64,000 bases of DNA from Fimbriosthenelais zetlandica (Eukaryota): the NCBI GenBank assembly GCA_977030845.1, contig OZ365115.1, positions 8,804,001 to 8,868,000 of the forward strand, written 5' to 3'. The notes beneath the pieces were generated by a model. The model searched no databases, was not told the DNA's origin, and saw only the letters and a list, made by a program, of their open reading frames with translations. Made by a program: the position numbers and the translations under genes. This document shows, one piece after another, positions 1 to 64,000 of this stretch (positions are counted from its first letter, which is position 1; every line of letters starts with the position of its first letter).

Positions 1-13389: not shown

Positions 13390-16300
13390 CCTACGCACTC
13401 TCCCACCCACACACCAAACTTCTACCTTTCATCCTCCAAACTAATTCCAAAGTTATGAAGACATTAATTATCAGAGAAATAACAGTTTGGCCTGCGTGCC
13501 ACATGGTCAGCATTATGTAAGCTTCTTTTAATGACTTAACTGAGATGAATCCATTAGTGGAAGTGTATGTGTGGTGTGTGATGGTGTTAAGATTGGTTTC
13601 ACCTGGTCTCCACACCTGCTTTTATCCTCACACATATACATATAATGACGTCTACCATCTGTCATACAATAGACTATAGCCCCACCTCAAATCCCCTACT
13701 TGACACTCATGCACTTTAACACTTTTATGTAAGTTTTAAATTAGACCACATACCTGTTTAGCGTCCCATATTAACTATATTTTTATGCTCCGACATATTT
13801 TAAAGAACAGGGATTTACCAAGCAATTGTCATTTCTATTATTTAATTTCTATCTTGAAAGTCTCAATACATGATCTTTTATACCTGCTTAACTTGACTGC
13901 AATTATCTTGATCCACACTCGTCACCACTCAAAAAACATATCCCATCCATCCGAGCTGAAAATGATGAATAGATGGACCAATCCATGTATTCACCCATCC
14001 AATAATAACGAACAGAAAAAACTAAAGTGATTGACTATATCAAGGATTTTGTGTGGTCTCACAGGACTAATCATGCAGTTTAGATTTTTTTTCTGAATAC
14101 CAATATACCTTAGCGTGTATATAGCACTAAGTAGTAGCGACATGCTATCAAGGTGTGTTGTATATAGCTGTAGGTACTTTGATGTCATGTATATATTGTA
14201 CTGGTCATGAGCTTGTCTACCTCTCCATCGCCTGTCAGGCAGCCATCATTCCGCCTCCAAACACATACCTGTACATTCCACAAACATAACGCAGCGGGGA
14301 GCCACTGGCAGATATAGCCACACTACACTGCCATAAAGAAACTTACCCCACTATAACTGTGCTAAATGTGAGCTCCGCTCATATACATGTATATAGTGCG
14401 ACATTTTAACTTTGCTATAAAAAAAAACTTACTCGGATTTAGGCCTATTCATAAGGGAACAAAGCATTGGCTTATGATGGTTGTTTCAAGCCAGCACTGC
14501 TCGGCTCCCAATCAAAATGCAGAATCTCAGATCTTCAAAACAAACTTTAATTGGTTTTGGCAAGACTTGAAAGATTTTGCTTCCTTTACCAAGACATTTA
14601 ATGATCATCTAACATGAAATAAATCATTCGTGTCTTTGTTACTCAGTCCGAGAAACGTACAACTTCAAAAGCCAATCCAACTCCCTTTGTTCCCCCATGA
14701 TTGAAAATACCACAGAAGCTAGCGGCCAACTTTTGACAGTTGGTTTACGTAGAGTTACATAAACTCCCAATGTCATTGTGTCTCAATGGCTGACAATTGT
14801 ACATGCTTTGTTGCTACCTAAACCCCTGCCACGAGGCCCCAGCAGCTGCTATATTGTTTCCTCTATACCCTCAACCATTTACCCCAACCCTATCCCCATC
14901 AACACCCCCCCCCCTGCCCCCGCCCTATACCTTTACCCATATACCAGCTGCACATGTGCGCACTACCCCTGCTACCCACCCCAACCCTTTATCCTAAGCC
15001 ACACCCCCTTTTTATATTATCCCCGAATGTTTAATTGCCAATCCGCTGCTGCTTGTGCTTGAGTTAGGCAATTTTTCCCCTTTCTATCGCATCACTGCAA
15101 TTCATTCAATTCCTGGCTCTAATCTTTCCACTATACAACAACAGATTGCTTCCCCGTCACTCCCTACCATGGTATGTAGTCTCCCATTTCATTTGTGCTC
15201 CCCCGTCCTAATTATTTCCCACAAGTGAAACTTGAGGCACATTCTTCTCCTGCGTGCCTTTTTGAACGCTCTTCCAGTGGGAAACCTCACCTATAAATTG
15301 TCCCAGATCAGGGAGAGATAGTTTGTGCCTTCTTCTTCATTGGCTTCCCCATCCCATCCCACCACCCCCTCCTCATACCATGTGATGCCATAAGGCCACA
15401 CACACCCATCCACAAACCGAGGCACGTCCCCCCTGAAGAGTGGGTATGAATACATGTGTGAGTGAATGAGTGAGGGAAGAGAGAAGAGGACGCTCCCGGA
15501 TTCCCTTTCACTATACTACTACAACACTCACACAAGCACCCGCCTGGAGGGAACCTCTCCCGCGCTCCCTGATTAATAGTTATAATCATAATCGGATCCC
15601 ACTCGCGGGCGGTCGCCGGAGCAGCAGGTTTTACTTGGCCTATGTGAGGAGAGAGTGTGTGAGAGTAGAGGATGGTTGTTTACACTTCTTCCACAGGGTC
15701 AACCACCGCACTGAGTGACAGCAACCAAAGCTGGCAGTAAAGTACCGGGGTATAGGATTATAGTACCCATAGCTCTGATAACGTCTTATCATTGTCCATC
15801 CTTGTATGCAGCAACATGGGTCGTCTGATTGGATCTATTGGCCATCATAGGAGTCAATGCATCTATTTAATGCTATAAACACAAGGATTAAGGCATATCG
15901 CGTTACAGGCATTTGCATTGCTGTATCAGCATATATTCTATATGAAGGATAAGGTTACTTTGTCCATCACAGTGATTATAAGTTTGGTACCTTTGTGAAA
16001 ACCGTCCTGACACTTTTTGTGATTTTACGCATGTTTTCAAGTTCTGAGGAAAACTTAAGTCTGCCCACCTGGCCATTGATTCTCACTGGAACTATTGTAT
16101 TGGACGAATTGGACTGCTGGTCAATCTAGGATATTATACTGTGTATACATCTAGTGGTCAGTGGTCATCCACATTGTGTATGTGTATCAGCTGTAGAGTG
16201 ACCAGTACCCAGCATCATGTGGACAGGACAGGACATTGTCCAGTCCAGGTTTGTGGAGGATTACTTCGCTGTAAACCTTTACGAAAGGTTACGGACTCAA

Positions 16301-19283
16301 TTCTATGGATCATGCTTGGTAGGTTTACATTGCATAACAAAAAGTATACGTTTCTTTACTCTCATCAAAACAACAGCATCCATTTCTACTACACTTCACT
16401 TCACTTTGAATGAATCCAAGCAGAAACCCGTCCCCTGGATGTGCCTGTGATGAAAGAGTTAAAAAAACAACTTCACTAATTGTGTTTTTGGTCACGAAAT
16501 TGAAACCCTTTTAATCCTGGCCACAGGGTGCATTAGGCAATTTGCCCCCGGGGATTCTGCAAGATCCCCTTTCCCTGAAAACAATAACCTGGGGTATTTT
16601 AACCTGTCCAATATGTTTTCCTAATGAAACATGCCTTTTATTTGTGTCCTCTGATTACCTTTTGCTGCCATGAACCATCATAGCAGCGGTCATCGACCAC
16701 AGTGGACAATGCTGCCTCTGGTTCTTGTGGTCAATTCCATTCTCTGCAGATTGCATTGCTTTTCATTGCCGCAAATGGCTTCAGGATCTATACCACAGCC
16801 ACCCCCCTTGAACTCCACCCCACATCCCCTCTTGTTTTCATTGCCCACAAGTTCCGCTTGCCGAGAAAACCCATTTGTTGTTTGGTGCATTAAGATCTCT
16901 CTCTGAATCTCCCCCCTCTCTCTACCTCCAACTCTCCGCTCAGGTCCTCAAATCTGGGTCAAGTGACGCTCAACGTTGTCATGGATACGTCCCACTCAGT
17001 TTCACTAAAGGCCCTATTGCGCATGGATTGAATTACTGTATATAAACCCTCAACTGCGTATTTCCCAAAAGGTGGATACCTCACTATTATATATGATCCA
17101 ATGCTAGAATTACCATACATATAGGTTTCTGCTCATGTAGTCTTGGTAATATGAATATGACTTTATTGTTACAAGATATGTATTTGAGCTATTCTTTCAG
17201 AACCCATATTGCAGCTCAAATTCCAATTTCCATGTGCAATACCTATTTCTGCCTTTTAATACCCATGTGTATACTTAGTTACACCTTTCGGGTTTTAATA
17301 CCTTTAAAACCATTAACGATGACCATGCAATGGTTTGATTCATCAGATAAAACTCATCAGTATAATATAACCTGTGGGACTATCTGATTATCAGATAGCC
17401 ATCACCCTGCGCATAACATTATTTACTTAATACATGCGTGGCCTGTAGTCCCTGCCTTTGTACTGTGAATGTATTTACATGGACATGCATACAGAGAGAG
17501 TGACAGAGAGCATAGGGAGAGAGAGATGATGGGGACTCCATATTAAGCATGCACATGGTCAGTTCTGTGAGGTCGGGGGATGGTAGTAGTATAGGGAAAT
17601 GCCTGTAAAGTAACGGTACCTCGGTGCTGCCTCACCCCACAACCTGTCACTAACATTAAACCACCCAGGTCTCAACCCAATAATGCACTCGTTTGAAGGC
17701 TATGCTATTCTGTATTTATCAGCACTGGGCCCGCTCTATTGCCTCTTTCATTTAGTTTGATTCCTCCACTGTGACCGCGCCAGATGTGACTTGCCTTCCT
17801 ACCATTGCCTGCAAATCATCCCAGGCCTGTCTGATTCGTCTTTCCAGGGTCCAAACACTTTAGGTTATCATATCTTGGTCCGAAATAACTACACCAGTTA
17901 TTTTACCACACATTTAATAAACGTAATTATAAAATACATTGTATATTGCACATTGCTCTTTTCAAATGAGCTAATCCTTTTCCTAACACAATGAAAAGTG
18001 AAAATGAAGTTACTTTGAGGTACATTTCTTGGACAATTCTAGCTGTCTAAACATAGAAAAACAATAATTGGAAGATTATTTAGAATTTATCTTCAGAATA
18101 ATATTGAGGTCATTATGAAACCAGAGGTGCAAGCCTACATATGGGAGTCAGAAATCTGTTTTTGGTTTGACCACCGGTCATTTAAACACACCTTATAGAT
18201 ACTCCTCAAATTGCAAGTTTGATATGGAGGGCAGCAAGTGCTTGGTCTTCATGGAAATCAGTGGTAGCCATAGGCTTTATACAGGGGGAAGATGTGAATA
18301 GAATGAAGGCTCCCAGGACACTATAAAACCATGAGTACACCATACTCCACCCACCCCCACCTCCCACACAGATAAAGCCAGCAGTGGAGGTCATGATAAG
18401 ATAAATAGATACTGGACATCCATGCCACACTGTCTGCTCACCGCATCACTCTGACATTGATGACCATTGGGTATTTGAGTATGGTCTTTCTTTTGCAATG
18501 ATGAAAGCCATAACGACCTATCTAGAGACGGCTGGATGGTGTTCATTGACACATTATGAACGCGTCTGATAGCTGTTTTGTGGTGGGTCCGGCCATGACC
18601 TTTGTTCGCACATTAATGACCTTTTTGCATTAGTTATGAAGTCTTTAATTGCCCTTTCTCATGATTGCTTTGGCTCTGTAGGATATTCTTATGACCATAT
18701 ATCAGATCTTAAAGCATGTTGTCCACTTAGGGTATAGGCCTAAGCTACTGTTTTTATCCAATGTACAGAGCGGCATTGTCTGTACTAATGAAGCCTTGGG
18801 GAATGAACTAGTTTGTATAAAATGGTATGAATATCTGTCCTCTCTCACTCTCTCCCTTCCTTCTCTCTCTCTCTCTCACTCTCCCCCTTCCTTCTCTCTC
18901 ACTCACTTTCTCTCCTTTCTCCAACTGATTGCTTCCTCAAATATTGCCCTGAAGAGAACTACTTTCCCATTGGGGAACTAATATAAAAACCTAACCCTTC
19001 ATATCCATCTTTTCTCCTTTATTTCAATGACTCTTTCATTGCCATTCCATTGTCGGCCTCGGCGTTAGGACCCAGTGTTAATGGCCCAAATGAAGATCGT
19101 AATGGAAGTTAGTGTTTCTTTGCTGGCACTGCAAAGTACGCCTATAACTTTGCGCGATGCAACCGCCTTTAGTTCCAAAGCACCACACTAGAGCAGCGCT
19201 GATTATCATTCTATTGCCCTGCCTTCAGTAGTCGCTTCCTCTATTGAAATCTGAATTTAATTGAAAGGATTTGGCTCTGCCTG

Positions 19284-19297
19284 GTTGCCATGGTAAC
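19284..19297. promoter_or_regulatory. RFX X-box (GTTGCCATGGTAAC)
   Basis: Exact match to the near-palindromic 14-bp X-box consensus GTTNCCATGGNAAC. Confidence 0.65.
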
Positions 19298-19782
19298 TTA
19301 TGATAGACGTGCCTATAGGTTTGTAGGTTGGGAGCTGAGAGTGGGTGGGTAGAACTAGAAGGGTGGGGTGGGTGGGTGGTGGTGGGATGCTTCAAGGCGG
19401 AGCTTGTGTTAGAGAGGTGCTGAGGGGACAAGTAATGTTCACTACCTTCAAAGCTATCAAACTGCTTCCTACTTCTCGGGGCTGCTGTTTACTCTCTCTA
19501 ACCCTCTCCCTTTACTCTCCCTTTCTTCCCCGCTCCTCCCTTTTTCTCCCGTATCAGCGATTGTTGATTGTACCCGTGTCCGAACCCAAACCCGCGGGGC
19601 CGGCGGGGGTGTTGGTTGCACCGCAGTATAGTCCCACATCTCATCACTGATCTCTTTATCCTTATTGCATTGGCTTGAATTGAGGCAATATGCTGCTAAT
19701 GACAATTTACTGAAAGGCCAAAGCTCCCTGCTTCAAAAACAGATGAGAATATTGGCCCTATAACAAAGTGTGTTCAAACTCG

Positions 19783-19868
19783 CTCACTCACCCATACACC
19801 TACTAACCTGTTCATTCACTCACTCATTCACTCACTCACCCCCTCACTCACAGTCGCAAACTCACTCA
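19783..19868. repeat. Degenerate (CACT)n microsatellite
   Basis: Repeated cactcact units. Confidence 0.75.
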
Positions 19869-22531
19869 TCCACTTTCTGTCCAACTCACCCACATTATTT
19901 GCCAGGAAGTATTTTGCCATTAACTGAATCAAGTCACCGGTTAATAGTGTAAAACATTCATCCCTTCCAATAAACAGCTTTGATAGCAATCATTCCCACT
20001 GATAGCAGCACTTACTCTCTCTAATGGAAAGTTAAACATCCTTTTTACCTACCGATACAAAATACTAGATCAGTACCATTTGCTCTACATGCCATAAAGA
20101 TATAGCCACCAATATATTCTGTGGCGCTGGCTCTTGTACCCTACCTACCCTACCAACTACCCACCCAGCATAAGGACATACTAATGTACCCTCCACCAAC
20201 AAAGATGTATACACACAATGATAAAAAGATAGTTTAAACAAGAGATGAAAATAATGTGTGGTGGGTGCTAGTGCTGCTTCAAGCAGGCCGCGTCCAGTAT
20301 TGATCTTTCTTTACCATCGTCCTATAAGTCTGAGAGCACTTGAGGAGCACCTCGCGAGGTATCTTATTGAAAAACTCCGATTAAAAAAAGAGAAACTGCA
20401 CCCTTCGGTGCTGTAAACCTAATATTTGCTTTCATGTATGTAGAAATTATCCCAGTTTTTTCACATGATGACTTTCAACGTGTTTTTATCCATTGGCTCT
20501 GCTTCTCTGTACTCAAAGAGACCCAGTGCTTTAGAAAGTGACAAGCATAGAATGGAGCAGTCCAATTCCTCCTCTGCATCTGATGACATTGATATATGAG
20601 TTGATATTGGGTTGCCATTCACTGCAACATATAAAAGACACTAAGGGTTGGAGAGAGAGAGGGAAGCTCGGACTTTTGAAGGGAGGTTGTAGCACGCAAT
20701 GGCCCTTTTTGAGAGTTGTTCCTTTATGAGTTGCTCCTTCCACTGACCTAAATTAGATAAGTGCTCTTGTCAAGAAGCAAGGCAAGGGTCTTCCTACTTA
20801 AATATCCTGCTCAACAGTTCCCTGCTTCGCCAGTCCCTCGGCCTCAGCCAGGGTCAATTGATCTAGGCTGGTTGTCAGAATTGTTTGAGGCCGACAGGTT
20901 CTTGATCACAGGGACGTGGGCTGGACTCTGGCATGAGAAGCGGTCACTCACTTTGCTTGGCCTCCCATCAAAGCTGGTGGCCCGGGTTACCTTGGAAACA
21001 GGCCAGTTGCTACATATCAGCAAGCACTTTGCTGAGTGATCTGCCGTGCTTCGTTCAGAAGATGGGCCTATTACTCCCAATCTCTGCGAAGATTTACCGA
21101 TGGCAGGTCAACACTGACTTTCGCCAAAAGTAGTTGACCATTTTGTCCAGTCATTACTCAGTCATCAGTCATAGAGCCCACTAAGAGTTTGATATTAATG
21201 CATTGCCTTTCTTTATGCCTGTTTGATCCTTGTTATTTGGCCCTGTGTCTTCAATCTATCTATAAAAGGAATGTAGAAGGAAAACAGGGTAGCGCATCTA
21301 CAAGCTGCCATCGAGGATAGTAGATTATAATTGTAAATGTAGTATCCTTTTTGCCACTGGTGATTCGTTCGTTCAACTCTGGTGCAAATTTGAGCGAACA
21401 GGTTGACTTAAACAGGTTCAATGACCTCATCGCCCAGTTTGTTCCCGAGTCCTTGCACTCTTGTGGTAAAATCGCTACACTCTAAAAACAAACTATCATT
21501 TTCTCAAAAGTTACTCGAGAACAATGCTTTATGCAATGCCATTTACCGCTCGCAGTTGCTGAAAGTGTAGTGCATTTGTGCAATGTTCCCAATTGATGGC
21601 TGGATGAAGGGTGAACATTATATGAGGCTAGCTTTATGACAAATCCGCCTCTCCTGACATGGTCCCATCATCTAGGTAGAACCACGCTGCCTTTAGAACT
21701 TGTCCTGTCACTGATCCAAGTACACAACCTGCCATTTGTGCATGTTCCATGGTCACTTATTTTTAGGTCAGGAAAAGTAGGCCATGTTTTATGGCACTTT
21801 GACAAATGGTTGGATAGGTTTCAGATTAACCCGTGACTAATGTTAGGTCGGATGGCAGTGGCGTTGACCTCTAATGATGATTTAAAATGCTGGAAATGAC
21901 CCTTCGTGCCCTTTACCAGCTTAATGAGGGGAAGTTATATTGAAATCTGAAGGCTTGATCTTTTCTCCAAAGAGTCTTCCTACTTAAATGCATTGTGTTT
22001 GAAAAATGATGGGAAAACACTTTTTGACTCATTGCTGAAAGTTTAAATTGCTAAAATCTGCAGTTAACCTGCCGTTTATGTGATCCCAGAGGACTGAAAT
22101 TGGACACAGCTGGAAATGTTTCCGAGATGCATTAAACTTGAACGATTGCTGAAAAAATGTCTTTAGGATTTAAATCTTTCGATAAAGTTCCACTTTCGGT
22201 AAAGCTACGTAGGTAATTAGATTAAGTTTGAAAGGGACAATTCAAGACTAGGTATAAAGCTATATTATATTACTAGCTAGTTCTAAACTTAGATACTTGA
22301 CTTCACTAAGAATTATAACTGTCTGATATCTCAGTAAAGCGAAATCAAATCATAAACATGATCATTCGCCCTTGAATAAGAGATTCATGGGTTTAAGATT
22401 AATGGGATCAGCCATCTTATGACTTAAAACGTTAACACATCAGAGAGGGGTTAGGAATAATGTAACCGTTTCATATTCCTTTAAATATTTAGAATTGATC
22501 TGTATTTTTAAATTACCTTCGTCTCTTTCAG

Positions 22532-23047
22532 GTGCTGTCTCCATCACCCGCTCATCAACCTTTTCACCTGCCTACACGTGTTTCCCTGCCCCCACCACAG
22601 ACAGCCCCCACTAACCTCTCTACAAAAGGTCCTAACGCAGCAACATACGTTATCACCAATAACAATAACAATACGGTGCTCACCTCCCCTACCTCCATCA
22701 TCACCCCCAGCCCTAAACCAGCTCACACCAACAATAACTCTACTACAATCACACATAATGGTCAGTCAAACCATGCCCCCACACCGCCCCCACCCCTCTC
22801 ACAACCCCGCCCCTTACTCTTACCCTCACACCCCCAGCCTCCTCCCTTACGATCCCCGCCCCCGGCTCCTACGTCTACTCCCTCGCCCAGTCAAGGGGGC
22901 GTGGCCACACTCATGACAGTTCAAGGGGGCGTGATCAAGACGCACCTATCACCTGTGGTGAATGCCACGGCACAATTAGCTGCTGCGGCTAGGACGGGTT
23001 CTCCACCAATTCGTGTTCCAACATACAGCAGGCCTTCTATACTCCAG
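22532..23047 (+). CDS. PHF21A: PHF21 exon, Pro/Thr-rich low-complexity region (VLSPSPAHQ...RPSILQ)
   Basis: tctctttcag acceptor, 172 open codons, gtcagt donor; phase 0-0. Confidence 0.75.
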
Positions 23048-26000
23048 GTCAGTGCTTGCCACTCTTCAGTGCTAAACAAATGAGGCATCTCTGTCATGTG
23101 GTTCAATCAGTTGATGCTCAATTAACGCAACAAGTTATACCAACTTATAATATGGCAATAAACTTCAAGTTATTCAATCTTCAGGGTCGGGTTTGTCGTC
23201 GAATTGATGCAATACACATCTTTAAATACTACATAAAACCTAAATTATTTTCCTCTTGAGGTTCTATTTAAACCCATTATTGGTTAATCATACCGATATG
23301 GTTCCATCACTGGACTATTGAACATGACGCCATGATCTTGTTGATGTTGACTAGGTGAGTGGTAGGAGGACGCCTGTTATGAGAGCTGTCAATGTACCTC
23401 CTGTACGTAAATCTTCTGACTCCGATATCACAGACGTCAAGAGATTAGCCATCGAGAGGAAGCAACTCTCTCCTGAGGAGAAAAAGGTATGAAAAAACCC
23501 ATCCATGATAGGCCTATGCACTGATAATTATGTTCTGGGTTCAGTTCTTGGACTCAACAAGTTGACATATTATGTGCATGGGGCTGCTTTGTAATTCCAG
23601 ATATGATTTTTACTCTCATTTCCAATGGATGCCTTCAATATTATACTGAACTATGGATTTTATTGAAAATTAGTTATGCATAATATATGCAGTGACTCAT
23701 TTTCCGGACAGTGATTGATATCTATGATTGTACTACTGAAGGATGCCTGTTACGAACTTTACGTTTGCTCTTTCAGAAACAGGAATACATGGCCTGCCTC
23801 GACCTAGTAACACATGACACTTTAAAAGGTAAGGGTAAGGGCCAACCTGTAGAGCTCCAATGTCATAAAAGCCTAGCTGGAGCATGGCGATCATATTACA
23901 TGTACAAGTCAAAAGCGGAGCAGGTCATCCGATGGTTTGCTCACTTACCATTGTTACCTTTGCTTTGCTTTAGGTGGGAGTCAAGGTTTCAAAAGCTTTT
24001 CTACTGAGAAATGCATCGTCTTTAATAGATTAATAGATTCTCATTTTGAAAAGGAATCAATTTCTGAGGTTCCTTTGATACATATGATTTAAGAGGCAAT
24101 TCAAATATTCCAGTGAGTTAATAATGTTCTCGTTTATTTTCAGAATTACAAAGTAAACGGTCGGAGAGGAAAAGGCGAAGCACGGCTAACCCTCAGTTCA
24201 GCTATGGTCACTTTGAACCAGAGGTAAACAACCCACAAGCTATAATATTTATTCCACACCTTCCCAACCCTTGTCACTAGCAGTGTTACTAGATTTACAT
24301 GTTGTCCACTTCTCTTCCTAGTTTATTCTTTGTTATCGTCTTTTTGCATTTTATTTAATGATTTTCTGTCGTTGTTTAAGATACGTTTTCCAGTTTACGA
24401 TTCTCTTCATTCTATTTTTCACTGATCATGAAGTCACTTACTTTGAAGTTCAGCCTGTCATTCTGGACTGCCGTGAGTGGATGGCTTATTTTGTATGTAC
24501 TTGTCAAGACCCTCTGTACTTGATGAGATGTCTGAGAGGGCTATAGAGGGGTCTTCAGGGGCAGTGCTTGTCTCTGTCTCTCTCACAATGGACTAATGTC
24601 AAACATACTTTCTTGTAGCGGAAGCGCGTGGTGGGACAGTATCTTGCCAAAACGGCCAACAATCAGGGTCCAAGAAAGCGAGGTGAAACCTTAGTTTATG
24701 CTACCATAATACTAACTAATACCCTTCAAAAACTACCATTGCCTTGCCACTTATAATATCATATTTAAAATCAAGACATAACTAAAATAAAGTACTATTT
24801 TACCATGTTTCTACCACATGTCCCTAGGTTAACCCGAGTAAAATTAGTATCCAATATCCTGATCAAAAATTGAAAATGTTGAAAGAAACTGTTGATCCTT
24901 TAAACCCTGCCTCTGTGTTTGATCTGCAATAATGTTTGAAATCCTGGCTTTAAATCTCGTGGAGGAGTTGAGGCATGCAACTTAATATTAATGATAATTA
25001 ATGTCTTTGATGATTGCCCCCCTTCCTCCTCCCCTTGCTCACTTCATTTTGCAAGAGGTAAAGTTCCATACACAATGCATAATGAGTCTTTTGTTTAACC
25101 CAATTTGACTAAATGCACTAATGGATCTCTCCAATGAAAACCAAGACATATATTTGTGCAGAATTTAGTTTGAAATGGTACTTTTCCATCTACTGCAAAT
25201 ATCATGGGGAAACTTTTGATTAGTTCCCTAGTCTCCAGGTACTTTGGACATTGACTGGGAGGATTTCTAAATCGGAAGACAGCCTCTGATGGAAAGAAAA
25301 CATCATAAATTATCCCCTAACAGATTAAAGGTCAGGGCATCTCAGCGCCTCTTTGAAGCTTAAAATCCCCTGACTTTTATGGCTGGCGGGAATCATTGAA
25401 ATTTATCAGAGCTAGTGTAATATTTTTACTTGGATGAACAAGAAAGACTCTGCGTCCTTTCAAACGACTAAAAAGGTCGCCTTTTGCATAAGGGAAATGA
25501 GGCCCAGGAAAACGCCTGGAGAATATTTTATCATCCAGATTCTGTCTCCAAATGACATTTACAATGCTGAGATCATGAAAGGTGCATCCTGAACTCCTCT
25601 CAAGCGATATTTTTTCTCCAAAGTAAACACAAGCCAGATTAAAAGATGGTTTTGGGTGATTCCATCTCGAAAGGTCCACTGCTTGATAATTGCACTCTGA
25701 AGTCACGTAAAAGAACTTAGCAAAGATTCCCCGAGCATAGATGCAGTCAGAAAAAATACTTGTTAGGTCTAATGAGCATCAGAAGCAGCTTATTAATTTC
25801 CCAACAAATGATAGTCAATAGACATTGATCAAAAGAGTGTGGGATTATGAAAGTAATAAGAGATGCACTTGGGTGAATACTGAAGCTCCCAGGCCTGCTT
25901 TTAATCTTACATAGACTACATATACCTATATTCTCTCTGATTGCTCAAATTAGCTCAATTAGTAAGCTTTGTTTTTTGGAAAAGGAAACATATAAATTCA

Positions 26001-29000
26001 TACATAACTCTAACCCCAGTTTTCCATACACTCGGATCCCTTAAAAATATATTTTCTAATGGTGCAAGCTATATACCATTCAACAAGGTATACTTTATAA
26101 CCCTAACCCCTATATTACTTCGACTCAGATCCCTTAAATTTCTATTTCCTAATGGTGGTGTAGGCTATATTCTATTCAATGTGGTATGATGTAAACATCT
26201 ACAGTAGGGTCAATAGTATCTTAGTAGTTAATTTAATTATCAGTGAGGCAGGCAAATATAATTATTAATTGAGTGAGGTACATTGGGAGGGGATAAAATT
26301 AGGAGTAGTTTTGGGTGGTTTTGTTTTTTCACACGCCTGACCCTTGTCTACACAGGTCGGCCTCCCAAACACAAACCGCCTGTTATGGTCTCATCACTGC
26401 CCCTAGCAGACCAAGTGGTAACTAACGGACGACGCCAAGGACGTCCACTGGAAGATGTAAGTGCTAAACCTATAGTGGTGGTTCACAACCTAACAGATCC
26501 CATTCAACGAGTGGTAAAAACTAGTGTTAAAACTAAGGTGTTGGTATTAGATAATATAAACCAAGGTATGGGATGCTCAAAGGTTTTAAGGTATTTCTTT
26601 CAGATAGATTTCTTATACTCATTGGGTCAAATAGGTTATCTGCACTGAGAGATTTGACCCCAGTTTGGTGCAGGACTGCTTGCAATCCTCTCAGTGTGGA
26701 CATTCTGTCTCCAGCTAATCTTAGCCTTGAAGCTTGGAATCTCAGTCAGAAGACTTTCAAAAATGTAAATGTAAAGATGATTCTTTTCTCTACTATTGTC
26801 ACTTTCCTGCTGAGATTTCCTACTGAATTCCTAACACTGCCAGAAATCAAGAGGAATGATTAAGGAAATATTACCAATGCTTGCATGCTAGGGTGGCACT
26901 CATTTAGGCTTAAGGTGGGCTGGTAGTTTGACTAACCTTCATGCTAATATATTAACTTTTTCTCTTTAGCTCTTACGTTGTATTTCGAAGTAATACTGAA
27001 GGGTATATATTAGGAAACTGAATGCAGATTGGTAATGTTGCTGAATACTTTGACAAAGAACTAGCATAACCAGTGTTAATTTTCCAACTGTACAAGTCTA
27101 GCCTACAAGTCCAGAAGTTTTTATCGATTTTCTGACTGGAATCAGAATGCTAGTCAGCAAAGTTTGCCTGCTCTATTATTCGGTAGCACTGCTTCCAGTA
27201 TTCAGCTGCAAATGCCGAGGGCCGCTAACATTTCTAGTCTTCTTGTAGTCAGAAATAAAAGTTCTAACATTTAGCTTTAATGTCAAGTGCCTTGGTACTT
27301 GGTCTTTGGTATAGTGCAAATAACAGAATATCAGGTTTCTTATGGTTAAGAATCACAGCTGAACTTTAGCGTGTAAAATGCTCAAACAGATAAATCGCAC
27401 TGTGAATTTTTCTTGTAGATAAAATAACGTATGTTATGCGCAAAAGAATAACATTCATTTTACTGAAATAGTTCTCACGATAAATTGTTTATACTTGTTA
27501 CGTATGGTTCAATTCCAATATACTCAGTATAGTATATTCAACCCATATCCCTCAACTAAGACAGTCACTGTGATGCAGTAACCTACTGCTAGGTTAAGAA
27601 CATTGGATTTGGGAGTAGCTGAACCGTTTAATTACTTTCCTTCTATCATTATAATGTTCTGAACTTCATTTTTTAATTTCATTGTGAATGTATTTGGATG
27701 GACCGCATGTGCATGTATTAGCTGCTAGATTTAATTAATTAAGTTAATCCGTCATTTGTTTGACGGTCCATGATTTTGAAAAAAAAATGCGACTGATTTT
27801 AGAGGAGAATATTTTGCTGCTCTTTCATTGCTATCAGACAACTATCTGTATGTTTTGATTTGCCAAGGCAACTTGTCACCCGATTCCATACAAGCACCTC
27901 TGACATTTCCTCTTTCAAAATAAAAAAAATCCAAGAGCTTCCTGCTCGGGACGCAACGGCCCTGAACTCTATGTAAAACTGAAAGTGAAACTAATTCTTC
28001 AAATAAAGTCGATGGTCCAGAGGTCAGCTATTATAGAACATCCCGGCTCGTGTTCTGTTAAACATTCGTACTGGTAATCTCTGAAATAAAATTTTATCCG
28101 GTGACATCGTGCCTGAAACATAATGATATTGCTTTTTCTAAGACACCAAATCTATTGACCTATAATAAAATGTTGAACATTGATATAATGCTAATAATTT
28201 ATTCCAGTATTTTTATACTTAATCAATTCAAGCATGATTTCCCATACATTTGTTTTAAGGAATATGTTTTCAATTTTCTCCAAGCTTAACTTAGGGTCAT
28301 TTTAATGCAGTTGTCAACCCCAGTATGTTTACCAAAACATGTTATTTCACTGATTTGAAGGGATGACTATAAAATGTGTCTTTCTGTCTACAGAGTGATC
28401 ATCATGAAGATTACTGCGCCGTCTGTCAGCGGAGTGGTGAACTCCTCATGTGTGACACCTGTAACCTTGTCTATCACCTTAACTGCCTCGACCCACCCTT
28501 AATCAACATTCCACAAGGCCTCTGGAGCTGCCCCAAATGTGTTGTAAGTCCTTGTAATATGTTCAATATGATTTATATAATAGGAGTCAATAAGATTTTA
28601 TTTTGTTCCAGCAAAAAACGACAATGCAACTTAAATATTGGAAATCCATATGTTAGTTACTTAGTAATATAGCTCCTCGCATTTTGAATGAATTTATCTT
28701 TAATATTAATTCATTTGGCCAACCAGAGATTATTGTTTCAATTGGTTTTGTTTTTCAATAAATTTCTTCATTTAAGCAAGTGTGAAACACTAGAAGGTTG
28801 TTCATCTCAGCATAAGCCGATTGATTCCTCTCGATAAAATAGTCATGCTCTTCCATGATTTGCTGTGAATTTGTTTCAAAACATTTGTTAATATTGGAAT
28901 TCTACTTTCAGGCTTTAAATAAAAATTCTAATAACTGGACTGGTACACTAGCACTCGTACATTCCTACATAGCTCAAAAAGCTGGTAAGTTTTACTCTCA

Positions 29001-32000
29001 TATTTTATATAAAACTTCAATGATAATAACATTCTCAAAAAAGCCATTTACAAAAGTCTTTCACTTGCTTGATGGAATATATCTGACTGGATATGATAAC
29101 ATTAATGGCCTTTTGAGAACTGACTCCCTTTTAAGAGCTCCGTTTCTTCATATTTACAGCCAGAGAAGATGAAAAGAGAAAACTTCAAAAAAGGAAAGAA
29201 GAACTTGCTCAAGAGAAAAGTCAGCTGGAGGCGAAGGCCAAGCAGCTTACCGATACTATTGCAGTAAGTGGATTTGTGTCGCACTCAGTGTTAAAGTTAA
29301 GGCCATCTCCCACTGGTCCGATAATTTTCCATGCCACACCTGAGTGACCCTTGTGTCGAAAGGAAAATCACAGCAGTGGAGCATGGCCTTTAGGCTTTTA
29401 ACACCTTCAACCACAATTTATAACTTTTATTGCTACTTAATCATTTTTTATATAAAAACGCTTGTGTGTTGTAAGTGTATCGCACAAGAGGATGACTAGC
29501 TTTAGTTACTTTTATTCTGGCAGTGGCATTGCCTGGAGTCTTCATATAGCGAATCATAACACACAGAATATGCACAGACTTATTTTCGGTATCATACGTT
29601 TCGGCAGGGGCTGACCGTTAAAAAATCTTTCTTTGCTAATAGTCCATTCTCTGCAATCTGAATGATTTTGTTCATCATTCATGTACTATGTTGACATCCC
29701 TGGAGATCTGATGGACGCAATTTAAAACAAATAAAATTTATCTGGGCGAAGAAGATAATTCCACCACTTAAAAGGGACTTTAAATCTCTGATGAAGTCAG
29801 CTAGATTTTGATGACAGTTTAAGAATTTGATCCATCACTTTGAATATGCTACCTCAGCAGTGGAGGTAATCATATCGATGGTCCGTGTCAATCTCTCTTA
29901 AACTACTATCAAGTCATCCTTCCAGGCACCATGCCATTATGTCTCGCTCTGTATTTAGACATACATATATAAACTACCATTCCCATCACGCCTATAGTCG
30001 AAAACAAAAAACCTATAGATTCCATGCAGTTTGCTTAGTTTGACGACTAAGCACCACTTTTAGTCCACTAATAGGTTTGGAGCCTGCGTCATTACCAGAG
30101 GAGTAATTACCAACAACTTCACTATTAATATCCATTAGCTTTCTACAGATTAACACCAGCCATTATAAATAAAGCATGCAAATGAAAACTCTTTCTCCTT
30201 CTCTCTCCCAGCTTTATTTTCCCCGCCCGGCCTGTCACAGCCAAGGCCCCGCATTCTGAATGATGGAACACAAAATTCTTTGTATTCTCTCAAGATGCAA
30301 TTACATATAATAGCAGTATGTTTTAGTTGCCATGGTAACGGCAGAGCGAGCCTGGGCGGGTGAAGTGTGTTGTGGAGTAAAGGCGGTGTTAGCGCCGCCT
30401 AATCGGACTGGCAGGCCCGCGTCTTTTTGCCCTTTTCTCATTGAAGCTGATTATGTAGAGGAACTTTTTTGAAAGTCTGATGATGTTGCTGATGAGATGT
30501 ATGATATATATGTAGGCAAGACTGAGAGATAGGAGGCTTACACTGAGCCATGGTGAAGCCAGGAGTGAGAGGATAGGCTAATGTAGGACTAAATCACTTG
30601 TGACTATCCTCCACAAATGTGGAAATATGTGATTGCTATGTTTCTTCATCATACTCTTCTATATCTTCTTAGTTCTAGATGTAATTTCAAAAATATCTCT
30701 ATTCTGGTATTGCTTTCCAGAAATCTACATCTTGACTCAATTCTTGACTTTGAAATAAGACATGCCAACAGTCTCTCATGTCTGCCTCTCAACTTATCTG
30801 TCTTTCTGCCTACGGTATCTACATTTCTGTCTACCTATAGATATCCTGCTTTACCCATCCCTATCTTCAGAGGCTTCCGCTGTGTTTCTTATCTTATTCA
30901 ATCAGTTCTTTATTCTATCCACTGATATTCCCTTGTTATGATTTTACCTAGCGTGAAAAGCTCAGTCACTCAGCCTGCCTTGTGACTTCCTTCTCAATTT
31001 CACAACTCTGAAGAAAAGAGACAAAGTGATGATTTAGTAATGGGAGTGGGGTGTTATTGTTGCCGCAGCTGTTGGTGGGGTGGTGGGGTGTGTGTTAGCA
31101 TTGTTGTGGTATTAGAGGTGACTACGGCTGCTCCTCCTCCTCCTCCTCCTCGCCCCAACCTGCTCTCTGAGCTGCTCGAATCCTGGCTGCGAGTAGCTCT
31201 GGTGCTGCCTCCTGGTGGTATCTAACTCTAACATTACATTCAGAGCAACAGGCATTCAATAAGCCATCTAGTGATTAATATATCCACTTAATCTGTTAAC
31301 TCTCATAGACATGTAGGATGGTTCTATATACTGCTGTGATGAAGTGGCACACTGACTATGAGTAGCATATTGTACCGTTTTTAATTGAGTGAATTCAGTA
31401 TATAAATGCCTGAACACTCTATGATCCCCATTACAATCACGGTGCAGATTGACTAGTAGTTTGAAAATATATATGCAATGTCATGTCACATTTTCTGATA
31501 GATTATTCAATACCCAGGGTTTGTTAAAATTCACAAATCCAAAATGTATCTATAAAAATTGAAAAAAAGACTAAAATTCCATGGTCACTCATTAGCGATA
31601 TGGAAGGAAGACTAGGCCTACATTTTGGTTATTGGACAACCATAGACTAAGACATTGTTGTGAGCAGGCCGCATTGTGTCTATTGCCCTTTTAGATTTCA
31701 TGTTCATATTGCAGTAGTGGAAATGTGCAAGAAAACCTCGATCATTACATGTTACTGATATCAATGGACATGAATGAAGGAGACTAATTAAAGGTCAAAG
31801 CTTCCTATTACAACCAGCGCAGTCGTGACTCAAATGTCAATGTGCAATGAATGACTGATCTTGAAAAAGCGATTGCTTCTCCCACTCAATGTAAACTTAA
31901 TTTCTCTCATATTTTCTTACCCTTTCAGCAACAAATCAAACGTCAGACAGAGCTGATGTCTGCCAACAAGACAGCACAGATCTCAGTGGACAGGTTGAAG

Positions 32001-32030
32001 GCATTTATCAAGTTCTTCCAGACTTCATGA
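22532..32030 (+). CDS. PHF21A: PHD finger protein 21 (BHC80) orthologue, 5'-incomplete; 10 exons, 457 aa recovered
   Basis: Exons 22532-23047, 23355-23486, 23777-23828, 24144-24223, 24619-24682, 26356-26456, 28394-28543, 28912-28984, 29160-29263 and 31929-32030 all have AG/GT ends with matching phases (1374 nt total). They encode [30 protein letters not shown], the AT-hook RKRGRPPK, a PHD finger, [16 protein letters not shown] and a C-terminal coiled coil, collinear with vertebrate PHF21A/B. Confidence 0.93.
23355..23486 (+). CDS. PHF21A: PHF21 exon (VSGRRTPV...LSPEEKK)
   Basis: ctag acceptor, gtatga donor, 132 nt, phase 0-0; the acceptor has a weak pyrimidine tract. Confidence 0.7.
23777..23828 (+). 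CDS. PHF21A: PHF21 exon ([17 protein letters not shown])
   Basis: tttcag / gtaagg; matches PHF21A AFMVSLGLVTHDHLE; phase 0-1. Confidence 0.9.
24144..24223 (+). CDS. PHF21A: PHF21 exon ([27 protein letters not shown])
   Basis: ttttcag / gtaaac; matches EIQSKRQERKRRTTANP; phase 1-0. Confidence 0.92.
24619..24682 (+). CDS. PHF21A: PHF21 exon ([21 protein letters not shown])
   Basis: tcttgtag / gtgaaa; phase 0-1; ends at the first half of the AT-hook. Confidence 0.88.
26004..26189. repeat. Two-copy diverged tandem duplication, period 93 nt
   Basis: ataactctaacccc...gatcccttaaa...ctaatggtg...attcaa recurs at 26004 and 26097. Confidence 0.8.
26356..26456 (+). CDS. PHF21A: PHF21 AT-hook exon (GRPPKHKPP...RPLED)
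   Basis: tacacag / gtaagt; phase 1-0; completes RKRGRPPK. Confidence 0.9.
26715..26764 (+). CDS. PHF21A: Candidate mutually exclusive PHF21 exon ([17 protein letters not shown]) lacking the AT-hook
   Basis: ctgtctccag acceptor and gtaaat donor (alternative in-frame gtaaag donor after 26770). Phase 1-0, the same as the AT-hook exon. AN..E.W resembles vertebrate ANEEHWPK. Confidence 0.65.
28394..28543 (+). CDS. PHF21A: PHF21 PHD-finger exon ([50 protein letters not shown])
   Basis: Complete C4HC3 PHD finger; ctacag / gtaagt; phase 0-0. Confidence 0.97.
28912..28984 (+). CDS. PHF21A: PHF21 exon ([24 protein letters not shown])
   Basis: ctttcag / gtaagt; matches WPGTLAIVHSYIAYKA; phase 0-1. 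Confidence 0.95.
29160..29263 (+). CDS. PHF21A: PHF21 coiled-coil exon ([35 protein letters not shown])
   Basis: tttacag / gtaagt; phase 1-0. Confidence 0.93.
29301..29388. mobile_element. Small MITE-like element (Harbinger/Tourist-type ends)
   Basis: Imperfect terminal inverted repeats ggccatctcccactg / cagtggagcatggcc, flanked by taa and ttta. Confidence 0.4.
30326..30339. promoter_or_regulatory. RFX X-box (GTTGCCATGGTAAC)
   Basis: Exact consensus match, identical to the 19284 copy, followed by a CpG-containing GC-rich block to about 30425. Confidence 0.65.
31929..32030 (+). CDS. PHF21A: PHF21 last coding exon ([33 protein letters not shown])
   Basis: ttaccctttcag acceptor, phase 0, TGA stop; resembles the PHF21A LEKVKQLIRLI helix. 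Confidence 0.88.
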   Translation, partial: QQIKRQTELMSANKTAQISVDRLKAFIKFFQTS

Positions 32031-35000
32031 GGGAAGCGGTCGGAAGGCTGCCCCGACATCCCACCTCATACACGTCTGGGGCGTCCTGACCCGCCAGTGA
32101 AGCAGACCCACTACTACAACACTACCCAGAATAATATACTCAACAGACAGTTCCATGTTCATTGCAGGGCAATACATAAATACATATTAAACATTTAGCG
32201 GTCCAAGTTCCAGTAGGAAAACGAGTGTTATTTACATGGTGATGATATCATTATGGATATGTAAAATATACCCGGGTATAAGTATATGTGAAGATGTATA
32301 ATATATATTAACTTTCTCCCTCTCTCTTTAAAGATATATGTCATTTCCAACGATACGTAATATATATTATATATCTCTCAACTCGTGGCCAAATTCTTGC
32401 AAGTGCTATACTATATTTTACATAATGATGAAGGGGCCAGGTGGTGGATAGGCCTGGACATCAGATTGCCTGAGTGAACCCTTGTCTAATGTACACACAT
32501 AACAGTTCACAGATTTATTCTTGTATTCATCAGACAACCCATAGACTCCAGTGCAAGGGTTGTATGCAATTTAGCTCTTACTGAGTAAGAGACTTGCTGG
32601 GGGAGGAAATGCATATAATATATTGCCTCTGCTGACATCGATTATTAATCTAAGTGCAAGCTTTGAGAGCTTGGTGGGAGAGACAGAGGAGGGAGATAAA
32701 CTACTGTGGTTGTTGATTTTGTGCTTCAGGTTGACACCTTTCTTATAAAGTTGATGAATATTATTTATTTTAATTGAAAGGTTAGGAAAATTTACAAAAA
32801 AGCACAGCTAACACTAGCTTTTTTTTCGCCCTAATCTCTGAAGATTGGTCAGACGTAAATTATTGAATTCGTTTTAAATCTGGAATTTTTAATCTCCTTG
32901 GACTCATTGTTGAACAAGGTGTGATCTTAGATAATATTACATTCCATTTTGATGGCAATCCTTTGCATTGTTAACGCTCCTCCCTGATGAGGAAAGTCTT
33001 TAAATTATTTATCAAAACCGATTACCTTTGATATTGTTAAGTGAAAAATTGATCGTTCCTGGGAAATTTAACCTCAACGGATGATGCTGATAAGACAATG
33101 TTTTTTCAAGTAAGCAACTTGTACTTAAGTGCTTGGCAACACTTGTATTTTTTGCTTCTCTCTAACTATGCCCTTTTCTCTGGTGGTTCTCTTTGTTGAA
33201 GTCTTTACTAGATAGTAACTTATAATCTTTAAGCTCTACATGGTGTAAACTGGTCATGTTTGCTTCTTCATATCGCCTTCTATCTGTAGTTGTAGGAACC
33301 ATGGCCTCTCAGTATGACTCTCTGAAGGCCAGCTTGGGAAACGGTGCTGAACCATGCCGCTTGGGCCCAACTAAAACTTAAAGAGTTACTCGCGGCTGAC
33401 TCACATGCTCAGCTGATTATGAGGACTAAGGAAAAAACAATTATAAGCAATAAGTAATTAATCAATTCACGCTCTATACCCGATTAACCCTTCCTCGATG
33501 GGTGTACACACACCCAAAGATCCCCCGACAAATAACCCTGCTGTGATTCATTGAAACTTTCATTAATAATAATTATAATGACATTCTCATCAACTCACCA
33601 CACTATAAGACTATATATATGGATGTTGTCCTTTTTGTATCTGATTCTATGACTAGAGGTTGGGTGCAAGTAATAACAAGAGGCAGCTGAACCATATGAC
33701 TATGACAATCATGGTTATTCTGACAGCGATGATCATCATTCTACCCATAATAACTAACATGGTTATATTATATATAATATATTCTATATTCTTCTGGTGC
33801 CAACTTATTGCTATTCTGCAGCATTGTCATATAAATGGAAATGACCTTTCGTGTCCTCAAAATGACCGTACATAACCTTGAGTAGAGGTGCTCACGTAAT
33901 ATGTGGCTCGTCTTGTGTCTGGTGATGATCTCTAGTTTTATCTCAGCTGTATTGTGTCAGTCAGTCTTTTTTCAAACACTCACTCAATTCTGTCAACCAA
34001 TGAGATTGTAGCGGATAGCTTTGTAATTGGTATCACTATATTTAATTAGCCAAGTCCTTTTCAGTATCATTTCCTCGGAGTTTGGGAATTTCTCCTCCAT
34101 TCAGTGTGTGTAAATATATAAGTGTATTTATGTATATCCATAAGTGTTTTGTACTGTGTCAGTATATAGCTTTCAATATTAAATTATATGTACCAAAAAG
34201 GGTAGCATATATATATTTGTATTGAGGTTTATATGCCGTGGCACGACGTGTATGCATATACATTTATACACATAATGCATGTTTTATATGCATTTGAACC
34301 AATGAATGACCCAAGTATATACTGCAGAACTTCCTAAGTTGACTGGTTAATTTCAGAGGTTTATCCAGCACAAATTATTCACAAGAAATGATCCGAAAGG
34401 GAAGACTTGAACATATCACCTGGGCTGAAACTTGGTGTGTCAAATCCATGTGTGTTGTAGACTTCATTTGTGGATAAGAAACTGAGGATTTCTCCAATGA
34501 TGGCTGTGTGTATTGGACCGTATAGATTAGACCTATATTTCAACAGCTTTTAAACCTGTTCAAGAGCAACAAAGTGAGGAATAATTATCATCAGGCTGTG
34601 GTAATGGGAATAAATCAGGAATGCTTGTGTCCAATCCTTACCCTTAAGACCTAATTATCTATTCCCTAGATTGGTTAGTTTCCAATTGAAGGTGTTCTGA
34701 GAAGGCTTTCATTTTTCACTTCAAGAGACTTTGTTATGGTCGTATGGAAGAACATAGCTGGTTCCACTGAACTTAAGCTTGATTTTAGTCAACTTGGATG
34801 ATATTTAGTTGGCCATGATTGATTGATCAGAACCACTATTGTGTCTGATATGCAGCTGTATCCTTTGACAGACGAGAATACTTATATAACGATGCGCTAG
34901 AGTGAAGTAAGCATATACGACCCGAGCTCACTTCATATTAAGAACAAGTCTTTCAGTTCAGATTACAATGTTTGGGAACACTTTTCCACACCATTCATTC

Positions 35001-37792
35001 TTCCATCGCCCCATTTCCTGATGCTCTATGCAATTCAGTATCACCTGCTTTCATTTTATGGTGTCACAACACCACGAGACATTGATACAAAGACCTCAAA
35101 AATCCACGAGCAATGTTTGAATTTAATGTTTGATTCCCAGACTGTTGGTGTGTGAATGAAAGTGAAATGTTTCATCATAGCTGCTGAGAGTCGATTATTA
35201 TTATGTGCTGGAGTTTCCCTTTTAAATATAGAGCGCAATGAACTCGCATACATAGCTTTCCAAAGGGAAAGTATCATGTTGTGCATATAAGAATCCTTTG
35301 TGTTTCTATCAACGCTAAACCTGTCTAATTGTTGCTATAGCTTTAGAAGTAATTCATTGGCTTTCCTAGATAACCAAGGGCCTGTTATTCAACGGAATAT
35401 GTGTTCATCGAACAAAAAGATGTGCCAATCGCCTTGTTTCCACTTGGAAGTTTCCTTGGCGTACGTAAGGTAATTGACAAAGCCAGTATGGCATATGGCA
35501 CTTGGCAGGCCAATCAAACATGGCTCCAATGGACATAACTTCAGCTTTTGGGGGGTTTATTTATGGTTAATTTGCCAGTTTATTTGCCAATATCAGAGAC
35601 TGCTATAATATCTTCCGTTGCTTCTTTTCTTTGTCCGCATCGCCTATATAGCGCTTCACTGTATACTTTGTGCACACTAGTCATTGAAGGCATTTCAGCC
35701 AACAACTCACTCGGACAAGTGAGACATCTGATTCATTTTCTGTTCTTTCTAATAGTCCCTTTATGTTGTGAACATTATATATTTTTCGCTCAGTTTGTAA
35801 AAATAGATATTCCTGAGTAACTGGTTGTCTAATTCTGAAAGCCTTCCTCTCTTTAATTGGGGACACATGTAATGTATGCCCTAATTCCTAAATTATCAGT
35901 CCTAATCCTATTTATTTATTTATTTATTGCATTAAATTTAGTTATAGCAGGAGAAAATGTTCTTGAATTCAACATGTAAGATATATTCGTTGCAGAATGT
36001 AAAAAATACTTGATGAGAACAAGTTCCTGTTTTAATTTATTGTGGCTAATTTTTAATTTGTGCCTGGTTCAAGTATACATTGGAACCTATGTCAAGAGCC
36101 CTGCTTGCCCTGAAGAACTAGCATTATTAGATTTTCGGCTATTTCTCCAGTCAAAAATGCTTTGGTGATCGGTACATATGAATGTAAGACAAATGCTAAA
36201 TTCATCTGATATTGGAGCGTTCACAAGACGTTAACCTTAGCTTTGATTCATTCTCGGATGTCAGAGATCAAGTGTGTATGTAATGTAAGAATGGATGCTA
36301 CATTCCCCTACCCATGCTAGACAGTAACTGTACATTGGTGTCAAACTTGAATCGATGAAAATGGCAGCGTTGAAAAGGATAAAAAAATGAAACCAAAATA
36401 TTTTTCTATGTGCATCAAAAGGAGAATCCAAATTTTTTCTTAGGCCATGACCAATATCACCTGCTGTGGACTTGATGTCTTCAGTCGTCTTTCAAAATAA
36501 AGAAAGTGATAGTAGTACCGGATTCTGTAATCCTAAAAATCATTATCCTTGGATGTGAGAAGGAAAAGTCTGGAAAGTTTAATATATACTTGTGGGAGAT
36601 GTGTAAATGATGTCTGAGTGTCTGCCAAATTGTCCTTAAGTATGTTTAGATATGGTTAGCCCCCAGTGAAGAAACCCTATAGCTTTAAATATAGAAACCT
36701 TCCTGTTTACCCATCCACGTACTTGATAAAGAGGGGAGAGACTTCCCTCTTTACGTAAAAGACAGTATAGAATGACTGAAAGTGTTCATTATATTAAACA
36801 AAACCTGGGCGTGAACTAAGGTTTTAAACAGAGACAACCCTTGTTCCAAAAGAGAGCCCAGATTTCTGATCGACTATATGCTGAATGTACATAATATTAA
36901 TTATCATTATTATCATTATTGATTGGTGAATGTTAAATACTTGATGTACAGAATGAGATGGGGGGCCAAGCTCGGCATACAGATTCCATATTGTGGCTGA
37001 GTGAGTGAGGGGTGGGGGTGTATTATCCTCCACCCTTAAAAGACAGGGGCTCACCAGCCCCTCAATGGTAGTAGTACCTTCGTCTCTTTTTACACGATAC
37101 ATTATTATGTGATTTGTATACCAGAAAGACTTAGCCCAAATAAAAGTGGGTTTACATCAAAATAATGTTTTCTTGTCTTTTCCTATAAATATTGAGGAAT
37201 TTCTTTTAAATAATAAGACTGAAAAATATTGATTATTTTCAGAACGAAATTACATAATTCTCTCAAGTTTAGAAGCCCAGCCCCAACTCACCAAGATTCC
37301 TTACCAAGAAGTTTAACCCCCCAAAAATACTCAATGATTTCTCTTCAGCCTTAGGTATCAAACCAAAGTGCTTTGCTTGTGTGCTTTACTGAGGATTAGC
37401 TTGAAGGCTCTGTTTCTAAGTGGTAGATTATCTCTAAGCCTCAATTTTCTAACAGCAGTAATTTCGTTGTACAGTTTAACTTAGGGTAGACATAATTAGC
37501 CCTCAAGAACCCATAGTTTAGATGAAAATTTGCAATTGAAATGACCCAACCAAGGGCATGACCTGACCTGATTATGAGATTCATGCTTAAGTTAGGTCTG
37601 ACAATGCTAATTCCCTTATCGGTCATGTATGTATTTCCGAAAAATGAATAATTTTACTTGGGCATTTTCTTGTAATGGTTCTACCTAGAGGTCATCGTGC
37701 TATCTTTATGACGATTAGCGATTATCTCCAGGTCAGCCAAGTATCCATGTTCAGGCCCCAATAGGCCAACACGTCTCTGGGATACTTTGATC

Positions 37793-37846
37793 CACTTCCG
37801 GTTAAGGACGCTGAGTATGGGTGAAAACCTGGCGTCACCTAGCAAC
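37793..37846 (+). promoter_or_regulatory. Probable promoter of the SPMIP2-like gene: ETS site plus X-box
   Basis: cacttccgg at 37793-37801 and GTCACCTAGCAAC at 37834-37846 (fits GTNRCC-N-RGYAAC), 1.9 kb upstream of an acceptor-led first coding exon. Confidence 0.55.
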
Positions 37847-39736
37847 GCCTGGCGTACTTACTCCACTCAAGTCAGAGATAACATAAAGGAAGATAATTTA
37901 CAGTTCATTGCACCCGAAAAACCATGTCCGTGTTCAGGCGAGTGGGTGCTTGAGCCGAGCTTACATTCCACTCGGTCACCAAGTCATAATTCTGATATCA
38001 ATTTCTTATTTTTAGATTTTTATTTCTATTGCCTTCACCCCAGTGGCCTATATTCATAGGCTGGCAATGGGTCGACAATACATAATTAAAGAGAGTAGAA
38101 AAATAATATTATTAGCGTGTCTTCAAAAAAAAATATTGTGTAGGCCTACACTGAATCACATTCCTATAAAATGTAGGCCTATATAGGCCTACCTGAAGTC
38201 AGTTTCAAATTTCCCAATGAAATAATATATTAAAAATGTTTTTCACATTCTCCTATGATAAGCGATTCGTTCATATTGCTACAATGTTTTTTCAGTTGTA
38301 TGAATTTTAATTGGGCAGGGTGGTGGGGGCGGGGGGCTGTAAACAATGACTGCGTTTTTTAGCCTAGTGGATATGCCTGAGCATGGCAACACAGGTAGTG
38401 TATATATTAAAGTCTGGCGTGTAGGTGATCAGTGCTCAGTCTACTAGTGGAATATAAACACTCACCATCTCAGGTATGTACTATATGCAATAATATATTA
38501 TAATAATTTATTTCACCTTCATCATTATTCACATTTTCCAGGATAAAACTGACTTTATCAATCATTATGGCTTTCATAGAATAATTCATATAGCCTAGTT
38601 CCAACATTATTTTACAAAATGAAAATTGCACAGAGCAGATATATATTGGTTATAGTGAATATCTAGTACATTTTGTAAAAATAATATTCCAAATGAAATT
38701 TCCAAAATCAATACACATAGGCCTAATAGGCTAATACAGTTTTAATAATATTGACCCATCACGTTACCTTTTCTTATCAATATTATTGAATCTATGTGAA
38801 ATTCATTTTCATGATTCATTTTTAAAATAAACTAAACATAATGAAAAAAGCTGACCGATATAAAATCCAATTTAAATTTAATGAAGAAAATGGACTCTTT
38901 CACCTTTCATTTACTATACTAGCCTATAATGCCAACTTCCAGTCAGTATTCATTCAGTCAATTTTCCATTGAATTAGAGTATCTGATGAATATTATTGTA
39001 CTCGAATCTACAAGTAGGGACCAAACACATGCCAGAGTTGGTATATCACAGGTTTAAGTGTTACATTGCTAGTCGTGTAAACGGCTTAGCTGGGGTCTTG
39101 TTAGTCGCTTTACACTAACAACCATGGCATAATACCAATCATTACAGTTCTAATCCATTACAAGAATACAACAACTACTAAAACATTTTGATTCTCCAGT
39201 TAGGCTCCTAGTCAATATTTCCTATGACTTTTTACTCTCTGATATTATAGGCTTATTGCTCATTTTTTTGACTTTTTCAAACCTGGAATACTCCATAAAA
39301 TTCCATTGTGTTATAGTACATGGACAACTTTGGCATCTATTAAAATATAAAAACGATCTACTTTAATCTGAGTCAATCCAAGTCATTTACATGTTACGGT
39401 ATAATTATCTGGCAACTATAGCACAAAGGTTATAAAGGAAAAACCACTGTTCAAAGGTTGCACTGCAACAAGGTTCTGACTTCTTTAAGCAGCCGTAAAA
39501 AGTGAGCACACATTAAAAGTAATCTGAACTTAGAACTGATCTGAAAAAATCACTGCAAACAACCCACACAGATAAAGGTGCCCTGTTGATCGCCACGGAT
39601 CCAAAGCCAGAGGTTGAACATGTGATTTGGGGATATCAATTGACTGAAATATTGGGAGTAGACGTAGGCCTACACGTAGACCGAGTTCCTTTACCCCATA
39701 CCTTAATTATAACGTATTCTTTTTATCATTGTCAGC

Positions 39737-39953
39737 ATGAGTACCAAGACCCCCTCTGCTGGCGCCCCCTCGCGTCCCGGTACCACAGCCTCCCAGGTGA
39801 GCCACCACACGGCGGTCAGTGGAACTAAGAGCGGTGGTGGAAGCGCGAGCCGAGCCCAGACGGCGGTGACGGCATCTGGTGGTGGCATGGGCAGTGTCAT
39901 ACTGGAGGACCACGGCATGGACATGCTGGCACGTGGTGGCACCATTTACACAG
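39737..39953 (+). CDS. SPMIP2: C4orf45/SPMIP2-like (DUF4562) coding exon 1 (MSTKTPSAG...LARGGTIYT)
   Basis: gtcag acceptor 1 nt before the ATG; gtgaga donor, phase 1; joins in frame to give IYTGPD, compare human MIFTGPD. Confidence 0.7.
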
Positions 39954-40149
39954 GTGAGAGGCGGGGCCAAGACTTATGTGGAAAAAAATAATAAAGAATA
40001 TGCCTATATCAAATTAGCCATACAATTGTGGCCAATAATTAAAAATTATGTAACTAAATTAACACTTTCTAAAGCATAGTTGTGAGATAGGCCTATAGGA
40101 TGTATTTGTATGATGATTCCCGTCTGAAAATTCAACCTTTATTCTATAG

Positions 40150-40346
40150 GACCCGATGGTCAGCGCCCCTACCGGATGGCGGTCAAGTCGGACTTCATGT
40201 TTACTGGCGACGGTGACCGATCAACGGAGAACACTTCCGGTGTTTCATACCTCTTCCGGGGTGCACGTGACGCTCCCTTCCCCAAGGCTAAAGCAGCCTG
40301 TATCGGAGAGATAGGCTGGTCCGCCAAAACCGCCGCTTCTACGTGA
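40150..40346 (+). CDS. SPMIP2: C4orf45/SPMIP2-like coding exon 2 (GPDGQRPYR...SYLFRGARDAPFPKAKAACIGEIGWSAKTAAST*)
   Basis: ctatag acceptor. The TGPD, YL(W/F)R and EIGW motifs of DUF4562 occur in order with similar spacing. Total 137 aa. AATAAA at 40719. Confidence 0.72.
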
Positions 40347-41069
40347 CCTTCTATATGACCCAGGCCGTTGGACTGAATACGATCCAAGCACTTTACTAAA
40401 AATCAGTATTTATTTATAGCACATTGCAAAATGATAATTCACAATACCATAATACCCAAACCCTAATTATTCACACAAAACATATTCGCACTTTCTACAT
40501 GTAGGCTATTGAGTGTAGCCTTGGTCTGTCTATGAGAAACTTTCATTTTCTTAGGCTCTTTTCTGCAATTCAATGGATGGACTGCTTGCACGTGCAATAT
40601 TCTTTCATGTATTAAACTTTTTCATCATAATTAGCCTATATAAATTGTCGACGACTGTTTTAGCAAGGCTTTAATTGTGAGGATCGCTAACTTACGCTTG
40701 TTAAGTTTGTATGAAAGGAATAAAGGTTTTTAACGAATTAATTTTGTTTCCTGATGAACATAATATCAAATTATTTAAATATAGCCTATTCATAAGTAAA
40801 TGTTAAACGTGCACCTAATTACCTACCGAGAGGTTATGCATTATAGGCTACCCTCTCAATATCATCTGTTTTATGGTACAGGGCCTCCGTTCACGGGGTG
40901 TTCCACAACAAAGATGTACTACATCTATATATCAACCAATGATAAGTCTATTATGTGCTAATGCAACCCATCTTTCTTCTGTTTGGCTCCCTCATGTTTT
41001 ATTGAGGGGAGACAACAAAGTTTGAATCCGCCTGGTCATCCTTCATGCGAAGAAGGGATATAAACAGTT

Positions 41070-42647
41070 TCAAAGAAGCAGGAACGGATCCAGTAGTGAC
41101 TAAAAGACAACAAAAATATGCAGGGATGGGAGTGGGTCGGGGGTGGCGGCCCCAGAAGCTATCGGGGCCACATGGGATATTCTATCTGTAAGCGATGCTG
41201 TTTTTTCTTTTCTATGACACAGGTAGCCTAAACTAGTTCGTTTATCGGAGATTGGAAACTATTGTTGAGAGCAACTGACAAAGTGGTAGTGGTATGTGTA
41301 ACAAGAATATAGGGCACATTTAGGGCCCAACAAGCTTCGCTGATAAGCATATAATAGATTCTCCTCCCGGCCCATCCAGGCCAGGGGAGGATCCAGACTG
41401 TTATATAGCCTATAGGCTACATAGTAGGTGGTTTGTCGGACCTTGTGGATATAAGAAATTATTATTTGAACAACAACTCTTCCCTGAAGGGGGAGGGGTG
41501 GATGCATGGGTGCGGGGGAGGGGGTGTGCAAGGCCCCTGGACGCCCCCCCCCCCCCCCACCCCCACCGCCGATCCACCCCGCCTAACCCCCTACGGGTAC
41601 CCCACTTTTCACCCCTCCTCCCTAGCCATCTTCATCCCAACCCTATATCACGTCTAAGGCCTTCTCTATGACGAATCAACCAAAACAAGTGGATACCATG
41701 AAAATCACGTGCGTAGCCTACGATGTGTGTCATCTTTTCCAGCAAGTGCTGGAGAGGACTGCAGATAGAATAAAGCTCCTGTGATTTTGTATATAGACTA
41801 GCCCAGCCTACTTCCCCGAATCCTGTAATGCAGACATTATAGCTTTGTATACTGAGAAAACAAAAAGGTAAGGTAGGTATAGCCTACGAAGAACGTTGGA
41901 AGATCTGTGAAAGTGCGCATGGGGTATTAAATGCAAGGGTCATACATTTGGTAAGATTCCCTATAGTAGACGCTTCTGACACCCTATAGATTCTCTATAG
42001 GCATAAGGGCTATTTAGGTCTAGGCCTTTCTTTTTATAATTAAAAACTTGGTGGGGATTGGGGGTGGGGGAGTGCTTGTAGGCCTATAAGAAAGGCTGAT
42101 AAATGAAGTGTCAAAATTAAACCAATATTTAGGCCTATAGGTGCAAAAGGTAAAGCAAGGTAGCCTATGAAATAGGCTACATGAGGATTACCGGTAATCA
42201 TAACGTCGGAATTAGAAGAAATTTACCGGTAGATCGCGTAAACACAGTTTATCTTCTAGCCGCTAGGCCTACTATAGGCGCTAGTCTATAGGCCTAGGCT
42301 TTTCTCACCCGTCGCCGTTTTGGACCATTACAAGGCTAACAAGCATTCATACGGCAATGCTCATTGCCGAAACGAAAAGAAATCTTAGTCAGTATCTTCT
42401 AGAATTCATTAATTTAGGTTTGTTGGGAGTTTTTGCCGCAGTGAGGGCGAGGAAGGAGATGTGGGCCTACGGTAGATGGCGGGTAGGGCGTGCACTGTGT
42501 CCGAGCATAGGACTGGTCCGAGGTGGCCGGGACGGACGACATTGAACCATATTTAACAAATAAAATGACTTACATTATCATCCACCATCCAGACTTGGCT
42601 CTTTGAGTCTCTTCTTTTTCAGAATGTTTGCATCTCGTTTGTTCCAT
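41070..42647 (-). CDS. Candidate small three-exon orphan gene, 77 aa (exons 42647-42574, 41851-41722, 41099-41070)
   Basis: gtaagt donor, ttttctcag and tcttttag acceptors, matching phases 2 and 0, AATAAA at 41003-40998. No recognisable homology; it could be non-coding. Confidence 0.3.
41494..41580. mobile_element. Degenerate short inverted-repeat element (GGGGTGGATC-type ends)
   Basis: aggggtggatgc ... gatccacccc ends; related ends occur at 43044-43058 and 61999-62198. Confidence 0.45.
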
Positions 42648-42685
42648 GATGCATTCATCCACTCCCGGTTTAATGCATTAGGCTA

Positions 42686-42749
42686 CTGCCACCTAGCGGA
42701 TGCGATGACCGGAAGTGTATCATGTGCGCATGCGCATCAAAGATGGCGG
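42686..42749. promoter_or_regulatory. Housekeeping-type, probably bidirectional promoter: CTCF, ETS, NRF1 and YY1 motifs
   Basis: ccgctaggtggcag on - (42686-42699), ccggaagtg (42709-42717), tgcgcatgcgca (42725-42736) and aagatggcgg (42740-42749) within 64 bp, with strong donors on both strands nearby. Confidence 0.75.
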
Positions 42750-42836
42750 ATGGCGGATGTGAGATTTAACATTTCGACATTGGAAAAACACGTAATAACA
42801 TCACCGTGGGCAAATGTCACGATCTGTGAGACAAAG
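42750..42836 (+). CDS. Candidate first coding exon of an unidentified gene (MADVRFNISTLEKHVITSPWANVTICETK)
   Basis: ATGGCG start beside the YY1 motif, 29 open codons, aag|gtaagc donor. No downstream exon identified. Confidence 0.4.
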
Positions 42837-44287
42837 GTAAGCTATAAAACAATACCACCCTTTGTTTTGAGTTGTTGAGGCGCCCAATTCTCCCTTATTT
42901 TCTCTAATATGAGCGATAAAACACGGTGCCCCTGTCACTGTTGAATTGGTCAGTTCAGAAGTAGGCCTAACACTAACTGACCTGTCGATGGTAGGCCTAT
43001 AGCCTATACCCGGCCTACCGGTAGAGTCTTGGATGTGGTTCATCAGGGGTGGATCCAGTGGGGTTCGAGGGTTAGATCGAAAAAAAATGAGGAATTAAAA
43101 ATATCTGGAAAAAACTATGGCCAAACAAAGTCGTTGTGGAAGTTTGAATAAATCATATTGCCATAGGCCCTATCATGATGATAGGTCTATGATAATGTAG
43201 GCCTAGCCTAGGTTTCAGTACGGTATTTAATTTCTGAAATTTATTTCTGATTGAAAACATTGAGCGATGTTTTACAGTAGGCTACTACGGTAAGACTTTA
43301 ACCTAATATAATTATCATAGTTATAGGCTAATGTATTCCTACATGGAGCAGCCAATTATCATCACCTAACTCATTGCCTTAGTATCAGTGTTGTTCATCT
43401 TCATTCTTCTTGTGGATATTGGGACTTGATTATACCGGAAATGCCAACCGGAAGGACCTGGGATGTTGGAGAAAGTTGGGCAAATACTGCCCAGGAGAGT
43501 GGAGATAATGGAATGAGATCTGATAATGGGTCTGGGCGACTCTACAGAAAGAGATCTGCTTTAGTATCTTTTAGTATCTGTCGTCCTTTTTTCAACTTCT
43601 GTTTCTACCAAACGATATAGTGCCTATATAATTCTTCCCTCTTCATTAAAAAACATACTTTCTGGCGTGGTAGTAGTTTGGGTCCTGTTGAAAGTAGACC
43701 TATTTTTTCTAATAATTTTGTTTAATGAGTCCTACTTTATATTTAAGTGGTGAAGGCAAATCGATTGTTCAAAGTTTCTCCAAGGTGAAAATATGCTTTT
43801 AGAGATAGCCTTGTTTACCATGGGAGATAATGGAGGGAAGTCACTGAACCGCCACTAAATAACATCATTGATTAAGAGACTAGCAGGTCATCTTTTTTAA
43901 ATGTTACGAATGAGCACAAAAGAACTATCCTTGATATAAATATAACAAATCTGACCCTTTTGATAATGCCATGATTTATTTGACAGTAGAGGAAAATGCC
44001 ACACAATGTGCAAAGATCATGCAAAGATTAGACTTTAGAATGTTCTATGAAAGTTCTATGAAAAATTAGTCTATTTTGATTATACTCATTCATATCAGTC
44101 TTGACGCATATAATAATTTCCCCCATTATAGGATAAAGGCGTGTTTTATATAAAGCTATGAGGGAGATTAATTCATTATCTAGACCTAGTTCTATAGAGA
44201 ATTTAAACTCCAACCATGATAGAAAACTCCAACCATGATGGAAATAGGATATTGGTAATGGGTCTGGGGAATATAAATAAATTGTCA

Positions 44288-44526
44288 TCATGGATTATAT
44301 GCTGGTTCTGTGAGAGTGTAGGTAGCATTAATATACAACATGCAATCGTACTCAACCCAGGCTGGATCATGAACCACTGCATTACAAGAAGGGTCATGCT
44401 TACATGCATATATACACTCACGGAAGGTAGAATTCTGTACTCTCATCTCTCCTATATTAAAGTCAAACACCTTAGTTCGTATGAAGCTGTTGCATGCTCC
44501 GTTTGTCTCTCGTATGTATAATTCCA
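44288..44526 (-). CDS. LRR-PAN gene exon 3: PAN/apple domain
   Basis: tttaattccag acceptor, phase 1; VELYIRETNGAC...ECIYACKHDPSCNAVVHD...DCMLY. Confidence 0.78.
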
Positions 44527-47106
44527 CTGGAATTAAATGAAAATAATATAATAGCATTAGGTCTGACCATCCGATAGATTAGGTTATGAATTGAGTGAGA
44601 CCACATAATTCCAATCCCCATGTTTGTTTCAACGGGCACCATTCTATTGAATGGATGAATCAGATGGGTCCAAAAACGGGTCATGTGACCTGGTACAATA
44701 ACGAGGATTAACACTGATCACTCTGAGTTGAATATTTTCCGAAATTCATATTAATTTGTACAAAGGAAATATTCATGGTATAATCATTGATGTACCAAAT
44801 TGAACTTCTGATTCTTACCTGAAGCCAGACTACTGTTGTCACCACGATAAAGTGTGTTGTTGAAAGACTCTTGGACGTTGCTGCTGGTATTGAAGGTTGT
44901 AGTTATGTTCATTTCTTCAGGTTCATCTGCTACATTAGAATCTGTAAAAGAGAATAAAGTACTCAGGGATATGCCCTCATATTTGTCATGAAAATCATGA
45001 AACAATCAGCAGAATCTTCAAACGGCGAGTGCAGAGAGAATTAAAATTAATCATTTTTAGAAAGCTGGACATACCATTGCAGATTTCACTAATAGGTATG
45101 TCTTGCCAATTTCGATTCACAAATGCTCTTGGTGAAGCACAAGGCTGGTCAGAGAGTTTGAAACTGACTTTGTGACTACTTTTCAGTAGAGTAATATTAC
45201 TGAAATACCAGCAAATCGCCGCTTTGGTGCAGTTAAGCGGATTTGTCCTGATGTCCACCTCAAGAGTTCTGGCTCCTGTTGGGAAAGTGTCATATCCAAA
45301 CATTGTGATTTGGTTCTCCTTTAGTCCTAATATCCGAAACTTGCTCATGCTTGTACGGGCCTCAAAGGGGAATGTAATAAGTTGATTACTTTGCAGATTC
45401 AATATTCGAAGGGATGTCATTAGGGCCATTGTTTCTGCAGGAATGAAGGTTAACTCATTGAAAGACATATCTAAATTTTGTATTCCTGATTGATGAATTT
45501 CAGGGAAGGTCCTCAGCTTGTTCCTTGCCAGGTTCACATCTGTCAGAACAGTCATGTTAGACAATTCATCAGCAGCAATATAATCTATCTGATTGCTATG
45601 CACCTCGAGGATTTGCAATTGAGTCTTGACATAAGACAAGCAAGGCAGTCGGGTGAGATAATTGTTATTCACTTTAAGCGTCTGCAGCTTGGTCATGCAC
45701 ATCATTGACTCACATGGGAAGGAAGTGATATTGTTGATATCCGCTTTTAGTGTAGTAATACTTGTCTCTTGTTCTTCGTTTGCCTTGTTACAATGGCAAT
45801 TACTTCGGTTCATCACTTCATTGCAAGTGGCAGTTTCTATCTCGTTATCGGTAAAAACTAATGTCCTCAGGGTTCTCGCTGAACATCCCAAATCAGTTGG
45901 TAGCTTAGTATGATGTAAATCAGCAATATATAATGTCTTTAGCCTGCAAGTTGACGCTAAATAGCCATTTGGAATTGGGCCTAACTTATGGTTATGGCTA
46001 ATGATAAGTGTTGCCAGTCGGTGGAGATGGGATATGTTTGGGTAGGATTGAAGGTCGTTAAATTCAGCGTTGATGGATGAAAGATTCACAGCAGCTGCTA
46101 TCTTTCCATATTCTATTTGTGTGAGGTCATTTTTGCGGACATTAACATATCGCAGTTGAGGAATGATAGGTCCAATATTAGGAAAACTTGTCAGTTTAGT
46201 CTCAGACACCTGAAGGTATTCCAGACGTGGCAACGTGGATAGAATTTCATCCGCGATTTCCCTGTTTGGATTGTTTAAGTTCTTCCCCAGTTGAATATAT
46301 TTCAGTGATGGGAAGGTTCTATTTACTACGTACTGAAGATCTGAAAGGTTCCTTTTCCATGCACCCCAAAGATATAATCCCTCCAGTCTGCTAAAGATGG
46401 TGAGGAAGCCTGGAGTGAACTCCTGTATTGGTGTGTTAAATACGTCAAGGCGCAGCAGTGTTCTATTGAGTAAATCCAAGTTAGGAAGTTCAGTCATTTG
46501 CTTGTTTTCACCCATGTGCAAGTATTCGATATTGAGGCCTTCAAAGTAGTCACTTGGAAAGGATGTTGCATTGATATCTCCCACGCCATTCATTTTTAGT
46601 TCTATTAAATTACTCAGTCCGTTTAATGTTGGTAATGGCAGAATCAGGGGATTATAATCGAGTGTTATGAGTTGAAGGTTTGGAAAATGTGTGAAAATAT
46701 CCCTGGGAATCACTTTCAAGTTGTTTGAATGCAAAGTGATGTTAGTCAAAAGAAGGGAACAATTTTGTGAGCAAAGCTGTGGAAGTGTCTCTAACCGTGG
46801 GTTTTCGTTTATGGCGAGGAACTTTAATTCTAGAAATCCTTCGAAGACGTATTCATCTATAGTTGTAAATTCTGAGTTGGCTGTTGCCTTAAATGTCTCC
46901 ACTATTGTGGAATAACGATTAATTTGAGCTGATAATAGGTGGGTCAGATCTGTACTTTGATAAAGCAATTCTGATCCCAATCTAAGATCTGAGATGTCAT
47001 CAGCACCTTCAGAAGGAACTTTGATCTTGCGTGTGTGCGATGGAAAAACTAACAATAGAATAAGATATATATACAACGAAAACTTAATATTGTTTATCTT
47101 GGCCAT
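44288..47106 (-). CDS. Secreted leucine-rich-repeat protein with LRRCT cap and C-terminal PAN/apple domain (797 aa, 3 exons)
   Basis: Exons 47106-45075, 44941-44819 and 44526-44288, all joined in phase 1 (2394 nt). Signal peptide MAKINNIKFSLYIYLILLLVFPSHT, many LxxLxLxxN repeats, NPLNC...CW...PCASP...IC cap, PAN-type CIYACKHDPSC...CMLY. No transmembrane segment. Confidence 0.85.
44819..44941 (-). CDS. LRR-PAN gene exon 2: Asn/Thr/Ser-rich linker
   Basis: ctcttttacag acceptor, cag|gtaaga donor, phase 1-1, several N-glycosylation sequons. Confidence 0.8.
45075..47106 (-). CDS. LRR-PAN gene exon 1: signal peptide, LRR array and LRRCT
   Basis: Lies within the 747-aa ORF. Met45 of that ORF begins the signal peptide; aatg|gtatgt donor at 45074. 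Confidence 0.9.
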
Positions 47107-47273
47107 TTGAATGGCAATATGATTCCAGATGAATAAAAGTCTTCTTTTTTTCCAGTTTCCTTGTCCCTGCACTACTCCTGTTAAGTCAGTCCGAGATCTG
47201 GAAAATGGAGGAGAGAGAAGACCGTCCAGCACAATCAATTGGTGAGTCTCTTACTGTTTGTGAGTTTCCTATA

Positions 47274-47281
47274 TATTTATA
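47274..47281 (-). promoter_or_regulatory. TATA box (TATAAATA) of the LRR-PAN gene
   Basis: Canonical TATA about 170 nt upstream of the start codon. Confidence 0.45.
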
Positions 47282-50003
47282 ACAGGAGAATCTAACTGAT
47301 ATGTTTCTGTTTGGGAAAGCATTGAACTGCATGTTGTCAAGGTTTCTTTTAAACAAGAGATTTACCACCAATTGCACATTGCAGAAGAGATTATTGTAAT
47401 TAGACAAAGAGCTTCCTGGGGATGTATGTCGGAAGTTCCTGTTTCAACGGGAGGGGTGTCACCTCAAGCCATTTGATTATTCAAGCGTAGAACATACTTC
47501 CTCGCCTATTATTTCCAATATTTTGGCGTCTTGTGAAGAAAGGATGAGGGACTATTAATTTTATCGAACGATATGGGGTCAACTTCAAGTACTGCCAATT
47601 ATAACAATAGCCATAGGGACTTCTATACACTTCTATACATGTATGTATAATTCCATGATTATACTTACCTCTGATCTATTTAAAGAGAACTATACTAAAC
47701 TAAATGAGAAAAGTTTGGAAGTCAAGCTTTTAAAAGAATAATAATGGCCTTGGACTTTGGTCTAAAATATGCAAAACCACAACCAAGGAACTCGATTTAA
47801 TATAGTATAATTTTTACATCATACATTTGAGGATGAATGCTCACAATGCTATATAGATTCTCAAGTGTTTTGATGTAGTTTCGAGATTGATGTACCCTGG
47901 ACTTCTGCTATCAGTCAAGGACTTTTAAATTATTTTCTCATTGTTGTGGCCGGCGGTGGAGTGGTCTATTATTGCCTCACTACTATAGTCATCAGTTGTC
48001 AATGTCAGCCATTTATCTGTGTAGAGTGTGATCCAGTGACAGGAGCTGTCTATATAATGACTTTTCTATTAAAGACAAATACGATAACTCCTATCAATAT
48101 CTACAAATAGAGTGTGAACAGTTACAACATGTCAGGATGCTTGATAAGCAGGTTAAAACTGGTTGGCTAAAGACTGCATTTATTACAATGCTGCAAAGTT
48201 AATATTGACGTTCATGGTGTAATTCATGCCTTTCATCATCAAAATCATTCAAATCGTAGCTCCAACAGAACATATATAGTTTCAACCCTGAGGCAAGGTT
48301 TTCCAAAGACGCTAGCAATGTTTGAATCCGATTTGAATTGTATTTTGTGAGTGCACCTCGGGCACCCTTCCCACTAACCCCATTTCCATATACTACTTAC
48401 GCTAATCTCGCGAAGTAGTTTCAAGAGCCTTCCCAATAAAAATCTAAATTGAATTGAATCTAAAAGACTTGAACTGGGGAAAGCAATGTGCAAAAACTTC
48501 TATAAAGAGAAAAATAATCATGTCAAAAGTACTTGCAAGTACTTCTGGCATGATTATAATTTATGACTATTTGCATGGTTATATTTTATTCTTTATTATC
48601 TCTGATATAAGTATATACTTGAACATGTAAGTACCAGTTATATCTTTGGGCTCTTTTATGGCCTTGAAGCCATGATTAATACCAAAGATGAAACCATTAT
48701 ACACCATTACACCTATATATAGCTTCCCCAGGTGTGGACCTTAACATATCCTTAATGATCACGGATATTGCGGTTTGGCTATAGTAGATATACTGTGCGA
48801 GTTCTTCCTTTAGGAGATAAGACCGTCATGATTGTTCAGTGAAAGTTTTGAAGTATGTCGCAACACAGATAAGCAATTACATGAACCCGTTTTTTTTCGA
48901 CACGTTGTGAAGTCAAGTTACTATATAGATTGGAAGGAGGGTTGGAGTGTATTTGCGGACGGATATGATTGCAAAAGTCCTGTAAAACTTTAAAAATTTA
49001 AAGTGTATAGACCTGACAAGGGAATTCCTCAGATTTGCATGAAGAAAGTAGGTGTTCCCGATTATCACTTACTTCAGTGAAGAGTACACACTAAAGTACT
49101 GTGGTATGCACAATCTAAGTGTCAGTGAGCTACCTGGATTCATGTGGTCTAAATACAGCATCCGTCAAGATAAAAATATATTGCAAAATTCTTGGCAACG
49201 TGACCTGTTTTAAAGCCAGAATTATAATGGCTGTAAATTCGTGATTTCATTGAAGGAAAATCAAGTAAATTACTTCTTCTATAAAGAAAAGGAACATAAT
49301 GTTATGACGATTACATTTTATTGCATAATATTTGAAGTTTAATTTGTTTATTGATATTAGACCTATTCATATATAAGTAATCAGTTTTTTCTGAGAGACG
49401 GTATCTATTTTGATTATTCATAGCTGTACCTCGTCCACCCAGATAGTATTTTATAATGGGTATATGGATTGAATTTTTATTATATACCCCCTCTATACTG
49501 CACCCTATCCCTCTTTGCCTCACGTAACTCCCAATACAAAGACACACATCAAACAATGAAGTAAGTCAACTACCTGATAGGCATGAATCACTTAACAGTC
49601 TATTCACATGATGTAAGATGCAGTATACATTCCTAGCATTATATCCTGGGTCATTTATACCTGGCAGAAACCCTTAAAAGTCTTGGATCCCCGATGTTAT
49701 TTGTATGTTCCCCATTCTCCCTGAAAACATGCATGGGTAGGCCTATACTCTCTGCCTGGGATATGCCATTTGCTGACTTTCGGCCAAGACTCATCACAAT
49801 GACCCGAGTCATCAAATTTGAATTTTGAAAAATAATATAAATGGTACTTGTCATTACCGTGTTATATAGCGCTAAAATAGTTGCCTTCGATCTAGCCATT
49901 TAAAACTGCAAAACAAAACCTTCCGCCCACTCACAAATGAGGGGCTCTTAAGAGTCAATAACCCTGGCAGGTGTTCAAAGAAACGGAAGCTATACCTAAC
50001 TCA

Positions 50004-50072
50004 CGACGTCACAATGACGTAGGTAGGGGAAGAGTGTCTGACGTAATGTTTAGGGCGTTCCCAAATTTATAA
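50004..50072 (+). promoter_or_regulatory. CRE cluster plus TATA: probable promoter of the neuropeptide-type gene
   Basis: cgacgtca (50004-50011), tgacgt (50015-50020), tgacgtaa (50039-50046) and tataa (50068-50072), followed by a gtatga donor at 50136. Confidence 0.5.
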
Positions 50073-51284
50073 CAGAATGTCAGGCCAAACAGATGTTCTT
50101 AGAGGCTGAACTCTCAAAACAATTTCTAAGCTTCGGTATGATCTTCCGATCCCATTGCAAAAAAATGGAATAGAGCAACTGAAAATCTGTTCCTTATTGT
50201 CTATTCCTTATATTTATCTGTTCCATAGTTTTTTCTAAGTTTTTGCCAAAATTTCGTGGAATGTGAGAGCTTGAACTGAGAGATTTTTGAAACCATTGTC
50301 CCTATTTATATACCATTGTTATGCCAGACTAACCACAGTATTTTTGCCAATAGGCAGATTGTTATTATAAAAAATAATTCGATGTTATGGCCAATACCAG
50401 TAGCTTGGAATATTCCCTAATATACATTTCATATCGGTACATTGTTTATACTTTTAAATAACATTATATCCTATAGTTTTTTACAACGAAAATGTTTCGT
50501 GAATGGATAGTCTAGGACAGATTTTACTTATTATTTATGATTGAGTTTAAAGTCACTCTTCATATTTCATATATCCATCATATCAAGGAGAACCTTTAGA
50601 GATCTTTAAGCCAGTCGTTTACAGCATCATATTATATGATTATGCAATCTATCATTTTTGACAACTCTTGTTCACTACACTGAGATTTTGAGTTCATATG
50701 CGGGCAAAAGGCATCCCGTTGAACCTGTTTCATATTAACTCCTACTGTTTTGAGACTATAAAGGCGCTAAATCTTGGGTATCCAAGAGGCACAGATTTTC
50801 AGAATATCCCGGTACATGTACATCCAAGTACACTGTTAAAAATAGAAAACCCATCCATTTACCCATATTGACACCCTGCCCTCCCTCCCTGCCCCTCTCC
50901 CTCCATCTCTCTCCCCCTCCCTCTCTATCCAAATCCCACCCTCTCCCACTCCCTCCCTCTCCCCCTGACTCTCCGCCAGTTCCCATGCCGACTATCTATC
51001 CAGTAAGGAAGTGCCCCCCTCCACTTCCCTCACACTTAGAAGGGATAGTCGTAGCCCATGGTGACTAGCTCTTTCATTATCGCCTAGTGTTCCATCCGAC
51101 ATGCTCCTACAGATTATATTTCCTAGAGACATCAGCTGACAACGATATAAGCTGGGAATATAATAGTTTTAAACCTACAGATTTATATTAGGACACGCGA
51201 GTTTTACACCGGGATATCTTTTGGCGTCCTCGGATTTTCTTGAGCAGAACTTTCTGGAATATAGTGAAATCATAACTTTTGAAG

Positions 51285-51372
51285 ATGGAGAAATTCTTCG
51301 TGGCAGGATTTTTATTTCTCGCATATGTGACATACACTGTGGATAGTCGGCCAGTGGTATCTGACTCTATAG
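51285..51372 (+). CDS. Precursor exon 1: signal peptide (MEKFFVAGFLFLAYVTYTVDS|RPVVSDSI)
   Basis: Hydrophobic core, strong Kozak context and strong donor; too short for the ORF track. Confidence 0.83.
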
Positions 51373-52832
51373 GTAAGTAGTTTTATTTTACCTTGACTCA
51401 GCAAATAGTAAGGGTGGGGAAAGTGTACTTGTATAATATTCCTTTCACTCACCCGACTTCATTCATAAACACGATCAGCTGGTCTACCGGCAGAACTGAC
51501 TCCAGCCTCAGCCAGCTGATAGTTCAGATAAACCATGCTGGAAAGTGGAATGTTCTCATACCACATTACCACAAACATCTAGTGAACCGATTAAACACTG
51601 GCCAAAATAATTTAAGGTATTATCTAATAATTGTTTAATGTGCAGTGGTAGAAAAATAATAGATACAATAACTAATTTCCATTATTTTTGCTACCTATAT
51701 TTTTGTTTTAAATAACTCAACTGGCAAGTACTTTCTATTTACTATCATTTTCACTGTCCAGAAATTCTAAAAGTTTAATGAAATATCCGACAGATTATGC
51801 TTTACTTTTGAAGGTTTAATTTCGTGTAAACTTTTCTATACATTTAACCCCATGGATATTTTGCTAAGTGATACCAGTATACAATGGCAGTTTCTAATCA
51901 TGACCTGGTAATCCTTTTATTGAGAAATTGGTTATTTAGAAAAATAAAGAGGGTAGGAATCAAATATAAGCCTAGAAAGTTATTCTGTCTGACTTTTGGC
52001 CGTTTGTCTGCTGTCTGCTCCCTGACTAAGATCCTGTAGGAGGCAAAGGCAAGGGTCTTGGCCCTCATATATGCAAATCTATGCAGATGAACAGGGAGCC
52101 CAGAGACAGGCAGCCTTCCAATGTGTTATTCCTATAATCTGTCTAACCACAAGCATTCCAACTGGTCGCAATTACATTATGTGGCGCGGCGCATGTACAT
52201 CCGTGCACCCTGAAAACCAATCAGTAATGAACTTACCAATGAGAATTAGGCCAATATTATAGTCGAGAACATATTAAATTATTTATACTATGTTAATTGG
52301 GCCTAGATATTTATTTTAAAAATATTATTTCACATAAAGAATTTATTAAACATCTTGTGGCAACAAAATTAGAATTAGTGCAAATCACAAGCCAAACGTG
52401 ATTTCTCTTTTGGTTTATCTTTAATGTTCTAAAAGTAATACAAATGTATATATATCCTTTAAGAGACTTTAGGCTATGTCTAAACTCCATCAGCAGCATT
52501 GCATAGTCTATTCAGAAACTTTTTATCACAGATTTAGCGATAGAAATGCAATAAAGCTTAAAGGCAGCACTATTCATAGAACGTCCTGATCTTTTCCAGA
52601 CAATCTAGGGCACGAGGTGGAAACAGAGAAGCTTATGGCCGTCATCAGACATGCGCTACGAGAACGACGAGGGCTACTTCCGGTTTTAGATGGCATTGTG
52701 AGGCGGGGGAGTGATGATGAAGAAGACGAGACTGTAGAAGAGCTTTCAATAGAAAGACAAGCCATTCACAGAAGAGATCGACTACAATCATTTGCAGATC
52801 GCGGTGGATGGGGAGGAGGTTACGGACGTTAA
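51285..52832 (+). CDS. Neuropeptide-type prohormone precursor, 106 aa, 2 coding exons; C-terminal amidated peptide DRLQSFADRGGWGGGY-NH2
   Basis: Exon 51285-51372 (aagATGG start, signal peptide, g|gtaagt) joins in phase 1 to exon 52600-52832 (cttttccag). The protein has RERR, RR and RR sites, an acidic spacer and a terminal Y-G-R-stop. Confidence 0.85.
52600..52832 (+). CDS. Precursor exon 2: cleavage sites, acidic spacer and amidated peptide
   Basis: Contains the 52617-52832 ORF; acceptor at 52598-52599. Confidence 0.85.
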
Positions 52833-55800
52833 TTTAAACCTTTCCATGCGGCAAGAGTTTCCACATACTATATGTCTCCCAAAGGTGGCAAGATTGTGAC
52901 ATTACTGCATAAAAGGCGGCACATTTTGACAGTTTTGGAATTTATTCTATTTTGAATAGAAATGAATATTTAAATTTAGAACTAACAAGTATTCATTACA
53001 AATATATTTCAACAAAATAATAGTCTAGCCGTAATCTCTTTTTTTGTTCAATTTTTGGATGGAAAATTTTATTGGGATCCAAATGTAATGATAAACCTGC
53101 AACATGTGTCTCAAAAACCTTAAGTTGGGGATGAAGTACCACCGAAATCAACAGGAAGAATCCACGATTAATCGATCTCAGAACAAGGGGCAATGGAAAG
53201 AATAAAAAACCTCGAATGTATATGGATTTTGACTGTATTCTCCCTATCCTAGGTCTTATCAAAATACCTTGAGGATTCCCTATGCGACGTAGGGACAAAG
53301 TGATTATTTTGAAGGGTACATAGATAGGCTTGGACCTAGTGAGGTGGTTTATTATTTTGTAGTAGATCAAAAAGGAAATATATTGTTAGAATTATCAGAG
53401 AGGATGGAGAGTCAAAGTGAAAACACATCCTCAAAATATGAATATTTTCATCAAATAACATTCCGAGAGGAGGAAGTTTATGTACGTTGAAAATACATTG
53501 AGAATAATATTAACTAATATCCAACATCTAAAGTGGTATAACAAGTAGAGGGAACTGTTTTATAATGAATATTAGCAATGCTATTGAATCGATAGCTAAT
53601 ATTCGTTTTGAAACAGGCTCCAGATCTCTTCCTGCATGAGCACTTTCTTATAGTTTCATTATTGCATATTCTTAAAGACAATGTACACTGTATGAAAAGA
53701 GCACCTAAAGACCTTGTTGTCCAGCATAATTGTGATCTTATAATGACAATCTCAAAAGATATGTGTACATGCTGAAGTATTCTGAAAAACGTGAATCTGA
53801 ATCTGAATCTCTTCTTGGTGTTTTTGATTGCGAAAGGATGGATTGAAACAGTTTGAACCACTTATAAGCTGAGGGTTCTTATAGGAGCCCTGGTGTGAAA
53901 GGGAATATGTTAAACTTTGTGATAATATATTTATTCCTATTTAAGAGTAACAGTTTGAAAGTATACTAGCGCTATTAATGTGTTATTGTAAAACTGCTGG
54001 TATTTATCTGTTAAAGTTTTACGCCAACGGACACGGATTTATATATAGATTTACTATATGTATGCGTATAATGTGCCTTGGCGGGCTTCACTGAGATGAA
54101 GATGGAACATTCTGTTTAGACAGTTGTAATTCTCATACTAGAAGGTGTCATTCCTCTAGATGGAAACATCTTATAAAAGATGCCATCTATGACAGGCAGA
54201 TGGTTTAATGCTATTATAACGGTAAAACAGGGTAGGTAAGACAGGGGTTGACATTATAACGACACCCCACTGCGACTATTCCACAGATTAAATAACTTAA
54301 AACTACTTCAAATAAACTAACTTCGTATCGGCAATTGTTCTTTATTTAATCTTTATTACTTATGAAAATAAAGTCCGGTCCGCATTTCCTTAGAAGGGCT
54401 TTTAATGGTATTATTTTGCATAAAAAATTATGTCTTGTTTATATAATATATAATATAGAAACATCGCAATCCAACACGATTTAGAATCAAATTAATATCA
54501 AAATGGCATTTCCATTATACTATGGATGTTTAAATAACAAGGTATTACATAAATCCTAAAGTCATATCAGTCTGGAATGATATTGCAATTTATTATCCGC
54601 TTCCAGGTTTCGTAGTTGTACTTAGCCCTGTGACATCCGTACTTGACAGCCATATCCTTGACCTCTAATTGCACTTATGACAATCAACCCTCGAACTACC
54701 TGGTTGTTTCATTCCCGAGCAATCCTATAGATTTGTCAATCCCACCTTATACCCTGTAGACACCGGTAAACGTCGAGGCCAAAGTCCCAAGTTCCAAGGT
54801 TAAAATGATCAGTCCCACATTTATCGTCATGATAGACTGAATTGTCAACAGACACCAAGTGGGCCAGGTCAATATTGATAAAGTGGATTAAGCTTGCACA
54901 TTGACAGACAGAGGTAGACTTACAATTGTATAGGGTTCCAAGAATTTTGGGGTTAAATGTTGGGCATTGACATTCAATGGCATGCCTTGCGCTGGTTAAA
55001 CTAAAAGAGGGATTTTAATTTATTCGCCTTTTTTCTTCCTGATACTAGATACGATCAAATTTAAAGGGAGTTCCTGACAATCATTCTCGATGATAAATAT
55101 GATAATTATACCACAACAATGCAATTAAGATAAATTTACAATAATACATAGGGATGGTTTATGATTTATACTTTTTCCATATAGGGGATGTCCATAAATA
55201 TTTTTTCCTGCGCACCTGCAGAAAGGTGCAGAAATTTGCATGGACACCTGCAGTTGATAACATCTATATTATAGGTCCAAATAATGTAATACTGCTAATG
55301 ATATTATGTTCATTAAGAACATACTCCATGGTTATAATTATACACTCACCCCTTGTCTGATTTCAACCCATGGAATGTACCGGACACACCCTTTATCTCC
55401 AACTGGAAACGAACAACCAATCAAATTGAATTTCATGTAGAGAAACACGTAGTATCCAGAAGAACACGCGACACCGTGTTTATCATGATATTTGGGGCAA
55501 ATGTTTCAAATGTTTCAGTCTTATTTTAGCCTCATTTAGCAAGTAAGCAACTGTTACAGCCCATTGATGATAGGTTAATTGCGATAAAGTTTGCTTTTAC
55601 TCTTCCTTCCTTAAAATGTGAACAATACGTTTCCCAACTCATGACCAATCGTCCCAATGCATGCACACCTCGAACACACACCAACATCATGAAGTGGAAG
55701 AAGGGGATATGCATTTTCATTCTCCAATATGAACAAAATTAATGATTAAAAATCTTCTATAAACATCTGACAGCCAATTATTCATAACTAGCTTTATAAT

Positions 55801-57559
55801 TAATGGCCATAGCATGTTATTGAAATTTCATACTTTGTTTTGATCCAGGCGCACGAGATCGTGACTCGAATTGCTACAAACACATACATACTTCATATTC
55901 CTCACGATTTTCAAACCACTCGCAACGAAACAACAAAATATTTTTGATGGTTTACGCGAGCATAGGCAGAGAAGACATTTCACACAAAAAATATTTAATC
56001 TAGCATGGGCATAGAAGTCATTTAGGCCCTACAAGATTTACAGTAGCGTCAGTAGAGATATATAGAATACATAGAGAAAAGAATTTAATATGCCCTGTTC
56101 ACCTATTAGAAATAGACTTTGAAATACTTGAAATTAATACGCATTGATCACCAGAGGTGAAAAGTGGAAATTGTCTGTAATATACACTTGGTGGCAGCAC
56201 TGACCCATTCTCGTAATGGTACCCAACTGCATGCTCGCTTATATCCCCTCCATCGTCTGTATCCTCAATACTTGTTCTTCTAATCTCGTGGAATCTTATG
56301 GATTTCTAAAAAAAAATATTTTGAGATTTTGAGTATAGAATCACACATCCAATGAAACCATAGAACTAGAGCTATGATCAAACCAGAGAGAGTTGTAGTC
56401 TCTCTGATCAAACCAATCATACAAGGAACTGTCTCGTCCTCTGGAGGCGCTTGATAACACTACATTTTTCATTTCCATCCAACAGAGGGCGTATCTGATG
56501 CAGGTTTACCCTGTCCGAGTAGACAGGTTTAACTATTACGTGTAATAGTAATAATAAGATGAATGAACGAATGTAATATAGTCTCTGTTATTTAATCAGG
56601 GGAATGACTGATAAACCCTCCCTAATTATCAGGCTATTGTTGTAGTATATGAGAGGCCTAAGTAAGTGCTAGGAACAGGTCCCCCACGCACCCTCCCTCC
56701 GCCCACTATACTGTGGTCGTCACCAGGTGAATATTTATAAACCAACACCCTCCTACCTCCTGGGAAGACAGTGGTGTCTGTCACACCTGCCCATCACCAC
56801 TTCCGGTGCACTGCCACCTTGTTGATTACATCTAAAAGTCAAATTGCTAAAAGTGCAAGCGAAACGGAATTCTTCTAGGGTGTGGCCACACCACCTTGCT
56901 CTACCTATACCTGGAGGGCGGGGAGAAGAGTCAATATGTTGCTTTACGTAGGGAGAAAATGAAGCGAAGAATACAATTAACGCCCAGGTGAAAATCTAGG
57001 TCCTCACGGTTCAGCCATTTTCTTGAAAATTTCCTTTTAGTATAGTGATTCTATTAATTCTGCCCTCCCCAATCACCACCAAGCAATCCTGTCTCCCATA
57101 CACTCGCCCACCTGCCCCACCCCCACCCCGACCACACCTTGGACAAGGTTCTCATCCTGAAATAGTGTTACGTACATTATGTATAGATGGTCGAATGCCA
57201 TGTCAGAATACAGCTTTGCATGTGAAGTTTGAATTTTCGAAATGACAGACGTTGGGGAGCGAAGAGAAAATGACATCAGTGAAAAAGGTTTTATTGTCAA
57301 TTAAGTACCGGAGAAAGTAAAAGAACTATCAGGGTCATTCCACGAGCAGAAAAAAGTTAATGGGGAATTGGTTTTACACTCGTTTAATGGGGAATTAACT
57401 ATTTAGTCTGTCTGTAATATGCGAGCAGAGCACACGTATATAAGGTGTACAGTGGGGAAAGAAGGTACACATGAAATATAGACAGGAGGAAGTCCCTGGG
57501 CCATCCATCAAGTCATCCTGACTTCACATGCTCCACCGGAAATGGTCCTAACTGCTGAT

Positions 57560-57573
57560 GTTACCATGGTGAC
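57560..57573. promoter_or_regulatory. X-box-like near-palindrome (GTTACCATGGTGAC)
   Basis: One mismatch to GTTNCCATGGNAAC; no target gene identified. Confidence 0.4.
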
Positions 57574-58784
57574 ATTTGGCACCAGCCTTATTTCCCATGA
57601 TTCCTCTGTAGACTTTTCAGCATGAAGAGAACAATTATACTTTCTACCTGAGCCCATGTAGAAGACTCCGAAAGAACCAGAAAAACTAAACCACATGTAA
57701 AAAAGGGAACAGCTATCCCATGGCCTTGCTATGCCATAAGCCATTGATCATGAAACAGGAGTTGTATAGGATCAAAAAACCACCGCCAATTTTCAATCTA
57801 GTTTGAGATCTCATCCTAGTTTTGGAGCACATGGGCACTCTATATCGTCCTAGGCCCAAAACACCTTCACATGATTTCATCCTAAGTAAGTAGTCAGGCA
57901 TAAAAACACCCAAATTTAGCCTAACCTGAATGTAGCTGATATAGTTTTTTTTAAGAGAGGGCTTCACTTTTGGAAAAATTATACGATCTAATCAAATAAA
58001 TGTGTTGCAAATTGAATTCTTATCCATCGAATTCACAGATTCATTACATGAGATCACTGTTCAATGTTCCATTTTCATTCAGTGTTACAATGGCTAAAAT
58101 GTGACAGAACTAGTATTTCACATCATTTTCCCACCATGATTTCTGGCTCTCGGATTTAGTGAACATCAGTAATTACTTTGGGGAGGGACAGAACATGAAT
58201 TGACACTTTTCAGAGTGAGGAAGCGAAGTGTCATTAGTGCCAATTTTTCAGAGAAGCTTAGGTAACAGTTGAAATGAATACGAGAAACCAGGAGTAAGTA
58301 GGCATATTTCTTTTAGAAACCATATATATCTATTTTTTACCGGACTGCCGCATAGATTCTAAGGAAATCTTAGTAAATTTAAAACTACCTTACTTATATT
58401 TGTATTCATGGATTTGATGTTGAAAATAACTTTTCTATATATATACTGGACGTCAGTTTACCTATATGATGCATAAAGCCATAGTTACTGCGTCATTGCT
58501 GTTCTTCTAATTGAAGCACACATTCCCTGCGACACCGGAAGGGAATAAAAGATGGCCACGAAGTGCCTGGATCTGAATATGGCTGTGACTGGGTCCTTTT
58601 ACTTATCCAGACAATGAAATTAAACATAGTCTCTAATGTACGAAATTCTTGTGTGGCGCACTTTGGGTACAGAATTGGACTGAAATATAAATATTATATA
58701 ATGGTAGTTCATCAAGCTAATATTTGCAATATAGTTTCTCCAAATCTTCAAGGACAGCTACCTGATTGTTCCTATGATTTGCTC

Positions 58785-59060
58785 CATTTTCAAAGGCCAT
58801 CTATGGCCTCATTCCTGATGAATATAATCTATTATGTCAAACCTTTTTTTCTCTTTTAAATTTATTCCCTTTTGGAAACCAAATAATAGGGACAAGGGTT
58901 TCCATTCACCCAATATTGATTACAAATCCCTGGCTCAATGTGGGTATACGTCAACCACGACAGTGTTTTTTCTCAATAATAGGGTGTGGCGGTCTGCTCT
59001 AAAAGACATCAAAGACTGCATAGGAAGAATACTTGACTTAACAAGTGCATCAAGATTTCA
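58785..59060 (+). mobile_element. Decayed 3' fragment of a LINE (CR1/L2-like) ORF2
   Basis: Frameshifted peptides FSKAIYGLIPDEY, GTR..H and FFLNNRVWRSALKDIK resemble the YKI..GL.P / TRGH / FF.R...WN.LP..I tail of these elements. Confidence 0.35.
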
Positions 59061-61748
59061 ATGGACAAGACCTTTTATACAAGAGATTAAACTCTTTGCT
59101 TTGTATATATATTCAACGTTCATTCCAAAGATGTCACCCTTTTTTCAGGATAGTCAGTAGCCATTTTACATATTATGGAGGCCAATAGTTTGCGAACCAC
59201 GACAAAAATCTGAAAATTGACTAATCCAAAATTTCCTAAAATGAATTCTCATATATCCCATACTAAGAAAGTACCAAACCTAGTTCTGTCACGAATTGCT
59301 AGATCGGTTTATGAAATTAAAATGGGAGTCGATAGAGATGATGTTTTGAAAGGTTCAGGTTAAATAATTCCATTATTTTTTTTGATAACTCAGAAGGAAA
59401 CAGAACTGGGATAAAAATTTAAAAAATGTCTGGATATTGATGACTGGATATTAGCCTATTTCAACAGGTTGGAACCGTGGTTAATTGAATTTTAATGTTC
59501 CGTATGAACCCAGTGAATCTGTCTTTGATCTTGGTTGAGCTCCAAGGATTCATGCACCTGCTTGATATAATACAATTGAAACGAAGCTTTCCTCAGTCAG
59601 GGAGGTCGCTGTGAAGAGCGGTACAGTCCTGTCACTCACTCAGGTCTCTATTAATACCCCACAAAATCCTACTGTAACTGCTGACAACAGAGAAATGAGT
59701 TCAGCACACAGCATAAATGAATAGGATCATACTATATTAATTATTTATTCACATTTACATTTGGGCCTACGTAGGATTGACACTTAATCCAAGTTAAAAT
59801 CACCATTAACTATTATAGTGGCATGGAGGTTAAATGCATGCATTTAACAAAACAGAACATAAAGGAAATTAGCATGGAATGAATGGCTGTGAATGATACA
59901 TCTGCTTCGATCTTGAAAGAAAGATGCTTTGTATAATAACCAAGATAATAATTAGATTATTTCATGTCTTGGAAATTCCTTGAGCATATGTAGCCTTCCA
60001 CTCCATAGGTCTAAACCTACCCACTAATAACTCATGAGAAAAAAGGTATGACTGAATCATAATGTAAACCATCCAATCTATCTTCAGCTCCCATGCTCTC
60101 AGTTGCCAGATCTCATTTGAACACAGAACCTTTGAACAATGAAAGTGGATCCTATATTAAAGTACATTTTTATACATATCAATCATCGTCCGACATTATA
60201 AGCTTTTGTTTATAGTTAACTTCAATTGCCTTTTATATCATAATTATAGCTTGTGGTACGTTAGATGAATTCAAGACTCAATTCAATGGAATAGATCTGT
60301 ACTTTAATCTATCCCCTAGTTAGATAGATCTCTTTCCATCCTTCTATAGTGTATGGTTCACCCATTTATCTTGAGTTAGATGAAGACTATAGACCTATCT
60401 ATACACTGCAAATATGGTGTATCCACCCGCAAACGTTTCTGTTTGTTTGTAGCTGCTTCCCTTCATGGCAACATCTATAGATTTATGTCAACACAATGAT
60501 ATCAAACTGACATGACTGTCATTTACCATTACACAGCATATCTTATGCAGTCAAGTTCTTTAAGGCAGGGAGCTTGGTTGTAAGAAATTTTTTTATTTTT
60601 TCGAGAATATTCTCTCTCATTTTTTGATAATTTCCTTCTCGAGTCGTAAGATCGGAGGAAGCAACCCTGTTTATATTGACTATTTTTATCGACCCCTCCA
60701 GTCATCATGAATCCCAGTGGTACACTAGGGTGAAATAAGACATCTCCTCGTTTCTTTTCATGAAATGAATTATTCCTTAACTGCACATGAGCCACCTTTG
60801 CTCCGAACCAAACACGGGCAAACTCCTTCACGCGTAGACGGCACTTTAAATGTGGCACTTAACCATGTGTCGATGAAGAATGACACTGGTATAGAGTGTC
60901 CTCTGTTATCTAGCCTAATTTGATTTTAAGCAAATTACAGGATAAAATCTGTGCGGGCACATTTGTGCCCGCATTGCAGACCTGTTTGTAGTAATTTGTC
61001 CGTTAATTCTCACTTCATTAAATCTTAAGGGGAAGCAGCTGGGACCGCCTCGACCTTGTCTCACCGGACCTGGGCACAGAGCCAATGCTTTGTATGCTGC
61101 TTCATAATCATTGGAAGTGTGTCATCTTCTCATAATGAAAGACATTCTCATGGGTCATTAGCAGCAGTAACAGATTAATACTCGGAGACTGGGAGAATTG
61201 GTGAGATCTATGGGCTGTCAGAGGGGGAAGACAGTTCCGTCAGTTAGCGCGCAAATAAACCCACATACACCATCTATTCATAGACAAATAACTTACTTTG
61301 ATAAAGCAATTGGTTTATAAAAGTTGAAGGATGGAATATTAAAGATTCGTGTTTTCCATTCACACCCACTATACGCTTGGTTATTCTCCTTCATAGGACT
61401 ATACTATGCCGAGCCTGAAATTAAAAATTTAAACAAGGAAACTTCTGATGAGGCATGCACCAATGATGAGAATGATTTGTTAAACAAAAGAAGTAACTTA
61501 AAGTAACGATTCTTTCATGTCTTCCCTGTAGAGCTCCAATAACTTCCTTTTCTCTGTGAAGTCATTTCAATCTGAGAGAAAGTTTTCGGTGTTGAAGCCA
61601 TGTCCTTGGTAACTCCCGTAAGGCTTAAATTTCCCTTTAATACCAGGCATACAGAACCATTACCTATACATTATATTATAATCTCTGGCCCGAAATCAAT
61701 CCTGGTTAATTAACACGCCGAATTGGCACGTTATGATTTTGTACCTTG

Positions 61749-61763
61749 CACTTCCGCTTCCGG
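61749..61763. promoter_or_regulatory. Tandem ETS/GABP motif (cacttccgcttccgg)
   Basis: Two adjacent CTTCCG cores in a CpG-containing block; promoter-like. Confidence 0.4.
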
Positions 61764-61998
61764 CTGTGAGCAGCGCCACCGTGTTACCTTTGACGTTTGG
61801 CTGAATGGCCGGCACATTTACACTTCTCTCCCCATTTAATATGAAACTCGATCATGGGAGCGACAATACAAAATACTTATTATTATAAGGTGATAATGGA
61901 CTATTGTAAGGCTATGCAGCCTATCATTAGCAGCCAAGTCCATATTAATAAAGCAAATGTATGTACAATATCAATAAGCACTTATATGAATCACTGAT

Positions 61999-62198
61999 CA
62001 TGGGCGGGTTCAGGATTTTGTAAGGGTAGGGCGAAAAAAGGTCAGCCTAGTGAAAATGGGTCGGGTCAAGCCTTGGTCCAGAACATTATTATTTGAACGA
62101 CAAAAAAATCTATCCCTGAAAGGAGGGGGTTCGCATGGTTAGGCCTATTCTCCTTCATATACTCTGCCGACCTGCTGGACCCCCTGGATCAGCCCCTG
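61999..62198. mobile_element. ~200-bp MITE-like element with degenerate GGGCGGATCCAGG-type ends
   Basis: catgggcgggttcagg at the left end and cctggatcagcccctg at the right end are imperfect inverted repeats. Confidence 0.5.
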
Positions 62199-63885
62199 GT
62201 AATATTGAACCTTTTCAGTGGAAAAAATATTAATTCTCCTTTCTGGGATATTAGAATCATGAGGGCATTTGACAATTGATCACAAGTCTATTTTATTTGT
62301 AATTCACATTCGGATCCCAGTTCTTCGGAGCTGAATACCGCGGGCTGAATGAAACACAATCAAACCAGAGAATGATACAATAGTTGGCAATGAAGTAAAC
62401 CATTCAGGCTGCTGCAGTCCATGTTCTCCTTTACAAATGAACCATCTGCAGTAAGTGTGCTACTTTGTATGAGGCCATGGGTTATCCGGCAAAATCTTGC
62501 CATTGACATAAATGCTGCGGTAGTAATTATTGACAATTTAGCCCAGAATACATTGCACTCTATCCTGTCAAATACAATGTCATATTTCGCAGCCTTGTCT
62601 TGATTTCTTTTTCTTACGGCTGCATGAAATTATACTTGTAGTACTGTAGGATGGGTTATAAACGATGCCTATTTCCATCGAAACTCCATACAAATTTATG
62701 TACGTATATATGTACGGATATAGTCCTCCTTTAGGCCTTATAACTCATTTTGAGTTTGGTATCATCCTTTCGGCTCTTGGCCAAGAAATCAAATATATGT
62801 TTAAATTGCATTTATTCTCAGTGCTATAGATTCAGAATTCTGATTTATGTGGAAGTAGAGTCTGATTCAGCTTGGGGCTGAGGTCCAGACGTTGTTTGTC
62901 CACGGGCACGTGTCAACTTCTGTCTTACATATTCTAGTAAAACATTACTCATATGAACACCTCCTATCAGCATGCATGTCCTAGTTCTTCTTTCTCTTTT
63001 TCTTTATCGTCCGGTATAATGTATATATTATACTATACTTCTTTTTTTCAGGGACCATTTAATGGCCAGTCTCCCATATGCATGGTATATGGGGAATTAC
63101 CTGGTTTGATGGATATAAACTATCCCTTCCATTCATGGTTCGGAAGACGTGGTTCTTTCGGACCCACAGATCCCCCTTTTCTACGGACCAACACGAAATA
63201 TTCCGATGCCTGCTGCAGAACCTGTGAGTAGTATAAAACTTAGTTATATATATGCAAGTTATATAATATATAGAATGCCTTTTCAAAAACCCGTAATATT
63301 AATTTAGACTTTTACAAGGTTTGAAAGGAAAAGCACTTGTTGGCAATTGTGGACCTGGAAAACTGCCTCAAAAAGTTTGCCTTGGTCTGTCTCGAGAGGC
63401 ACCTTGATATGTCTCTATACTTTGGTGTAAGAGGATGCACCGTATAGCTTACCTGTGGGCGACCCATCCTTTATACCCTGTGATTTATCAAGTATATAAT
63501 TTACAATGACACGATTGGACGTCTTACAAGTGCTCATGGAACATTCGGGAAGGATACTGCCTAATCAAGTCCTCCCAAAATAAGAGAAAAGCTCCCTTGG
63601 GGGCATGGGCATTAACTCCCAATAGTTTGAGCATGAGAATGTGCGCATTGACACCTCGTCATGGTGTGTGGTGGGTGGGGGTGGGGGGATTCTCAACATC
63701 CACAGACCAATAGATGTTTGCCCCCCCCCCCACCCCCTGCTCCTCCACTTCTCCCTCCTCCTCACAAACATCTTTAACGTGGGATGCAGTGCGCATAAAA
63801 CTGCGCATGTGCGTTGCCTGGTGAAGTCTCGGAGTAGGTGGGGAACCAAGGGAGAAGCTCGGGAGAGAGGAACGGCGAGTGAGAA

Positions 63886-63910
63886 GGAGAGAGAGAGAGA
63901 GGAGAGAGAC
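63886..63910. repeat. (GA)n microsatellite
   Basis: Short gagaga run. Confidence 0.8.
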
Positions 63911-64000
63911 AGAAACACTTCTAACAGTCGCGCCTATTTGGTAAAACTCCCTCATAGTTTTGCTTCGTGTCAGTTTGAAGTTTCCAGCCAAGCCAGCTCG

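What the first reader, a model, noticed from the sequence alone, without database searches (positions are those of the whole stretch)
51285..52832. Unrecognised neuropeptide precursor yielding an amidated Gly/Trp-rich peptide (DRLQSFADRGGWGGGY-NH2)
Spliced protein: MEKFFVAGFLFLAYVTYTVDS|RPVVSDSIDNLGHEVETEKLMAVIRHAL-RERR-GLLPVLDGIV-RR-GSDDEEDETVEELSIERQAIH-RR-DRLQSFADRGGWGGGY-G-R*. It has a signal peptide, convertase sites, an acidic spacer and a terminal Gly-Arg amidation signal, the standard prohormone layout. Predicted products are the 16-mer amide (or GGWGGGY-NH2 after monobasic cleavage) and GLLPVLDGIV. There are faint echoes of CCK/sulfakinin (DR..GW, GGG + aromatic amide) and GnRH (GWxxG), but it lacks the sulfation Tyr and other defining residues. 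It may be a new or highly diverged signalling system.
Basis: partly seen in the sequence, partly recalled or inferred. Interest (0 to 1): 0.85.

Follow-up and report, generated by a model that had tools for sequence, protein, structure and literature searches.

The report
Annelid GYamide neuropeptide precursor gene
The two-exon gene is real and almost certainly makes a small amidated signalling peptide, but it belongs to the "GYamide" neuropeptide family already catalogued in 2013 in the ragworm Platynereis, so it is a new member of an obscure known family and not a new signalling system.

Summary
Exon 1 (51285-51372) and exon 2 (52600-52832) join through a consensus GT..AG intron into a 106-aa protein with a signal peptide, RERR/RR/RR sites and a C-terminal ...GGWGGGY-G-R-stop.

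It is not unrecognised. Conzelmann et al. 2013 (PMC3890597) list a Platynereis dumerilii proneuropeptide called GYamide, which ends ...KR-NFDRNGWGGGY-GKK. They detected NFDRNGWGGGY-amide by mass spectrometry. The window peptide ends ...FADRGGWGGGY-GR, 9 of 11 residues identical over DRxGWGGGYG+basic, at the same extreme C-terminal position and as a single copy. GWGGGYG[KR] occurs once in the six-frame window, against an expectation of 2e-6.

By eye, the two precursors are also colinear upstream. An RP-x5-ID motif follows the signal cleavage site, and its ID spans the proposed splice junction.

The 2013 paper found no orthologue of GYamide outside Platynereis. This copy therefore extends an orphan family whose receptor and function are, as far as I could find, undescribed.

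The CCK/sulfakinin echo is real but thin: the match is only the GWGGG core of annelid sulfakinin, and the family's defining (D/E)Y and F-amide are absent.

No database homologue and no RNA run could be obtained, so the junction, the expression site and the processing remain inferred.

Verdict: real gene, new member of a known kind, modest interest.

The parts
51146..51151 (+). TATAAG, a candidate TATA box 139 nt upstream of the ATG (inferred only)
   Evidence: Read. There is no transcript data.
51285..51347 (+). Start codon and predicted signal peptide MEKFFVAGFLFLAYVTYTVDS, with V at -3 and S at -1
   Evidence: The 11-residue Kyte-Doolittle mean peaks at 2.39 over residues 5-15. The cleavage site follows the -3/-1 rule but was not checked with SignalP.
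51348..51372 (+). End of exon 1: propeptide RPVVSDSI plus the first base of the Asp30 codon
   Evidence: By eye, RP-x5-ID matches Platynereis GYamide (RPLDEYLID; sequence).
51373..52599 (+). Intron of 1227 nt, phase 1, GTAAGT...TTTTCCAG
   Evidence: The donor matches AG|GTAAGT at 8 of 8 positions. No RNA evidence was available.
52600..52658 (+). Start of exon 2: (D)NLGHEVETEKLMAVIRHAL, the N-terminal propeptide region
52659..52706 (+). RERR - GLLPVLDGIV - RR: basic sites flanking a 10-mer that is probably a spacer peptide
   Evidence: By eye, the Platynereis counterpart LIPSEDG lacks flanking basic sites.
52707..52769 (+). Acidic spacer GSDDEEDETVEELSIERQAIH
52770..52775 (+). Dibasic RR, the predicted convertase site that releases the C-terminal peptide
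   Evidence: It is the positional equivalent of KR in Platynereis GYamide.
52776..52823 (+). Predicted mature peptide DRLQSFADRGGWGGGY, amidated; monoisotopic M 1739.813
   Evidence: It is 9/11 identical to Platynereis DRNGWGGGYGK.
52824..52832 (+). Gly (amide donor), Arg (removed by carboxypeptidase), TAA stop
   Evidence: YG[KR][KR*] occurs three times in the six-frame window; this is the only one on a GWGGG core.
53201..53206 (+). First canonical AATAAA downstream, 369 nt after the stop; a candidate poly(A) signal (inferred)

Best explanation
This is an intact two-exon gene for a GYamide-family proneuropeptide. It is the counterpart of the Platynereis dumerilii GYamide (GYa) precursor, in what appears to be another annelid.

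The proposed mechanism is inferred from the sequence layout and from the Platynereis peptide. The 21-residue signal peptide is removed. A prohormone convertase cuts after Arg87-Arg88. Carboxypeptidase removes the terminal Arg106. Peptidylglycine alpha-amidating monooxygenase converts Gly105 into the amide, giving DRLQSFADRGGWGGGY-NH2. If the RRDR stretch is used as the cleavage site instead, the product would be LQSFADRGGWGGGY-NH2.

The conserved core is F-x(0,1)-D-R-x-G-W-G-G-G-Y-NH2. The peptide is expected to act as a secreted neuropeptide or hormone on a receptor that has not been identified, most likely a GPCR.
For: Gene model:
- The ORF and splice sites are exactly as stated.
- Exon 1 is the unique best candidate upstream.

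Match to Platynereis GYamide:
- The Platynereis precursor (138 aa) ends GSKR-NFDRNGWGGGY-GKK (PMC3890597 Additional files 7 and 8).
- The window ends HRR-DRLQSFADRGGWGGGY-GR-stop.
- BLASTP gives DRGGWGGGYGR against DRNGWGGGYGK, 9/11 identical, 23.5 bits.
- Both precursors have one peptide copy, at the extreme C-terminus, after a dibasic site, followed by Gly plus basic residue(s).
- GWGGGYG[KR] is expected 2e-6 times per window and is seen once.
- Among the 104 Platynereis pNP sequences, 'GGYG' occurs only in GYamide, and 'WGGG' only in GYamide and sulfakinin-1.

Evidence from Platynereis that the family is real:
- The amidated peptide was detected by mass spectrometry (mass check).
- The paper counts GYa as a bona fide pNP on that mass-spectrometry evidence.
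- Platynereis GYamide RNA is absent in egg to 36 h, appears at 48 h and peaks at 10-15 days, like other neuropeptide genes.

By-eye colinearity of the precursors, read and not computed: RP-x5-ID directly after the signal cleavage, with ID spanning the splice junction; then [IL]G; L[IL]PxxDG; an acidic run; a dibasic site; and the peptide.
Against: - No transcript evidence for this gene or its junction could be obtained: none was listed.
- No homologue was found in the protein databases, so orthology rests on one published sequence and a short, though highly specific, motif.
- The precursors differ in length (106 against 138 aa) and the N-terminal extension of the peptide differs.
- Neural expression has not been shown for this gene. 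In the material I read, it has not been localised in Platynereis either; only whole-animal RNA-seq and peptide extracts were used.
- The full-length alignment with the Platynereis precursor was done by eye only.
- I did not identify the species. If the window were Platynereis itself, this would be a paralogue and not an orthologue.
Confidence: 0.85

Rival explanations
1. It is a diverged paralogue of the CCK/sulfakinin family, and its peptide signals through a CCK/SK-type receptor.
For: Annelid sulfakinins carry the same GWGGG core. Platynereis has QQGAWDMDYGWGGGRF-amide and Capitella has ...WDMDYGWGGGRFGKR. The oyster CCK1 peptide has GLGGGRF-amide. BLASTP of the window peptide against the Capitella peptide aligns GWGGG 5/5. 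Both kinds of peptide end in an aromatic amide shortly after the Gly run.
Against: - The match is only five residues of low-complexity sequence (15 bits), against 9/11 to GYamide.
- The defining (D/E)Y(G) sulfation motif and the F-amide terminus (PMC6219549) are both absent.
- The precursor has one peptide copy, whereas protostome SK precursors have two.
- Platynereis has GYamide in addition to two sulfakinin genes.
Confidence: 0.1
2. It is a chance ORF or a decaying pseudogene. It has no function and resembles a prohormone by accident.
For: There is no RNA evidence, no database homologue, and no gene-like signal from the protein-atlas features.
Against: - The ORF is intact and has a perfect donor, a good acceptor and a signal peptide.
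- The eight-residue motif match to a peptide verified by mass spectrometry sits at the same position of the precursor and has an expectation of 2e-6.
- Short neuropeptide precursors routinely escape profile searches.
Confidence: 0.03
3. It is a secreted peptide with a non-neural role, for example a gland, epidermal or antimicrobial Gly-rich peptide.
For: Tissue localisation is unknown both here and, in what I read, for Platynereis GYamide. Gly/aromatic-rich secreted peptides also occur outside nervous systems.
Against: - It has a single short peptide behind a dibasic site with an amidation signal, and an acidic spacer.
- The homologue was recovered in a neuropeptide-directed peptidomics screen.
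- The homologue's developmental RNA profile parallels bona fide neuropeptides.
Confidence: 0.07

Closest known systems
Platynereis dumerilii GYamide (GYa) proneuropeptide (Conzelmann et al. 2013, BMC Genomics 14:906, PMC3890597)
   Same: Both have a signal peptide followed by RP. Both have a single bioactive peptide at the extreme C-terminus after a dibasic site. Both share the core D-R-x-G-W-G-G-G-Y followed by Gly plus basic residue(s), with F two or three residues before the DR. By eye, both have an acidic spacer and an L[IL]PxxDG segment.
   Different: The window precursor is 106 aa against 138 aa, because it lacks about 45 residues between the acidic run and the cleavage site. The cleavage site lies 5 residues further upstream, which predicts a 16-mer where Platynereis has an 11-mer. 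The core reads FADRGG where Platynereis has FDRNG. The window has extra RERR and RR sites around GLLPVLDGIV. It ends GR-stop, whereas Platynereis ends GKK-stop.
Lophotrochozoan CCK/sulfakinin peptides (Platynereis and Capitella DYGWGGGRF-amide; oyster Cragi-CCK1, PMC6219549)
   Same: Both have the GWGGG core and an amidated aromatic C-terminus, and both are secreted prohormones.
   Different: The window peptide has no (D/E)Y sulfation motif and no R-F-amide. It has one copy per precursor, not two. The peptide lies at the very end of the precursor.
GnRH/AKH/corazonin-type peptides
   Same: Only a G-W-x-x-G-like string and amidation are shared.
   Different: In those families the peptide lies directly after the signal peptide and starts with pyroglutamate (established knowledge). 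Here the peptide is at the C-terminus and has no N-terminal Gln.
Orcokinin/pedal-peptide family (NFDEIDRSGFGF-type)
   Same: Platynereis NFDRNGWG loosely recalls NFD..DRSGFG.
   Different: The resemblance is recalled from memory and was not tested. The window copy reads SFADRGGWG, which weakens it. Orcokinin and pedal-peptide precursors carry many copies, and their peptides are usually not amidated.

Membership tests
GYamide (GYa) proneuropeptide family | N-terminal signal peptide on a small precursor | tested here: met
   Hydrophobic core over residues 4-19, with V at -3 and S at -1. SignalP was not available.
GYamide (GYa) proneuropeptide family | Core peptide motif D-R-x-G-W-G-G-G-Y with an upstream Phe | tested here: met
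   BLASTP gives 9/11 identity to the Platynereis C-terminus. The motif is unique in the window and has an expectation of 2e-6.
GYamide (GYa) proneuropeptide family | Single peptide copy at the extreme C-terminus, preceded by a dibasic site and followed by Gly plus basic residue(s) and the stop | tested here: met
   HRR-...-Y-G-R-stop here against SKR-...-Y-G-K-K-stop in Platynereis.
GYamide (GYa) proneuropeptide family | The amidated peptide is actually produced | not testable with these tools
   Shown by mass spectrometry only for Platynereis. For this gene it needs LC-MS/MS.
GYamide (GYa) proneuropeptide family | Homology along the rest of the precursor | tested here: inconclusive
   Colinear motifs were seen by eye only (RP-x5-ID, [IL]G, L[IL]PxxDG, acidic run).
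CCK/sulfakinin | (D/E)-Y-(G) motif with a sulfatable Tyr | tested here: not met
   The only Tyr is the C-terminal residue, and no acidic residue precedes it. The definition is from PMC6219549.
CCK/sulfakinin | C-terminal F-amide (RF-amide in protostomes) | tested here: not met
   The peptide ends G-G-G-Y-amide.
CCK/sulfakinin | Activates a CCK/SK-type GPCR | not testable with these tools
   Needs a receptor assay.
GnRH/AKH/corazonin | pGlu-initiated peptide immediately after the signal peptide | tested here: not met
   The sequence after the signal peptide is RPVVSDS, and the amidated peptide is at the C-terminus. The definition is from established knowledge.

The most novel reading that the evidence does not exclude
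GYamide is not a Platynereis oddity. It is a conserved annelid peptide system, possibly wider among lophotrochozoans, that arose by duplication from the CCK/sulfakinin gene. It kept the GWGGG core but lost the sulfated Tyr and the RF-amide, and it signals through its own receptor, which is still orphan.
Probability: 0.15. Interest if true: 0.5.

Novelty: new member of a known kind. Interest (0 to 1): 0.3.

Why it matters
In 2013 GYamide was one of the proneuropeptides for which no orthologue could be found outside Platynereis. It was accepted as genuine only on mass-spectrometry evidence.

A second, diverged copy shows which residues are under constraint: F-x-DR-x-GWGGGY-amide, the C-terminal position and the amidation signal. 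It supports the view that the peptide is bioactive, and it gives a motif for finding more members.

The family also remains a candidate ligand for orphan annelid GPCRs, and the GWGGG core shared with annelid sulfakinin offers a testable idea about its origin.

This is a useful annotation and a small extension of a known family, not a new signalling system.

Tried and rejected
**Homologue searches that found nothing**
- Word-indexed protein search with the 76-aa exon 2 product: no candidate.
- The same search with the 80-aa stop-to-stop ORF, so that 138-aa proteins fell inside the length window: 6 candidates, none at E<=10.
- The same query restricted to the last 40 residues: no candidate. The 6 earlier candidates were therefore not GWGGGY proteins.
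- Exhaustive HMMER search against 1.84 billion representatives: 0 hits.
- ESM Atlas: best score 0.74, all fungal hypothetical proteins, meaningless.

**RNA evidence**
- Sequencing-run look-ups for RNA and for any kind of run: none listed. Read laying could therefore not be used.

**Literature**
- Full-text searches for GWGGGY, WGGGY and GYamide found no other neuropeptide report.
- Supplements of the Urechis, the nemertean/brachiopod/phoronid and the mollusc catalogues, some cut when stored, hold no GWGGGY peptide.
- The Platynereis GPCR deorphanisation paper (Cell Rep 2015) is not held, so I could not check whether GYamide was tested there.

**Inside the window**
- I looked for a tandem paralogue or a neighbouring sulfakinin gene. 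The four other GWGGG hits are poly-G tracts on the minus strand.
- The Rfam and tRNA scans were empty.

**Species identity**
- This was not established. The atlas result for the neighbouring LRR protein only says animal. 'Annelid' rests on earlier notes of this scan and on the GYamide match itself.

Full report
**Observation**

- An ATG at 51285 opens an 88-nt coding exon that ends at 51372 before TAG|GTAAGT.
- After a 1227-nt intron, the acceptor TTTTCCAG|AC at 52599/52600 opens a 233-nt exon that ends in TAA at 52830-52832.
- The junction is phase 1, and the split codon G|AC gives Asp30.
- The product is 106 aa: signal peptide MEKFFVAGFLFLAYVTYTVDS; RPVVSDSIDNLGHEVETEKLMAVIRHAL; RERR; GLLPVLDGIV; RR; the acidic spacer GSDDEEDETVEELSIERQAIH; RR; DRLQSFADRGGWGGGY; G; R; stop.

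The exon 2 frame is closed just upstream of the acceptor by TGA at 52587-52589, so an upstream exon is required. I enumerated all 23 ATG..GT segments in the 5.3 kb upstream that could join exon 2 in phase. The proposed exon is the only one with an 8/8 match to AG|GTAAGT, and it has the most hydrophobic N-terminus.

A TATAAG lies 139 nt upstream of the ATG, and the first AATAAA lies 369 nt after the stop. Both are only suggestive.

**What it is**

Earlier notes of this scan describe the genome as an annelid. That led me to the Platynereis dumerilii neuropeptide catalogue (Conzelmann et al. 2013, PMC3890597). Its Additional files 7 and 8 list a 138-aa proneuropeptide named GYamide that ends ...GSKR-NFDRNGWGGGY-GKK. 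Additional file 9 lists the peptide NFDRNGWGGGYam as detected by mass spectrometry, with mass 1240.537. My computed monoisotopic mass for the amidated peptide is 1240.537.

The window's C-terminus is ...HRR-DRLQSFADRGGWGGGY-GR-stop. BLASTP of the exon 2 product against the Platynereis C-terminal 18-mer aligns DRGGWGGGYGR with DRNGWGGGYGK, 9/11 identical.

The layout is also the same:
- one copy of the peptide;
- at the extreme C-terminus of the precursor;
- after a dibasic site;
- followed by the Gly amide donor, basic residue(s) and the stop.

The motif GWGGGYG[KR] occurs once in the six-frame translation of the 64-kb window. The expectation from composition is 2e-6, and it appeared in none of 300 Markov-1 simulated windows. 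Among the 104 Platynereis precursor sequences, 'GGYG' occurs only in GYamide, and 'WGGG' only in GYamide and sulfakinin-1.

**Colinearity seen by eye**

I compared with the sequence printed by eye. The two precursors look colinear upstream as well:
- Both start the propeptide with RP directly after the predicted signal cleavage site.
- Both have I-D exactly five residues later (RPLDEYLID against RPVVSDSID). In the window this I-D spans the splice junction, which is modest independent support for the junction.
- Then come [IL]-G, an L-[IL]-P-x-x-D-G segment (LIPSEDG against LLPVLDG) and an acidic run.

Platynereis has about 45 extra residues before its KR site. The window has extra RERR and RR sites around GLLPVLDGIV.

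**How it most likely works**

These steps are inferred from the layout and from the Platynereis peptide:
1. The signal peptide is removed.
2. A convertase cleaves after Arg87-Arg88.
3. Carboxypeptidase removes Arg106.
4. Gly105 is converted to the amide, giving DRLQSFADRGGWGGGY-NH2 (M 1739.813).

Cleavage after the RRDR stretch would instead give LQSFADRGGWGGGY-NH2 (M 1468.685).

GLLPVLDGIV is probably a spacer fragment, since its Platynereis counterpart has no flanking basic sites.

The receptor and function are unknown. In the library I could search, only the 2013 paper mentions GYa, and the Platynereis GPCR deorphanisation paper is not held.

In Platynereis the GYamide transcript is absent from egg to 36 h. 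It appears at 48 h and peaks at 10-15 days (76-85 normalised units). This profile is shared with many bona fide neuropeptide genes such as sulfakinin-1 and sCAP.

**Comparison with known families**

*GYamide.* Membership is met on every feature that sequence can test: signal peptide, core motif, position, copy number, cleavage signal and amidation signal.

- Annelid sulfakinins carry the same GWGGG core: Platynereis QQGAWDMDYGWGGGRF-amide and Capitella ...WDMDYGWGGGRFGKR.
- BLASTP aligns only those five residues.
- Schwartz et al. 2018 (PMC6219549) give the family's common features as the (D/E)Y(G) motif and a terminal F-amide. Both are absent here.
- The precursor has one peptide copy where protostome SK precursors have two.
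- Platynereis has GYamide in addition to two sulfakinin genes.

A duplication origin from sulfakinin remains a speculative possibility. I rate it at about 0.1-0.15.

*GnRH-type.* Membership fails on peptide position and on the N-terminal pyroglutamate (established knowledge).

*Orcokinin.* The resemblance (NFD..DR.G[FW]G) is from memory only, and the window's SFADRGG weakens it.

**Novelty**

[quoted passage not shown] I found no GWGGGY peptide in the held supplement text of the Urechis, the nemertean/brachiopod/phoronid or the mollusc catalogues. Some of those files were cut when stored.

The window gene is therefore a new, diverged member of a known but obscure orphan family. It is not a new signalling system. 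It shows what is conserved in the family: F-x-DR-x-GWGGGY-amide at the precursor's end.

I could not identify the species. If the window were Platynereis itself, this would be an undescribed paralogue.

**Limits**
- No database homologue was found by the word-indexed searches, by exhaustive HMMER against 1.84 billion representatives or by the ESM Atlas.
- No sequencing run was listed. The junction, the expression site and the processing are therefore untested for this gene.
- No second copy and no sulfakinin gene lie in the window. The other GWGGG hits are poly-G tracts.

**Verdict**

I score it as a new member of a known kind, interest 0.3.

Noticed in passing
window 50874-50966: A CT-rich (CCCTCC-type) imperfect microsatellite lies about 320-410 bp upstream of the GYamide start codon. 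It could be a promoter-proximal polypyrimidine tract or just a simple repeat.
   Followed up: no
window 5521-5535, 12381-12395, 41548-41562, 63721-63735 (minus strand): Long poly-G (poly-C on the plus strand) tracts translate as GWGGG and mimic the peptide core in six-frame searches. They are not coding.
   Followed up: yes
window 44995-47238 (-): A single 747-aa open reading frame holds LRR_8 and LRR_4 repeats. The atlas neighbours are animal LRR proteins. This is the secreted LRR protein that another first-reader note flagged (s1-225306).
   Followed up: partly
window 52996-53370 (-): A 124-aa TTG-initiated ORF lies antisense to the probable 3'UTR of the GYamide gene. It has no Pfam match and is most likely chance.
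   Followed up: partly
literature, not in the window: The GWGGG core of sulfakinin is identical in Platynereis and Capitella (DMDYGWGGGRF-amide) and recurs in GYamide. Molluscs have GLGGG in the corresponding place.
   Followed up: partly
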